A DNA stretch of 64,000 nt from Candidatus Eiseniibacteriota bacterium (GCA_041483195.1 JBGPFC010000022.1:1-64000); one strand, 5' to 3'. Positions 1 to 64,000 are shown, counted from the first letter of the stretch. Made by a program: numbers and translations. The notes: a model not told the origin generated them from the sequence alone.

Positions 1-1168
1 CCCGGTCATCACCGTGGCGCTGGTGTTCCTGCTCTTCGACCGCTTAGTGGGCACCCACTTCTTCCTTCACAGCTCCGGCGCCGATCCGCTGCTCTGGCAA
101 CATCTGTTCTGGCTCTTCGGTCACCCCGAGGTCTACATCCTGATCCTGCCGGCGATGGGTATCGTCTCCGAGGTGCTGCCGGTGTTCTCGCGCAAGCCGC
201 TGTTCGGCTACCAGGTCATCGTGTACTCGGGAATCTTCATCGGATTCATGGGCTGGGGCGTGTGGAGTCACCACATGTTCTCGGTGGGGCTCGGGCCGCT
301 GGCCGACTCGTTCTTCGCGCTCACCACCATGCTGATCGCGATCCCGACCGGGGTGAAGATCTTCAACTGGATCGCGACCATCTGGGGCGGCCGCATCGAG
401 CTCAAGAGCGCGATGCTGTTCGCGCTCGGGTTCATCGGGCTGTTCACGATGGGGGGGCTCTCGGGGTTCATGCACGCCTCGCCGCCCGCCGACCTGCAAC
501 AGACCGACACCTACTTCGTCGTCGCCCACATCCACTACGTGCTGTTCGGGGGCGCGATCATGGGCGTGTTCGCCGGGATCTACTACTGGTTCCCGAAGAT
601 CACAGGGCGCCTCATGAACGAAGGGCTGGGCAAGGTCCATTTCTGGTCCATGCTGATCGCAATGAACATCACGTTCTTCCCGATGCACTTCGTGGGGCTG
701 CTCGGGATGCCGCGGCGGGTCTACACCTACGCTCCGAACATGGGCTTTGACGCCATGAACATGATGTCCACCGTCGGCGCGCTGCTGCTGGTGCCCTCGC
801 TGCTCACGTTCGTGTGGAACGCCATCTGGAGCCTGAAGCACGGGAAGCCATCGGGCGACGATCCGTGGGGCGGGGCGACGCTCGAGTGGGCGATCTCCTC
901 TCCGCCGCCTTCCTACAATTTCGGGAGCCTCCCCGAGGTCCACAGCCTCGATCCGCTCTGGCACAAGGACGGCCGGGTGGCCGCGCTCGCCTCGAACCAG
1001 GTGCGGGGCCACATTCACATGCCGCCCCCGTCGATCTGGCCGCTGGTCAGCGGGCTCGGCGTCACGCTGCTCATGTCCGGGATGATCTTCGGCTGGTACG
1101 TCGGCATCCCGGGACTCGTGCTGATGCTGGTCGGGCTCTATTCCTGGGCGTTCGAGCCGTGCGCGTGA
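1..1168 (+). CDS. ctaD: Cytochrome c oxidase subunit I (5' end outside window)
   Basis: WLFGHPEVY, WSHHMF and VVAHIHYV heme a/a3-CuB motifs; GMPRRVY. Confidence 0.97.
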   Translation, partial: PVITVALVFLLFDRLVGTHFFLHSSGADPLLWQHLFWLFGHPEVYILILPAMGIVSEVLPVFSRKPLFGYQVIVYSGIFIGFMGWGVWSHHMFSVGLGPLADSFFALTTMLIAIPTGVKIFNWIATIWGGRIELKSAMLFALGFIGLFTMGGLSGFMHASPPADLQQTDTYFVVAHIHYVLFGGAIMGVFAGIYYWFPKITGRLMNEGLGKVHFWSMLIAMNITFFPMHFVGLLGMPRRVYTYAPNMGFDAMNMMSTVGALLLVPSLLTFVWNAIWSLKHGKPSGDDPWGGATLEWAISSPPPSYNFGSLPEVHSLDPLWHKDGRVAALASNQVRGHIHMPPPSIWPLVSGLGVTLLMSGMIFGWYVGIPGLVLMLVGLYSWAFEPCA

Positions 1169-1201
1169 CGCGCCTCACGCACTTCAGAGGGGGACACTAA
1201 C

Positions 1202-1804
1202 GTGGCCGTTGCCGCCCACGCCGCAGCAGCGCCCGAGGCTCACCACACCAGCACCGGGCTGAGCAACCGGAAGATGGTGTTCTGGGCGTTCCTCGGCTCG
1301 GAGTGCATGTTCTTCGGCTCGCTGATCGCGACCTATCTGGTGTACCGCGGCCGCGACTCGGTGGGCCCGCACCCGCACGAGATCTTCAACATCGCGTTCA
1401 CGTCGGTGAGCGCGTTCGTGCTGCTGATGAGCAGCCTCACGATGGTGCTGGCGCTGGCGGCGGTCCAGCGCGGCAATCAGCCGGGCGCGCGAATCTGGCT
1501 GGCCGCGACCGCGCTGCTCGGCATGACCTTCGTCGCCGGGCAGTGCTACGAGTTCACCCAGTTCGTCTACGAGGGCCTCAAGCTCCAGACCAACCTGTTC
1601 GGCTCGACCTTCTTCGTGCTGACTGGATTCCACGGCACGCACGTGACCGTGGGCGTCATCTGGCTCTGGTCGCTGTTCATGATGGCGGTGCGCGGCAAGC
1701 TGCCGAAGGAGCGGGCGCTCGACGTCGAAATCGCGGGACTGTACTGGCACTTCGTCGACGTGGTCTGGATCGCGATCTTCACGCTGGTCTACCTGATCCA
1801 GTAG
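1202..1804 (+). CDS. ctaE: Cytochrome c oxidase subunit III
   Basis: FLGSECMFF, LTGFHGTHV, YWHFVDVVW motifs; follows subunit I. Confidence 0.95.
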   Translation: MAVAAHAAAAPEAHHTSTGLSNRKMVFWAFLGSECMFFGSLIATYLVYRGRDSVGPHPHEIFNIAFTSVSAFVLLMSSLTMVLALAAVQRGNQPGARIWLAATALLGMTFVAGQCYEFTQFVYEGLKLQTNLFGSTFFVLTGFHGTHVTVGVIWLWSLFMMAVRGKLPKERALDVEIAGLYWHFVDVVWIAIFTLVYLIQ

Positions 1805-1815
1805 GGGAGGCGCAC

Positions 1816-2127
1816 ATGGCGGAACATACCGAAACCCACCCGCATGCGGCCGAGCATGCGCACCCCGGCGCGAAGGAATACCTCGCGATCGCGACCGTGC
1901 TCACCGTGATCACCGCGATCGAGGTGGCGGCGTTCTACATTCCGGCGTTCAAGCCGGTGCTGGTCCCCGTGCTGCTCACGCTCTCCGCGCTCAAGTTCGC
2001 GCTGGTCGCGATGTTCTACATGCACCTCAAGTTCGATCACCGGATCTTCTCGTGGCTGTTCGTGACGCCGATGGTGATCGCCGCGCTGGTGATCATCGCG
2101 CTGCTGAAGCTGTTCGGGCACTGGTAG
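1816..2127 (+). CDS. ctaF: Cytochrome c oxidase subunit IV (caa3-type)
   Basis: GGAGG RBS then ATG 1816 (MAEHTETH); KFALVAMFYMHLKFD motif; three TM segments. Confidence 0.88.
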   Translation: MAEHTETHPHAAEHAHPGAKEYLAIATVLTVITAIEVAAFYIPAFKPVLVPVLLTLSALKFALVAMFYMHLKFDHRIFSWLFVTPMVIAALVIIALLKLFGHW

Positions 2128-2173
2128 CGAACGCCTGCGCCTCAGGGACCGGCCCCCGGCAGGGCGGCCGGCG

Positions 2174-2213
2174 AAAAGGTCGAGCCCCGGCATCCTCGCG
2201 GATACCGGGGCCC
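2174..2213 (-). terminator. Probable intrinsic terminator downstream of tRNA-Met
   Basis: Minus strand GGGCCCCGGTATCC-GCGA-GGATGCCGGGGCTC hairpin followed by GACCTTTT. Confidence 0.6.
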
Positions 2214-2216
2214 TTG

Positions 2217-2293
<77 letters not shown>

Positions 2294-2306
2294 TCAACCG
2301 ACGCGG

Positions 2307-2335
2307 ACGTTAGGCCGGCCCCGCGTTCCTGTCAA
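2307..2335 (-). promoter_or_regulatory. Sigma70-type promoter for tRNA-Met
   Basis: TTGACA-N17-TAACGT. Confidence 0.7.
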
Positions 2336-2462
2336 GTCGTGCGGCCCGGGATGATCGCGCGTTCCTGGGGTTGCGCGATGCTGGCTCGACCGATACTCTG
2401 CGCCGTCTTGACCGGCAGGACGATGCTTGGATCGGGGGCGACATTTTCGCTGGGAGGCGGCG

Positions 2463-3230
2463 TTGACTCGTAGACAGCTCGCGGCCGCGGTGGCCATCGC
2501 TCTGCTGCTGGCGGTGGGAGCGGGCGCCCGTCAGGCCCGCGCGGCGGCGGAGACGCATCACCTGAATCTGGTCTTCTCGGCCATCCCGACTCAGATCACG
2601 GGCGGCGATTTCAACGACGAGATCGAATTTCGCAACCGCGCCTACATCGAGCCCCGCGGGCTCGAGGGCCTGGATCGCATCACCTACGCGTGGTTGTTCG
2701 AAACCGAGCTGCGCTATTTCATCCGCCAGAACGTCGCGCTCACGATGGGCGTCGGACAGCTGCGCAACGTGACCAAGCGGGAATACCTCCCCGCGCTGCA
2801 GGAAGACATCCAGCTGCGGGCCGAGATCTTCTCGGTGCCGATCCACATCGGCAGCGCCTACTACTTCCAGGCATACAACCAGGGCGACTTCCGCGCCCGC
2901 GCGTACGCCGGAGGCGGCTTCCTCACCCTCGCGCACAACCGCGCCAAGTTCCAGCGCTTCGAGAATGTCGGCGATCCCTCGCGGTCGCTCTCGAGCTGGC
3001 GGCAGGAGACCTACAAGGGTGACAGCCCGGGGTTCTATCTCGAGGCCGGCGTGCACATGTTCTTCGCGGTGCGCTACTCCGTCCTGCTGGGCGGACTCTA
3101 CCGCGACGCCAAGATCGCGCACATGGTGAATCGCGCGACCGAAGAACCCGTGATCACCGCGGATGGCCAGCCGTTCCGCCTCGACGCCAGCGGTTACGGC
3201 GTGCGGATGGCGGTCGCCTGGGGATTCTAG
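2463..3230 (+). CDS. Putative outer-membrane beta-barrel protein (start uncertain, ORF open from 2427)
   Basis: Signal-peptide-like N-terminus, alternating aromatic beta strands, C-terminal AVAWGF. Confidence 0.6.
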   Translation: MTRRQLAAAVAIALLLAVGAGARQARAAAETHHLNLVFSAIPTQITGGDFNDEIEFRNRAYIEPRGLEGLDRITYAWLFETELRYFIRQNVALTMGVGQLRNVTKREYLPALQEDIQLRAEIFSVPIHIGSAYYFQAYNQGDFRARAYAGGGFLTLAHNRAKFQRFENVGDPSRSLSSWRQETYKGDSPGFYLEAGVHMFFAVRYSVLLGGLYRDAKIAHMVNRATEEPVITADGQPFRLDASGYGVRMAVAWGF

Positions 3231-3254
3231 GCGGCGCCTCGCGCGCGGCGGCGT

Positions 3255-3683
3255 TCAGCGGGCGACGCTGTCGCCCCGCGCGCTCTGGATCCGGTAGACG
3301 ATCTCGCCGCGCCCGGCCATGCCGCCGTTCTCGCGCAGCCAGCGTTCGGCCCGCAGCCTGGCCGCCTGCGGGTCTAAGATCTCCGCATCGAGCCGCTGGA
3401 TCTCGCCGCGCGCTCGCTCGAGCTCTCGAGCCGACGCCGCGTTTTCGCGATCGAGGCGCCAGATCCGGTAGAGGCTGTGCTCGCTCAGGAATCCCGCCCA
3501 GGCCAGCCAGATCGCGGCGAGCAGCGCCGCCCAGCGCAGGCGCCGGCGCACGGGATCACGGGGCGACGCGTAGCGTGAGAGCCGATAGCGTTGAATGCGC
3601 ACGCCGATGTCGCGCATGACCTCCCTGTCCTTTCCCCCGCGTCGCGACGGGGTGCCGCCTGAGTCCGATCGCGCCCGGGCCAT
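3255..3683 (-). CDS. ftsB: Septum formation initiator FtsB/DivIC family protein
   Basis: Single TM, coiled coil, GMAGRGEIVY tail; directly downstream of eno as in the conserved eno-ftsB pair. Confidence 0.75.
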   Translation of the reverse strand: MARARSDSGGTPSRRGGKDREVMRDIGVRIQRYRLSRYASPRDPVRRRLRWAALLAAIWLAWAGFLSEHSLYRIWRLDRENAASARELERARGEIQRLDAEILDPQAARLRAERWLRENGGMAGRGEIVYRIQSARGDSVAR

Positions 3684-3722
3684 CGTGGCCCCGCGCGTCC
3701 CGCCGCGAGCGGCGGGCTTCGA

Positions 3723-5050
<1,328 letters not shown>

Positions 5051-5146
5051 GGCGGGGCAGGCGGCCTCGGGCGAGGCTCGGCGCTCGAGAGCGCGGGCGC
5101 CGCGCGGGCGGGACCCGGGCCGCGCAACCCTGCAATTTGCCCGGCC

Positions 5147-5211
5147 TTGACCGGTCCACGACCCCCGCCTATCGTGCGATCCCATGAAACTTTCGCTCCC
5201 GGCCGGCCGTA
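5147..5211 (+). promoter_or_regulatory. Tandem sigma70-type and ECF-type promoters for the ECF sigma operon
   Basis: TTGACC-N17-TATCGT (5147-5175) and TGAAAC-N17-CGTA (5185-5211). Confidence 0.6.
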
Positions 5212-5232
5212 GGCGGCCCTGAAGGTTGCGGT

Positions 5233-5805
5233 GTGGAAAACGGTGATGACACCGACATCCTTCGGCGGTGCCTCGCAGGCGACGAGAAGGCCTACCGGGA
5301 GCTGGTCCAGCGGTATCAGCGGCAGGTGTATTCGGTAGCCCTCCGGATGCTGCGGCGGGCGGAAGATGCGGAAGATGTCTCGCAGGAAACGTTCATCCGC
5401 GTGTTCAGATCGATCGACCGATACGATCCCACGCGACCCTTCGCAGCCTGGCTCTTCACCATCACCTCGCGGCTCTGCATCGATCACATTCGCCGGCGCC
5501 GGGTCCGTCCGATCTCGCTGTTCCAGCGCGACCCGGAGTCCAACGAGGAGCGCACCATCGAGATCGTCGATCCGGGGCTCAAGCCGGACGAGGAGACCTC
5601 GAGAATCGAGGAGGAGCGGAACGCGCAGGAGTTGATCGACTCGCTGCCGCCGCATTACCGGATCGTCGTGATGCTTCGCCACCAGCAGGACCTGTCCTAC
5701 GATGAGATCGCCGAGGCGCTGAAACTGCCGCTCGGCACGGTGAAGGCGCGGATCCACCGCGCGCGCGCGCTGCTCAAGCAGCGCCTGGAGGAGCGGACGC
5801 CGTGA
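5233..5805 (+). CDS. ECF RNA polymerase sigma factor (SigW-like)
   Basis: DAEDVSQETF region 2, FAAWLFTI, LSYDEIAEALKLPLGTVKARIHRAR region 4. Confidence 0.93.
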   Translation: MENGDDTDILRRCLAGDEKAYRELVQRYQRQVYSVALRMLRRAEDAEDVSQETFIRVFRSIDRYDPTRPFAAWLFTITSRLCIDHIRRRRVRPISLFQRDPESNEERTIEIVDPGLKPDEETSRIEEERNAQELIDSLPPHYRIVVMLRHQQDLSYDEIAEALKLPLGTVKARIHRARALLKQRLEERTP

Positions 5806-6425
5806 ATCGCTGCGCCGAATCCGAGCGCGTTCAGAGCTTCCTCGACGGCGATCTCGCCGGCCACGATCTGCGCGCGTTTCTCGAGCACGCGGGCGGGTGC
5901 GCGCTCTGCGCCAGCGAGCTCGCGCTCTACCGCCGGGTCGTGCGCTCCCTCGAAACGCTTCCCCTGATCGATCCGGGCCCGGCGTTCACCGCGCGCGTGC
6001 TCGACCGCGTGCTCCCGTCGCGGGTGCGCAGGCGGTGGCTGCGCACGCTGGGGCTCGGCTATGCGAGCGGCATCTCCGTCACGCTGGCCGGCGCGCTCGT
6101 GCTCGCGACCCAGCCCGCCGCCCGCACCCTGCTCGTGACGCTCGCCGGCGAGACCCCGCGCCGCATCGCGCAGGCCTTGATCTTCCTGCTCAACGCGCTG
6201 AGTTTCTCGGTGCTCAGCATCGCGGAAGGCGGGCGCCTGCTCGAGGGCGTCGGCCAGCGCCTCGCACCATTGGCGCGCGCGATCAGCGCGCTGCTCTCGC
6301 ATACCTCGATCGGCGTTCCGCTGAGCGTCGCGGTGGCGGCCTGCGTCGTCCTGCTGTGGTGGATGCGCCCGCGCGAGCACACTTCACGGAAGGAGATCGG
6401 CCATGTCGGCGTGCTCGGCTTCTGA
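5802..6425 (+). CDS. Zinc-finger (ZAS) anti-sigma factor
   Basis: HAGGCALC (HxxxCxxC) plus TM helices; overlaps sigma stop codon. Confidence 0.85.
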   Translation: MNRCAESERVQSFLDGDLAGHDLRAFLEHAGGCALCASELALYRRVVRSLETLPLIDPGPAFTARVLDRVLPSRVRRRWLRTLGLGYASGISVTLAGALVLATQPAARTLLVTLAGETPRRIAQALIFLLNALSFSVLSIAEGGRLLEGVGQRLAPLARAISALLSHTSIGVPLSVAVAACVVLLWWMRPREHTSRKEIGHVGVLGF

Positions 6426-6438
6426 TCGGCGGCGTCGC

Positions 6439-7629
6439 GTGAGGTCGCTCGCGATCGCAGGGGTCGTGCTCGCGGCGGGCGCCCTGATCGTGTCGGCCGG
6501 GACCGCGCCGGCGGCCGCTCGATCGCTCGCGCACCGCGACAGCGGCCGGGTCGTCGGCAAGATCGTGATCAACGACCAGGGGATCCAGATCGAGGGTCAG
6601 GATGCCGGCGACGGATCGGGCGGGGTCCACGTCGACATCAATCCCGACGTTCGGGTGCGCGCCGGGCGCCTCGCGCGCGGCCGGCGCGACAGCACCGACT
6701 CCGGGGCCAGCGTGCGGATCGGCCCCGGGATCGTGGTCGATGCCAACGAGAGCGGGCTGGTGCGCGTGTTCGCAGACGCGGAGGTGCCGGTCGGCGATCG
6801 CATCGAGGGTGACGTCGTCGCGGTGTTCGGCTCGGTGGACGTGAAGGGCCAGGTGGCCGGTAACGTCGTCGCGGTCGGAGGCTCGGTTCATCTCGATCCC
6901 GGCGCGGCGGTCGAGGGCGACGTCGTCGCGGTCGGCGGAGTGCTCGATCAGGCGAAGGGCTCGAGCGTCGGCGGCGAGAGCGTCTCGCTCGGATTCTTTC
7001 CGATCGCGTGGGGCGTGCCAACGCTCCCGGTGCTGTTGCTCGGGGTGCTCGCGGGACTGCTGCTCTCGCTCTTCATGGGGTGGTTGCTCCACCTGATCTT
7101 CCCGGAGCGCATGCTGCGCGTCGCGGTGACCGCCTCGCGGCGCACCGCGGTTTCGTTCCTGCTCGGCATCGTGTCGCTGCCGCTCATGCTGTTCACCGTC
7201 ATGCTGCTCTTCATCACCGTGATCGGGATTCCGATCGCGTTTCTGCTGCCGGTGTTCTATGCGCTCCTGGTGTGGGGCGGTCAGCTCGCGGCCACCACCG
7301 TGCTCGGAAGCAAGATCCTCCGCCAGCGCCTCGGTCAGGGCGGCGCCATGAAGCCGCTGTTCGCGGGCGCCCTGTTCGTCGCGATGTTCTTCGCAGTGGG
7401 CGCCGTGCTCGCCAGCCCGCCGGGATTCGTGCGCACCGTCGCGCTGTTCTTCGGCCTGCTCGGCGTGCTGCTGCTGGTCGCGCTCTCCACGATCGGCGCC
7501 GGCGCGTTCCTGCTCTCGCGGCTGGGCAGCTCGCCGGCCGACGTGCACCCCGAGCGGGGCTCGGACACGGCACCGCTGCCGGTCCCGGCGGCCGGCGCAG
7601 CGATGCCACCCGCGACTCCCGGAGCCTGA
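6439..7629 (+). CDS. Membrane protein with bactofilin-like (polymer-forming) repeats
   Basis: Signal peptide; GDVVAVFGSV/GNVVAVGGSV/GDVVAVGGVL repeats; multi-TM C-terminal half. Confidence 0.7.
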   Translation: MRSLAIAGVVLAAGALIVSAGTAPAAARSLAHRDSGRVVGKIVINDQGIQIEGQDAGDGSGGVHVDINPDVRVRAGRLARGRRDSTDSGASVRIGPGIVVDANESGLVRVFADAEVPVGDRIEGDVVAVFGSVDVKGQVAGNVVAVGGSVHLDPGAAVEGDVVAVGGVLDQAKGSSVGGESVSLGFFPIAWGVPTLPVLLLGVLAGLLLSLFMGWLLHLIFPERMLRVAVTASRRTAVSFLLGIVSLPLMLFTVMLLFITVIGIPIAFLLPVFYALLVWGGQLAATTVLGSKILRQRLGQGGAMKPLFAGALFVAMFFAVGAVLASPPGFVRTVALFFGLLGVLLLVALSTIGAGAFLLSRLGSSPADVHPERGSDTAPLPVPAAGAAMPPATPGA

Positions 7630-7676
7630 TCGCGGCGCCCGCTCCCGCGGGCACCACCACCACGCGGGCGGGTCGG

Positions 7677-7723
7677 TGGGGTCGCTTTCCCACTAAGCTC
7701 CCAAGCCTGGGGCGCTTTCCCCA
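7677..7723 (+). promoter_or_regulatory. Two 16-bp dyads, candidate enhancer sites
   Basis: TGGGGTCGCTTTCCCA (7677-7692) and TGGGGCGCTTTCCCCA (7708-7723), 31 bp apart. Confidence 0.55.
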
Positions 7724-7862
7724 GAGCCATGGTCCCGGGCGCCGATTCCGGGGCTCGCACGCTCCCCCGCCGCGCTCCGAGTTCGACTCGATTCGGTTGT
7801 GGCGCATGGCGTTGCCCGGCTGAATCGCGAAGTGCACGGAGGCCCTTTCGCGGCGCGCGGGA

Positions 7863-7877
7863 TGGCACATTCGTGGC
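7863..7877 (+). promoter_or_regulatory. Putative sigma54 promoter
   Basis: TGGCACATTCGTGGC, GG-N10-GC. Confidence 0.5.
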
Positions 7878-7891
7878 GTTGATGATCAGGC

Positions 7892-8905
7892 ATGACCCCG
7901 CTCGCGACCATCCGCCGCATGCTGATCGGACTGCTCGGCGCGCTCGCGTCATGCGGGCTGCTGGCCGCGGCGAGCCGAGCGAACGAGCTCTCTGGCACGA
8001 CCTCTGTGCGTGGATTCGTGATCCACGACGCGCAGGAGACACTGCGCTCGTTCTGCAGCGTGGGAGCGGACGGCAGGTCGTGGCTCGTGCTCCCGGGCGG
8101 CGTTCGCTACGAGCTCGTGACCTCGACCGACGACCCGGCGATCGCGAACCCCGGAGACGGCGCGTTTCATCCGTTCGACGCCGGCGAGGTTCGCGCATCC
8201 CTCGACGCCGCCCGCTTTCCGCTGGCCGCCGTGAGCGCCGAGATCTTCATCCTGCCGTATCCGCGGCGGCTCGGACTCGAGTCCGCGGCGGGCCACGGCC
8301 TGATCCTGCTCTCACCCGGCGTGCGTCCGCTGTCCGCGGAGCATCAGCACGCGGAGTTGCTCCACGAGCTCGGCCACGTCGTTCAGTATGCGCTGATGCC
8401 GGACGGAGACGTGCAGCGCTGGAACGCCTACCGCAGCCTCCGTGGCATCGGCGACCCCGCCGTGTACGGCGCGAGCAGCGCCCACGCCGACCGGCCCCAC
8501 GAGATCTTCGCCGAGGATTTTCGCATGCTGTTCGGGGACCCGCTCGCGACCTACTCGGGCTCGATCGAGAACGCGAACCTCGCGCTTCCGGCCGGGGTGG
8601 CCGGCCTCGAGCCCTTCATGCTCGACCTCGCGCAGTCCGCGCTCCCGAAGCCCGGCCTCGCGGCGTATCCGAATCCCGCGCGCGGCGGCGTCCTGTTCTC
8701 GCGGGCGGGCGGCGCGCCGGTGCCGCTCGATCTGTTCGACGCGGCGGGCCGGCGCATCGCGACGCTCGAGCCGAATGGCGCGGGCAGCGTCGTGAGCTGG
8801 AGCTGGGATCGCAGTGCCGCGGGTGGGGGGCGCGTGGCGCCCGGAGTGGTGTTCGCGAGGCTCCGTGGCGGCGCCGCCACCCTGCGCGTCGCGCTACTGC
8901 CCTGA
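7892..8905 (+). CDS. Secreted zinc metallopeptidase-like protein with FlgD/T9SS-like C-terminal domain
   Basis: Signal peptide; LLHELGH and HEIFAEDF motifs; C-terminal YPNP...LFDAAGRRI...WDR. Confidence 0.7.
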   Translation: MTPLATIRRMLIGLLGALASCGLLAAASRANELSGTTSVRGFVIHDAQETLRSFCSVGADGRSWLVLPGGVRYELVTSTDDPAIANPGDGAFHPFDAGEVRASLDAARFPLAAVSAEIFILPYPRRLGLESAAGHGLILLSPGVRPLSAEHQHAELLHELGHVVQYALMPDGDVQRWNAYRSLRGIGDPAVYGASSAHADRPHEIFAEDFRMLFGDPLATYSGSIENANLALPAGVAGLEPFMLDLAQSALPKPGLAAYPNPARGGVLFSRAGGAPVPLDLFDAAGRRIATLEPNGAGSVVSWSWDRSAAGGGRVAPGVVFARLRGGAATLRVALLP

Positions 8906-9607
8906 AGCCGGGGGCTCGGCCGGGAACAGCGTACGCAGTTCGAAGTCGGGCGAGATCGCGCGCGCCTTCAGATCGCCGAACCCGGCGAAATTGCGCACCG
9001 CGTCGAATACCGAACGCGGCAGTTCCGTGATGATCCCGAAGCCCGCCGCGCGTTTGCCTTGGACCTCGCCCGAGAGCCAGCCTTCGATCGCCTCGACGTC
9101 CTCCACCGAGAGCGGCTTCAGCGTCGCGACCACGACCAGGTAGTAACGCGCGCCGGGCTCCAGCTGTCCGACCCGGCCGACGCGCATCGCGATCGGCCGC
9201 GTGAGTGCGGCGGCGATGGAGTCGAGCGAGGCGGCGCCGAACTCCGGAGCCCCGCGACGTTCCAGCCGGTAGGCACGCGTCCACACATCGAAGCGGATCC
9301 GCAGATCGGCGTCGAAGCTGCTCTCCATGCGGTCGAACCAGGCGGTGCGGCGGCGCCACAGCTCGGCGTGGAGGCGGAGCGTGGCCGGCATTCCGCGCGT
9401 GAGGCTTTCGGCGACCCGCGGCTCGAACACGTCGCCGAGCTGGACGTCGGTCCACACCCAGCCGCCGTTCTCGCGGGTCGCGAGCACCGCGACGTCGAGC
9501 GCGCGCGCTTCATGGGCCGCGAGCATCGCCAGGGCGGCGATCCATACCCCCACGCGCGGCGTACCGGCGCGGCGTCCGCGCGGTCGGCCCTGCCTGGTGG
9601 GGAGCAC
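8894..9607 (-). CDS. DUF4390-like periplasmic protein
   Basis: Signal peptide; SLTRGMPATL and IRFDVWTRAYRL patterns; in an NtrY/NtrX-like operon. Confidence 0.65.
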   Translation of the reverse strand: MLPTRQGRPRGRRAGTPRVGVWIAALAMLAAHEARALDVAVLATRENGGWVWTDVQLGDVFEPRVAESLTRGMPATLRLHAELWRRRTAWFDRMESSFDADLRIRFDVWTRAYRLERRGAPEFGAASLDSIAAALTRPIAMRVGRVGQLEPGARYYLVVVATLKPLSVEDVEAIEGWLSGEVQGKRAAGFGIITELPRSVFDAVRNFAGFGDLKARAISPDFELRTLFPAEPPASGQ

Positions 9608-9622
9608 GTGGGAGCCCTGAAC

Positions 9623-11020
9623 TCAGAACGGCCGATTGAGTCGCACGCTGATCACGAAGTCCGAGGCGGGCTCGTGCAGGTTTCTGGCGAAATAGACGCG
9701 CAGCCTGTCCTCCGAGGTCCCGAGCCCGAAACCGCCGTCGGCCTGAAGCTGCTGGCGGCCCACGTCCCATTCATGGTCGTGGCCGAACCATGCGCGGCCT
9801 CCATCGACGAACACGATCGCGTTGAGGCCGCCCTCGAACGCGTGCGCGCGCAGTCGCCAGAGGCCCATCACGTACTCCGCCTGGCCGAGCAGCAGCTCGT
9901 CGCCACGGTAGCGCGCGAACGAGTGGGCGCGCAGGCCGTCGACTCCGCCCAGCGTGAACTGTTTCTGCCGCGGAAGATCGCCCTCCGGAGTGTGTCCGCC
10001 GACCACTCTCAGCGCCAGCGTCGTCGCGGGAGAGAGCCGCACCACGCTACGCAGGTCCGCGAGCGCTCGCGCGTAATCGAAGTCCCCTTTGAATCCGCCG
10101 CCCGCACGCTCGTACTCGATCCAGTGATACAACCCGGCGCGGGTCCGGCTGGTGCTGTGTGCCATGCGCTCGAGCCGCACGGTCAGCGTGTGCGCCTCGC
10201 CGGCCCTGACGCCCGGATTCGGGCGCAGCGCGCGATCGCGCATCAGCCACGATCGCGTGTCGGGGTCCGTGACCAGCGAGTCGTAGCGGTCGTTGCGCAC
10301 GTGGACGCTCACCGTCGAGAAGTCCGGCACGCGCCACGAGAGGTAGGCCCCGAACCCCTCGCGTTCGAAGTAGTCCCGATAATCCTGCCGCCCCAGCAGC
10401 AGCGCGAGGCTGTTCTCGACGTCATCGACCTGGTTGAGATCGCCGTGGTCGGTGCGGCGCGCCATCGAAACGCCCAACGCCAGCCGCCCGGGAGGCAGGA
10501 GCGGTTGCTCGAGCTGGACTCCGTAGAGCACGCGCTGCCGGCCGAACGCGTATTCGATGAGCGTGCCGAGCCGCGGCATCATCGTCGCGGGCTGTTGCAG
10601 CTGGTGAGCGATGCCCAGCCGGAATCGATCTACGCGGTTGTAGTCGACGAGCATCGCGCTGCGCTCCACGTTGTCCCCGGCTGCGCGCCACTGGTCCGGG
10701 TCGGTGAGCAGGTGATCGCCGAATGGCGCCCGGAGCCAGACTCCATCCGAGGCGTGGACCCAGATCCCGTGGTCGCCCTGGGTTTCCGCGCCGAGTGATT
10801 CCTCGGGGGCGGGCGCGAACTGGAAGATCTGGAGCGTGGTGTCCGGGGCGATCGACGAATCGCCGGGCGTCGCGGCGATCGGGGCGACGATCGTGCCGGG
10901 CGGGCCGGACACGAACAGCGAGCCCCGGCGGGGAACCGGGGCGCCGGATGCGGTGGTCGAAATGGCCGCGAGCGTCGCGGCGAGCGCGAGCGTCGCGGCG
11001 ATCGAGAGTCGGGTGATCAC
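9623..11020 (-). CDS. BamA/TamA (Omp85-like) outer-membrane protein
   Basis: AGGAGG RBS then GTG 11020; YNRVD, FTLGGVDGLRAH, FVDGGRAW motifs; ends RLNRPF. Confidence 0.72.
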   Translation of the reverse strand: MITRLSIAATLALAATLAAISTTASGAPVPRRGSLFVSGPPGTIVAPIAATPGDSSIAPDTTLQIFQFAPAPEESLGAETQGDHGIWVHASDGVWLRAPFGDHLLTDPDQWRAAGDNVERSAMLVDYNRVDRFRLGIAHQLQQPATMMPRLGTLIEYAFGRQRVLYGVQLEQPLLPPGRLALGVSMARRTDHGDLNQVDDVENSLALLLGRQDYRDYFEREGFGAYLSWRVPDFSTVSVHVRNDRYDSLVTDPDTRSWLMRDRALRPNPGVRAGEAHTLTVRLERMAHSTSRTRAGLYHWIEYERAGGGFKGDFDYARALADLRSVVRLSPATTLALRVVGGHTPEGDLPRQKQFTLGGVDGLRAHSFARYRGDELLLGQAEYVMGLWRLRAHAFEGGLNAIVFVDGGRAWFGHDHEWDVGRQQLQADGGFGLGTSEDRLRVYFARNLHEPASDFVISVRLNRPF

Positions 11021-11208
11021 GGTGCCTCCTCGTGAGACGATCGGGGAGAGGGTGGACACATCACCGCGTTGCAAACTCCGTGCGCGGCCCGGTTCGTACC
11101 GCGGCATTCCGAACCCCGGCTCCGGCGCGGGCGCTGACGCGCGCGGGCCCGCGCCGGCCCGCGCCGGCTGTGGCGAACCCGCCACGACCTGTCGCGCGAT
11201 GCGCGGGT

Positions 11209-12552
11209 TCAGCGCCGCGCGATGCCGTACTTGCGCATCTTCCGGTGGAGATTCGTACGGTCGATGCCGAGTCCGGAGGCGGCCTGCGTCACGTTCCAGG
11301 CCGCGGCCTCCAGTGCCTTGCGGATCGCGTCGGATTCACGCCGCTCGATCTCGCCGCGCAGCCCCACGCCGTCTTCCCGCCCCGGGGAGGACTCGAGCCA
11401 GACCGCGAGATCTTCGGCGCGCACCGTCTCGGCCTCGACCAGGATGGCGGCACGCTCCATGAGATTGCGCAGCTCGCGCACGTTTCCCGGCCATGCGTAT
11501 TCCTCGAGCACGGTCCGCGCCTCCGGCGCGAGCCGCTTCCCCGGCCGTCCTTCGGCCTCGCACGCGCGCGCGAGGAAGTGCTCGGCGAGCATCACGACGT
11601 CGGTCCGGCGCTCGCGCAACGGCGGCATGTGGAGGGGCAGGACGTTGATGCGGTAGTAGAGATCCTCCCGGAATACCTCGGCCTCGATCGCGCCCGGCAG
11701 GTCCTTGTTGGTCGCCGAGACGTACCGCACGTCGCAGCTCAGCGTGCGGGTCCCGCCCACCCGCTCGAATTCCCCGGTCTCGATCGCGCGCAGCAGCTTG
11801 GCCTGCGCCTCGAGCGACAGATCGCCGATCTCGTCGAGGAACAGCGTGCCCTGATCGGCGAGCTCGACACGGCCCTTCTTGCTCTGCATCGCCCCGGTGA
11901 ACGCGCCGCGCTCGTAGCCGAACAGTTCGCTCTCGACGAGGTCCTTGGGGATCGCCGCGCAGTTGAGCTTTACGAACGGGCCGGCCGCGCGCTTCGAGAG
12001 CGCGTGAACGGCGTGCGCGACCAGCTCCTTGCCGGCGCCGTTCTCCCCGGTGATGAGCACACGGCCCTGCGACGGCCCGACCCGGCGAATCTGGTCGATC
12101 AGGTTCAGCAGCGCGGGGCTCTCACCCACGAGCCCCAGGTTGTCGGCGCGCGCGGCGGGGGCGCCGCGCCGCATGCGTGTCACGCGCGACGCCTCCACGA
12201 CCGCGGCGAGCAGCCGGTCGGCTTGCGGGGGTTTCTCGATGAAATCGTAGGCCCCACGCCGCGCGGCCTGAAACGCGTTGGCGGTGGTCTTCTCACCCGT
12301 GACCACGATCACGCCCGTGTCGGGCGCGATCTCGCGGATCCGGCTCAGCGCGTCGAGCCCCGGGAGGCCGGGCATGCTGAGGTCGAGCAGCACCGCGTCC
12401 ACCCGGCGTTCGTCCAGCACCTCGAGCGCGCGGTCGCCGCTCTCCGCTTCGTAGACGGTGTGACCCTCGTCCTCCAGCGTGCCCCGGAGCGCGGCGCGAA
12501 TCTCGGCTTCGTCGTCCACTACCAGGATGTCGAGCCGGGCGTTCGTGCTCAT
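11209..12552 (-). CDS. Sigma54-dependent response regulator (NtrC/NtrX-like)
   Basis: REC (ILVVDDE, LLDLSMP), GENGAGKE, ESELFGYERGAFTGA, WPGNVRELRN, Fis-type HTH. Confidence 0.95.
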   Translation of the reverse strand: MSTNARLDILVVDDEAEIRAALRGTLEDEGHTVYEAESGDRALEVLDERRVDAVLLDLSMPGLPGLDALSRIREIAPDTGVIVVTGEKTTANAFQAARRGAYDFIEKPPQADRLLAAVVEASRVTRMRRGAPAARADNLGLVGESPALLNLIDQIRRVGPSQGRVLITGENGAGKELVAHAVHALSKRAAGPFVKLNCAAIPKDLVESELFGYERGAFTGAMQSKKGRVELADQGTLFLDEIGDLSLEAQAKLLRAIETGEFERVGGTRTLSCDVRYVSATNKDLPGAIEAEVFREDLYYRINVLPLHMPPLRERRTDVVMLAEHFLARACEAEGRPGKRLAPEARTVLEEYAWPGNVRELRNLMERAAILVEAETVRAEDLAVWLESSPGREDGVGLRGEIERRESDAIRKALEAAAWNVTQAASGLGIDRTNLHRKMRKYGIARR

Positions 12553-14078
12553 GGGCTCGCGGCGGTGAGGCCGCCCTCCTCCATCAGGGGAAGCTCGAGC
12601 CGCGCGCATGCGCCGCCGCCTTCCCGGTTCTCGAGTGCCACGCGGCCGTGATGCTGCGTGGCGATGTCGCGAACCAGCGCGAGCCCCAGCCCGCTGCTGC
12701 GCTGTTTCGTGCTGACGTACGGCTCGAACACTCTTTCGCGCAGATCGCCGGGAACACCAGGCCCGCGGTCCGCGATCTCCACGACCGCCCGCCCGTCCGC
12801 GGAATAGGTGCGCACCTCGACGCGACCACCGCTCGGGCTCGCCTCGCACGCGTTGAGCAGGAGATTGTGGATCGCGCGGGACAGTAGCAGAGAATCCCCC
12901 CGCACCATCAGCCGCGAGCCGGGCGCGATCGCCACGCCGACCCCTTCGTGCTCGTGCATGCCGGCCGCCTCGCGAGTCGCCTCGGTGAGGTCGAGCGGCT
13001 CGAACCGCGGATCGGGCAGGCGGGCGTACTGCGAGAACTGCTCGGCGAGACGCGTCATCTGGTCCACGCCGCGCTCCAGCGCGGCGAGACTCTCGCGCAC
13101 GGCGGCCTGCTGATCGGGCGGCACGCTCGCGGCGCGCGATGACAACCGGTGGAGCGAGAGCGCCATCGGCGTCAGGATGTTCTTGAACTCGTGGGCGAGC
13201 CGCCGCGCGACCTCGCGCCACGCCGCCTCGCGCTCCGCGTCCTTGAGGAGTTCTCGAGCCGATTCGAGTCCGGCGGTCATCGCGTTGAACCCCTCGCCCA
13301 GCGTGCGCAACTCGCGCGCGCCGGACGGGACGACGCGCGTGCTCAGATCGCCCGCCGCGACACGCTCGAACGCGGTCGCCAATCCGGCGAGCGGCCGCGC
13401 CATGCCCCGCGCGAGGAGCGTCGCGAGCGCGAGGGCGATCACGGCGATGCCCACCACCAGCAGCGAGACCAGCAGCCACACGTAACGGTGCTGCAGCGTG
13501 ACCAGCACGCCGAGCTGCCCGTAGCGGCTGACGCCGACGCCGACATCCTCGACCCGCGCGAAGAAATCGGGGGGCACCCACAGGCCCACGACCAGCTGCC
13601 GGCCGCGCGCGAGTCCCGCCACGGCCGCGATGGCCCCCTGCGCGGAATGCACCACGCGGCTCGAATCCGGCGAGCGGCCCAGCTCGGCGGACAGGTCCAC
13701 CGCAATCGGCGCGAGCACGCCCGGCGTCGTGATCTGCTCCTCCAGCCGCGGGCGCGCCCCATCGAGGCGATAGAGCTGAACGAAATCGAGGCCGGTCGCG
13801 CGCAGCGCCTCGCGCACGGCCTCGCGGTCGGCATCGCTCGAGAGCCCGTCGGGAAAGCGTGCGGCGAGGGCGTCGGCCTGCGCGAGGGAGGCGGCCTCGA
13901 TGCGAGCCAGCGAGGTGCGGGTGACTTCGAGCGCCGAGGAGAGGGCATGATTCACGCCCGGCCGGAACCAGCGCTCCGCCGAGCGGCCGAGCTGATCGAG
14001 GGTGAACGCGGTGTACACCGCGGTCGGGATCAGCGCGAGCGCGATGAGCGCGAGGGTGAGGCGGGTGCGGAGCGTCAT
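12549..14078 (-). CDS. HAMP sensor histidine kinase (NtrY-like)
   Basis: Two TM, HAMP, AWREVARRLAHEFKN H-box, DRGPG and GLGL ATPase boxes. Confidence 0.93.
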   Translation of the reverse strand: MTLRTRLTLALIALALIPTAVYTAFTLDQLGRSAERWFRPGVNHALSSALEVTRTSLARIEAASLAQADALAARFPDGLSSDADREAVREALRATGLDFVQLYRLDGARPRLEEQITTPGVLAPIAVDLSAELGRSPDSSRVVHSAQGAIAAVAGLARGRQLVVGLWVPPDFFARVEDVGVGVSRYGQLGVLVTLQHRYVWLLVSLLVVGIAVIALALATLLARGMARPLAGLATAFERVAAGDLSTRVVPSGARELRTLGEGFNAMTAGLESARELLKDAEREAAWREVARRLAHEFKNILTPMALSLHRLSSRAASVPPDQQAAVRESLAALERGVDQMTRLAEQFSQYARLPDPRFEPLDLTEATREAAGMHEHEGVGVAIAPGSRLMVRGDSLLLSRAIHNLLLNACEASPSGGRVEVRTYSADGRAVVEIADRGPGVPGDLRERVFEPYVSTKQRSSGLGLALVRDIATQHHGRVALENREGGGACARLELPLMEEGGLTAASP

Positions 14079-14121
14079 CGGGCCAGCCGGGCTCGCCGAA
14101 TCACGGCGCGTGGAGACGGGG

Positions 14122-15198
14122 TCAGGGGCTCAGTCCGCCGAGCTGACCGCACGCCGCCCAGATCTCTCCGCCCAGCGTATTGCGCACCGTGACCGCCGGA
14201 GCGCGCGGATACAGTCGGTGAACGAAATCGTCGATCGCTTCGGGGGTCGGCCGCTTCCAGGCGAGACCCGGGACGGGATTGTAGGGGATGAGGTTGATCT
14301 TGCTCGGGAGCTCGCTCGCGATCGCGCCGAGGCGCTCGGCATCTTCCGGGCGGTCGTTCACCCCGGCGAGGAGGGTGTATTCGATGGTGACGCGCCTTCC
14401 CGAACGCTCCCCGAACTCGCGCGCGGCGTCGAGCAGCTCGCGCAGCGGCCAGCGCCGGTTCACCGGAACGAGCTGGTCGCGCAGCGCGTCCTCCGTCGCG
14501 TGCAGCGAGATCGCGAGGCCGACCTGCAGGCCCTCTCCCGCGAGTTTCAGGATCTGCGGCACCAGTCCGCTGGTGGAGACCGTGATGCGCCGCGCGCCGA
14601 GATTGAGGCCGCGCCCCTCGTGGAGAATGCGGATCGCCTCGAGCACGGCGTCGTAGTTGGCGAGCGGTTCCCCCATGCCCATGAACACGATGTTGAAGCG
14701 ATCGTCCTGCCACCGATGAAAGTCACCCATCGCGATCACCTGGGCGACGATCTCCTCGGCCCTCAGATTTCGCTTGAGGCCCATCAGGCCCGTCGCGCAG
14801 AACGAGCACTTGAGGGCGCATCCCACCTGGCTCGAGACGCAGAAGGTGAGCCGGCGTGGCATGCGCATCGAGACGCACTCCACGCGCGCGCCGTCCGCGA
14901 GCGCGATGACGAACTTGTGGGTGTTGCGGTCGCCGCTCTCCAGCACCGAAGCCGCACGAGGCTGCGAGAGGTCGCAGAGCTCACCCAGCCCGTTGCGGAG
15001 CGTGAGCGGCAGGTTGGTCATCCCCTCCGCGCGATACTCGTGCTTCCGATAGACCCACGAGTAGAGCTGCGCGGCGCGGTAACCCTGAAGGCCGCGGCTG
15101 CCGAGGTGAAGCGCAAGACGCTCCATGCTGAAGCCGAAGAAGCTCGGCCGGTTCCCGGTGGGCCGCACGGGGGCTGAATCGAGGGATGGGATGGTCAT
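14122..15198 (-). CDS. rlmN: 23S rRNA/tRNA m2A methyltransferase RlmN
   Basis: CVSSQVGCALKCSFC, FMGMGEP, NLIPYN, AACGQL; TTGACC-N17-TAGCTT promoter at 15244-15216. Confidence 0.96.
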   Translation of the reverse strand: MTIPSLDSAPVRPTGNRPSFFGFSMERLALHLGSRGLQGYRAAQLYSWVYRKHEYRAEGMTNLPLTLRNGLGELCDLSQPRAASVLESGDRNTHKFVIALADGARVECVSMRMPRRLTFCVSSQVGCALKCSFCATGLMGLKRNLRAEEIVAQVIAMGDFHRWQDDRFNIVFMGMGEPLANYDAVLEAIRILHEGRGLNLGARRITVSTSGLVPQILKLAGEGLQVGLAISLHATEDALRDQLVPVNRRWPLRELLDAAREFGERSGRRVTIEYTLLAGVNDRPEDAERLGAIASELPSKINLIPYNPVPGLAWKRPTPEAIDDFVHRLYPRAPAVTVRNTLGGEIWAACGQLGGLSP

Positions 15199-15258
15199 GG
15201 CGGTGGCTCCGGCCCAAGCTATCAATCTGCCGTGTTGCGGTCAACGGAAGCAGGTGGT

Positions 15259-15885
15259 ATGCATCCCCGTGCAATGGATGAAGCGCCCTTCGAAACTCGC
15301 GCGATTCTGGCTTGCCTCGGGGTTCCGTCCCGTTTTCGGATCGCTCACTCGCTGCTCTCCGCCGAGCGCTGCGTGAGCGATCTCGCCGCGGACATCGGAC
15401 TCTCGCAGTCCTGCACCACCCGACACCTGCAGGCACTGCAGCGCGAGGGCCTGGTGTGCGGCGCGCGCGCCGGCAAGCGGGTGGTGTTTCGCCTCTGCCT
15501 CGATCGGCCGCACGTCCGCCATTTGCTGTCGTGGGTGACGGGCCAGATATCGAACGCCGCCGCCGTTCATTCCGAGGGTGCTCGCCCTCGAGATCGCGCG
15601 GCGCGTGGGACCCGAGCCCGGCCTGCGAACCCGCGCCCACCTTCGGCGGCCGGCGACCGCCCCGGAACACGGCGCCATCTCGGCCCACCCTACTCGCAAG
15701 AGTCGGCGCGCCAACCGAACCCGCCGCGCGTCGATGGACCAGGCCAGACATCGGACGGCGCTCAGCAGCTGGCGCCGGCGACCGACATGTTTCCCGTCGC
15801 GGGGTCGCCGAGCGACGCCGCCCCGCCGCTTGGCGCCGCGCGCGTCGCGCCTCGGGCGAACGATCTCGAGGACTGGCTCCTGTGA
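15259..15885 (+). CDS. ArsR/SmtB family regulator with long disordered C-terminal tail (start may be 15274)
   Basis: LGVPSRFRI...CVSDLAADIGLSQSCTTRHLQALQREGLV winged HTH. Confidence 0.75.
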   Translation: MHPRAMDEAPFETRAILACLGVPSRFRIAHSLLSAERCVSDLAADIGLSQSCTTRHLQALQREGLVCGARAGKRVVFRLCLDRPHVRHLLSWVTGQISNAAAVHSEGARPRDRAARGTRARPANPRPPSAAGDRPGTRRHLGPPYSQESARQPNPPRVDGPGQTSDGAQQLAPATDMFPVAGSPSDAAPPLGAARVAPRANDLEDWLL

Positions 15886-16928
15886 GCGAACCCAATCGTA
15901 TGCGTGTCGGTGCAATTGATCTCGGTTCGAATTCGCTTCGACTGCTGGTGGCCGACGTCTCCGCCGGGTCAGCGGACGCTGGTCAGCTGACGGTCCTGGC
16001 TCGGGCGGGTGAGGCTTGCCGTCTCGCACGGGGGCTCGAACACAGCGGGATGATCGAGGGCGAGATCGCCGAACGTGCCGGATCGATCGCGCGGGAGTTT
16101 GTCCGCCGCGCGCGCGGCCTCGGAGCCGTCAACATCATTTGCGGGGCCACGGCGGCATTGCGGAGCGCATCCAATGGCGCCGCGATCGCGGAGGCCATCG
16201 GCCATGCCTGCGGCGTCCCGGTGCGCATTCTGAGCGGAGAGGACGAGGCACGGTTGACGTACCGGGCCGTCGTGCTCGGTCTCGGGTCGGCCGCTGGCCG
16301 CAGCTCGTGCGTCGTGTTCGACATCGGAGGCGGGAGCACCGAGGTCGTGAGCGGGGTGGGTGACAGGCCCGGCCGCTGGACCAGCCTGCCCGTCGGCGCC
16401 GTCAATTTGAGCGAGCGTCACCCGCTTTCGGATCCCGCCGGGTCGGGTGAAGTCGAGATCCTGCGCGATGAGCTTCGAGAGTTAATTATGCATAAGTGTG
16501 CATACATGCCGTCGCGTGCGCCGCTGTTCGCCGGGGTCGGCGGGACCGTCACCCTCCTGGCCGCGCTGGCGACCGGGCTCACGACCTACGACCCAGCGCT
16601 CCTCGAGGGCAGGAACATCGACGGACCGCGGCTCGCGGGACTGATCCAGCGCCTGCTCGATTCGAGCCACCAGGAGCGTCTCGGCTGGCCCGTCATGGGA
16701 GAGGGGCGCGCCGACATCGTGGTGGCCGGGGCCATCATGGTCGGAATGCTGGCCGAGCGCTTCCCATCGAACGGCCTGGTCTGCTCGACCCAGGGCCTCC
16801 GGTATGGCCTCGTGCGTCTCGCGGCGGAAGAAGCCCTCGAGCGCAGGGGAGCGGAAGCCCGCCGAGCCGGCGGGGCTCCAAACCCGCTCGATGTATTCGA
16901 GCCCGGCGGGGACCTCGGGCCAGCCTGA
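15882..16928 (+). CDS. ppx: Ppx/GppA family phosphatase
   Basis: AIDLGSNSLRL, ATAALRSASN, LSGEDEA, DIGGGSTE, GRADIV, GLRYG. Confidence 0.93.
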   Translation: MSEPNRMRVGAIDLGSNSLRLLVADVSAGSADAGQLTVLARAGEACRLARGLEHSGMIEGEIAERAGSIAREFVRRARGLGAVNIICGATAALRSASNGAAIAEAIGHACGVPVRILSGEDEARLTYRAVVLGLGSAAGRSSCVVFDIGGGSTEVVSGVGDRPGRWTSLPVGAVNLSERHPLSDPAGSGEVEILRDELRELIMHKCAYMPSRAPLFAGVGGTVTLLAALATGLTTYDPALLEGRNIDGPRLAGLIQRLLDSSHQERLGWPVMGEGRADIVVAGAIMVGMLAERFPSNGLVCSTQGLRYGLVRLAAEEALERRGAEARRAGGAPNPLDVFEPGGDLGPA

Positions 16929-16937
16929 AGTTACCCG

Positions 16938-16967
16938 TTGACGCCTCTCCCGATGCGGGCGGATACT
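16938..16967 (+). promoter_or_regulatory. Possible sigma70-type promoter for the small secreted protein gene
   Basis: TTGACG-N18-GATACT. Confidence 0.4.
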
Positions 16968-17093
16968 TGAGCCGGCATCCAGTTGCAGGCGTGGTCCCCT
17001 CAAGATTTCCGAGTCGCGCGGCGTCGGTTTCCTCCGATCGCGTAATGTTGTCGTTTTTTCTTTCACCGCCAGTCGTGGAGGGAGCGGGATCGC

Positions 17094-17423
17094 ATGGTGA
17101 AGACTCGCAACAGGCTCCTGGTCACGCTGGTCCCCATTCTGGTGGCGGCGACGATGATGGCTTCTGTCGCCCTGGCCCGCCCGAGGACCGACGGCACTCC
17201 GTCTGGGACTACGGCGGGCTCTGGGATTCAGAAGCCAGTCGCTCTGCCTGCCTCCGGAGAGCCGGATGTTCCGCAAGCTCCAGTCCTGCCCCAGGCACCG
17301 GGCTACACGGTCTCAGCGCCCGAAGTGGGTGTGACCGGTAACGAAGGAATGGATCCGGGCTTTGCGTTCATCCGTGGGATCGGCAGGATCTGGGCGGCGA
17401 TTTACTTGAGGGTGGCCTTTTAG
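17094..17423 (+). CDS. Small secreted protein (109 aa), unknown function
   Basis: GGAGGGAG RBS; Sec signal ending VALA; low-complexity core with SGEPDVP; amphipathic C-terminal helix. Confidence 0.7.
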   Translation: MVKTRNRLLVTLVPILVAATMMASVALARPRTDGTPSGTTAGSGIQKPVALPASGEPDVPQAPVLPQAPGYTVSAPEVGVTGNEGMDPGFAFIRGIGRIWAAIYLRVAF

Positions 17424-17542
17424 CCGAACGCTTCATCCGAAGGGCCATCGTCGCAAGGCTTGAGATTTCGAATCGCTTTCAGCGCTCCGGACCGAACCGC
17501 CGGAGCGCTCAACCGGGCGTCGAAAACCGAGGGTTCGGAAAA

Positions 17543-20500
17543 GTGCAGCGAGCGATCCCCCCCGATCTGTCTCATGCTCACCTCTCCGCTCAAGAGGGAG
17601 CGCTGCAGTATGAAGCGATCGGTGATTTGCACCTGGCCGCCGACAACTTCTCGGGAGCCGTCGATGCCTACTCGGCGGCGCTGCGAGAGTTGGGCCCCGA
17701 GGCGCCCCGCGAGCGTTGTCGGCTCCTGCTGAGGGTCGCGGAAGCCCAGATCCATCGTGGCGATTATGAGGCGGCGACCGGCCGGCTCCGCGAAGCCCGG
17801 GGCACGGCGAGGCTGCTCGGCGATTCGCGCGTTCTCGCCGCCGTCGCCGCCCGGTTCGCGGACGCGCTCACCGAACTCGGCCAGTACCGCCGGGGCCGGC
17901 GTTACGCGCTCTACGCCTATCGCGTCCTTCGCGACACGGATGAGCACCGTACCGTCGGGCAGGTCGGCGTGCGGCTCGGGACCTGCTGCGCGAGGTTGGG
18001 TCGCGTCGCGGAGGCCATCGAATGGCTCCAGAATGCCGCCGCCACATTCCGCCGGATCGACTACATCGATGGACTGGTCACGGCGCTCAACAACCTGGGC
18101 CTCGTCTACAAGAACCTGCGTGACTGGCGCGAGGCCACCCGCTTCCTCGAGCAGGCGCTGCGCCTGGACGAACGAGCGGGACTCTACGCGCGGATGCGCG
18201 GGCACAATCAGAATCTCGGCCTGATCCGCTACCGCCTCGGGCAGTGGGACCTGGCCGAAGAGAATTTCCGCCAGTCGCTCAAGATCGGTCGCGAGACCGG
18301 GCACCTGCAGGGTGAAGCCGCCGCGTTGCTCGCGCTGGGCATGCTCTGCCGCCGCCGCCGCCAGTTCGACCGCGCCGATGAGCATTTCCGCCGGGCGATG
18401 GCGCTCTCGACCCAGGTGGGAGCGCAGCGCGAGACGTTGCTCGCTCGCGAGTTCCTGGCGGAGGTCGAGCTCGACCGCGGAAACGGGGCGGGCGCGCTGG
18501 CGCTGCTCGAGGCCGCTCTCGATGACGCGCGCCAGATGGCGCCACAGGGCGACATGGTGGCCGAGCTCGAGACCCGCACCGGCATGGCGCTGCTTCAGCT
18601 CGGTCGCGCCGATGAGGCGCAGCGGCACCTGCTGAATGGCTCGACCCTGGCCGAGCAGATCGGGGACCGGATCGAGCAGGCGATCGCGGAGCGCGCGCTC
18701 GCGCGGCTCGACGCGATGCGCGGAAACGTCCCGGGGCTCGAGGCGAGGCTGAGAGTCGCGACGCAGTGCTTCGACGAACTCGGCGAGGTCTACGAGCTCG
18801 CGGTCTCCCTGCTGGCGTGGAGCGAGTACCTGTTCCTGCTGCCATCCAGCGCGCGGCTGCGCATGGAGCTGGATCCGATCACCGACGCGACCCGGCGCGC
18901 GTGCACGCTGTTCCGCCAGCTGGGGGTGTCGCCGCTCGCGGCGGAGGCGATGCTCAATCTCTCGCGACTCGAAGCGGAGCGCGAGCATTACGATCAGGCG
19001 CTCTCGATTCTCGAGCAGGCCGAACGCTGGCTCGACGAATCGGACGACCCCGAGACTCGCGATCGCGCAGAGGCGCTGCGCCGTGATCTCGAGCGCCAGT
19101 ACGTCGCGGTTTCGCTGTCGACCTGCAACGAATTCCGCGCCCTCGAGGAGGCCAACCGCCTGTTCCGCGAGACCTCCGACATGGACGGCGTGCTGAGCCA
19201 GGCCGTTCGGCTCGCCGTCGAGCACGCGGGTGGCGACCGGGGCTTCGTCGCGTTCACAGGGGGCGGGAGCCGCCTCGACGTGGTTGCGCAGCATGGGCTC
19301 GGCCGTGACCGTGCGCGCCGCATCCTCAAGGTGATCGAGGGGATCTTCGGAACTCGCATCGCCGAGAGCGGCCCGCTGTTCTCCAGCCGCGTCACGGCGG
19401 ATCCACGCTTCCACGCCGCGGTGGTCGACGCGCTCGAGGGCGTGGGATCGCTGGTGAGCGTCCCGCTGAACTTCCCGTCGCAGTCGATGGGGCTCGTCTA
19501 CGTCGACCGTCTGAACGACAACCTGCTCGGCGCGTTCAAACAACGCGAGCTGAATCTGCTCGCGGTGCTCGCCAACAGCGCGGCGGTCGCGATCGTCGAA
19601 GCGCAACGCTCGCTGCTCCTGCAGGAGAACAAGCAGCTGCGGGACAAGCTCCGGCCGGCGCCGGGCTCCGAGCGCGTGATCTCCCAGTCGCGCGAGATGA
19701 CGAGCGTCATGAGCCTGCTCGGTAAGGTCGGGGACAGCCAGGCCACCGTGCTGTTCATCGGCGAGACCGGGACCGGGAAAGGCCTGCTCGCCCAGGTCGT
19801 TCACGAAATCTCCAACCGGCGGGACCGGTCGTTCGTCCAGGTGAACTGCGCGGCGCTCCCCGAGCAGCTGCTCGAGAGCGAGCTGTTCGGCTACATGCAC
19901 GGGGCGTTCACCGGCGCGACGCGGGACAAGGCGGGACTTTTCGAGGAGGCGGAGGGCGGCACCATCTTCCTCGACGAGATCGAGAAGGTTCCCGAGAGCG
20001 TCCAGGCGAAGCTGCTTCACGTGCTCGACCGCGGCGAGATCCGCCCGGTGGGCGCGACCCGCAGCAAGCGCGTGGACGCGCGCGTCATCTGCGCCACCGG
20101 ATGCGACCTGCGCGAGCGCATCAAGGCCGGACGATTCCTCGAAGACCTGTACTACCGGCTCAACGACATCACCGTGCGGGTTCCCGCGCTGCGCGAGCGG
20201 CGCGAGGACATTCCGGTGCTCGCCCAGCATTTTCTCGCGCTCTACTCGCGGCAGATGGAGAAGACGGTGCGCGGCTTCTCGCCCGCCGTGGTGCAGGCAT
20301 TCCTGGTGCACCCGTGGCGCGGAAACGTCCGCGAGCTGGAGAAGACCGTGAAGCGCATGCTGGTCCTCGCTGACGATGGCGACACGCTGGATCTCGATCT
20401 GCTGCCGCCCGAGATGCGCGAGACGGTGGGCGGCGCCGCCGAGAAGCCGAACGGCCGATCGCTGCGCTCGAACGTGTCGCAGCTCGAGCGGCGAATGATC

Positions 20501-20623
20501 GCCGACGCGCTCGAACGCTTCCGATGGAACAAGGCGCGAACCGCCCGGGAACTCGGCCTCAGCTATCCCACCCTCCTGAGCAAGATCCGATCGCTCGAGA
20601 TCGAACGGCGCAAGAAGACCTGA
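17543..20623 (+). CDS. TPR-GAF-AAA+-HTH sigma54 enhancer-binding protein lacking a receiver domain
   Basis: ~500 aa TPR (ALNNLGLVY, NQNLGLIRY), GAF (MGLVYVD), GETGTGKG, ESELFGYMHGAFTGA, FLDEI, HTH. Confidence 0.93.
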   Translation: MQRAIPPDLSHAHLSAQEGALQYEAIGDLHLAADNFSGAVDAYSAALRELGPEAPRERCRLLLRVAEAQIHRGDYEAATGRLREARGTARLLGDSRVLAAVAARFADALTELGQYRRGRRYALYAYRVLRDTDEHRTVGQVGVRLGTCCARLGRVAEAIEWLQNAAATFRRIDYIDGLVTALNNLGLVYKNLRDWREATRFLEQALRLDERAGLYARMRGHNQNLGLIRYRLGQWDLAEENFRQSLKIGRETGHLQGEAAALLALGMLCRRRRQFDRADEHFRRAMALSTQVGAQRETLLAREFLAEVELDRGNGAGALALLEAALDDARQMAPQGDMVAELETRTGMALLQLGRADEAQRHLLNGSTLAEQIGDRIEQAIAERALARLDAMRGNVPGLEARLRVATQCFDELGEVYELAVSLLAWSEYLFLLPSSARLRMELDPITDATRRACTLFRQLGVSPLAAEAMLNLSRLEAEREHYDQALSILEQAERWLDESDDPETRDRAEALRRDLERQYVAVSLSTCNEFRALEEANRLFRETSDMDGVLSQAVRLAVEHAGGDRGFVAFTGGGSRLDVVAQHGLGRDRARRILKVIEGIFGTRIAESGPLFSSRVTADPRFHAAVVDALEGVGSLVSVPLNFPSQSMGLVYVDRLNDNLLGAFKQRELNLLAVLANSAAVAIVEAQRSLLLQENKQLRDKLRPAPGSERVISQSREMTSVMSLLGKVGDSQATVLFIGETGTGKGLLAQVVHEISNRRDRSFVQVNCAALPEQLLESELFGYMHGAFTGATRDKAGLFEEAEGGTIFLDEIEKVPESVQAKLLHVLDRGEIRPVGATRSKRVDARVICATGCDLRERIKAGRFLEDLYYRLNDITVRVPALRERREDIPVLAQHFLALYSRQMEKTVRGFSPAVVQAFLVHPWRGNVRELEKTVKRMLVLADDGDTLDLDLLPPEMRETVGGAAEKPNGRSLRSNVSQLERRMIADALERFRWNKARTARELGLSYPTLLSKIRSLEIERRKKT

Positions 20624-20675
20624 ACTGGCGCCGCGCTTGATAGTTCGCTTGTAAAATACTTTGCTAGGAAAGCCC

Positions 20676-20715
20676 GCGCCGTTTCGGCACTTAGCCGAAG
20701 CGGCGCAAGTCTTTT
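20676..20715 (+). terminator. Hairpin/probable terminator after activator gene
   Basis: GCGCCGTTTCGGC-ACTTA-GCCGAAGCGGCGC then AAGTCTTTT. Confidence 0.6.
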
Positions 20716-20838
20716 ATATTTTGTTCCGAGTTCGTCCCGTGAATCCGTCCTCTCGCGTCCCGCCACCTCGAGCTTCGAGATCCAGTAATCCGTTGCCATC
20801 CAACCCGCTGCCGAGAAATCACGATGTCGGGCCCTCGC

Positions 20839-20854
20839 TGGCACGGAGGGTGCT
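20839..20854 (+). promoter_or_regulatory. Sigma54 -24/-12 promoter upstream of candidate ncRNA
   Basis: TGGCACGGAGGGTGCT, GG-N10-GC. Confidence 0.7.
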
Positions 20855-20860
20855 GTAACC

Positions 20861-21201
20861 AGGTCTTCGGAGGGGGGGGACCTCCAACGTCCAGCAGTTC
20901 GCTGTTGGACCACTTCTGGGCTAGCCGGTGCAGTGAGGGTTCGGTCGAGGGTACGAGCCCCAGTCAAACGACAACGCACCGTCCTTCACGACCGGCTAGC
21001 TTGGAGTGCCGAACGCCAGACTTCATTCCCGGGAACACGTCCGAGCGACCGCCGACCCGCCAGCTACGGAGTGTCGAGCGGCACGCGCATTCGGGACCGA
21101 TCCCGGATCATCAGGACACCGGTCGATTCGCGTCACGGGCCAGCACTGGGGGATGTCCGGGCTTGTGGTCGCGGCAGTGCAGACCGGTGTCCTGATCTTT
21201 T
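20861..21201 (+). ncRNA. Candidate structured non-coding RNA (~340 nt), family not recognised
   Basis: Stems 20889-20910 (UUCG loop), 20911-20929/20991-21008, 21091-21106, 21110-21124/21182-21196 then CTTTT; many G-U pairs on + strand; no convincing ORF. Confidence 0.62.
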
Positions 21202-21355
21202 CCCCGGGTGTGGCGCCTCACGCACACCTGCGACGGCCCCGCACACTCTCCGCGAACGAACCGCGACCGCGGGGCCATCTCAACCGTCTATCTTCCGTGT
21301 TGCCAGCGCGAAGGTTAGGGACGGACTCCCGGGGTCCGATCGCCACCGCGACGCG

Positions 21356-21370
21356 TGGCACGTCGGTTGC
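21356..21370 (+). promoter_or_regulatory. Sigma54 -24/-12 promoter for the 21419-25141 operon
   Basis: TGGCACGTCGGTTGC matches the TGGCACG-N4-TTGC consensus. Confidence 0.8.
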
Positions 21371-21418
21371 CCTCTGTAACTCCCGACGCCATCGTGAGGC
21401 CACGCACGGGAGGACGAC

Positions 21419-22246
21419 ATGTTCAGGCACTGGATGACTGCGGTGACGGCGGTCGTGCTGATCGCCGGCTGCGACGAGGAAACGACCCGTCCTCGCGACG
21501 TGATCCCGCCCACGCCTCCGCGCGGCGTATACAGCGTCACCGGCGACCGGCGCGTGGACATCCACTGGCTCGCCAACACCGAAGGCGATGTGGCCGGTTA
21601 CAAGGTGTTCGAGGCGCCATGCGCGAGCGGTCAGAGTTGCCCTTACAAGCTGGTCGGAGTGACGGCCGGAACCTCTTTCGGCGTGACCGGCCTCGCGAAT
21701 GGGGCCACCCGCTACTTCGCCGTCGCCGCGTACGATCGCGCCGGCAACGAGAGCGCGCCATCGCTCGAGGACGTTTACGATACCCCGCGTCCGGCGGGCT
21801 TTGGCCTCGCGCTCGCGGGGTTCGGAGCTTCGCCCGCGACCAGCGGGTACGATTTCTCGGCATTCGTGGTGCGCCCCTACGACAATCAGAACGCCGACAT
21901 CTTTTTCGGCTACGGCGGCTCCATCTACCAGATGTTCGCGGCGTTCGACGACGTCCTCATCCAGGATGCCGGCTACACGCACAGCCTGGATGAAGTAGAC
22001 TTCGCCCCGACCGCCGGATGGTCCGCGAATGGCACGGTCGAGCTCATCGAAGGCCACAGCTACGTGGCGTGGATGACCCTCGACAATCACTTCGCCAAGT
22101 TCCGCGTCGTCTCGCTGACGCCGGCGCCGGCGCGAGTCGTCATCGACTGGGCGTACCAGGTGGATGCCGGAAACCGCGAGCTCGTGGCGCGCCCCGCCGC
22201 GCTCGAAGGCGGCCGGGTGCGCAGGCCGGTCGTATGGCTGCGCTGA
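21419..22246 (+). CDS. Lipoprotein with fibronectin type III domain
   Basis: LIAG-C lipobox; DVAGYKVF and YFAVAAYDRAGNES FN3 signature; GGAGG RBS. Confidence 0.82.
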   Translation: MFRHWMTAVTAVVLIAGCDEETTRPRDVIPPTPPRGVYSVTGDRRVDIHWLANTEGDVAGYKVFEAPCASGQSCPYKLVGVTAGTSFGVTGLANGATRYFAVAAYDRAGNESAPSLEDVYDTPRPAGFGLALAGFGASPATSGYDFSAFVVRPYDNQNADIFFGYGGSIYQMFAAFDDVLIQDAGYTHSLDEVDFAPTAGWSANGTVELIEGHSYVAWMTLDNHFAKFRVVSLTPAPARVVIDWAYQVDAGNRELVARPAALEGGRVRRPVVWLR

Positions 22247-22255
22247 AAGGACGCG

Positions 22256-22777
22256 ATGGGACACTGGACCCGATGGGTCGGAATCGTGGCGGCGCTGGTC
22301 GCCGTTTCCGGCTGCATGGCGGGGTACCGGGCGACGACCGTGTCCGCGCGATACACCGCATCGAGTCGGCCTCACGCGAGCTATTACTGCTATGATTGCC
22401 ATGGCGATCGGTTCTTCGATCCCTACTATGACTGGTGCGCGTACTATGGCTTCCAGTACGCGTGGTCGCGGCACCCGGAGGTGGTCGGGCTCTACCGCGA
22501 GCGCTACCTGAGGATCAAGGAGCGCCACCCGGAGTACGGCCGATATCGTTACTCGGCGGACTACCGCGAGACCCGCCGCTATCGCGAGCCCATGGACTAC
22601 GAGGCATGGCGCCGCGCCTCGCGGAACGGGCCCGGAGGCGAAACGCGATCGGTGGAGCGTCCGAAATCGAGGGAGAAGAGTCACGACGACGCGGGTACAC
22701 AGCAGAAGCCCAAGGGCCGCGAGCGCAAGGAACCACGCGACCGGAAGTCGCGCGACTCCCTGCGGGAGGGAGCATGA
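22256..22777 (+). CDS. Tyr-rich lipoprotein with CxxCH motif
   Basis: VSG-C lipobox; YYCYDCHG...FDPYYDWC; charged tail. Confidence 0.7.
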   Translation: MGHWTRWVGIVAALVAVSGCMAGYRATTVSARYTASSRPHASYYCYDCHGDRFFDPYYDWCAYYGFQYAWSRHPEVVGLYRERYLRIKERHPEYGRYRYSADYRETRRYREPMDYEAWRRASRNGPGGETRSVERPKSREKSHDDAGTQQKPKGRERKEPRDRKSRDSLREGA

Positions 22778-22778
22778 G

Positions 22779-24188
22779 ATGGAACACCAACGGATGAAGT
22801 GGAGCCTCGCGCCGTTGCTCGCGCTGGCATTGCTGCCGGGCGCGGCGCTCGCCCGCGGGTTCGCGGTCGACGTCTGGACCGACCGCGGGAGCGATGCCGT
22901 GTACCAGCCGGGCGACGCGATGCAGGTCAAGGTGCGCGCGTCGGATGACGCGTACGTGATGGTCTACGAGATCGACGCCGAAGGATCCGTGCACGTGCTC
23001 TACCCGTACCAGGGCCGCAGCGGGTTCATGGATGGACGGCACACCTATCGCGTCCCCTCCGATGATGCCGACGTGTCGCTCGTCGTGCAGACCTCGGTCG
23101 GGCAGGCCTACCTGGTCGCGCTTGCATCGCGCGATCCGTTCGGACCGTTGCCATGGTACCTGCGCCCCTACAACGCGCAGGCGGAGGGCGTCGGCTACGA
23201 GGGCAAGCCGGACGAAGAAGACGGCGTGACCGCCGAGGGCCGCATCGTCGGCGATCCGTTTGTCGCGATGGAGCGCATCCGCCGCCGGGTGCTGAAGGAT
23301 CCCGACAGTCCCACCGAGTTCGCGACGGCGTACACCTCGTACTACGTGCAGCACGAGGTGCGCTATCCGCGGTACCTCTGCTACGACTGCCATCGTCCCG
23401 GCCAGTGGGCCTGGTGGGACGGTTTCGACCCGTACTACGCCCACTGCAGCATGATCGACTTCCGCGTGAACTGGTCCTGGGCATGGGGGCCCAGCTACTG
23501 GTTCGGTCGCGTGCCGTACTTCGTGTACGTGTACCGCACCAACTGCCCCCCGCGCTATTGGCGCTACCGCGACCAGGGCATCTGGTATTCGTCGTGGGAC
23601 GGCTGGTCGCGCTGGTGTGACGTATGGGGCACGCCTTCCCTCACGCGCTACAAGTCGCCGCCGCCGCCTGGATACAATCCGCCCACCAAGTTCGGTCCAC
23701 GCACGACCTGGGGCCCGGCTCAGCCCACGCCGCCGGGATTCCTCGTCACCGACATGCGAAAGCGCGAGAGCATGCATCCCGATCCTCCGATCGGCCGCAA
23801 TCACGAGGGCGGCAACGCGGACGACCGGTTCGACGGCGGACTCAGGAAGTGGGGTACGGGACGAGCGCCCTCGGTCGCGCCGCGGGACGAAGGTGAAGGG
23901 GAACGGACCGGACGGGGCGTCTCGCGCCCCTCCGTCGAGCGGACTCCGATGCCCAGCGCCCCGCCGCGGGATGAGTCGGCGCCCCGCGTCGAGCCGCGTC
24001 GGGAGGAGCGTCCCACCCCTCGTCCCGCGGCGCCGCGCGAGGAAAAGCCCGCGCCGAGAGCGGAGCCACGGCGCGAGGAGCGTCCCGCTCCCAAGGCGGA
24101 GCCGGCGCGTGACGAGCGTCGTCCCGAGCCCGCGCAGAAACCGCGCGAGGAAGGTCCGGTGCGTGGTGGCCGTCGGGGCGGCGGTTGA
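22779..24188 (+). CDS. Secreted DUF4384-like protein with CxxCH motif, Trp/Tyr-rich region and Pro/Arg/Glu tail
   Basis: VDVWTDRG...YQPGD...DAYVMVYEIDAEGSVHVLYP; YLCYDCH...FDPYYAHC; EPRREERP repeats. Confidence 0.75.
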   Translation: MEHQRMKWSLAPLLALALLPGAALARGFAVDVWTDRGSDAVYQPGDAMQVKVRASDDAYVMVYEIDAEGSVHVLYPYQGRSGFMDGRHTYRVPSDDADVSLVVQTSVGQAYLVALASRDPFGPLPWYLRPYNAQAEGVGYEGKPDEEDGVTAEGRIVGDPFVAMERIRRRVLKDPDSPTEFATAYTSYYVQHEVRYPRYLCYDCHRPGQWAWWDGFDPYYAHCSMIDFRVNWSWAWGPSYWFGRVPYFVYVYRTNCPPRYWRYRDQGIWYSSWDGWSRWCDVWGTPSLTRYKSPPPPGYNPPTKFGPRTTWGPAQPTPPGFLVTDMRKRESMHPDPPIGRNHEGGNADDRFDGGLRKWGTGRAPSVAPRDEGEGERTGRGVSRPSVERTPMPSAPPRDESAPRVEPRREERPTPRPAAPREEKPAPRAEPRREERPAPKAEPARDERRPEPAQKPREEGPVRGGRRGGG

Positions 24189-25141
24189 TCGCACCCGGCC
24201 CGAATCGTAGCGGCGAGCGACGGGGCACACGCGCGGCTTCAGTCGCGCTTGTGCTCGTCGCGTTCGCGTGCATTGCGGGCGTGCGCTTCGCCCACGCCGG
24301 CCCCGCGGGCTTCGCCTTCCTCGAGATCCCCGCGGGCGCGCGCGCGTCGGCCATGGGGGGCGCGTACGCCTCGATCGCCACGGGCGTCGAGGCGGCGTTC
24401 TGGAACCCGGCCGGTCTCGATGCGGCGCGCGGCACGCAGGTGACCGCGAGCCACTTCGAGCTCTACCAGAACTTTCGCAATGATCAATTCGCGATCGCCG
24501 GCCACCTGCTCGGCGGCGGCGTCGCGGCGTCGATGCGCGCGCTCTACTCGGAGCCCATCGAGGAACGCGACGAGCTCGGCAACCTGACCGGAAGCTTCGG
24601 CGGGCACGATCTCGAATTCGCGCTGGGGTACGGAACCATGGTCGCCGCCGGCTTGCGGGCCGGAGGAACGGTGCAGACGGTTCGCGAGCGCATCGCCAAT
24701 CTCGCCGCGACCACCTACTCGATGGGCCTAGGCGTCACCTGGGACCCGGAATTCCTCTCGGGATCCCGGTGGAGCCTGAGCGCGCACAACCTCGGATCGT
24801 CGGCGGCCTACCCCATCGACGGCGCAGGCCCGGTGGATCTTCCGAGCGCGGTCCAGGGCGGATTCTCCTACGGGCGGGTGCTGGCGCCGGGCCTCGATCT
24901 GCGCGGAGCGGTCGAGACGCGCGTCACGCGCGGCCGCAGCGGCGTCGCCATGATCGGGGGCGAGCTCTCGAGTCCGGCGGGGGCCGCGCTGCGCCTCGGA
25001 TTCCGGGTCAACGACAGCTCGACCAGCTTCAGCGTAGGCGCCGGTTACGCGAGGAACGTCTTGCGCCTCGACTACGCCTTCGTGCCGTCACTTCTCGATC
25101 TGGGCGACACGCACCGCGTTTCGTTCACGACCCAGTTCTGA
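24185..25141 (+). CDS. PorV/PorQ-like outer-membrane barrel protein
   Basis: FLEIPAGARASAMGGA, AFWNPAGL, LDYAFVP...LGDTHRVSF; ends in F. Confidence 0.8.
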   Translation: MIAPGPNRSGERRGTRAASVALVLVAFACIAGVRFAHAGPAGFAFLEIPAGARASAMGGAYASIATGVEAAFWNPAGLDAARGTQVTASHFELYQNFRNDQFAIAGHLLGGGVAASMRALYSEPIEERDELGNLTGSFGGHDLEFALGYGTMVAAGLRAGGTVQTVRERIANLAATTYSMGLGVTWDPEFLSGSRWSLSAHNLGSSAAYPIDGAGPVDLPSAVQGGFSYGRVLAPGLDLRGAVETRVTRGRSGVAMIGGELSSPAGAALRLGFRVNDSSTSFSVGAGYARNVLRLDYAFVPSLLDLGDTHRVSFTTQF

Positions 25142-25160
25142 CGGGCGCCGCCCGGGCGAT

Positions 25161-25895
25161 TCAGCATTCGGGCCACACCTCGAGCCGCAGCTTCCCATGT
25201 TCGAGCACGACGTAAGTGAAATTGCGAATCCAGTCGCCGAGCACGAAAAACTCGCGACCATTCTCGCGGCGCTCGAAGGCGTGATGGAAGTGCCCGATCA
25301 TCACGGCGTCGTAGCCGGCGGCGAACCGCGGGGCGGCGATCTCGCGCCACAGCCGCTCGCCCTCGAGCGGACGGCTGTCGCGCGAGCCGCGCGAGCGATT
25401 CGATACCCAGCGGGCGAGCGGGAATCCGAGGTCGGGATGAAGCAGCCCGTAGAGGGCGATGCTCGCGGGGTGGCGGATGACCTTCTTCATCAACCGGTAT
25501 CCGAGATCGCCGCCGGTGAGCCCGTCACCGTGGTGCAGCCAGAGCTTCCGGCCCTGGCGTTCGAGGGAAAGCGCGCCGTGCTCGGTCGCGATGCCGAGGG
25601 ATTCCTTCATGAAGCGACCCAACCAAAAGTCGTGATTGCCGTTCAAATACGTGATCGGGAGGCCGGACTCCCGGAGCCCGCGCAGGACCGAGAGGGTCTC
25701 GAAGAAGCGCCGCGGGATGGCGGTGCGGTACTCGAACCAGAAATCGAAGAGGTCGCCCACGATGTAGAGGGCGTCCGCGCGTCCGGGCAGCGAGTTCAAG
25801 AAGGCGTGAAGGCGCCGCAGGCGCGGCGCTTCCACCTCCGCCGCCGAGGCGCCGATGTGCGAATCGGAGAAAAAATAAACGGCGCCGTCGGACAT
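25161..25895 (-). CDS. lpxH: UDP-2,3-diacylglucosamine hydrolase
   Basis: SDSH, GDLFDFWFEY, GNHD, HGD, GHFH, LGDW metallophosphoesterase motifs. Confidence 0.88.
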   Translation of the reverse strand: MSDGAVYFFSDSHIGASAAEVEAPRLRRLHAFLNSLPGRADALYIVGDLFDFWFEYRTAIPRRFFETLSVLRGLRESGLPITYLNGNHDFWLGRFMKESLGIATEHGALSLERQGRKLWLHHGDGLTGGDLGYRLMKKVIRHPASIALYGLLHPDLGFPLARWVSNRSRGSRDSRPLEGERLWREIAAPRFAAGYDAVMIGHFHHAFERRENGREFFVLGDWIRNFTYVVLEHGKLRLEVWPEC

Positions 25896-26261
25896 GACCG
25901 GGCAGTCTATCAACCGCCCGCGCGGCCGGACAAGCCGCGCGGGGGCGTCGCGCGCGCCGCCGCGCGGCATGCCGTTTCGAACTCGGGCGCCGCGCGGCGC
26001 GCCGGCCCGCGCCGGGCCCGGAGTTCGCCGCGCCGGGCGCCGAGCGTGGTTCGATCGAGTGCGCTGCGACATCCTCAACCCGCGACGCGGGGCTCGCGAC
26101 GCCGGAGGGCGGTGCGGCCCGCACAATTGACGGACAGGTGACAGCCCGCGCTTCGCGGCCGATAACCATGAAGCGTGCCCAGATCTCGGCCCGGGACGGC
26201 GCCCCCGCCGCGGCGGCAGCCCCGATCCGAACGACGAGAGTCATACACGGAGGAAAGCGGA

Positions 26262-27752
26262 ATGAACCCGAGTCCTGTAGCCCACACCCGCCCACGCAAC
26301 TACTACCTGAGCGCCTTGCTGGTCGGATTCATCGGTCTCGCCCTCGGCCTGGGTCTGAGCGCGGGGTTCAATCTCCAGCGGGCGTCGAGGGCTGAACACG
26401 CCGCGCTCGCGGCGTTCACCTCCGGCGCCGACGTTCCCGAGAGCCCGTTCGTTCCGGTCGTCGAGCGGGCGCTGCCCGCGGTGGTCTTCATCGACGTTCG
26501 CAAGAAGGTGAGCGGCGAGGACGGACAGGATCCGCAGGACGAGCTGTTCAAGCGCTTCTTCGGCGACTCGCCGCACCGGCAGCGCACCCAGCCCACCTCG
26601 GGCTCCGGGTTCATCATCGACCACGACGGCCGCATCCTCACCAACAACCACGTGGTGCGCGACGCCAGCGACATCACCGTCACCCTCAACGACAAGCGCA
26701 CGTTCAAGGCGAAGGTCGTCGGCACCGATCCAGAGACCGACGTCGCCGTGATCAAGATCGAGGGAGACGATCTCCCGACGCTGCCGCTCGGCGACTCCGA
26801 CAAGATCCGCGTCGGCGACTGGGCGATCGCGATCGGCAACCCGCTCGGCGAGCTGCGTGGGTCGGTCACGGTCGGCATCATCAGCGCGCAGGGCCGCTCG
26901 AACCTGAACATCTGGGGCGGCACCCCCGGCTTCCAGGACTTCATTCAGACCGACGCTTCGATCAACTTCGGAAACTCGGGCGGACCGCTCTGCAACATTC
27001 GCGGCGAGGCGATCGGCATCAACACGGCGATCAATCCCAGCGGTCAGGGGATCGGATTCGCGATCCCGATCAATCTGGTCAAGCACGTGGCCGAGCAGCT
27101 GGTCGCGCACGGCGAGGTGTCCCGCGCGTGGCTCGGTGTGCAGCTGGCGGAGCTCACGCCCGAAATCGCGGAAGGCTTCGGCCTGCGCGCCGATCGCGGC
27201 GTGCTCATCCAGGAAGTGCTGAAGGATCAGCCGGCCGAGCGCGCCGGCCTGCGCCGCAACGACGTCATCGTGGAGTTCGAGGGGCAGCCGGTCTCCGATC
27301 TCCAGAAGTTCCGCCTCAAGGTGGCCGATACTCCCGCCGGGCAGAAGGTCCAGCTCGTGGTGCTGCGCGACGGCAAGCGCGTGCCGGTCACGGTGACGCT
27401 CGCGCCGCGGCAGACCAACGCGCTGGCGCAGAACACGCAGCCGACCGAGGAGGCCCCGGTCTCCGAGAAGCTCGCCGGGGTGCGGGTACGGGATCTCACC
27501 GCCGGCGAGAAATCGACGGCGAAGCTCGAGGCTGGCGTCGTGATCAGCGACGTGCTGGATGGCAGCGCGGCCGATGAAGCCGGCCTGCAGGCCGGCGACG
27601 TGATCGAGGAAGTCGGCGGCAAGCCGGTCCACTCCGTAAACGAATTCGCCGCGCAACTGAACGTGGCCAAGAAGTCCAGCAAGAAGCACGCGGTGTTCCT
27701 CGTGCGCAGGGGCGACGTCTCGAACTTCGTGCCGGTGCAGCTCGGGGAGTGA
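26262..27752 (+). CDS. degP: DegP/HtrA (Do) serine protease with two PDZ domains
   Basis: GSGFII, TNNHVV, DVAVIKI, QTDASINFGNSGGPL. Confidence 0.93.
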   Translation: MNPSPVAHTRPRNYYLSALLVGFIGLALGLGLSAGFNLQRASRAEHAALAAFTSGADVPESPFVPVVERALPAVVFIDVRKKVSGEDGQDPQDELFKRFFGDSPHRQRTQPTSGSGFIIDHDGRILTNNHVVRDASDITVTLNDKRTFKAKVVGTDPETDVAVIKIEGDDLPTLPLGDSDKIRVGDWAIAIGNPLGELRGSVTVGIISAQGRSNLNIWGGTPGFQDFIQTDASINFGNSGGPLCNIRGEAIGINTAINPSGQGIGFAIPINLVKHVAEQLVAHGEVSRAWLGVQLAELTPEIAEGFGLRADRGVLIQEVLKDQPAERAGLRRNDVIVEFEGQPVSDLQKFRLKVADTPAGQKVQLVVLRDGKRVPVTVTLAPRQTNALAQNTQPTEEAPVSEKLAGVRVRDLTAGEKSTAKLEAGVVISDVLDGSAADEAGLQAGDVIEEVGGKPVHSVNEFAAQLNVAKKSSKKHAVFLVRRGDVSNFVPVQLGE

Positions 27753-27840
27753 CATTCCGCGACGGACGTGCCGGATGCTGCGGGTCCGCCTCCGCCTGAT
27801 ATCATGCAAGGGTTGCGCGACCCACGGAAGGACTCCACGC

Positions 27841-29121
27841 GTGAGGCATGATCCGCACCGATTGAAATCCGGCGGTGTACCGCCGGCGCCGGCTCGACTC
27901 GCGGCGCCGGCGCTCGCCTGCGTGGCGCTGGGCCTCGCGCTGGCGCTGGGCGCGTCCGGCGCGCGCGCCGACGGCCCTCCGCGCGGCGCGCTCACGCTAT
28001 CGGGGGTGCGCTCCTGGTCCGCGCCGGCCAACACCCGCGTGGTCTTCGACTTCAGCGGAGACGTGACGATGGTGGCCCCCGACAGCGGGGTCAGCGACCA
28101 GGTGGTCGTCAGCATCCCGGGTGAGGCCATGCTGCGGGGGAGCGGCGTGCCTGCGATGCTGGTGGTGGGCGACAGCGTCGTGGACTCGGTCCAGGTGTCG
28201 ACCGGGGCCGAGGGAGCGCGCTTCCGCCTCTGGTTTCGGGACACCACCAGCTTTCACGTCTTCACCCTGAGCGCCGAGGACGACAAGCCCTTCCGGCTGG
28301 TCGTCGACGTGGACCGCCCCGGCGCGGCCGCCGAGGAGGCCCAGCGTCTCGCCGCGATCGCCGCCGAGAAGCGACGCGACCGCGTGCGCATCATCGCGGT
28401 CGACGCCGGTCACGGCGGCGAGGACACGGGCGCGCGGGGACCGCGCGGCGTGCTCGAGAAGAACGTGACCCTCGGCGTCGCGAGGGCGCTCGCCGACGAG
28501 CTCAACCGGATGGCCGGATTCCGCGCGGTGCTCACGCGCGACCGCGACTACTTCATCCCGCTGCGACAGCGCTACCGCATCGCGGAGAAGATGAAGGCCG
28601 ACATCTTCATCAGCATTCACGCCAACTCGTCGAAGCGACGCGGCTCGGGGAGCGGGACCGAGGTCTTCTTTCTCTCGCTGGCCGGGGCGAGCGATCAGGC
28701 CGACGCCGACCTCGCCGACCTCGAAAACGCGGCGGACCTGGTGGGGGGCGTGCCATCGCGGGCGGAGGACGATCTCGTGAACATCCTCTACGACGTGAAG
28801 CGCAGCTCCGCCATGCAGCAGAGCCAGCTGCTCGCTGACGCGCTGCTCGAGAACGTCGCCTCCGACCGCCGGCTCGAATCGCGCGGCGTGAAGCAGGCCG
28901 GCTTCGTCGTGCTGAAGTCGGTCGAGTTCCCTTCGGTGCTGGTGGAGACCGCGTTCATCAACAACCCGCTCGAGGCCCGGCTGCTGCGCGACCCGGCCTT
29001 TCAGAAGCAGATGGGCAGGCAGCTCGCGGGGGGAGTGAGGCACTACTTCCAGCGTGCGGGCATCGGGCTCAGGCTCGACGACGACGCGCGGGACGCCGCC
29101 ACCGCATCATCGGGGCGTTGA
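27841..29121 (+). CDS. N-acetylmuramoyl-L-alanine amidase (AMIN-like + Amidase_3)
   Basis: VDAGHGGED, EK, FISIHAN, SVLVETAFINN. Confidence 0.92.
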   Translation: MRHDPHRLKSGGVPPAPARLAAPALACVALGLALALGASGARADGPPRGALTLSGVRSWSAPANTRVVFDFSGDVTMVAPDSGVSDQVVVSIPGEAMLRGSGVPAMLVVGDSVVDSVQVSTGAEGARFRLWFRDTTSFHVFTLSAEDDKPFRLVVDVDRPGAAAEEAQRLAAIAAEKRRDRVRIIAVDAGHGGEDTGARGPRGVLEKNVTLGVARALADELNRMAGFRAVLTRDRDYFIPLRQRYRIAEKMKADIFISIHANSSKRRGSGSGTEVFFLSLAGASDQADADLADLENAADLVGGVPSRAEDDLVNILYDVKRSSAMQQSQLLADALLENVASDRRLESRGVKQAGFVVLKSVEFPSVLVETAFINNPLEARLLRDPAFQKQMGRQLAGGVRHYFQRAGIGLRLDDDARDAATASSGR

Positions 29122-29131
29122 AGTGGGCGGC

Positions 29132-32100
29132 CTAGTTGCCCGCGCGCGCCCTCTGGATCCGCCCGTCCGGCTCGACGCGTAGCTCGCCGCCGTTCTTGCA
29201 CCGCCCGGCCACCAGCCGTTCCATCGCGTCGCGCACGGTGCGACCGGTATCCAGACGGTTCGCGCCGGCGGCGAGGACGTTGTAGTTGTCGCCGCCGGTC
29301 GCCATGAAGTTGTTGCACGCGACCCGGTAGCGGCGCAGATCGTCGAGCGCCGCGCCGTCGGCGCGCGTGATCGTGACCACCCGCTGGCCGGCGGGCCGAT
29401 CCGAATCGTACGTGAATCGAATGCCGCTCACCTGGGTCACGCGCCCGAAGCGCAGGCCGTCCTCGATCGCCTGCTTCACCTCGGCCGCCGTCAGGTCGAG
29501 CGTGAAGATGGTGTTGTCGAATGGCATGATCTCGTAGATCCCGCCCCGAGTGATCTCGCCTTCGGCGAGATCGGCGCGCAGGCCCCCGCTGTTCTGCATC
29601 GCGACGTCGGCGCCCACCGCTTCGCGCATCGCGTCCGCCACGAAGTCGCCGATCGCCGATTCCGGGCTGCCGCGGGTCATGCGGCGGGCGTTGCTGCCGA
29701 GCCTCACCGCCGCGAGCGGCGCGATCTCGGCGTTCCAGCGCTCGACGCGCGCCGCCATCGCAGAGTCGGGGGTCACCTCGTCGGCGTATGTGAGCTTGAG
29801 CGACGTGCGGTGCTCGATCACGCGATGCGCGACCGGATCCACCACCAGATCGCAGACCGCGATGACCTGCCCGTGCGAGCCCGCGATCATGACCGGCACT
29901 CCGTCGATCTCGTCGAGCACCAGATTGTGGCTGTGGCCGCCGAACCACGCGTCCACCCCGTGCACGCCGCGCGCGAGACGCGGGAGGTCGCCCGAGACCG
30001 CACGCCGCGTCGAGTCGGTCTCGGCCGGAATGTGGCCGACGCCGATCACGATCTCGGCGTGCTCTCGCTTGCGGAGCACCGGGACCAGCCGCGCGGCGGT
30101 CGCGGAGTCGTCGGCGAAGCGAAGGTGGGCGACGTAGGCGGGCAGCGTCACCGTCGGCGTATTGCGGTAGCACAGTCCGAACACGCCAACGCGCACGCCG
30201 CGCCGTGCGACCAGGGTATCGGCGCGCGCCCAGCGCGGGCGCTTGCCGTTCGAGCGCTGCAGCAGGTTGGCGCCGAGCGCCGCGAAGTGCATCTCGCTCA
30301 CCCGCTCCGCGAGCGTGTCGGCGGTCCAGTCGAATTCGTGGTTGCCGATCGCGGTCGCTGCGTAGCGCAGCGCGTTCATCTGCTCGACCACCGGGCGCCC
30401 GAACTGGAGGTTCGAGATCATCGTGCCCTGGAAGCAGTCGCCGCCGTCGATCAGCAGCGTGCCTTCGGGATTCTCGGCGCGCAGCCGCTCGATGTGGGCG
30501 GCCAGCACCGCCGAGCCGCCGTATGCGCGCCGCGTGCGGCGCTCGCTCGCTCCGGGCAGGATCGCGCCGTGGAAGTCGGTGGTCTCGAGCACGCGCAGCG
30601 TCGGGAAGCGGGTGTTCGCGACCAGCCCGACGATCTGCGCGCGGGTCAGCGTGTCGCGCAGGAATTCGCGCTCGCGCGGCGCGGGCAGCAGCGAGGTGCC
30701 GGTCATGAGGCCGCGACGGAACCCCGCGTCGGGAAACGCCGCCAGCGAATAATTCACGTAGCGCGCGGCGCGTTCGCACCATTCGAGCGCGAGCGAGAGC
30801 GGCATGATCGCGAATGGCCGCATGCGCTCGAGCGACCCGGCATCTCCGAGCACGCGGCGCCGCAGCAGGCCATCGAGCCACGGCTCGAGCGAATCCGGCA
30901 CGTCGGCGAACGCGTTCGAGAGGCGCTTCTCGCGCCAGCCGTAGGCGCGCGCCAGCCAGTAGCCGAGATCGCCGCGCCGCGCCGGCTCGTCAGCGCCGAG
31001 ACGGTAGACTTCCCCCTTCGGGGCCAGGCCCTGCCGCACCATGAGGTCGATCAGCGGCCGCTCCGGCGTCGAAGCGTAGTCGGGCAGCATCCCCCAGTTG
31101 TGAGTCCACGCCCCGTCGAGAGTCTTCATCCTCGTCGCATACGCGACCAGCAGCTCGGGAATCGACGCAGAGGAGCGCCACACCTTGGGGGTGTCGCCCA
31201 GTCCCTCGAAGCCTCCGCCACCGTTCGCGCGGTAGCTGTTCACGGCCACCCGGACCGTCTGCGCGGCCGGGATCGGCGCGCCGTGATACACGAGGTTCAG
31301 CACGCGCTGGCCGGGGGGACGCGAGGGATCGAGCTCGTAGCTCACGCCCTCCGCCGCGTCGAAGTTGTATCCCGGCATTCCGGGGACGGCCAGCGGCCGG
31401 TCGCGTTCGAACGTGTACGGCGCCAGGTAGAGCGCCGATTGCTCGAGCACGTCGCGCAGCTGTCCTAAGGTGAGCTCGACCACGTCGAGCGTGTTCTCGT
31501 AGGGGTAGGCGCGCAGCAGGTCGCGCACGGTAACCGGGCCGCGCGCGATCTTCGCGGCTGGATCGGGGAGCGCGGCCAGCGAGATGTCGGCGCCGCTCGC
31601 ATCGAGCTGCACGCGCTGGATGAGCTCCCAGAGCGGTCCGTCGTCGAAACGCCCGCGCGGCGCGCCGATCTCGCGCGCGGCGGTCGCGACCACCCTCGAG
31701 AGCAGCGATTCGGCGGCCGCGTGGTAGGGCGCGGCCAGCGCCTCGATGGCGGGATCGACCGGGGTCGAGTCCGCGACCGCGATGACCTGGCACGTGGTGC
31801 CGGTCAGCGTCCAGCGACTGGCCGCTTTCTCGCGCGTGAGCGTGAGATCCACCCGTCCCAGACCCTCGCCCCACTTGCCCGCCTGCGTCGCGGTCACGGC
31901 GCCGAAACGCTGGGACGGCACCACGGCATGGGTGTGCCCGAGGATGACCACGTCGACGCCCGGCACCTCGGTCGCGAGCCGCACGCCCCAGTTCTCGCCG
32001 GGGGTGTCGCCCTTGCGCTCGATCCCCGAGGCGTCGCGCTCGAGACCGGTGTGCGCGAGCAGCACGACCACGTCGCAGTGCTCGCGCTCGCGCAGCAGCC

Positions 32101-32692
32101 GCGCCTCGTGGCTCGCGGTTTCGACCGGCGAGCGGAAATCGAGCCCCGCGACATTCGCCGAATCCTCGAACGAAACGACCGCGGGGGTGGTGATGCCGAC
32201 GATCCCGACCTTCACGCCGCCGATGGTCTTGATCAGCGACGTCCCGAACGCCGGGCCGCCCTCGCGCTCGACGTTGACCGCGAGCCACGGAAACCGCGCC
32301 TCCGCCCGCGCGCGCGCCATGCCGTCGAGCCCGAGATCGAACTCGTGGTTGCCGACCGCCATCGCGTCGTACCCCATGAGGTTCATCGCCGCGATCATCG
32401 GGTCGGGCGGCGCGCCTTCGCCGCGCGGGCGCAGCGCCTCGATGCCGCCCTGCATGCAATCGCCGCCGTCGAGCAGCAGCGTGGGCCTGCCTTCGGCCCG
32501 CACGCTTCGCACGAGCGACGCGATCTTCGTCAATCCGCGGTTCGCCGGGCGCGCGGCGAGGTAGTCGTAAGCGGTGAGCGCGCCGTGGAGATCGGTGGTG
32601 TGGAGGAGCACGAGCTTCGTCTCCTCGGCGTGCGCGGCGCCCGACAGCAACGACGCGAGCCCGAGGGCGATGGCGAGGCGATGGGGTCGCAT
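29132..32692 (-). CDS. Secreted tandem 2',3'-cyclic phosphodiesterase/5'-nucleotidase
   Basis: Two full sets of TTDxHG, DGGD, GNHEFD, GHxH motifs, each followed by a 5'-nucleotidase C domain. Confidence 0.9.
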   Translation of the reverse strand: MRPHRLAIALGLASLLSGAAHAEETKLVLLHTTDLHGALTAYDYLAARPANRGLTKIASLVRSVRAEGRPTLLLDGGDCMQGGIEALRPRGEGAPPDPMIAAMNLMGYDAMAVGNHEFDLGLDGMARARAEARFPWLAVNVEREGGPAFGTSLIKTIGGVKVGIVGITTPAVVSFEDSANVAGLDFRSPVETASHEARLLREREHCDVVVLLAHTGLERDASGIERKGDTPGENWGVRLATEVPGVDVVILGHTHAVVPSQRFGAVTATQAGKWGEGLGRVDLTLTREKAASRWTLTGTTCQVIAVADSTPVDPAIEALAAPYHAAAESLLSRVVATAAREIGAPRGRFDDGPLWELIQRVQLDASGADISLAALPDPAAKIARGPVTVRDLLRAYPYENTLDVVELTLGQLRDVLEQSALYLAPYTFERDRPLAVPGMPGYNFDAAEGVSYELDPSRPPGQRVLNLVYHGAPIPAAQTVRVAVNSYRANGGGGFEGLGDTPKVWRSSASIPELLVAYATRMKTLDGAWTHNWGMLPDYASTPERPLIDLMVRQGLAPKGEVYRLGADEPARRGDLGYWLARAYGWREKRLSNAFADVPDSLEPWLDGLLRRRVLGDAGSLERMRPFAIMPLSLALEWCERAARYVNYSLAAFPDAGFRRGLMTGTSLLPAPREREFLRDTLTRAQIVGLVANTRFPTLRVLETTDFHGAILPGASERRTRRAYGGSAVLAAHIERLRAENPEGTLLIDGGDCFQGTMISNLQFGRPVVEQMNALRYAATAIGNHEFDWTADTLAERVSEMHFAALGANLLQRSNGKRPRWARADTLVARRGVRVGVFGLCYRNTPTVTLPAYVAHLRFADDSATAARLVPVLRKREHAEIVIGVGHIPAETDSTRRAVSGDLPRLARGVHGVDAWFGGHSHNLVLDEIDGVPVMIAGSHGQVIAVCDLVVDPVAHRVIEHRTSLKLTYADEVTPDSAMAARVERWNAEIAPLAAVRLGSNARRMTRGSPESAIGDFVADAMREAVGADVAMQNSGGLRADLAEGEITRGGIYEIMPFDNTIFTLDLTAAEVKQAIEDGLRFGRVTQVSGIRFTYDSDRPAGQRVVTITRADGAALDDLRRYRVACNNFMATGGDNYNVLAAGANRLDTGRTVRDAMERLVAGRCKNGGELRVEPDGRIQRARAGN

Positions 32693-32820
32693 GGAGGGGA
32701 CGAACGCTAGCATCCGCGCGATGCGCGTTCAACAGCCCGCGCCGTGCGGCCGACGGTTTGCCCGGCCGCGCGCGCGCGGGCTAGAGTGCCGAGGCTCTCA
32801 GGCGCCACTCGAAGGAGAAC

Positions 32821-33591
32821 ATGTCAGACACCATTCGCTGTCCCGATTGCGGCCACGACAACGCGCCAGGCGCCACGGGCTGCGCGCAGTGCAATTTCCC
32901 GCTGGCGCCCGAGGCGCACGGCAAGCCGGCGGCTCCGCCGGGGGCTTCGGCCGCCGGGCCCAGGGCGCCCGCGATTCCGCGGCCGACGCGCCCGATCCGC
33001 CCGCGGCGCCCGCGGCCCCAGTCGAATCAGGCGCTCACGCTGTGGCTCGCGTTCGGCGCGCTGGCCGCGCTCACGGTGATCTTCGTCGCGATCCAGGCGA
33101 ACGTCGAGCGCGCGCAGCAGCCGGTCGAGGGCGCGAGCGTCCTGGATCAGCGGGAGGCCGATTCGCTGCGCGCCGTGCTCGAGAAGGACTCCACCGACGT
33201 GGAGACGCGCATCCGGCTCGCCGACATCCTCTACAACACCGCCAACTGGCCGGATGCCATCGTGCAATACCGCTCGGCGGTCCATCACGACTCGACCCGC
33301 GCCACCGCGATCGTCGATCTCGGCGTGTGCTACTTCAACCTGAGCGACGCCGAGCAGGCCGAGCGGCTGTTCATGCTCGCGCTGACCCGCGACCCGCACC
33401 AGCCGGTCGCGCTCTTCAACCTCGGCATCGTGCACGAGCAGCGCTCGGACTGGGACGAGGCGCTCAAGTACTTCCATCGCGCGCTGCAGAGCGATCCGCC
33501 CGAAGACATGCGCAAGCCGCTGATGGACGCGATGGAGCGGATCATGAAGCGGCAGGGGAAGAGCGCGCCGCCGCTCGGCGGCGGAGGCTAG
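32821..33591 (+). CDS. Zinc-ribbon, single-TM, TPR protein
   Basis: CPDC...CAQC; TM; TPRs (ALFNLGIV). Confidence 0.8.
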   Translation: MSDTIRCPDCGHDNAPGATGCAQCNFPLAPEAHGKPAAPPGASAAGPRAPAIPRPTRPIRPRRPRPQSNQALTLWLAFGALAALTVIFVAIQANVERAQQPVEGASVLDQREADSLRAVLEKDSTDVETRIRLADILYNTANWPDAIVQYRSAVHHDSTRATAIVDLGVCYFNLSDAEQAERLFMLALTRDPHQPVALFNLGIVHEQRSDWDEALKYFHRALQSDPPEDMRKPLMDAMERIMKRQGKSAPPLGGGG

Positions 33592-33635
33592 GCGCCCGCC
33601 GCGCCGGGCAGCAGCCCGAATGCGCGCAGCCAGTC
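33588..33635 (-). pseudogene. Orphan copy of the 3' end of the 34635-35327 gene
   Basis: Reads DWLRAFGLLPGAAGA* versus RLLRSLGLLPDRAGV in the intact gene; shared GGCAGCAGCCCGA. Confidence 0.6.
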
Positions 33636-33660
33636 AAACCTATGATTGCGCTTCGCGGGC

Positions 33661-34584
33661 TCATCGCTTTCTTTCTCGCCGGGTCACAGCACCCCGCACC
33701 GCTTTCATGAGTTCGACACCCTTGGCGCGCCGCCCATCAAAGCGCGCGCCGCTCAGGCGCATGATCCCAGCGGAGAACCCGACAGGATGGAAAAGCCCGT
33801 CAGGATCGCGGCGGAGCAAGAGGACGGCCGGCTCGCTCGGAACGTAGTCGGAAAGGCAGTACACCGGGATCATCGGCCCCGCAGGAGTACCGAAGAGGAC
33901 CGTATCGATCGCCACCGTCACGCAGGGAGCGTTCACCCGAACGGGGGGATGCGGGAGAGGCCGTGATACCGCCCGGCCGACGATCCCGAGGCTGGCTGCC
34001 GCGACGAGCGAATCCAGAGACTGTCGTTGCAGGGCACGCTCGACATCCGCGATGGTTGCTGCCTCAGTCGACGGTTCCAGGACGAGCGCTCCGCCCCAGG
34101 GACGATCGGGGCCTGTGTTGAGATAGAGCGACGCGCGCCCTTCGAAAAGGAACAGCACAACTCTTCGTGTCGCCCTCTCGCCATCTGCCTTGCCGAGCAT
34201 TTCCTGGAGGCGGGACCTGGGACCACCCAGTCTCACGCTCAGGGTTGTGCCGATACTCCGCGCAGCGCCCCTCAGCCAGCGGATGGGACGAATACGAACT
34301 GAACTGACCTCGACACGACCGTCACCGCTTGTCGGATCTTCCAACTCCACGGTGTCTTGAAAGCCTTCAATCGTGCAGAGGACGATTGCATCCGACGAGC
34401 TGATCGCAATCTCGAGCCTCTCGCGTGGGGAGAAATCGCGAACCGGTGGTGGGTAGGTCGTGGCCTGCGATATCGATCCCAGACAACATATGAAGACGAT
34501 AGACAGAGCAGAACATCTGCCGAGGACTGTGAGGACTGTGTAGCGACGGCTCTTCTTGCATGGTGTCGAATGGCTGCTCCTCAT
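33661..34584 (-). CDS. Hypothetical exported protein with lower GC and atypical codons (start uncertain)
   Basis: 3' part of the long ORF; hydrophobic leader ending SQA; two similar segments (AISSSDAIVLCTI, SLVAAASLGIVGRAV). Confidence 0.55.
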   Translation of the reverse strand: MRSSHSTPCKKSRRYTVLTVLGRCSALSIVFICCLGSISQATTYPPPVRDFSPRERLEIAISSSDAIVLCTIEGFQDTVELEDPTSGDGRVEVSSVRIRPIRWLRGAARSIGTTLSVRLGGPRSRLQEMLGKADGERATRRVVLFLFEGRASLYLNTGPDRPWGGALVLEPSTEAATIADVERALQRQSLDSLVAAASLGIVGRAVSRPLPHPPVRVNAPCVTVAIDTVLFGTPAGPMIPVYCLSDYVPSEPAVLLLRRDPDGLFHPVGFSAGIMRLSGARFDGRRAKGVELMKAVRGAVTRRERKR

Positions 34585-34634
34585 CCTACGGCCGCCCTCC
34601 ATCCAGGCAATGGACTCGCGGTGGCATCGGCAAA

Positions 34635-35327
34635 CTACTCTGCACCCGTTTGAACGCCCGCCCGATCCGGCAGCAGCCCGAGCGAGCGCAATAGTCGTCG
34701 CGTGCGGCTCGGCGCTGGCGCGGCGCGCGTGACCGACTCCGCCAGCCATCGCACCAGATCCTCCGGCGTATCGAGATCGTCGAGCTGCGGGAGCAGGTGC
34801 ACGCGCAGCGCGGACGCTCGCGCGCGCTCCAGCGTCTGCCCGAGCACGCGCGCCGTGCTCCACTCGATGCCTTCGAAGATCGCGGGCGCACGCCGCGCGA
34901 GCCCGACGAGGTAGTAGCCGCCGTCGCGGGTCGGCCCCAGCACCAGGTCGTGCGCGGCCAGCGCCGCGAACGCTGCGCGCAGCTCGGGCGCGCCGAGCGC
35001 CGGACAATCCGCGCCGACGATCGCCGCGCGATCGCCGGGACCGGCCAGCAGCTCGTCGAATGCGCTCCCGAGCCTCGAGCCCAGATCCGCGCCCCGCTGC
35101 TCGCGCGCGGCGAATCCGGCGGGCAGCGCGACGGCGTCGCGATCGGCTGGCGCGCCCGCCCAGTAGACGAAGCGTTCTCCGGCATCCGCGCCGGCGGCGG
35201 CCGACAGCGTGTCGTGGAGCAGCGCGCGATAGAGATCGCACGCGAGGGCGGGCGGGAGTGCGGGGGAGAGCCGAGTCTTCACCCGGCCCGGCGCCGGCCA
35301 TTTCGCGAACATCGCGAGGCGATCCAT
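34635..35327 (-). CDS. DUF2064/TIGR04282 family glycosyltransferase-like protein
   Basis: FAKWPAPGRVKTRL, QRGADLGSRL, GADCP, GPTRDGGYYLVG, DLDTPEDL. Confidence 0.88.
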   Translation of the reverse strand: MDRLAMFAKWPAPGRVKTRLSPALPPALACDLYRALLHDTLSAAAGADAGERFVYWAGAPADRDAVALPAGFAAREQRGADLGSRLGSAFDELLAGPGDRAAIVGADCPALGAPELRAAFAALAAHDLVLGPTRDGGYYLVGLARRAPAIFEGIEWSTARVLGQTLERARASALRVHLLPQLDDLDTPEDLVRWLAESVTRAAPAPSRTRRLLRSLGLLPDRAGVQTGAE

Positions 35328-35433
35328 GCGCGGACCATAGCGATTCCGCGAGCGTGCGCAACGGCGGGCCGGGGCGGCGGGCCTCCCGCCATCGACCGCG
35401 GCCCGCGCCTCGAACGCCGCGCACGGTCGCCGG

Positions 35434-35462
35434 TTGACAGTCCCTCGCTGCCTTCCTAGATT
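35434..35462 (+). promoter_or_regulatory. Sigma70-type promoter for lpdA and possibly the downstream FHA cluster
   Basis: TTGACA-N17-TAGATT. Confidence 0.7.
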
Positions 35463-35539
35463 CTGAAGGGTTCGAGACCCTGATCCGAGCCCCCGGCCGT
35501 ATTGCGCCGACGCTTCGTTCCTTCCCAACGAGCCATTCC

Positions 35540-36964
35540 ATGTCCGATCCCAAGCATTTCGACCTCGTGATCGTTGGCGCCGGCCCCGGCGGTTACGTCG
35601 CCGCGATCCGCGCCGCCCAGCTGGGCCTCAAGACCGCGATCGTCGAAAAAGACGAGCTGGGCGGCACCTGCCTCAATTGGGGCTGCATCCCGACCAAGTC
35701 GTGGATCATGACAGCGCACCTCCTCGAGCAGATTCGCCGCGCGAAGGAGTTCGGTATCGAGGTGTCGGAGCCGAAGCTCGACTGGCGCGTGCTGGTGGAG
35801 CGCAAGAACAAGGTGGTCAAGCAGCTCACGGGCGGAGTGGGCACGCTGCTGCGCGGCCGCGGCGTTGAGATCGTGAAGGGCGCCGCCACGCTGGTCTCCG
35901 CGAACCGCGTGGCGATCAGGCCCGCGGGGGGCGCCGCCTCCGAGCTGTCGGCCGCGAACGTGATGCTCGCGACCGGAGCGTACGCTTCGCTGCCGCCCGG
36001 ATTCTCGCTCGATGGCCAGCGCGTCATCACCAGCAAGGAAGCGCTCGACCTCGAGCGCCAGCCGAAGCGCGTGGCCGTGCTGGGCGGAGGCGTGGTGGGG
36101 TGCGAGTTCGCGTGCTTCTTCTCGGCGGTGGGCAGCCAGGTCACGCTGATCGAGATGCTGCCGCGCCTGGTGCCGGCCGAGGACGACGAGATCGCCGAGA
36201 CGCTCGCGCGCGAGATGAAGAAGCGCAAGATCGCGATCCATCTCGACACCCGGGTGGACGGCATGAAGGACCTCACCGACGGATCGATCGCGCTGACGAT
36301 GACGGGAGGGAAGACCATCGAGGTGGATTGCGTGCTGGTCGCGACCGGGCGCCGGCCCTTCGCGAGGGAGCTGGGGCTCGAGGCGCTGGGCGTCAAGCTC
36401 GGCGACCGGGGCAGGATCGTGGTGAACGACCGGCTCGAGACGACGGTCAAGGGCGTGTACGCGATCGGCGACGTCACCGACATCAAGCAGCTCGCGCACT
36501 TCGCGTCGGCGCAGGGCAAGGCGGCCGCGGAGGTCATCGCGGGGCACGCCGCGCAAACCAACTGGCGCGCGGTGCCGGCCGCCACCTTCACGACCCCCGA
36601 GATCGCCAGCGTCGGCCTCACCGAGAACGAGGCGAAGGCCGGGGGACGCGCCCTCCGGATCGGGCGTTTCCCGTTCCGCGCGCATGGCCGCAACATCGCG
36701 GACGGCGAGACCGCGGGCTTCGTCAAGCTGATCGCAGACGCCAGGAGCGGGCAGGTGCTCGGCGCCCACATCATCGGCGCGAAGGCGAGCGAGCTCATTC
36801 ACGAATGCTCGCTCGCGATCGCCGCCGATCTCGACGTCCGCGATCTGGCCCAGGCGATCCACGCGCACCCGACGATGACGGAGGCGATCGGTGAAGCCGC
36901 CGAGGACGCGGAAGGCATCGCGATCCACCTCATGCGCCAGGAGGCGAAGGCCGCGGCCCGCTAG
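35540..36964 (+). CDS. lpdA: Dihydrolipoyl dehydrogenase
   Basis: GAGPGGYVAAIRAAQLG, GGTCLNWGCIPTK, HAHPTMTE. Confidence 0.97.
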   Translation: MSDPKHFDLVIVGAGPGGYVAAIRAAQLGLKTAIVEKDELGGTCLNWGCIPTKSWIMTAHLLEQIRRAKEFGIEVSEPKLDWRVLVERKNKVVKQLTGGVGTLLRGRGVEIVKGAATLVSANRVAIRPAGGAASELSAANVMLATGAYASLPPGFSLDGQRVITSKEALDLERQPKRVAVLGGGVVGCEFACFFSAVGSQVTLIEMLPRLVPAEDDEIAETLAREMKKRKIAIHLDTRVDGMKDLTDGSIALTMTGGKTIEVDCVLVATGRRPFARELGLEALGVKLGDRGRIVVNDRLETTVKGVYAIGDVTDIKQLAHFASAQGKAAAEVIAGHAAQTNWRAVPAATFTTPEIASVGLTENEAKAGGRALRIGRFPFRAHGRNIADGETAGFVKLIADARSGQVLGAHIIGAKASELIHECSLAIAADLDVRDLAQAIHAHPTMTEAIGEAAEDAEGIAIHLMRQEAKAAAR

Positions 36965-36978
36965 GGGCGACCGCACAC

Positions 36979-37557
36979 ATGTTCGGCCCGAAGATCGTCA
37001 AACGCTGCGCCAAGGGACACGTGATGGAGCTCGCGTGGCGACGATGTCCGCGCTGCACCGGCCGCAGCACCAAGGCGCAGACCGGGCGCGACATCACAGA
37101 GCAGACCATCATCGCCGCTCCGTCCACCCCCGCCGCCGACGAGACCCGGATCTTCACCCCGAGCGTTTCGCGCCCGCCCGCGCCGGCGGGGGCGAAGTCC
37201 GCCCCGGCCGCCGCGGCTCCGCCGCCCCCGCCGCCGCCGCCGCCTCCGCTCGGCAAGCTCGAAGTGATCGGCGGTCCGCTCGCCGGGCAGTCGTTCCCGC
37301 TCGAGCCCGGCGTCTACCGCATCGGGAAGGCGCCGCCGCAGGCGCCGGACGGCGTGAGCCTCACGATCACCGGAGACCGCTTCATGTCGAAGGTGCACGC
37401 CGTGCTCACCATGGGCACCGCGCAGCTGGTGTTGAGCGATCCCGGATCCACGAACGGCACGTTCGTGAACGGGGAGCGCGCGAGCCGCACCGTGTTGAAA
37501 GATGGAGACGAGGTGCGAATGGGCGAGTCGCTGTTCCGCATCGTGCTGGGCCGCTGA
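36979..37557 (+). CDS. FHA domain protein with N-terminal zinc-ribbon-like motif
   Basis: CAKGH...CPRC; Pro linker; MSKVHA and GSTNGTFVNG. Confidence 0.85.
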   Translation: MFGPKIVKRCAKGHVMELAWRRCPRCTGRSTKAQTGRDITEQTIIAAPSTPAADETRIFTPSVSRPPAPAGAKSAPAAAAPPPPPPPPPPLGKLEVIGGPLAGQSFPLEPGVYRIGKAPPQAPDGVSLTITGDRFMSKVHAVLTMGTAQLVLSDPGSTNGTFVNGERASRTVLKDGDEVRMGESLFRIVLGR

Positions 37558-37562
37558 TCGCG

Positions 37563-39329
37563 ATGCCATCGCTCATCGTGCGCGTTCCCGGACAGTCGCC
37601 CATCGAGGTGCCGTTCGACGGCTACGAGCTCAAGATCGGGCGTGCCCCGGACTGCGAGGTCGTGGTGGACGAGCACGAGATCTCGCGAAATCACGCGGTG
37701 ATCACGCGCGACGCGCAGGGGTTCGAGATCGAGGACGCGGGAAGCCGCAACGGCGTGTTCGTGAACGACGAACGGATCGAACGCAAGCGCATCGGCCCGC
37801 GCGACCGCATCCGGCTCGGCTCGAGCGTCGAGCTCGAGCTGCGCGCGCGGGAAGCCGACGAAGACGACGAGGATGAAGAGGCGAAGGCGCCGCGCGGCGG
37901 GGGCCGGAGCGCCGGCCGCGCCGGCCGCGGCGGCGCGGGCCGCGGGTCGCGTCGGGCGCGGGGCGGAGGCGGCGGGCCGTTTCCGTTTCTGCGCGAGGTG
38001 GTGTTCGCGCTGCGCGCCGAGGAGCTGGGGGGGCGCGGCGCGGTCCATGTGCTGCGCTCGCGGGTGACGACCGTCGGCCGCGACAGCTCGGCGGGGCTCC
38101 AGATCGAGGACGACAGCCTGTCGCGGCTCCACGCGCGGCTCGATCGGGACGGCGGCACGCTCACGGTCTCGGATCTCAAGAGCCGCAACGGCGTGAACGT
38201 GAACGGCGAGCCGGTGCTGCGCGCCGCGCTCGAGGCCGGGGACCTGGTCCAGTTCGGCAACGTCGCGTTCGAAGTCGAGCGCGAGGAGCGGCTCGCGTGG
38301 GGCCGCGTGTGGTTCTCGCTGGGGGCGATCGCGGCGCTGGTCGCGGTGGTGTGGGGCGCGATGGCGATCAACGACACGCTGAGCGAGCACTCGGCGATCG
38401 CGGCCGAGAAGGATCGTCTCCACCGCCAGGCGCTCTCCAGCGTCGAGAAGGGCATCGCGGCGTTCCAGCGCGACGAGCCCGACTACGCGCGCGGCTACCT
38501 GCTCTACGCGGCCGACCTGCTGCTCCTCACCGGACTCGCGCCGGCCGGCACATCGATGTCGAAGCCCGAGGAGGTGTTCCGCAACATCGCGCGCGAGCTT
38601 CCGGCCGACGAACGCGGTTTCGATTTCGCGAAGGCGCTGGATCCCACCACGGTCACCGCGGCCCGCACGCGCCTCGAGGGGCTCTCGAACCACGATTACG
38701 TCGAGCGCCAGACCAAGAGCATCGCGATCGAGCTGGGTCTCGACGAGGGCGTTCCGCAGGGATTCATCGACGAGGTGTGGTCGTTCGTCGACCAGTTCAC
38801 GCGTTACCCGGGACAGATCCAGAGCTGGCTCAACCGGTCGCCCCGCATCCATCCCACGCTCAAGATGCTGCTGGCCGACGCGCATCTGCCCGAGGTGTTC
38901 TGCTACGTGGCATGGGTGGAGAGCCAGCTCGATCCCCAGGCGAGGAGCCCGGTGGGGGCGGTGGGGCTGTGGCAGTTCATGGTTCCGACCGGGCGCGACT
39001 ACGGGCTGCGCATCGATCAGGGCGGCGTGGACGAGCGGACCGATCCGGTGCGCTCCACCCAGGCCGCGACCCGCTACATCGGGAGCCTGCTGCGCCGTTT
39101 CGGGCGCGAGCAGTTCATGTGCGCGCTGGCCTCCTACAATCGCGGCCCGGGCGCGGTGTGGCGCGCGATGGAGAAGATCCCGGACCCGATGATGGAGTCG
39201 TCGAAGAAATACTGGTACCTGGTCGAGAACGGCCTGCTCCCGAAGGAAACCAGCGAATACGTGCCCAAGATCTTCGCGGTGCGGATCATCGCCGAGGATC
39301 CGGAGCGCTTCGGGATGCACCGCCCGTGA
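37563..39329 (+). CDS. FHA-FHA-TM-lytic transglycosylase (SLT/MltD-like) fusion
   Basis: Two GR...SRxHA...SRNG FHA domains; TM; WVES, GAVGLWQFM, ASYNRG, ETSEYVPK. Confidence 0.88.
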   Translation: MPSLIVRVPGQSPIEVPFDGYELKIGRAPDCEVVVDEHEISRNHAVITRDAQGFEIEDAGSRNGVFVNDERIERKRIGPRDRIRLGSSVELELRAREADEDDEDEEAKAPRGGGRSAGRAGRGGAGRGSRRARGGGGGPFPFLREVVFALRAEELGGRGAVHVLRSRVTTVGRDSSAGLQIEDDSLSRLHARLDRDGGTLTVSDLKSRNGVNVNGEPVLRAALEAGDLVQFGNVAFEVEREERLAWGRVWFSLGAIAALVAVVWGAMAINDTLSEHSAIAAEKDRLHRQALSSVEKGIAAFQRDEPDYARGYLLYAADLLLLTGLAPAGTSMSKPEEVFRNIARELPADERGFDFAKALDPTTVTAARTRLEGLSNHDYVERQTKSIAIELGLDEGVPQGFIDEVWSFVDQFTRYPGQIQSWLNRSPRIHPTLKMLLADAHLPEVFCYVAWVESQLDPQARSPVGAVGLWQFMVPTGRDYGLRIDQGGVDERTDPVRSTQAATRYIGSLLRRFGREQFMCALASYNRGPGAVWRAMEKIPDPMMESSKKYWYLVENGLLPKETSEYVPKIFAVRIIAEDPERFGMHRP

Positions 39330-40648
39330 GGGCCCGCTGGAACGCGATCCTGATCGCGCTGCCGCTGCTCGCGGCGGCGATCGCGCCGGCGCGGGCGCAG
39401 GAGGGCTCGATCGCCAGCGTCACGCTCGATCGCCTGCGCGTCCGGGGCGGCGGCGAGCACGAGGCATGGGTCTCGGTGCTCGACGCGAGCGGCCGTCCGA
39501 TCGCGGGGGTGGACTCGCGCGCGTTCTCGGTGACCCTCGACCATCGCCTCATCACGGGGCTCGAGGTCGCGCCATTCGATCTGCGCGTGCCCGCCCTGGA
39601 GCTCACGGTGCTGATCGACGCCGACCTGCTGCGGGAGCCGGCGCTCGACGCTGCGCGCGAGTTGATCGGCGAGCTGGCCCGCGGCGCCGGCCCGCACGAC
39701 GGGCTGCGCGTCGTGAGCAACGCCGCGCGCTCGCGCACGCTCGAGTTCCCGGTGTCGCGCGCCGCGGAGATGGGCGATCGGCTCGGCGAGCTCGCGGCCC
39801 CGGAGCCGGGCGCGCGGCTCTACGACGCGCTGTTCGACGCCGTGCGCGCGGCTTCACGCGAAGGCGGATCGCACGGCGGCGCGGTGCTGCTGGTCACGCG
39901 CGGCGGCGAGAGTGGAAGCCACCGCGGAGTGCCAGACGTGCTCGCGGTGTCGTCCGCCCGTTCCAGCGACGTGCCGATCGTGATCGTGCTGCTCGACGAG
40001 GGCTCGGGAAGCGCGGAGAGCGAGCGGCTGTCGCGGCTTGCCGCGAGGTCCGGCGGGGGATTCGTGCGCGTGGATTCGCCCGCCCGGATCACCGATGCCG
40101 CCCGCCGCATGGTGCAAAGGCTCCGCGGCGCGTACCATGTCGCATTCCGCGACCCGCGCTGGGACGCCCGCGAAGACCATCACGCGCTGCAGGTCACGGT
40201 CGAGCGCAATGGCGCGAAGCGGTGGGTCTCGCGGGACTACGACACCGCCGACGTGCTGGGCGCGGCCTGGTGGCAGGGCCCGCTGCCGTGGGTGGTGCTG
40301 GTGGTGCTGGTGGTGGTGGGGGTGGGCGCCATGCTCACGCTCACGCGGCGCAGGCTGTGCCGGCTGGTGATCGAAGCCGGGGAAGAACGCGGTTGCAGCT
40401 TCGAGTTGTTCGCCCTGCCGGTGACGGTCGGCGCGGCGATCGGGAACGACCTGATGTTTGCCGAAGCCAGGGTCTCCCGCAATCATGCCGTGTTCGAACG
40501 CCGCGGATCAGGCATTGATTTGGTCGACCTCAATTCGGAGAATGGGACGTTCGTGAACGGAGAGCGGGTCACGCGGCGCCGGCTGGAGCACGGCGACCGC
40601 ATCAGCGTGGGTGGTGCGGTCGATCTGACCTACGAGCGACGCCGGTGA
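39326..40648 (+). CDS. Signal peptide, VWA-like, TM, FHA protein
   Basis: VSVLDASGRPIAG, LYDALFDA, LLVTRG VWA-like features; TM; VSRNHA...SENGTFVNG. Confidence 0.78.
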   Translation: MRARWNAILIALPLLAAAIAPARAQEGSIASVTLDRLRVRGGGEHEAWVSVLDASGRPIAGVDSRAFSVTLDHRLITGLEVAPFDLRVPALELTVLIDADLLREPALDAARELIGELARGAGPHDGLRVVSNAARSRTLEFPVSRAAEMGDRLGELAAPEPGARLYDALFDAVRAASREGGSHGGAVLLVTRGGESGSHRGVPDVLAVSSARSSDVPIVIVLLDEGSGSAESERLSRLAARSGGGFVRVDSPARITDAARRMVQRLRGAYHVAFRDPRWDAREDHHALQVTVERNGAKRWVSRDYDTADVLGAAWWQGPLPWVVLVVLVVVGVGAMLTLTRRRLCRLVIEAGEERGCSFELFALPVTVGAAIGNDLMFAEARVSRNHAVFERRGSGIDLVDLNSENGTFVNGERVTRRRLEHGDRISVGGAVDLTYERRR

Positions 40649-40664
40649 GGGCGAGGGAGCGAGC

Positions 40665-41713
40665 ATGACGGTCGTAGTCAGGGCGGCGACGGATCTGGGG
40701 CTCAAGCGCACGCAGAACGAGGACAGCCACGGCTCCTGGATTCCCGGCGAGGGCGAGGAGCGCGCGCGGCGTGGCGTGCTGCTCGTGATCTGCGACGGCA
40801 TGGGCGGCTCGAAGGCGGGCGAGGTCGCGAGCAAGCTCGCGGTCCAGACCGTGCTGCGCTGCTATCGCGAGGCCGCCGGCGAAGACCCGCTCGAAGACCT
40901 CTACCGCGCGGTCGAGACCGCGAACCAGCTCGTGCACCACGAGAGCTCGACCAATCCCGACCTGTCCGGCATGGGCACCACCTGCACGGCGATCGTGGTG
41001 CGCGAGCGCGACGCGTTCATCGCGCACGTGGGCGACAGCCGCGCCTACCTGGTGCACAACGGCCGCATCCGCCAGCTCACGCGGGACCATTCGCTGGTCG
41101 CGCAGCTGGTGCGCGACGGGCAGCTCACGCCCGACCAGGCGCGGGTCGACCCGCGGCGCAACATGGTGACGCGCAGCGTGGGGGTGAGCGCCCAGGTCGA
41201 GATCGACGCCGACCACGAGCCCGGGCTGCTGGTCCCCGGCGACACGCTTCTGATGTGCACAGACGGGCTGCACGGCCAGGTCGTCGACGAAGAGCTCAAG
41301 ACCGCAGCGAGTTCGAACGATCTCGACCAGGGCTGCCGCGATGCGATTGCGCTCGCGAACCAGCGCGGGGGACCCGACAACATCACCGTGATCATGGCGC
41401 GCCTCCACGAGGACGGCGACATGCGGGCGGCGGGCAGTGGGTCCCGCCGCGCGCGCGAGGACGACGACGATGACGACGACGACGACGATCCGCCGGTCGC
41501 GCGCGACGGGACGCGCGAAGACCCGCCGCGGCCGTACGCGTTGCGTGCCGAGAGCCGGCGGTCGAGCTCGAAGATGCTGATGTGGCTGATCGTCGCGCTC
41601 GCCGTTTTGCTGATCGCGGTGGCCGCAATGGCGCTCATCGTTCGCCGCATGGGGCAGGAGACCAAGGGGCTGGGCACGACGCGATCGTCCCCCGCTCGGG
41701 AGGCACGCGTCGC

Positions 41714-41723
<10 letters not shown>
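40665..41723 (+). CDS. PP2C-type Ser/Thr phosphatase with C-terminal TM
   Basis: RTQNED, CDGMGG, GMGTT, HVGDSRAY, CTDGL, GGPDNIT. Confidence 0.94.
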
Positions 41724-43906
<2,183 letters not shown>

Positions 43907-44135
43907 CCCGCGCGTCTCGTGCGGGGCCCGGCTCGACGCGCGACGCGGCGCGCGCCCCGGAACGCCCTCGCCATCGGCATGGGAGCGATTCACGGCCGCC
44001 CGGGGCTGGATGCATTCCGTTCTGGACTTCCGCTCTCAAAGGAACGATTCTCTCGACGCTTTTTGGGCCAGGCGCATCGCGCCGTGCATCGCTCCGATTC
44101 AAGCCCGAATCCAGGTCTCTGGCAGGAGGTGCTCG

Positions 44136-44852
44136 ATGAAGCAACGTCCCGCCCGGTGGCGGACGGTCGTCACTGCGGTCACGCTGTTCTCCCAACTCGC
44201 CGTGACGCTCACTCCCGCGATCTCGTTCGCTCAGGGCGAGAAGCCCTCGGTGCAGCGCGGGCAGGAGTATTACGAGCAGTCGCGCTTCGACGAGGCGATC
44301 TCGCTGCTGAAGGACCTCGTCGACCGGGGACTCCTGAGCGGTGAAGATCTGCAGAAGGCGCGCGAGTTGCTGGCACGCTCGTACGTGAAGAAGGGCTATC
44401 CGGTGCAGGCGAAGGAGATGTTCAAGGCGATCCTGCACACCACGCCCGACTGGCGGCCGGACCCGATCCGCGTGCCTCCCGACGAGACCGCGGTGTTCGA
44501 TCAGGCGCTGAAGGAGTATCAGGCGGAGCAGGCGATGACGCCCTCGGCTCCGGGGGCGACGCCGACTCCCGTCACGCCGACCCCGGCTCCCACGACCCCG
44601 ACCACGACGCCGGCCGCGCCGCCGCCCGTCGTCGCCAAGCCGGCGCCGAGCAAGCCCGCGCCGAGCAAACCGGTCGCGGTGATCCCGATGGAGAGCGGCA
44701 AGAAATCGAGCAAGACGCTGTGGTACGTGATCGGCGGAGTCGTGGTGGTTGGCGCGATCGCGGCCGCGGCCGGAGGCGGTGGAGGTGGAGGCAGCACGCC
44801 GCCGCCGCCGCCGCCCGCGCTCGCAGGATTCCCGCCGCCGCCGGTGCCGTAA
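44136..44852 (+). CDS. Secreted TPR protein with Pro-rich linker and C-terminal hydrophobic/Gly/Pro tail
   Basis: AGGAGG RBS; signal peptide; GQEYYEQSRFDEAI; WYVIGGVVVVGAIAAAAGGGGGG...FPPPPVP. Confidence 0.72.
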   Translation: MKQRPARWRTVVTAVTLFSQLAVTLTPAISFAQGEKPSVQRGQEYYEQSRFDEAISLLKDLVDRGLLSGEDLQKARELLARSYVKKGYPVQAKEMFKAILHTTPDWRPDPIRVPPDETAVFDQALKEYQAEQAMTPSAPGATPTPVTPTPAPTTPTTTPAAPPPVVAKPAPSKPAPSKPVAVIPMESGKKSSKTLWYVIGGVVVVGAIAAAAGGGGGGGSTPPPPPPALAGFPPPPVP

Positions 44853-44921
44853 CGCCGCGCGCGGATCGAACTCGCAGGACTTCTTCGAACGACGACTCGG
44901 ACTAGATCAATGGAGGCTCCG

Positions 44922-45905
44922 ATGATGCGCAAGGTTTCTGTGTGGTTCACCACCGCGGCACTCACGCTGGGGCTGTGCTCCGCCGCGATGGCCGCGGTGC
45001 CCTCTGTGATTCCCTACCAGGGCCGTCTCACCGACGCGGCCGGCACGCCGATCAGCGGCAACCAGAGCATCGTGTTCTCGCTGTTCACGACACTCACGGG
45101 CGGCGTCGCCGTGCACACCGAAACCCAGGCGACGGTGGCGGTCGCGAACGGTCTGTTCAGCGTGGATATCAGTCCGCCGGCCAGCGTCTTCACCGGCGGC
45201 CCCCTTTTCCTCGAGATCAAGGTGGGCGCGGATCCCGCGATGGTGCCGCGCCAGCCCCTGGGCTCGGTGGCATACGCTCAGCGGGCAGGGACTGCGGACG
45301 CGATCCCCGATGGCTCGGTGACGACGCTAAAGCTTGCCGATGCCTCGGCGACCACGGCGAAGCTCGCCGACGGCTCGGTGACGACGATAAAGATCCCTGA
45401 TGCCTCGGTGACGAAGCCGAAACTCGCGCCCGGTCTCGTGCCGGCGATGGCGAACGCGTCCGTGGGATTCATTGGCGGCGTCGTCGGGCTCTCGAATCTC
45501 ACCTCGGTCGCGGTGACGTTTCCCGCTGCGGGCTTCGCCGTGGTGATCGGTACCATCGAATCCAGCGTCTCCGTCCCCCCCGGAGGGACCAACTGCTACG
45601 GGCTCGAGATCAGCGACGTCTCGGGAGCTTCGCAGGGGATCGAGGCTTTCCAATGCGTCCACAACACCAACGCCGGCGTCACGAAATTCTACGAGGGCAA
45701 CGCGTTTACGACGCGGGTGTTCTCGGTGGCGGCGGGCGCCAAGTCGTTCTTTCTCATCGGCAATCAGCAGTCCGGGTCGTGGAGCCTCTTCATCCGGAAG
45801 CTCACCGTCATGTACTTCCCGGACGCGATCGGCCCGACGAGCCTCGTCACCGAGCCGCAGCCGGGTCCTTCCACCGCCCATCGCGTGGGCAACACCATTC
45901 AGTAG
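44922..45905 (+). CDS. Secreted fibre-like protein with decapeptide repeats
   Basis: Signal peptide; IPYQGRLTDAAG...NGLFSV...PRQPLGSVAYA domain; 4x DxSxTxxKxx. Confidence 0.7.
   Translation: MMRKVSVWFTTAALTLGLCSAAMAAVPSVIPYQGRLTDAAGTPISGNQSIVFSLFTTLTGGVAVHTETQATVAVANGLFSVDISPPASVFTGGPLFLEIKVGADPAMVPRQPLGSVAYAQRAGTADAIPDGSVTTLKLADASATTAKLADGSVTTIKIPDASVTKPKLAPGLVPAMANASVGFIGGVVGLSNLTSVAVTFPAAGFAVVIGTIESSVSVPPGGTNCYGLEISDVSGASQGIEAFQCVHNTNAGVTKFYEGNAFTTRVFSVAAGAKSFFLIGNQQSGSWSLFIRKLTVMYFPDAIGPTSLVTEPQPGPSTAHRVGNTIQ
45309..45428 (+). repeat. Four 30-bp coding tandem repeats
   Basis: DGSVTTLKLA/DASATTAKLA/DGSVTTIKIP/DASVTKPKLA. Confidence 0.85.
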
Positions 45906-45977
45906 CGAGCGCTGGTATCAGCGGCACCGCGCATTCCGGCGCCGGCGGGTCCGGCACTCGACCAACGGGAGGAACCC

Positions 45978-47606
45978 ATGCGGATGATGCGAATCGCGCG
46001 AAGCGCCAGTTGGAGCGTGCCGCTGCTGATCGCGGCGGCCGTGTCCAGCGCGTTCGCGCAGAGCAGCACCAACTTCAAGCTCGCGCCGGGGGTTTTCGGC
46101 GCGGGCACCAGCATCAGTTCGACGAACTTTAAGCTCAACAACGATGTCGGAGGCGCTCGCGGTCGCGCACGCGCTTCGAGCGCGAATTTCGACGCGATCG
46201 GTGGCTTCGTCGGCGGCGCGTTCTCGCCGGTGGCGACCGTGACCGTCCCCACGCTCGCGAGCCCCAACTTCGCGTCGATCGCGTTCGGGGTGAACGCGAG
46301 CAACAACGCCGTGGGCGCCGTGCTCTCCGAGTTCGGGGCGTACGACAACACGCTCTGGCGTCTCGGGCATTTCTCGCCGGCGGACTCCGCATACATGGAG
46401 CCGGGCGCCGGGACCGGCCGCTCGGGGGGATCGCTTAATCTCACGACCATCGCCCCGGGACAGGGCTACTGGCTCACGACCAAGGCCGCCACCACCGCGA
46501 ACGACGCGGGGCTGCCCGCGCCGGCTACGGAGTTCTCGATTCCGCTCTTGGGCACGAACTTCCCGGCTCTCTCGGTCGCACGTCCGGCCTGGAACCAGAT
46601 CGGCAACCCGTTCCTGTTCCCGGTGCCGGCGAATGCGCTGAAGGTCACCGACGGGACCATCCCCAACACGTTCTTCCTGACGAGCATCCTCAACACGCTC
46701 ACCGACCAGACCGTGAAGGGGTGGACCGGGACAGCTTACGCGGACGTCACGGTGCTGAACGGCCGAACCGCATACTGGGTGCACAAGAAGGTTCCGGGAA
46801 CGGTGACGCTGATCATCCCGTACATCTCGAGCGCGACCGGCATCCCGGAGCCCGCCCTCGCGAAGCCGGCAGGCGCGGACTGGGCGGTGGCGATCACGGC
46901 CCATCAGGGCGAGCGCGAGTGCGAGCCGATGATGGTGGGCGCGACCTCTTTGGCGGCGGGACCCGAGAGCCCGCTCAACGCATCGCGCGCGCCAGCGCCG
47001 CCGGTTGGAAACTACCTGAGCCTGCACATGCCCAGGACCGACTGGGGCTATTGGAACGGCGACTACGTCCACGAGTTCAAGGCTCAGTCCAGTGACATGA
47101 GCTGGGACTTCCTCGCGAGCGGGGGAGAGGCGCCGGGCGAGATGGCGTTCGATTTCGCGGGCTTCGACGTGCCGTCGGGCACGAGGCTTTGGCTCACGGA
47201 CCTCGGGACCGGGACGACGCGCGCGGTGGTGCCGGGCGAGACGGTGACGATGGCCGCGACCGCGGCGCCGCGGCAGTTGCGGCTCCAAGCCGTGGCCTCC
47301 GGCGCGAGCGGACCGCAGGCGACGATCAAGGCCGACGGGTTCCGCATGGCCTATCCAAATCCGTTCGGAGCGACCACCGGGCTGGCGTTCGCGCTCGCGC
47401 GCGGCGGCGACCTCAAGGTCGAGATCTACGACGTGATGGGCCGGCGGGTGCGCGATCTGAGCCGGCCGGGCGCGGGCCCGGGCGAGCACGTGCTGGTGTG
47501 GGACGGGCGCGACGCGGACGGCCGGTCGGTCGCGAACGGGATCTACTTCGCGCGCTATCACGCTGGCGAGGCCGCTGGCGTGCGCAGGCTGGTGCGAGTC
47601 GAATAA
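45978..47606 (+). CDS. Secreted protein with FlgD Ig-like/T9SS-like C-terminal domain
   Basis: Signal peptide; SSTNFKL x2; WNQIGNPF; YPNPF...IYDVMGRRVR...WDGRDADG...GIYF. Confidence 0.82.
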   Translation: MRMMRIARSASWSVPLLIAAAVSSAFAQSSTNFKLAPGVFGAGTSISSTNFKLNNDVGGARGRARASSANFDAIGGFVGGAFSPVATVTVPTLASPNFASIAFGVNASNNAVGAVLSEFGAYDNTLWRLGHFSPADSAYMEPGAGTGRSGGSLNLTTIAPGQGYWLTTKAATTANDAGLPAPATEFSIPLLGTNFPALSVARPAWNQIGNPFLFPVPANALKVTDGTIPNTFFLTSILNTLTDQTVKGWTGTAYADVTVLNGRTAYWVHKKVPGTVTLIIPYISSATGIPEPALAKPAGADWAVAITAHQGERECEPMMVGATSLAAGPESPLNASRAPAPPVGNYLSLHMPRTDWGYWNGDYVHEFKAQSSDMSWDFLASGGEAPGEMAFDFAGFDVPSGTRLWLTDLGTGTTRAVVPGETVTMAATAAPRQLRLQAVASGASGPQATIKADGFRMAYPNPFGATTGLAFALARGGDLKVEIYDVMGRRVRDLSRPGAGPGEHVLVWDGRDADGRSVANGIYFARYHAGEAAGVRRLVRVE

Positions 47607-47639
47607 TCGGCGCGGGACTCCACCGCGCGGGCAGTGACG

Positions 47640-47671
47640 CCGGGGTTCGCCGCGATCGCGGCGGACCCCGG
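47640..47671. terminator. 14-bp GC-rich hairpin between genes (weak U tract)
   Basis: CCGGGGTTCGCCGC-GATC-GCGGCGGACCCCGG. Confidence 0.45.
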
Positions 47672-47810
47672 TTCAATTGCGCTCGGCGCCGGGCCGCGTT
47701 AGCCTCATGTTGTTGTGCCCTGTGCGGCAGGACCCCGGGCCAAGCCGGCCCGTCACGACGGCCGCCGTGGCCGCCGGCCCCCCACATTCGAAAGTGATCC
47801 TCTCCGGTCC

Positions 47811-50312
47811 GTGAAGAACGAATTCGGCGCATACGAGCTTCGCAAGCAGATCGGCAAGGGCGGCATGGCGTGGGTGTACCTCGCCGTGCAGAAGGCCCTC
47901 GACCGCCCGGTCGCGATCAAGATCCTGTTTCCCCATCTCGCTGAAGACGAGAGCCTGGTCGCCCGCTTCCAGCTCGAGGCGCGAGCCGCTGCCCGCATGA
48001 AGCACGAGAACATCGTGCAGGTCATCGACTACGGAAAGTTCGAGGACCAGCCCTACATCGCGATGGAGTACATCGAGGGGCTGAACCTGCGCGAGTGGCA
48101 TGACAAGCACGGCACGCCGCCGATCGAGGTCGCGCTCGTGATGTTGCGCGACCTCTCGCGCGGCCTCGAGCACGCGCACGGCCGCGAGATCGTTCACCGC
48201 GACATCAAGCCGTCGAACATCATGTTCACGCCAGACGGCACGATCAAGCTGATGGACTTCGGCCTCGCGCGCCGCGTCGAGGACCACACGGTCATGACCG
48301 TCGCGGGCGCGGTGCTGGGCACCGTCCCCTACATGTCCCCCGAGCAATCGAACGGGCAGCGCGTCGAGCAGCCCTCCGACATCTTCTCGCTGGGCGTGGT
48401 GTTCTACGAGCTGCTGGGCGGCGAGCGCCCGTTCGTGGGCGAGACCCAGTCCGCGATCACCGCGGCGATCCTGCACGGCGAGCCGCGTCCGCTCACCAAT
48501 TTGAACCCGCTCGTGCCCGAGAGCATGACCGCGACCATCAAGCACATGCTGGAGAAGGACGCCCACCAGCGATGCCAGAGCATCTCCGAGGTGCGGCAGG
48601 CGCTCGATAGGATCCTGGTCGAGATGGGGATCTTCCAGGACCGGGTGCTGCTCGCGGATTACGCCCAGGCTCCGGATCGGGTGAGCGAGGATCTCAGGCG
48701 CAAGCGCCTCGCGACCTGCCTCGAGCGCGGCGCTGCGCTCGAGCTCGATGGGCCGCAGGCGATCGATCGCGCATTGCGCGAGTACGAGGGCGCGCTCCAT
48801 CTCGACCCCGGGAGCAAGGTGGCGAAGGACGGCCTGCGGCGCCTGAAGCAGGCGCAGGCGCAAATCTCCGCCGCCGCGCCGCCGCCCGCGTCCATGGAGG
48901 ACTCCGGCTCCGATCGCACGATGGTGATGCCGCCCGGGGGAGTGCCGCACGCGCCCGCGGCCCCGCCGCCCGTCGCGCCGAAGCCCGAGGCGCCGAAGCC
49001 CGAAGCGCAGAAGCCCGCCTCCGGCGGGCTGGCCGCGATGCACCAGCAGCGCCCCGTGAAGCCCGCCCCGCCCGCGCCCGATGCCGTGAAGCCGGTCGCT
49101 CCGCCGCCGCCGCGCCCCGCGCCCGCGCAGAGGCCCGCGCCAGCTCCGAAGCCCGCGCCGGCTCCCACGCCCAGGCCCGCACCGCGACCCGCGAAAGCCG
49201 CCGCGCCGGCCAACACGCGCACGCTGATCTTCGTGGCGGCGGGCCTGATCGCGGTCATCGTCATCGTCGCGATCGTCATGCTGATCTCCGGTGGAAAGAA
49301 GCGCGGCCCGCAAACCGGAGCGGAATCGGCGCAGGCGCCGATCGTCGCGCCGATGCCCGCGGCGCCCGAGAGCACGATCGCATCGGCTCAGGCGGGCGAG
49401 CCCACCGGCGCGACGCTCAAGATCGTCACCGATCCGCCCGCCGCGAGCGTCTCGCTCGATGGCGGCGCGTCACAGCCATCTCCCGCGATGTTCGTCGGAA
49501 CGGATGCGGGGCCGCACAAGGTGAAGGTGGAGCTTCCGGGTTTCCTGACGGCCGAGCGCAGGGTCGCGATCGCGGCGGGCCGCGACACGTCGCTTCGGAT
49601 CCGGCTCAAGACCGATCAGACCCAGACGGCGGCCGGCGCGGCCCAGAAGCCGCACTATATCGTCGTCGAGACCGAGCCCGCCGGCGCGTCGGTGGGTCTC
49701 GACGAGCGCCCGATGCAGCCCTCACCCGCGCGCTTCGCGGGCGTTGGCGAGGGGCGTCACGTGCTGCGCGTCACCATGGCGGGATTCGCGCCGCACGAGG
49801 CGCCCTTCGTGTTTTCGGGGCGGCAGGACTCCACGCTCAAGATCGCGCTCGCTCCCAGCGCGACGGCGGCCCCCGCGGGCGGGTTCCTCTCGCTGAAGGC
49901 GGTGCCGTCGGGCGACTTCTATGTGGACGGAGTGCTGAGGGTGACCAACCGGGACACCGCGTTCCTCGCCGTGTCTCCCGGAACGCACAAGATCCAGATC
50001 CGCAGGGCGAACTTCCGCGCCTTTCAGAACGATGTCCGCGTCATGCCCGGAATGGTGAAGGCCCTGTGGGCGGTGTTCGAGGAGAACATCGGCTATCTCC
50101 GGATCACCACGGCGGACGGCTTACCGGGCGTCGTGATCCTGGGCGGGGACACGCGGCTGCCCGCGCCGGCGCCCAACGTCTATCCGCTCAAGCCGGGCAC
50201 CTACTACGTCCGCCTGGCGCGCGAGGGATACACGACGGTCGAGAACGTCGTGCAGAAGAAGATCTCGGCCCATGACACGACCACGATCAATTTCACGTGG
50301 AAGAAGCTGTAG
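47811..50312 (+). CDS. Second membrane Ser/Thr kinase (kinase-TPR-TM-PEGA)
   Basis: GKGGMA, HRDIKPSN, DFGLA, GTVPYMSPEQ; several PEGA-like repeats. Confidence 0.94.
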   Translation: MKNEFGAYELRKQIGKGGMAWVYLAVQKALDRPVAIKILFPHLAEDESLVARFQLEARAAARMKHENIVQVIDYGKFEDQPYIAMEYIEGLNLREWHDKHGTPPIEVALVMLRDLSRGLEHAHGREIVHRDIKPSNIMFTPDGTIKLMDFGLARRVEDHTVMTVAGAVLGTVPYMSPEQSNGQRVEQPSDIFSLGVVFYELLGGERPFVGETQSAITAAILHGEPRPLTNLNPLVPESMTATIKHMLEKDAHQRCQSISEVRQALDRILVEMGIFQDRVLLADYAQAPDRVSEDLRRKRLATCLERGAALELDGPQAIDRALREYEGALHLDPGSKVAKDGLRRLKQAQAQISAAAPPPASMEDSGSDRTMVMPPGGVPHAPAAPPPVAPKPEAPKPEAQKPASGGLAAMHQQRPVKPAPPAPDAVKPVAPPPPRPAPAQRPAPAPKPAPAPTPRPAPRPAKAAAPANTRTLIFVAAGLIAVIVIVAIVMLISGGKKRGPQTGAESAQAPIVAPMPAAPESTIASAQAGEPTGATLKIVTDPPAASVSLDGGASQPSPAMFVGTDAGPHKVKVELPGFLTAERRVAIAAGRDTSLRIRLKTDQTQTAAGAAQKPHYIVVETEPAGASVGLDERPMQPSPARFAGVGEGRHVLRVTMAGFAPHEAPFVFSGRQDSTLKIALAPSATAAPAGGFLSLKAVPSGDFYVDGVLRVTNRDTAFLAVSPGTHKIQIRRANFRAFQNDVRVMPGMVKALWAVFEENIGYLRITTADGLPGVVILGGDTRLPAPAPNVYPLKPGTYYVRLAREGYTTVENVVQKKISAHDTTTINFTWKKL

Positions 50313-50370
50313 GTCTCGAGCGCGCGCGGACGCGCGGGGGACCCGCGCCAACCGCGCGCCGCGTCGCCTC

Positions 50371-50400
50371 TTGACGGCAACCGCCTCCGCCGCCTAGTGT
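50371..50400 (+). promoter_or_regulatory. Possible sigma70-type promoter for tssJKLM
   Basis: TTGACG-N18-TAGTGT. Confidence 0.5.
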
Positions 50401-50408
50401 GCCCGGCT

Positions 50409-50888
50409 ATGCGCCTCGATACCATGCTGTCCCGGATCGCGCGCCTCGCACCGGCGTGCGCTGTGCTTCTCGTTCTCGCGTCTTGCGCCAAGGTCCCGCT
50501 GGTCGGCGGCAAGCCGACCATCGGCCTCAAGCTGTCATCGAGCGCCGATGCCAACTCCTGCGGCAAGGGCACCGGCAACTCGCTCTACTTCCGCGTGCTC
50601 CAGCTCTCCGACGCGACCGCGGTCGCGAGCCTCTCGCTCGCGCAGCTGTGGGACAAGGAAGAGAAAGTGCTGGGCCCCGCTCTGCTCGCGAAGAGCGAGG
50701 ACGTGATCGACGCGGCGTCGCGTCGTGAGCTCAAGATCCCTCGAGATCCCAAGGCCAAAGCGATCGTCATCGTCGGAAACTTCTGCAAGACCGACGGCAC
50801 CTGCTGGCGGGTCATCCGACCGGTTTCGGCGGGCACCAACATCACGCTGCAGGTAGACGCGAGCTGCCTGAGCGAGGCCAAGCGCTGA
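50409..50888 (+). CDS. tssJ: T6SS lipoprotein TssJ
   Basis: LAS-C lipobox; AN...LYFRVLQLSD; WR near C-terminus; precedes tssK. Confidence 0.78.
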   Translation: MRLDTMLSRIARLAPACAVLLVLASCAKVPLVGGKPTIGLKLSSSADANSCGKGTGNSLYFRVLQLSDATAVASLSLAQLWDKEEKVLGPALLAKSEDVIDAASRRELKIPRDPKAKAIVIVGNFCKTDGTCWRVIRPVSAGTNITLQVDASCLSEAKR

Positions 50889-50907
50889 CCCGCGGAGGGT
50901 TCACCCG

Positions 50908-52260
50908 GTGAGCCGGCATCTCCCCGTGGTGTGGAGCGAGGGCATGATGCTCTCGCCCCAGCACCTGCAACAGTGGGATCGCTACCTCCACCACATGGTA
51001 GCCGAGCGATTCCGCTCCTCGCAGCTGTTCGAGTGGGGGCTCACGCTGCTCGAGATCGACCGTGAGGCGCTCCGCAACGGGCGACTCGCCCTCGTCGAAG
51101 CGCGCGGCGTGTTTCCGGACGGCACGCCGTTCGCCATTCCCACCGACGACGCGGCGCCCGCGCCGCGGGCGATCGATGGCCACTTCGGCGCGCGCCAGGA
51201 ATCGCTCCAGGTCTACCTGGGGTTGCCGGCGGGCCGGCCGGGCCGTCCGCAGCTCGGGACGCTCAGCGAGCCCGGCGCCCCGATGCCGCGTTACGCGCCC
51301 GAGATGATCGAGCTCGCAGACAGCAACACCGGCTCCGACGAACGCGCGATCCAGGCCGCGCGGCGGAATCTGGTGCTGCTGTTTCCAGACGAGGCGCTCG
51401 CCGATCACGACGTGATCCCGATCGCCGAGGTCGTGCGCACCTCCGACGGCGCGTACGCGCTCCGCGATGCGTTCGTGCCGCCCTGCCTCTCGATCGGCGC
51501 ATCCGAGGCGCTGGTGCGGCGCATCCGGATCCTGCACGAGAAGCTCATCACCAAGAGCAACACGCTGGGCGACATGCGCGGGCAGCGCGGCGGGGCCTCC
51601 GACTTCGGGAGCCTCGATCCGATGAACTTCCTCATGCTGCACGCGGTCAACTCTGCGATTCCGACGCTCGCGCATTTCATCGCCCATCGCCGCGCGCATC
51701 CCGAGCAGGTCTACCTCGCGCTCGCCACGCTGTGCGGCACGCTGTGCACGATCTCGACCGAGGTCCATCCCAAGGACCTGCCCACCTACGATCATCTCGC
51801 TCTGGCGGGGACCTTCGCCGGGATCGACGGCGCGCTGGCCGGCCTGCTCGAGAAGCAGGCGCAGAGCAAGGCGGTGCGCATCGACCTCGAGAAGAAGGAC
51901 GGCTCGCTTTACGTCGGCCGCATCCAGGACGTGCGACTGCTCGAATCCGGCGCCAGCCTGTTCCTGGGCGTCCGCGCCGAGGTCGAGGAGCAACGGGTGG
52001 TCACCGAGATCCCGGCGAAGCTCAAGATCGCCTCGCTCGACAAGATCGACTTCCTGATCGCGAACGCCCTGCGTGGCGTGCCGGTGACATTCATTCGCGT
52101 TCCGCCCGCCGCGCTGCCGGTCAAGGGAAGCTTCCTCTACTTCCAGCTCGACTCGAACAGCGACGCCTGGCAAACCATCAAGGGCGCGAAGAACATCGCG
52201 ATCTTCGCCCCGCCCGAGTTTCCCGGCATCACGCTCGAGCTGCTCGGGCTGCGCGAGTAG
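50908..52260 (+). CDS. tssK: T6SS baseplate subunit TssK
   Basis: VVWSEGMMLSPQHLQQWDRY, GVFPDGT, HPEQVY, YDH, YFQLD. Confidence 0.95.
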   Translation: MSRHLPVVWSEGMMLSPQHLQQWDRYLHHMVAERFRSSQLFEWGLTLLEIDREALRNGRLALVEARGVFPDGTPFAIPTDDAAPAPRAIDGHFGARQESLQVYLGLPAGRPGRPQLGTLSEPGAPMPRYAPEMIELADSNTGSDERAIQAARRNLVLLFPDEALADHDVIPIAEVVRTSDGAYALRDAFVPPCLSIGASEALVRRIRILHEKLITKSNTLGDMRGQRGGASDFGSLDPMNFLMLHAVNSAIPTLAHFIAHRRAHPEQVYLALATLCGTLCTISTEVHPKDLPTYDHLALAGTFAGIDGALAGLLEKQAQSKAVRIDLEKKDGSLYVGRIQDVRLLESGASLFLGVRAEVEEQRVVTEIPAKLKIASLDKIDFLIANALRGVPVTFIRVPPAALPVKGSFLYFQLDSNSDAWQTIKGAKNIAIFAPPEFPGITLELLGLRE

Positions 52261-52263
52261 CCG

Positions 52264-53067
52264 ATGGCCGGGCGCAAGGACAACTCCCGGGACCGGCGCC
52301 CGGGTCGAGCGGCAGCGCCGCGTGCGCAGCGCCGCGGCATTCTCGAGACCATCGTCGCGGGCGGAAGCGGGCGCTCGGGCGGCGGCACCCCGCCGCCCCG
52401 CGCGCGCCTGGTGGATCTCGCATCCGAGTGGTTCAGCACCGTCATCGCGCTGAAGCGCGTCACGCTGCTGCCCGACGCCGACGCGCTGCGCGCGCGCGCT
52501 CTCGAGCTCAAGGCCAAGTTCGAGCAGGAGGCGCGCGATGGCGGTTTCAGCGCCGCCGACACCGAGGCCTCGGTGTACGCGATGGTCGCCTTCCTCGACG
52601 AGACCGTGCTGAACGCGGCCGGCCCCGCGCGCGAGGCGTGGGTCTCGATGCCGCTCCAGCTCCAGCTGTTCGGCCAGAACGTGGCGGGCGAGGAGTTCTT
52701 CATCCGGCTCGACAAGATGCGCCGCGAACGCGACACCCGCGTCGAGGCGCTCGAGGTGTACTACTGCTGCCTCGCGTTCGGATTCGGCGGCGCGCTCCGC
52801 CTGCTCGGACCCGAGCGCCTCCAATCGCTGCTGGGCGAGGTCGAACGCGACGTGGCCGCCGTACGCGGCACCTCCAAGCGCGCGCTCGCGCCGCACGCCA
52901 TGCGCAAGGACGAGGGCGACGACAGCGTCGCGGCCGGCATCCCGGTCTGGATCACGCTCGCGGCGTTCGTCGTCGCCGTGACCCTGGTCTGGCTGCTGGT
53001 GCTGCTGGTTTCGAGCGTCGCCGCCGGACGCGCGGCGGGCGCCATCCACGGGCTGCTCGCGCACTGA
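52264..53067 (+). CDS. tssL: T6SS TssL/DotU (no OmpA domain)
   Basis: YAMVAFLDE, PLQLQLFG, AGEEFF, LEVYYCCLAFGF; C-terminal TM. Confidence 0.92.
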   Translation: MAGRKDNSRDRRPGRAAAPRAQRRGILETIVAGGSGRSGGGTPPPRARLVDLASEWFSTVIALKRVTLLPDADALRARALELKAKFEQEARDGGFSAADTEASVYAMVAFLDETVLNAAGPAREAWVSMPLQLQLFGQNVAGEEFFIRLDKMRRERDTRVEALEVYYCCLAFGFGGALRLLGPERLQSLLGEVERDVAAVRGTSKRALAPHAMRKDEGDDSVAAGIPVWITLAAFVVAVTLVWLLVLLVSSVAAGRAAGAIHGLLAH

Positions 53068-53071
53068 TCCC

Positions 53072-56000
53072 ATGTTTTCCCTCCAGAGTCTGCTCCGGCC
53101 CCGCATGCTGATCGGCGGAGCCATCGCCGGAGTCTTCAGCGTCACCACCATCATCGTGTTCAAGCTGCTGGGCTGGTCCATCCTGCTCGCGGTGCTGCTC
53201 ATCATCACGATTGCCCTGATCGCGCTGGTCATCATCCTGGTGCGCCAGCTCCAGTCCGCGCGCCGGGCCGAGGAAATCGAGAAGACCATCTCGAACCAGG
53301 CGGACCGCGACATCGAGCGCAGCTCGCCCGGGATGCAGGCCGAGATGCAGACCATGAAGGCCGAGCTGCTCGCGGCGCTCGAAGCGCTCAAGACCTCGAA
53401 GATGGGCCGCCGCGGCAAGGGCGCCCTCTCGGAGCTGCCGTGGTACATGGTCGTGGGGCCGCGCGACGCCGGGAAGAGCACGCTGATCAAGCGGTCGGGG
53501 CTCCACTTCCCGCTCAAGGACGACAGCCAGAACCCGCGCTCGGTGCGCGGCGTGGGCGGCACGCGAAGCCTCGAATGGTGGCTCACCGAAGAGGCGGTGG
53601 TGCTCGACCTCGCGGGCCGCGCGGTCGGGGCCACCGCGCAATTCGAGGACAACGACGACTGGTTCGCGTTCCTCGACGTGCTGCGCAAGCAGCGCAAGGA
53701 CAAGCCGCTCAACGGCGTCATCGTGACCGTGGGCTGCGACGTGCTCGCGGAGAGCGAGGTCGCCAAGGTGGACAAGCTCGCGCTCGCGGTGCGCGAGCGC
53801 ATCCACGAGCTGATCGAGCGGCTGGGCGTCGTGTTCCCGGTGTACGTCGTGTTCACGAAGATCGACCGCCTCGCGGGCTTCGCCGAGTTCTTCGGCGACT
53901 TCGACGCGAACACGCGCGTGCAGCCGTGGGGCGCGACCATCGCCCCGGAGCGCGCGCGCGACGAAGAGCCCACCGCGATCTTCGAGACCGAGTTCGAGCA
54001 CCTGCGCGGAGCGCTCTCCGACCGCCGCATGGCCCGCCTGGCCGAGGTGCCGGACCCGGTTCAGCGCGCGCGCGCGTTCGCGTTCCCGATCCAGCTGGAG
54101 CGTCTCCGTCCGTCCATGCGCAAGTTCGTGAAGCTGCTGTTCCAGCCCGACCCCGCGCAGGAGACGGCCCTGTTCCGCGGGTTCTACTTCACGAGCGCCG
54201 TGCAGGAAGGCGCGAGCATCGATCGCGTGCTCCAGCCGGCCGCCGAGTCGCTGGGCGTCGCGGGGGCCGAGACCGCGGCGCCGCCGCTGCCCGCGGAGGG
54301 CGCGTACTTCGTGCAGGATCTGCTCGGCCGCGTGGTGTTCGGCGACGCGAGCCTGGCCGCGGTCTCCTCCCGCGAGCAGACGGCGCGCCGTCGCGCGCGG
54401 ATATTCATGTTCGCGATGCTGGGGGTCGCGTTGCTCGCGATCGCGATCACGTTCATCACCCTCGCGATCATCAACGGCGGGCTGGTGCACGACACGCGCC
54501 GCGCCGCCGCGGACGCCGCCCAGTCGATCACCGCCCAGTCCGATCTCATGAGCGGCGTGACCACGCTCGAGACGCTCCGCGCGCGCACCGAAAAAGTGGA
54601 CGGGCTCGTCAGGAACAAGCCGTTCTGGCGCGGGCTGGGCGCGTACTCAGGCGACGCCCTGCGCGATCCCGCGCTCCAGCTCTACAGCGAGAAGCTGCTC
54701 GAGTCGATGGTCGCGCCCGGCTTCAACCGCATGGAGACCGAGCTCACCCAGCTCACGGACTCCAACCAGGGCACGTTCTACGACTACTACATGCTGTTCC
54801 GCGCGTGGCGCCTGCTCACCACGCCCGCGCAGATCAAGCCGGACGACGCGCCGGTGCTCGCACGCGAGATGGGGCGCGTGCTCGCGTCGCGCCTCGAGCT
54901 CGCGACCCCCGAGGATCGCGCTCGATTCCCGAAGCTGGTCCAGGCGCAGATGGCGTTCATCTGCCTGCACCCGGACTTCCTCGTGAAGCTCGCGCCCGCC
55001 TACTACCGGCTCGGAAACGCGGACCTGGTGCGGCGCGCTGCGGAGCGCGTGCGCAACACGTGGGACTCCTCGCAATTCTACAAGGCGATGATCGACGAAG
55101 CTGCGCCATCGACCAAGGAGGCGACGCTCGCATCGCTGATCGGCCAGCCGGGATTCCTCGAGGGCGGCGGACGCGTGGCCGGCCCCTGGACGCTGGATGG
55201 CTGGCAGAAGCAGATCAAGCCGCGCATCGACGAGTGGCAGGCGCTCATGCAGCGCGACTGGGTGATCGCCGACGCATTCCAGGGCCGCCCGCCCGATCTC
55301 GTCAAGGACCTGCGCACCAGCTACGCGCGCGACTACACGAAGCAGTGGGTCGATCTCATGAATTCGATCGGCGCCAAGGAAGCTCGAGATCCCGCCTCGG
55401 TCTCCGAGCTCATCAAGTTCGCGGCGCAGGACGACTCGCCGATTCTCCGGCTGCTGCGCGCGGTCGGGCAGCAGACCTCGCTCGGCGTCGACGACGCGTC
55501 GGACGTTGGGGCCGTGCAGCGCGACTTCGCGATCGTGCAGCAGTTCTTCGGACCGGAGGGACTCGCGGGCACCGCGCACAAGGGACTCTCGCTGTTCCAG
55601 CGCAAGCCCAGCCGGCTCGACGCCGGCGCGCCGATGAGCGGCCGCTACCAGGACGAGCTCAAGAACGCGCTCACCGAGGTGACCAAGCTGGTGCAGAACA
55701 ACGAGCCGATGGGCGCGATGCGCAAGCTCGCCGATCCGGGCAGCGCGACGTCGGCGGCGAACGGCTGGATCGGCGGCATCGGATCGCCGTACACCGGGGA
55801 TGCCGCCAAGGCCACGGTGCGGATCCTCCAGCTCCCGATCAGCGCTGTGATCGGAGGCAGCCACACCACGACCCTGACCGATCTGAACAACCGCTGGAGC
55901 CTGCTGGTCTACGGTCCGTTCCAGAAGACGCTCGCGAACAAGTACCCGATCGCCGATCAGGGCCAGGATCTTTCGGCCTACGACTTCACCGAGTTCTTCC

Positions 56001-56590
56001 GTCCGGGCGGGACCTTCTGGTCGTTCTACGACAGCTATCTCAAGGACTTCGTGCACGAGGACGGCTCGCCGATGACCGAGGGCCAGAACGTTCCGCTCAC
56101 GCCGGCGTTCCTCGACTGCCTGCGCAAGGCGTACGTCATCCGACAGGCCTTCTTCACCGCGAAGCCCGCCGAGGCGTCGCTCAAGTTCTCGGTGCGCACC
56201 AACACTCCGGAGATGGAAGGCCCGCACCTCAACGTTCGCCGCATCTCGTTCGATCTCGGCGGCGACATGGCCGCGTACATCATGGGAATCCGCGACTGGA
56301 AAGAGCTCGAATGGCCGGGATCGGATCCCAACGCAGGCGCCGCGCTGCGGCTCGACACCAGCGGGGGTCCGGCCGCTGACAACCTGAGCGAGCCCGGGCT
56401 CTGGGGGCTGTTCAAGCTGCTCGACCGCGCGCAGTTCGCGGGGGCCGAGAGCGCGACCCCCGCCGCGTCCTGGCGGGTCACCGCGGGGCCGACCACGCTC
56501 CGCGTGGTGTACGAGTTCCAGCCCGTCTCGACCAATCACCCGTTCAAACCGCGATTCCTGCGGTTTTCTCCGCCTCCGTCCCTGCAGTAG
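53072..56590 (+). CDS. tssM: T6SS membrane subunit TssM/IcmF
   Basis: LPWYMVVGPRDAGKST, PLNGVIV, FPVYVVFTKIDRLAGF, FRGFYFTS, GLWGLFKLLD. Confidence 0.96.
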   Translation: MFSLQSLLRPRMLIGGAIAGVFSVTTIIVFKLLGWSILLAVLLIITIALIALVIILVRQLQSARRAEEIEKTISNQADRDIERSSPGMQAEMQTMKAELLAALEALKTSKMGRRGKGALSELPWYMVVGPRDAGKSTLIKRSGLHFPLKDDSQNPRSVRGVGGTRSLEWWLTEEAVVLDLAGRAVGATAQFEDNDDWFAFLDVLRKQRKDKPLNGVIVTVGCDVLAESEVAKVDKLALAVRERIHELIERLGVVFPVYVVFTKIDRLAGFAEFFGDFDANTRVQPWGATIAPERARDEEPTAIFETEFEHLRGALSDRRMARLAEVPDPVQRARAFAFPIQLERLRPSMRKFVKLLFQPDPAQETALFRGFYFTSAVQEGASIDRVLQPAAESLGVAGAETAAPPLPAEGAYFVQDLLGRVVFGDASLAAVSSREQTARRRARIFMFAMLGVALLAIAITFITLAIINGGLVHDTRRAAADAAQSITAQSDLMSGVTTLETLRARTEKVDGLVRNKPFWRGLGAYSGDALRDPALQLYSEKLLESMVAPGFNRMETELTQLTDSNQGTFYDYYMLFRAWRLLTTPAQIKPDDAPVLAREMGRVLASRLELATPEDRARFPKLVQAQMAFICLHPDFLVKLAPAYYRLGNADLVRRAAERVRNTWDSSQFYKAMIDEAAPSTKEATLASLIGQPGFLEGGGRVAGPWTLDGWQKQIKPRIDEWQALMQRDWVIADAFQGRPPDLVKDLRTSYARDYTKQWVDLMNSIGAKEARDPASVSELIKFAAQDDSPILRLLRAVGQQTSLGVDDASDVGAVQRDFAIVQQFFGPEGLAGTAHKGLSLFQRKPSRLDAGAPMSGRYQDELKNALTEVTKLVQNNEPMGAMRKLADPGSATSAANGWIGGIGSPYTGDAAKATVRILQLPISAVIGGSHTTTLTDLNNRWSLLVYGPFQKTLANKYPIADQGQDLSAYDFTEFFRPGGTFWSFYDSYLKDFVHEDGSPMTEGQNVPLTPAFLDCLRKAYVIRQAFFTAKPAEASLKFSVRTNTPEMEGPHLNVRRISFDLGGDMAAYIMGIRDWKELEWPGSDPNAGAALRLDTSGGPAADNLSEPGLWGLFKLLDRAQFAGAESATPAASWRVTAGPTTLRVVYEFQPVSTNHPFKPRFLRFSPPPSLQ

Positions 56591-56628
56591 GGGCCCCGGG
56601 CGGGGCTTAATCCCGATAGAATTTGGCG

Positions 56629-56657
56629 TTGCGCCGCGACGGGCGCGCGCTTATCGT
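56629..56657 (+). promoter_or_regulatory. Possible internal sigma70-type promoter for tssA onward
   Basis: TTGCGC-N17-TATCGT in the 194-bp tssM-tssA gap. Confidence 0.45.
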
Positions 56658-56784
56658 GCTGCCTCGACCCCGAATGGGGGCCGCGCCGGTCGTTCCGGTC
56701 AACGCCCTCTGTGGGAGCATGTTCGTCCTCGATGCCGCGGCCGAATCGCGCTCCCGGTGACATTCCCTGGAGGCCAGAGCCCCC

Positions 56785-58362
56785 GTGAGCGTGACGGAGC
56801 TTCTGGAGCTTGGCACCACACCCATCCGGCCCGATGCCCCGGCCGGTGGCCCTGGTCGCGACGAGCCCGAGTTCGAGGTCCTCCAGAGCGAGGTCCGAAA
56901 ACTCGAGTCGCCCGATCTGCCGACGATCGACTGGGACAAGGCGATCGCCGCCTCCACCAAACTGCTCGGCACCAAGTCGAAGGACCTGCTGATCGCGTCG
57001 TACATGAGCGTCGGCCTCCTCGAACGCGATGGCCTCGCCGGGTTCGCGGTCGGGCTCACGATCGTGCGCGATCTCATCTCGACGTTCTGGGAGACGCTCT
57101 ACCCCGACATCAAGCGGCTGCGCGGTCGCGTCGCCGCGATCGAGTGGCTGTCCGAGCGCGCCGGGCAGTCGCTGCAGCGCAAGGCCGGGCGACGCGTGGC
57201 GGCGGACGCCGTCGCGCAGTGTCTCGAGCGCGTCGCCGAGATCGACGAAAAGTTGTCCCCGCTGCTCGATTCCCCTCCGCTGCTCGGCGATCTGCGCCGT
57301 GCGCTCGAGCAGCTCGCGAGCGCGAGCGCGCCCTCCGAGCCCTCGTCAGCTCCGAGCGCGGGCGCAGCTTCCAGCTCGAGCTACGAGAGCGTGTCATCCT
57401 CGGCGCCGACGTCGGTCGAGACCGGCGAGCAGCTGGAGAAGGCGCTCGACGAGGGCCAGCGACTGCTCGAGATGTCTGCGGCCTACCTGCGCTCGAGCGA
57501 GCCCGTGAACCCGCTGGGATACCGGCTGCCGCGGATGCTCTGGTGGTCGCGGGTCGCGGACGTTCCGCCCAACGAGGGCGGGGTCACGCTCATTCCCGAC
57601 TTCGATCCATCGATCTCCGAGCAGTTCGAGCAGGCGTTCTCGTCCGGCAACTACCCCGCCGTGCTCGAGCAGACCGAGGCGCTGTTCCCCAACTCGCCGC
57701 TGTGGTTCGACGTGAGCCGTTGCGCGGCGCAGGCGCTCGAGGGCCAGGGCGAGGCGTTCACGGCCGCCACCGAGGGCATCGCGCTCGAGCTGGCGGTGCT
57801 GCTCAAGCGTCACCCGGATCTCCTCAATTTGAAGACCGCGGGGGGAGTCCCGCTCGCGAGCGACGCGACCCGCCAGTGGATCGCGAAGAAAGTGCTGGTG
57901 GGCGCCGGCATCGACCTGGGCCCGTCGCCTTCCGCATCGGGAGCGGGGCCGCGCGGCGGCGCGGAATTCGCGGAGACCGCGCAGCAGGCGAAGAAGCTCG
58001 CGCGGGGCAAGAAGCTCGGGGAGGCGCTCACGCTCCTCGAGAAGGGCGCTCAGCGCACCGAGCGGCTCGAGGACCGCGTCGCATGGAAGCTCGAGGTCGC
58101 GCGGACGCTGATGACCGCCGGGCAGGACGAGATGGCGCTCGCCCAGCTCGAGGGGCTGGACGCCGAGCTGCGCAGCTCGACGATCGAGGAGTGGGATCCG
58201 CAGCTGTGCGTCGAGGTGCTCAAGAACCTGCTCCTATGCCGTCGAAAGGCCGAGTCGTCCATGGAATTGGGGCCGGGCGAGCAGGCGCGCTCGCGCGAGA
58301 TCATGGGACGACTGTGCCGGCTCGACGTGGCGGCAGCGCTGGAGCTCAACGGAAGACGATAG
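56785..58362 (+). CDS. tssA: T6SS TssA (ImpA_N plus VasJ-like)
   Basis: PIRPDAPAG, IDW, KSKDLLIASY, FWETLYP, PLWFD, EEWDP. Confidence 0.92.
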   Translation: MSVTELLELGTTPIRPDAPAGGPGRDEPEFEVLQSEVRKLESPDLPTIDWDKAIAASTKLLGTKSKDLLIASYMSVGLLERDGLAGFAVGLTIVRDLISTFWETLYPDIKRLRGRVAAIEWLSERAGQSLQRKAGRRVAADAVAQCLERVAEIDEKLSPLLDSPPLLGDLRRALEQLASASAPSEPSSAPSAGAASSSSYESVSSSAPTSVETGEQLEKALDEGQRLLEMSAAYLRSSEPVNPLGYRLPRMLWWSRVADVPPNEGGVTLIPDFDPSISEQFEQAFSSGNYPAVLEQTEALFPNSPLWFDVSRCAAQALEGQGEAFTAATEGIALELAVLLKRHPDLLNLKTAGGVPLASDATRQWIAKKVLVGAGIDLGPSPSASGAGPRGGAEFAETAQQAKKLARGKKLGEALTLLEKGAQRTERLEDRVAWKLEVARTLMTAGQDEMALAQLEGLDAELRSSTIEEWDPQLCVEVLKNLLLCRRKAESSMELGPGEQARSREIMGRLCRLDVAAALELNGRR

Positions 58363-58411
58363 AGAAGATAGAAACGAATCACGATCCAGAACCAGATGAA
58401 AGGAGAAGGCC

Positions 58412-58906
58412 ATGGCGAAAGAAGCTTCCGTCGCTCCCAAGGAGCGTGTGAACATCGTCTACAAGCCCGCGACCGGAGGCGCGCAGTCCGAAGTCGAGCT
58501 GCCCCTGAAGCTGGTGGTCATGGGAGATTTCACGCAGCGCGCGGACGACACGCAGCTCGAGGAGCGCAAGCCGGTCCAGCTCGACAAGGACAACTTCAAC
58601 GACGTGATGGGGCAGCAGAAGCTCGCCGTGCAGTTCAACGTCGCGAACAAGCTGAGCGGGAAGGAAGGCGAGGAGCTGCCCGTCGATCTCAAGTTCCGTT
58701 CGATGAAGGATTTCTCGCCGGCCGAGGTGGCGAGGCAGGTGCCGGAGCTGCAGAAGATGCTCGACCTGCGCGAGGCGCTCACGGCGCTCAAGGGCCCGCT
58801 CGCGAACACGCCGGCGTTCCGCAAGAAGATCGAGGAGCTGCTCAAGGACCCCGCCCAGCGCGAAAAGCTCATCAAGGAACTGGGCATGAGTGGAGACGGT
58901 CAGTAA
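58412..58906 (+). CDS. tssB: T6SS sheath small subunit TssB/VipA
   Basis: SVAPKERVNIVYKPATG...VELPLK, DFSPAEVARQVPEL, LKGPL. Confidence 0.97.
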   Translation: MAKEASVAPKERVNIVYKPATGGAQSEVELPLKLVVMGDFTQRADDTQLEERKPVQLDKDNFNDVMGQQKLAVQFNVANKLSGKEGEELPVDLKFRSMKDFSPAEVARQVPELQKMLDLREALTALKGPLANTPAFRKKIEELLKDPAQREKLIKELGMSGDGQ

Positions 58907-59002
58907 CGACCCCGGCCGCCGGGCGCTGCGCGCCGGCGGGTGCGGCCACGCCGCGCCCGAGCCGTCACGAAGCGACGCACGGGGCCTGAAGGAGAATCAG
59001 CG

Positions 59003-60484
59003 ATGGCGGAGCAGGAAAAAGAACAGCAAGCGGGCGGGACGGTCGAGGCGGGCGAGTCCATTCTCGACCAGATCGTCGCCAACACCGGAGCCAAGCCCAG
59101 CGATGACAGCTTCGCGATCGCGAAGCGCGGCCTGGAAGCTTTCATCCGGGAGCTGGTGCGTCCCGAGCAGGCGGGTGCGCGGGTGCACCAGTCGGTGGTC
59201 AATGAGCTGATCTCGCAGCTCGATCAGCGCATGAGCCTCCAGATCGACGAAATCCTCCACAACCCCGAGTTGCAGAAGCTCGAGTCGTCATGGCGCGGGC
59301 TCAAGCTGATGGTGGACCGCACGGACTTCCGCGAGAACGTGAAGATCGAGCTCCTCAACGTCTCGAAGGGCGACCTGCTGAACGATTTCGAGGACTCGCC
59401 CGAGATCACGAAGTCGGGCCTCTACCGTCACGTGTACACCTCGGAATACGGCCAGTTCGGCGGCGAGCCGATCGGCGCCATGATCGCCAACTACGAGTTC
59501 GACGCCGGTCCGCAGGACATGAAGCTGCTCCAGTACTGCGCGAGCGTGGCGACGATGGCTCACGCGCCGTTCATCTCGGCGATCAGCCCGAAATTCCTCG
59601 GCCAGCCGTCGTGGCTGGTGCTTCCGAACCTCAAGGATCTCAAGTCGATCTTCGAGGCGCCGCAGTACGCGAAGTGGCGGTCGTTCCGCGAGTCCGAGGA
59701 CGCGCGTTACGTGGGCCTCACGGCGCCGCGCTTCCTCATGCGGTTGCCCTATGGCTCCGAGACGGTGCCGGTCAAGGAGTTCAACTACGAAGAGACCGTG
59801 ACCGACGGCCACGAGAAGTACCTGTGGGGGAACACCGCTTTCGCGTTCGCGACCCGGATCGCAGACAGCTTCGCCAAGTATCGCTGGTGCCCGAACATCA
59901 TCGGTCCCCAGAGCGGTGGAGCGGTCGAGGACCTGCCGGTTCACACCTTCAAGTCCATGGGTGCGATCGAACAGAAGATCCCCACCGAGATCCTCATCTC
60001 GGAGCGGCGCGAGTTCGAGCTCGCCGAGGAGGGCTTCATCGCCCTCACGATGCGCAAGGGCAGCGACAACGCCTGCTTCTTCTCGGCCAATTCCTGCCAG
60101 AAGGCCAAGACCTTCGGGCAGAGCAAGGAAGGCAAGGAGGCCGAGGCGAACTACAAGCTCGGCACCCAGCTGCCGTACATGTTCATCATCAGCAGGCTCG
60201 CCCACTACATCAAGGTCATCCAGCGCGAGAACATCGGAAGCTGGAAGGAAAAGGAAGATCTCAACCGCGAGCTGAACGCCTGGATCAACCAGTACGTCTC
60301 CGAGATGGACGTGGTGAGCGATGCGGTACGCGGCCGCCGTCCGCTGCGCCAGGCGGAGGTCGTGGTGTCGGACGTCGAGGGTGATCCGGGCTGGTACCGG
60401 GTCGGCCTCAAGGTGCGCCCGCACTTCAAGTACATGGGCGCGTTCTTCTCGCTGTCGCTGGTCGGTAAGCTCGACAAGAAGTAG
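59003..60484 (+). CDS. tssC: T6SS sheath large subunit TssC/VipB
   Basis: LESSWRGL, EYGQFGGEP, YLWGN, SRLAHYIKV, RPHFKYMG. Confidence 0.98.
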   Translation: MAEQEKEQQAGGTVEAGESILDQIVANTGAKPSDDSFAIAKRGLEAFIRELVRPEQAGARVHQSVVNELISQLDQRMSLQIDEILHNPELQKLESSWRGLKLMVDRTDFRENVKIELLNVSKGDLLNDFEDSPEITKSGLYRHVYTSEYGQFGGEPIGAMIANYEFDAGPQDMKLLQYCASVATMAHAPFISAISPKFLGQPSWLVLPNLKDLKSIFEAPQYAKWRSFRESEDARYVGLTAPRFLMRLPYGSETVPVKEFNYEETVTDGHEKYLWGNTAFAFATRIADSFAKYRWCPNIIGPQSGGAVEDLPVHTFKSMGAIEQKIPTEILISERREFELAEEGFIALTMRKGSDNACFFSANSCQKAKTFGQSKEGKEAEANYKLGTQLPYMFIISRLAHYIKVIQRENIGSWKEKEDLNRELNAWINQYVSEMDVVSDAVRGRRPLRQAEVVVSDVEGDPGWYRVGLKVRPHFKYMGAFFSLSLVGKLDKK

Positions 60485-60598
60485 TCACCAGGCCGGCGCG
60501 CCGGCCTGGCATCGTCTTCACCACGCGCGTTCCGCGTGGCGTCACGGTGCCGTGCCCGGCGCAGTCGTGCTCACCCGCAACCAGGGAGGTTCAGGAAC

Positions 60599-61087
60599 AT
60601 GGCACTGAATGCATATCTGAAGCTCAAGGGCCAGAAGACCGGCGAGATCAAGGGGAGCGTGACCCAGAAGGGGCGCGAAGGGAAGATCATGGTGATCGCG
60701 GTGTCGCACGAGGTCATCAGCCCCCGCGATCCCGCCTCCGGCCTCCCGACCGGCAAGCGCATGCACAAGCCGTTCGTGATCACCAAGGAGCTCGACAGCG
60801 CCACGCCGCTGCTCCTCGGCGCGCTCTGCAACAACGAGAACATCACGGAGTGGGAGCTTCAGTTCTGGACCCCGAGCGCGACCGGCGCCGAGAAGCAGCA
60901 CTACACGGTGAAGCTCGTCAACGCCAACATCGCGTCGATCGCGTTCCGGATGGCGAACAACAAGCATCCCGACCTCATGAAGTACGCCGAGTACGAAGAG
61001 ATCGCGTTCACCTACCAGAAGATCGATTGGACCTGGATGCAGGGTGGCATCACCGCGGGCGACGACTGGGAAGCGCCGGTCGTCTGA
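60599..61087 (+). CDS. hcp: T6SS tube protein Hcp
   Basis: AYLKLKGQKTGEIKGSV, SGLPTGKRMHKPF, FTYQKIDWTW. Confidence 0.96.
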   Translation: MALNAYLKLKGQKTGEIKGSVTQKGREGKIMVIAVSHEVISPRDPASGLPTGKRMHKPFVITKELDSATPLLLGALCNNENITEWELQFWTPSATGAEKQHYTVKLVNANIASIAFRMANNKHPDLMKYAEYEEIAFTYQKIDWTWMQGGITAGDDWEAPVV

Positions 61088-61110
61088 TCCACGCCTCGCG
61101 CTGAAATCGG

Positions 61111-61143
61111 CCGGGGGGGCGCCGCGCGTCGGCGTCCTCCCGG
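61111..61143 (+). terminator. Hairpin after hcp (stabiliser or partial terminator)
   Basis: CCGGGGGGGCGCCG-CGCGT-CGGCGTCCTCCCGG then TTCT. Confidence 0.45.
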
Positions 61144-61167
61144 TTCTAACGCTTCCGGAGAAGACGA

Positions 61168-64000: not shown

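Follow-up and report, generated by a model that had tools for sequence, protein, structure and literature searches.

A sigma-54-dependent structured RNA predicted next to its likely activator gene in Candidatus Eisenbacteria

The Qrr RNAs of Vibrio are about 100 nt long, depend on Hfq and are encoded in multiple copies. In the Qrr-LuxO feedback loop, as described in PMC2632942, Qrr pairs with the translation start region of luxO mRNA and represses it. CrcZ is a sigma-54-dependent RNA of several hundred nt; throughout the group of genomes that PMC5113210 deals with, its gene directly follows cbrB, which encodes its own enhancer-binding activator, on the same strand. Pxr, a 108-nt RNA with three stem-loops, is encoded downstream from nla19 and has a sigma-54 promoter of its own (PMC5568312); since its targets are given as still unknown in PMC11928866, Pxr offers no mechanistic model. 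Finally, GlmY is a sigma-54-dependent RNA tied to cell-envelope homeostasis, which acts as a decoy for the adaptor protein RapZ, according to PMC2267818 and PMC7073468.

Here we describe a locus of Candidatus Eisenbacteria, contained in a 64,000-nucleotide stretch of DNA (the window) whose coordinates are used throughout. Positions 20866-21201 of the + strand very probably constitute the gene for an uncatalogued structured non-coding RNA of about 335 nt, with its own sigma-54 promoter. The original prediction of an undescribed, structured sigma-54 RNA is thus upheld, the support coming from conservation of the region, compensatory base changes, lack of an Rfam match and lack of a conserved ORF. 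The qrr1/luxO and Pxr/Nla19 systems, to which the locus had been likened, are apt comparisons as far as layout goes (PMC5568312, PMC2632942). The RNA would be of the same kind as Qrr1/LuxO, Pxr/Nla19 and CrcZ/CbrB, a sigma-54 RNA beside its activator; both the promoter and the adjacency are found.

The locus resembles the CrcZ/cbrB locus of Pseudomonas, where an activator gene is likewise followed, on the same strand, by a sigma-54 RNA of several hundred nt (PMC5113210). However, the Eisenbacteria RNA has no sequence or Rfam relation to CrcZ and no A-rich Hfq/Crc motifs, and Hfq was not found in its genome. Moreover, the Eisenbacteria activator gene, unlike cbrB, has its own terminator-like hairpin, and its product carries a TPR-GAF sensor rather than a two-component receiver. 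The RNA differs from Qrr in its length of about 335 nt, in being single copy and in occurring in a genome where Hfq was not found, whereas a sigma-54 RNA adjoining the activator gene is common to both, as is the logic of the proposed feedback, with the pairing being a prediction in the present case (PMC2632942). Location downstream of a sigma-54-dependent regulator gene, a separate sigma-54 promoter and a fold made of several stem-loops are shared with Pxr/nla19 of Myxococcus (PMC5568312); length (about 335 nt) and the lack of any sequence relation set the two apart. The resemblance to GlmY/GlrR of enterobacteria lies in the link to the envelope, as the sigma-54 operon adjoining the RNA encodes a PorV/PorQ-family protein and HtrA/DegP; no sequence or structure relation to GlmY was found with Rfam.

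The activator gene occupies positions 17543-20623 (+ strand) and starts with a GTG codon. Pfam assigns TPR, GAF, Sigma54_activat and HTH_8 domains to its product, identifying a sigma-54 activator (bEBP) with TPR repeats, a GAF domain, an AAA+ sigma-54 interaction domain and a Fis-type HTH; NCBIfam matches of this protein to named activators were all sub-threshold. A survey of 151 genomes from the phylum found orthologues of its N-terminal portion in 146. A terminator-like hairpin followed by a T-run, with a conserved ACTTAGC loop, closes the gene at 20676-20706 (+). A ctRNA_pGA1 match overlapping this hairpin is weak and sub-threshold (27.9 bits, for a gathering score of 45). ORF calls place the gap on the 3′ side of the activator at 20624 to 21418, the next credible gene starting at 21419; this agrees, as do the Pfam domains, with the gap of about 800 bp originally reported behind a TPR-GAF activator.

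The sigma-54 promoter within the gap (P1, 20839-20854, + strand) reads TGGCAC-N5-GGTGCT, with the -24 GG at 20840-41 and the -12 GC at 20852-53. It is the GG-N10-GC element of the original prediction and heads all 55 distinct loci collected from relatives (see below), its spacing to the first hairpin of the RNA shifting by about one base. The geometry of the promoter predicts an RNA start near 20865-20867. The pattern TGGCAY-N6-TGC has two + strand matches, at 20839 and 21356, and no others in the 64-kb window, a count that is not significant by itself (two or more occurrences in 20 of 100 shuffles). The second match is a sigma-54 promoter (P2, 21356-21370, +), also conserved in relatives, which precedes an operon lying on the same strand as the RNA, 218 nt beyond its T-run. 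The first gene of this operon (21419-22246, +) encodes a lipoprotein-like product; further genes encode a DUF4384 protein, a PorV/PorQ-family protein (110.6 bits, cut-off 90) and HtrA/DegP. Directly 3′ of the RNA lies a dyad, TGT-N12-ACA (21209-21226, +), found once per locus in 45 of the 55 loci. Because its fourth base varies without a matching change in the would-be partner, we read the dyad as a DNA site rather than a helix, probably an enhancer that lies outside the RNA. By adjacency, the TPR-GAF protein encoded directly upstream is most likely the activator of the RNA, and the activator, the two sigma-54 promoters, the RNA and the envelope operon likely form a single unit.

The predicted RNA (20866-21201, +), delineated by its fold, its conservation and the matches of two covariance models, one scoring 143.3 bits (20867-21010) and the other 77.5 bits (21108-21205), comprises three domains: a 5′ domain, in which hairpins H1 and H2 precede a branched core, then a rod that varies, and finally a 3′ rod. 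The 5′-terminal hairpin, H1 (20869-20885, +), with a GGAGG/CCUCC stem and a GGGGGGA loop, is the most conserved element of all. It did not figure among the parts listed in the original prediction. H2 (20889-20910, +), a variable 9-bp hairpin with a UUCG loop, appears in the MFE fold as had been predicted. In the alignments, the core (20915-21005, +) consists of P3 (20915-20929 with 20991-21005), P4, the P5 hairpin GGGUACGAGCCC (20949-20960, +) and P6 (20963-20972, +). The 18-bp stem initially drawn here (20911-20929/20991-21008) is in the MFE fold, and its 20915-20929/20991-21005 portion is conserved; the outer extension to 20911/21008 is not. What had been taken for small hairpins is actually a single rod (21028-21106, +), variable in length and sequence, of which the closing stem alone is kept. 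The 3′ rod (21110-21196, +) is formed by an outer stem, 21110-21124 with 21182-21196, and an inner stem, and bears the invariant apical loop CUGGGGGAUG (21146-21155, +). The outer stem corresponds to the 15-bp stem followed by CTTTT of the original prediction; it is in the MFE fold, and 11 of its pairs are conserved. The T-run that follows (21197-21201, +) is richer in T in most relatives, and together with the 3′ rod probably acts as an intrinsic terminator setting the predicted transcript end. A simple terminator scan omits this structure, its loop exceeding the size rule of the scan.

The + strand of the 20860-21205 segment folds with an energy of -172.5 kcal/mol (z = -4.58), a value that none of 100 shuffles equalled; z is -2.21 for the - strand. 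A search of sequencing runs listed no RNA run containing the element. The one run that it did list, from soil, yielded ten short contigs from relatives (eight of them listed, at 81-366 nt) that fall on the conserved core (20890-21063) alone; the library is labelled transcriptomic cDNA and flagged as probably DNA, and the contigs carry no information on ends, strand or level.

Conservation of the element was assessed first at the level of sequence. A blastn search with the region matched 36 of 41 related genomes, including all 24 from the family of the window's organism, and the matches form two blocks, roughly 20867-21009 and 21105-21201. Profile searches, which included 43 loci of activator orthologues, found both blocks in 68 loci, corresponding to 55 distinct sequences. 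H1, in the form GGAGG-G(6-7)A-CCUCC, is present unchanged at all 55 loci of the order and unique in the window's genome.

For the 3′ rod, base-pairing was evaluated on a structure-blind MAFFT alignment of the 55 sequences. The inner structure given by RNAalifold for the 3′ domain was poor, and a 27-pair structure read from the alignment was used instead. Under this structure 89.1% of the alignment cells are paired, and changes on both sides are seen in 21 of the 27 pairs; pairing falls to 31-41% when the 3′ partners are slid by one to three columns, and none of 500 shuffles reached any of the five measures used. The 5′ domain was analyzed in two ways. In a blind alignment (51 sequences) 87.7% of cells are paired, versus 31-47% with slid partners, and the covariation score is 0.193 versus 0.122 (0 of 500 shuffles); two of the five measures fall short of significance, one being the count of pairs with both-side changes, which 157 of 500 shuffles reached. 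In an alignment of 56 sequences fitted to the covariance model, and by construction biased towards the structure, 91.2% of cells are paired and 26 of 44 pairs show both-side changes, with 0 of 500 shuffles on all measures. In the latter alignment, both-side changes affect all nine pairs of H2. The G-run of H1 was misaligned by MAFFT, and the H1 pairs were therefore omitted from the model of the 5′ domain (R2). The relatives behind these statistics are non-independent samples. Thus, the covariation check named in the original prediction detected compensatory changes, with the 3′ rod and the model-fitted 5′ domain surpassing every shuffle and the blind 5′ alignment giving a weaker result, and the helices are supported by these changes.

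The alignments also bear on the strand. Three G-U pairs are conserved, as U-G in 56 of 56 sequences, G-U in 45 of 56 and U-G in 53 of 56, and this conservation fixes the RNA strand as +. The argument from G-U pairs had been made originally from the single sequence; it holds across relatives, and the + strand is indeed the one that folds better. In P3, 6 of 51 sequences have exchanged a C-G pair for G-C, which leaves the RNA able to pair and destroys the symmetry of the DNA palindrome.

The original prediction also stated that the region holds no credible ORF. Mechanical ORFs do span it, one of them (20824-21195) having 123 codons' worth of product (123 aa); even so, none of the frames is conserved. 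The distance from H1 to the 3′ loop in the 55 loci falls into the three classes modulo 3 at 21, 18 and 16, a stop-free stretch covering at least 90% of the element exists in just 11 of the 55 sequences, and two ORFs crossing the region gave no Pfam match. This disposes of a conserved ORF as an alternative to the RNA. When the whole window was searched against Rfam 15, the single match at gathering level was a tRNA at 2220-2293. With E values allowed up to 10, nothing was found inside 20839-21201, the families covered including Qrr, CrcZ, GlmY/GlmZ, CsrB/RsmZ, 6S, tmRNA, RNase P and SRP; hence the lack of tmRNA, RNase P, SRP and 6S signatures noted by eye is matched by the absence of any Rfam family on the element. 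The window's genome (4.17 Mb in 93 contigs, 96.8% complete) contains just one copy of the region, which rules out a mobile palindromic repeat.

The distribution of the RNA was then surveyed in 151 sampled genomes of the phylum with covariance models for the 3′ rod (R1) and the 5′ domain (R2). R2 matched 59 of 59 genomes in family f1, 6 of 6 in f3 and 3 of 3 in f2, and gave one weak match among the 83 genomes of other families. The corresponding figures for R1 are 56 of 59, 6 of 6 and 0 of 3, with six weak matches in other families (f5, f7, f8 and f14). The f3 tallies include an unpublished genome (G026) and become 5 of 5 without it. By these models, the RNA occurs once per genome in all 68 sampled genomes of the window's order, and it lies behind every activator orthologue that has enough flanking DNA. 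All of the weak matches are 250-2200 nt behind an activator orthologue, on the same strand, which argues that they are diverged homologues and not noise. The conservation behind orthologous TPR-GAF activators foreseen in the original prediction is therefore found, and diverged copies exist in other families of Eisenbacteria as well.

To these data we added the DNA behind the activator orthologue from 20 genomes of 16 other families. An H1-like hairpin, defined by a strict regular expression, is present in 13 of the 20 loci, with a sigma-54 promoter 29-30 nt upstream from it in 10 of the 20; the GGGGGATG loop motif is found in 12 of the 20. In f14 and f16 the stem of H1 is altered on both sides, while the loop stays G-rich and contains GGA. 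With about 135 nt, the f10 RNA is short; it has no 3′ loop motif, and 28 nt stand where the order has the 66 nt of the branched core. In most families 150-570 nt separate H1 and the 3′ loop; in f7 and f8 an ORF of 488-542 aa for a WHD+AAA ATPase lies between H1 and the GGGGGAUG 3′ rod, on the same strand.

How might such an RNA act? We propose, tentatively and as one possibility that falls clearly short of an even chance, that it base-pairs in trans and exerts feedback on the activator mRNA. The RNA would pair through its two invariant G-rich apical loops, GGGGGGA in H1 and CUGGGGGAUG in the 3′ rod, which would contact C-runs in mRNAs. The best-conserved candidate site would be in the activator's own message, where a U followed by seven C residues (17556-17563) at codons 5-7 is flanked by GAUC on either side. 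Codons 4-8 of the activator read GCG AUC CCC CCC GAU, yielding GAUC-C6-GAUC at 17554-17567 (+), and this segment is the candidate target. The U-C7 run would sit in the loop of a small GAUC/GAUC hairpin, inside the ribosome initiation footprint; a loop-loop contact could lower translation of the activator, resulting in negative feedback like that of Qrr RNAs on luxO. The combination of RNA identity and pairing mechanism, judged jointly, falls only slightly short of an even chance.

The U-C7 run is complementary to GGGGGGGA of H1 over 8 bp and to GGGGGAU of the 3′ loop over 7 bp. Nominal duplex energies, calculated before the cost of opening the hairpins, are -26.2 kcal/mol for H1 and -18.2 kcal/mol for the 3′ loop, and the self-folds of the hairpins amount to -9.1, -4.2 and -5.8 kcal/mol. 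These figures come from short oligonucleotides, a duplex search between the whole RNA and the leader having given meaningless full-length duplexes. The longest matches of H1 to mRNA require that H1 open.

Within the order, the candidate site is conserved, synonymous positions included. Of 38 orthologous genes, 30 have the identical 15-mer and 35 encode Pro6-Pro7 as CCC CCC, whereas CCC accounts for 32% of Pro codons elsewhere in these genes; Asp8 is mostly GAU, versus 22% elsewhere. The share of the majority codon at codons 4-7 is 0.91-0.97, as compared to a mean of 0.764, a constancy that is not unique to the site (at least 0.9 in 105 of 399 conserved columns); the Pro-Pro pair could be kept for reasons at the protein level. 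In f3 a run of six or seven C residues is found at the same codons in 5 of 5 genomes despite differing neighbour residues, and in f2 a GUC5 sequence lies about 45-50 nt before the AUG in 3 of 3 genomes. Farther away, f5 and f9 have a C-run in non-coding sequence just upstream from the AUG, and f13 has one at codons 5-6; the run is absent from f14, f8, f12, f4, f11, f15 and two of three f7 genomes. When the match between H1 and the leader was compared to control windows in 17 distant genomes, three of them (one f7, f9 and f16, the H1 of f16 itself being different) showed perfect matches of 9-11 nt that 0 of 300 control windows reached. In one further genome the match was reached by 4.7% of the controls, and in the remaining 13 of the 17 by at least 19.7%. 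At the level of sequence, the pairing idea thus has good support in the order and scattered support outside it.

The seed lacks specificity: the genome contains 88 TCCCCCCC sites and 369 C7 runs, both strands considered. A genome-wide scan for U-C6 or longer runs near start codons, relying on home-made gene calls, returned 28 crude candidates, among them an ECF sigma factor, MreC, an M12B protease and glutamate dehydrogenase. Ten of the 28, picked by eye for a short upstream in-frame extension, have mixed functions with no theme. Searches of the genome (96.8% complete) did not find Hfq or ProQ, neither of which a loop-loop contact would require.

Two other modes of action are each unlikely, to a similar degree, and have to be weighed against trans pairing. 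One is that the RNA titrates an RNA-binding regulator, in the way that CrcZ titrates Hfq/Crc or CsrB/RsmZ titrate CsrA, its two invariant GGA-bearing loops binding one CsrA dimer or some other protein. The layout is that of cbrB-crcZ, with a sigma-54 RNA of several hundred nt right behind the activator (PMC5113210). GGA ends both invariant loops, and in the H1 variants of f14, whose stem is altered, the loop still has GGA or GGAA. The genome encodes CsrA (FliW, Hfq and ProQ were not found there), and CsrA is present in 65 of the 68 RNA-bearing genomes of the order. However, CsrA occurs in 132 of the 151 genomes and is common also where the models find no RNA. Conversely, it was found in none of seven f7 genomes and not in the one f4 genome, and yet the three f7 loci and the f4 locus examined all retain H1 and the GGGGGAUG loop. 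Furthermore, there are just two invariant GGA-bearing loops, and GGA is not enriched relative to shuffles, be it in the whole RNA (9.73 versus 9.33), in the variable rod (3.02 versus 2.90) or in the loops of that rod (0.76 versus 0.73). These findings weaken the idea of a CsrA sponge; another protein may still be the partner. As for Hfq/Crc, no A-rich AAnAAnAA motif is present in the 19330-22710 interval, and Hfq itself was not found.

The other mode would have the main job of the RNA depend on a tertiary fold, for instance as a sensor of a ligand or protein, a scaffold or a catalyst, with the G-rich loops making intramolecular or RNP contacts rather than pairing with mRNA. P3 and the P5 hairpin are near-invariant in sequence and the branched junction contains invariant unpaired bases, a constancy exceeding what a base-pairing RNA usually needs; at about 335 nt, the molecule is also larger than typical base-pairing sRNAs. 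In addition, CUGGGG in the 3′ loop could pair at long range with its complement in the 5′ core, CCCCAG at 20957-20962. This contact is without covariation, though, its sides being either invariant or freely varying, and the branched core is not kept outside the order, the f10 RNA having 28 nt instead of 66 and no GGGGGAUG loop. No riboswitch or ribozyme family of Rfam matched.

It is less probable still that the conserved blocks are untranslated parts of an mRNA, either a leader or attenuator acting in cis on the envelope operon, or 5′ and 3′ UTRs left behind by a gene that the order has lost. The WHD+AAA ATPase ORF that f7 and f8 carry between H1 and the GGGGGAUG rod would fit the second possibility, and the position of the operon on the same strand, 218 nt beyond the T-run, would fit the first. 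Against these, a conserved sigma-54 promoter at 21356 belongs to the operon itself, with the dyad site lying between it and the RNA; the RNA closes with a conserved stem and a T-run; no frame is kept in the 55 loci; and the interval between H1 and the 3′ loop is just 150-570 nt in most families. Lastly, it is very improbable that the region has no RNA function at all and represents a small protein gene, a mobile palindromic repeat or palindromic DNA sites for an activator or repressor. In favour of this reading, the H1 stem and GGCTAGCC in P3 form palindromes in the DNA, and the 123-aa ORF covers the region. On the other side, the element is single copy, its conserved G-U pairs would be C-A mismatches on the opposite strand, the + strand outfolds the - strand, the C-G/G-C swap in P3 breaks the DNA palindrome and keeps the RNA pair, and the frame is not conserved, with the two ORFs lacking a Pfam match.

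Our search of the literature returned no RNA regulator or RNA element described for Eisenbacteria. With the present findings, this uncultured phylum gains a well-supported, clade-wide structured RNA family that comes with a defined promoter, a defined neighbour regulator and a pairing hypothesis testable by compensatory mutations. The RNA merits an entry in RNA family catalogues, upon which a seemingly empty spacer of about 800 bp would be annotated correctly. The locus adds an independent lineage to a recurring design, a sigma-54 activator gene followed by its own RNA (CbrB/CrcZ, LuxO/Qrr, Nla19/Pxr), which occurs here in a genome that yielded neither Hfq nor ProQ. A more ambitious picture, which we regard as doubtful, a little more so than either sequestration or a tertiary fold, is that of a phylum-wide, Hfq-free riboregulator whose G-rich loops would kiss C-run hairpins, combining feedback on the activator with wider control of C-run mRNAs. 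If true, the RNA would couple the adjoining envelope operon (PorV/PorQ family, HtrA) to global translation control, and its frame would have taken up an AAA ATPase gene in two families, giving rise to a dual-function RNA there.

Downstream of the predicted RNA (20866-21201), the plus strand carries a conserved TGT-N12-ACA dyad (21209-21226) and a second sigma-54 promoter (21356-21370), the latter lying in front of an operon transcribed in the same direction (21419-27752). The products of this operon are a lipoprotein, a DUF4384 protein, an outer-membrane protein of the PorV/PorQ family and HtrA/DegP. The operon is probably the protein-coding target of the sigma-54 activator encoded upstream of the RNA. 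On the other side of the RNA, an inverted repeat resembling GTTGC-N3-(G/C)CAAC (about 20792-20804), kept in relatives, lies some 35-47 nt upstream of the RNA's own sigma-54 promoter, P1, and is a candidate regulator site for that promoter.

Both ends of the activator gene show additional features. An AT-rich dyad (20650-20668) immediately follows the stop codon; further on, the terminator hairpin (20676-20706) has a covarying stem and a conserved ACTTAGC loop, and is overlapped by a weak, sub-threshold match to ctRNA_pGA1 (27.9 bits). These segments could serve as a 3′-UTR element or a protein site. At the opposite end, the leader (17460-17545) is conserved at the nucleotide level and contains a CGAACC element with the potential to pair with a GGTTCG that lies directly 3′ of a Shine-Dalgarno-like GAGGG. 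Since this pairing could form in a conserved leader, the sequence suggests that translation of the activator may be structurally gated. A partial second copy of the activator N-terminus (86% identity over residues 1-264), with the same leader and C-run (the proposed pairing site), occupies a contig end in the same genome (G000:C3:2-796, minus strand). It may represent a strain variant in the assembly or a paralogue.

An exopolyphosphatase (Ppx/GppA family) gene (15312-16928) lies 5′ of the activator gene. The sole Rfam match at gathering level within the 64-kb window is a tRNA gene (2220-2293, minus strand). In two other Eisenbacteria families, f7 (loci L083, L084 and L088) and f8 (L080), the 5′ hairpin and the 3′ rod of the RNA flank an ORF for a WHD+AAA ATPase, 488-542 aa long; the top NCBIfam match of this ORF, anti-phage IteA, scores 87.9 bits, far below the cut-off of 510.

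Listing U-C6+ runs in G000 with crude gene calls identified examples no more than about 45 nt from likely start codons at C4:3330, C4:53949, C5:28862, C12:11833, C15:55579, C26:57559 and C43:23846. Among the genes with such start-proximal runs are those for an ECF sigma factor, MreC, an M12B protease, DnaN, glutamate dehydrogenase, an SPFH protein and Jag, which are, judging from these runs, possible further targets of the RNA.
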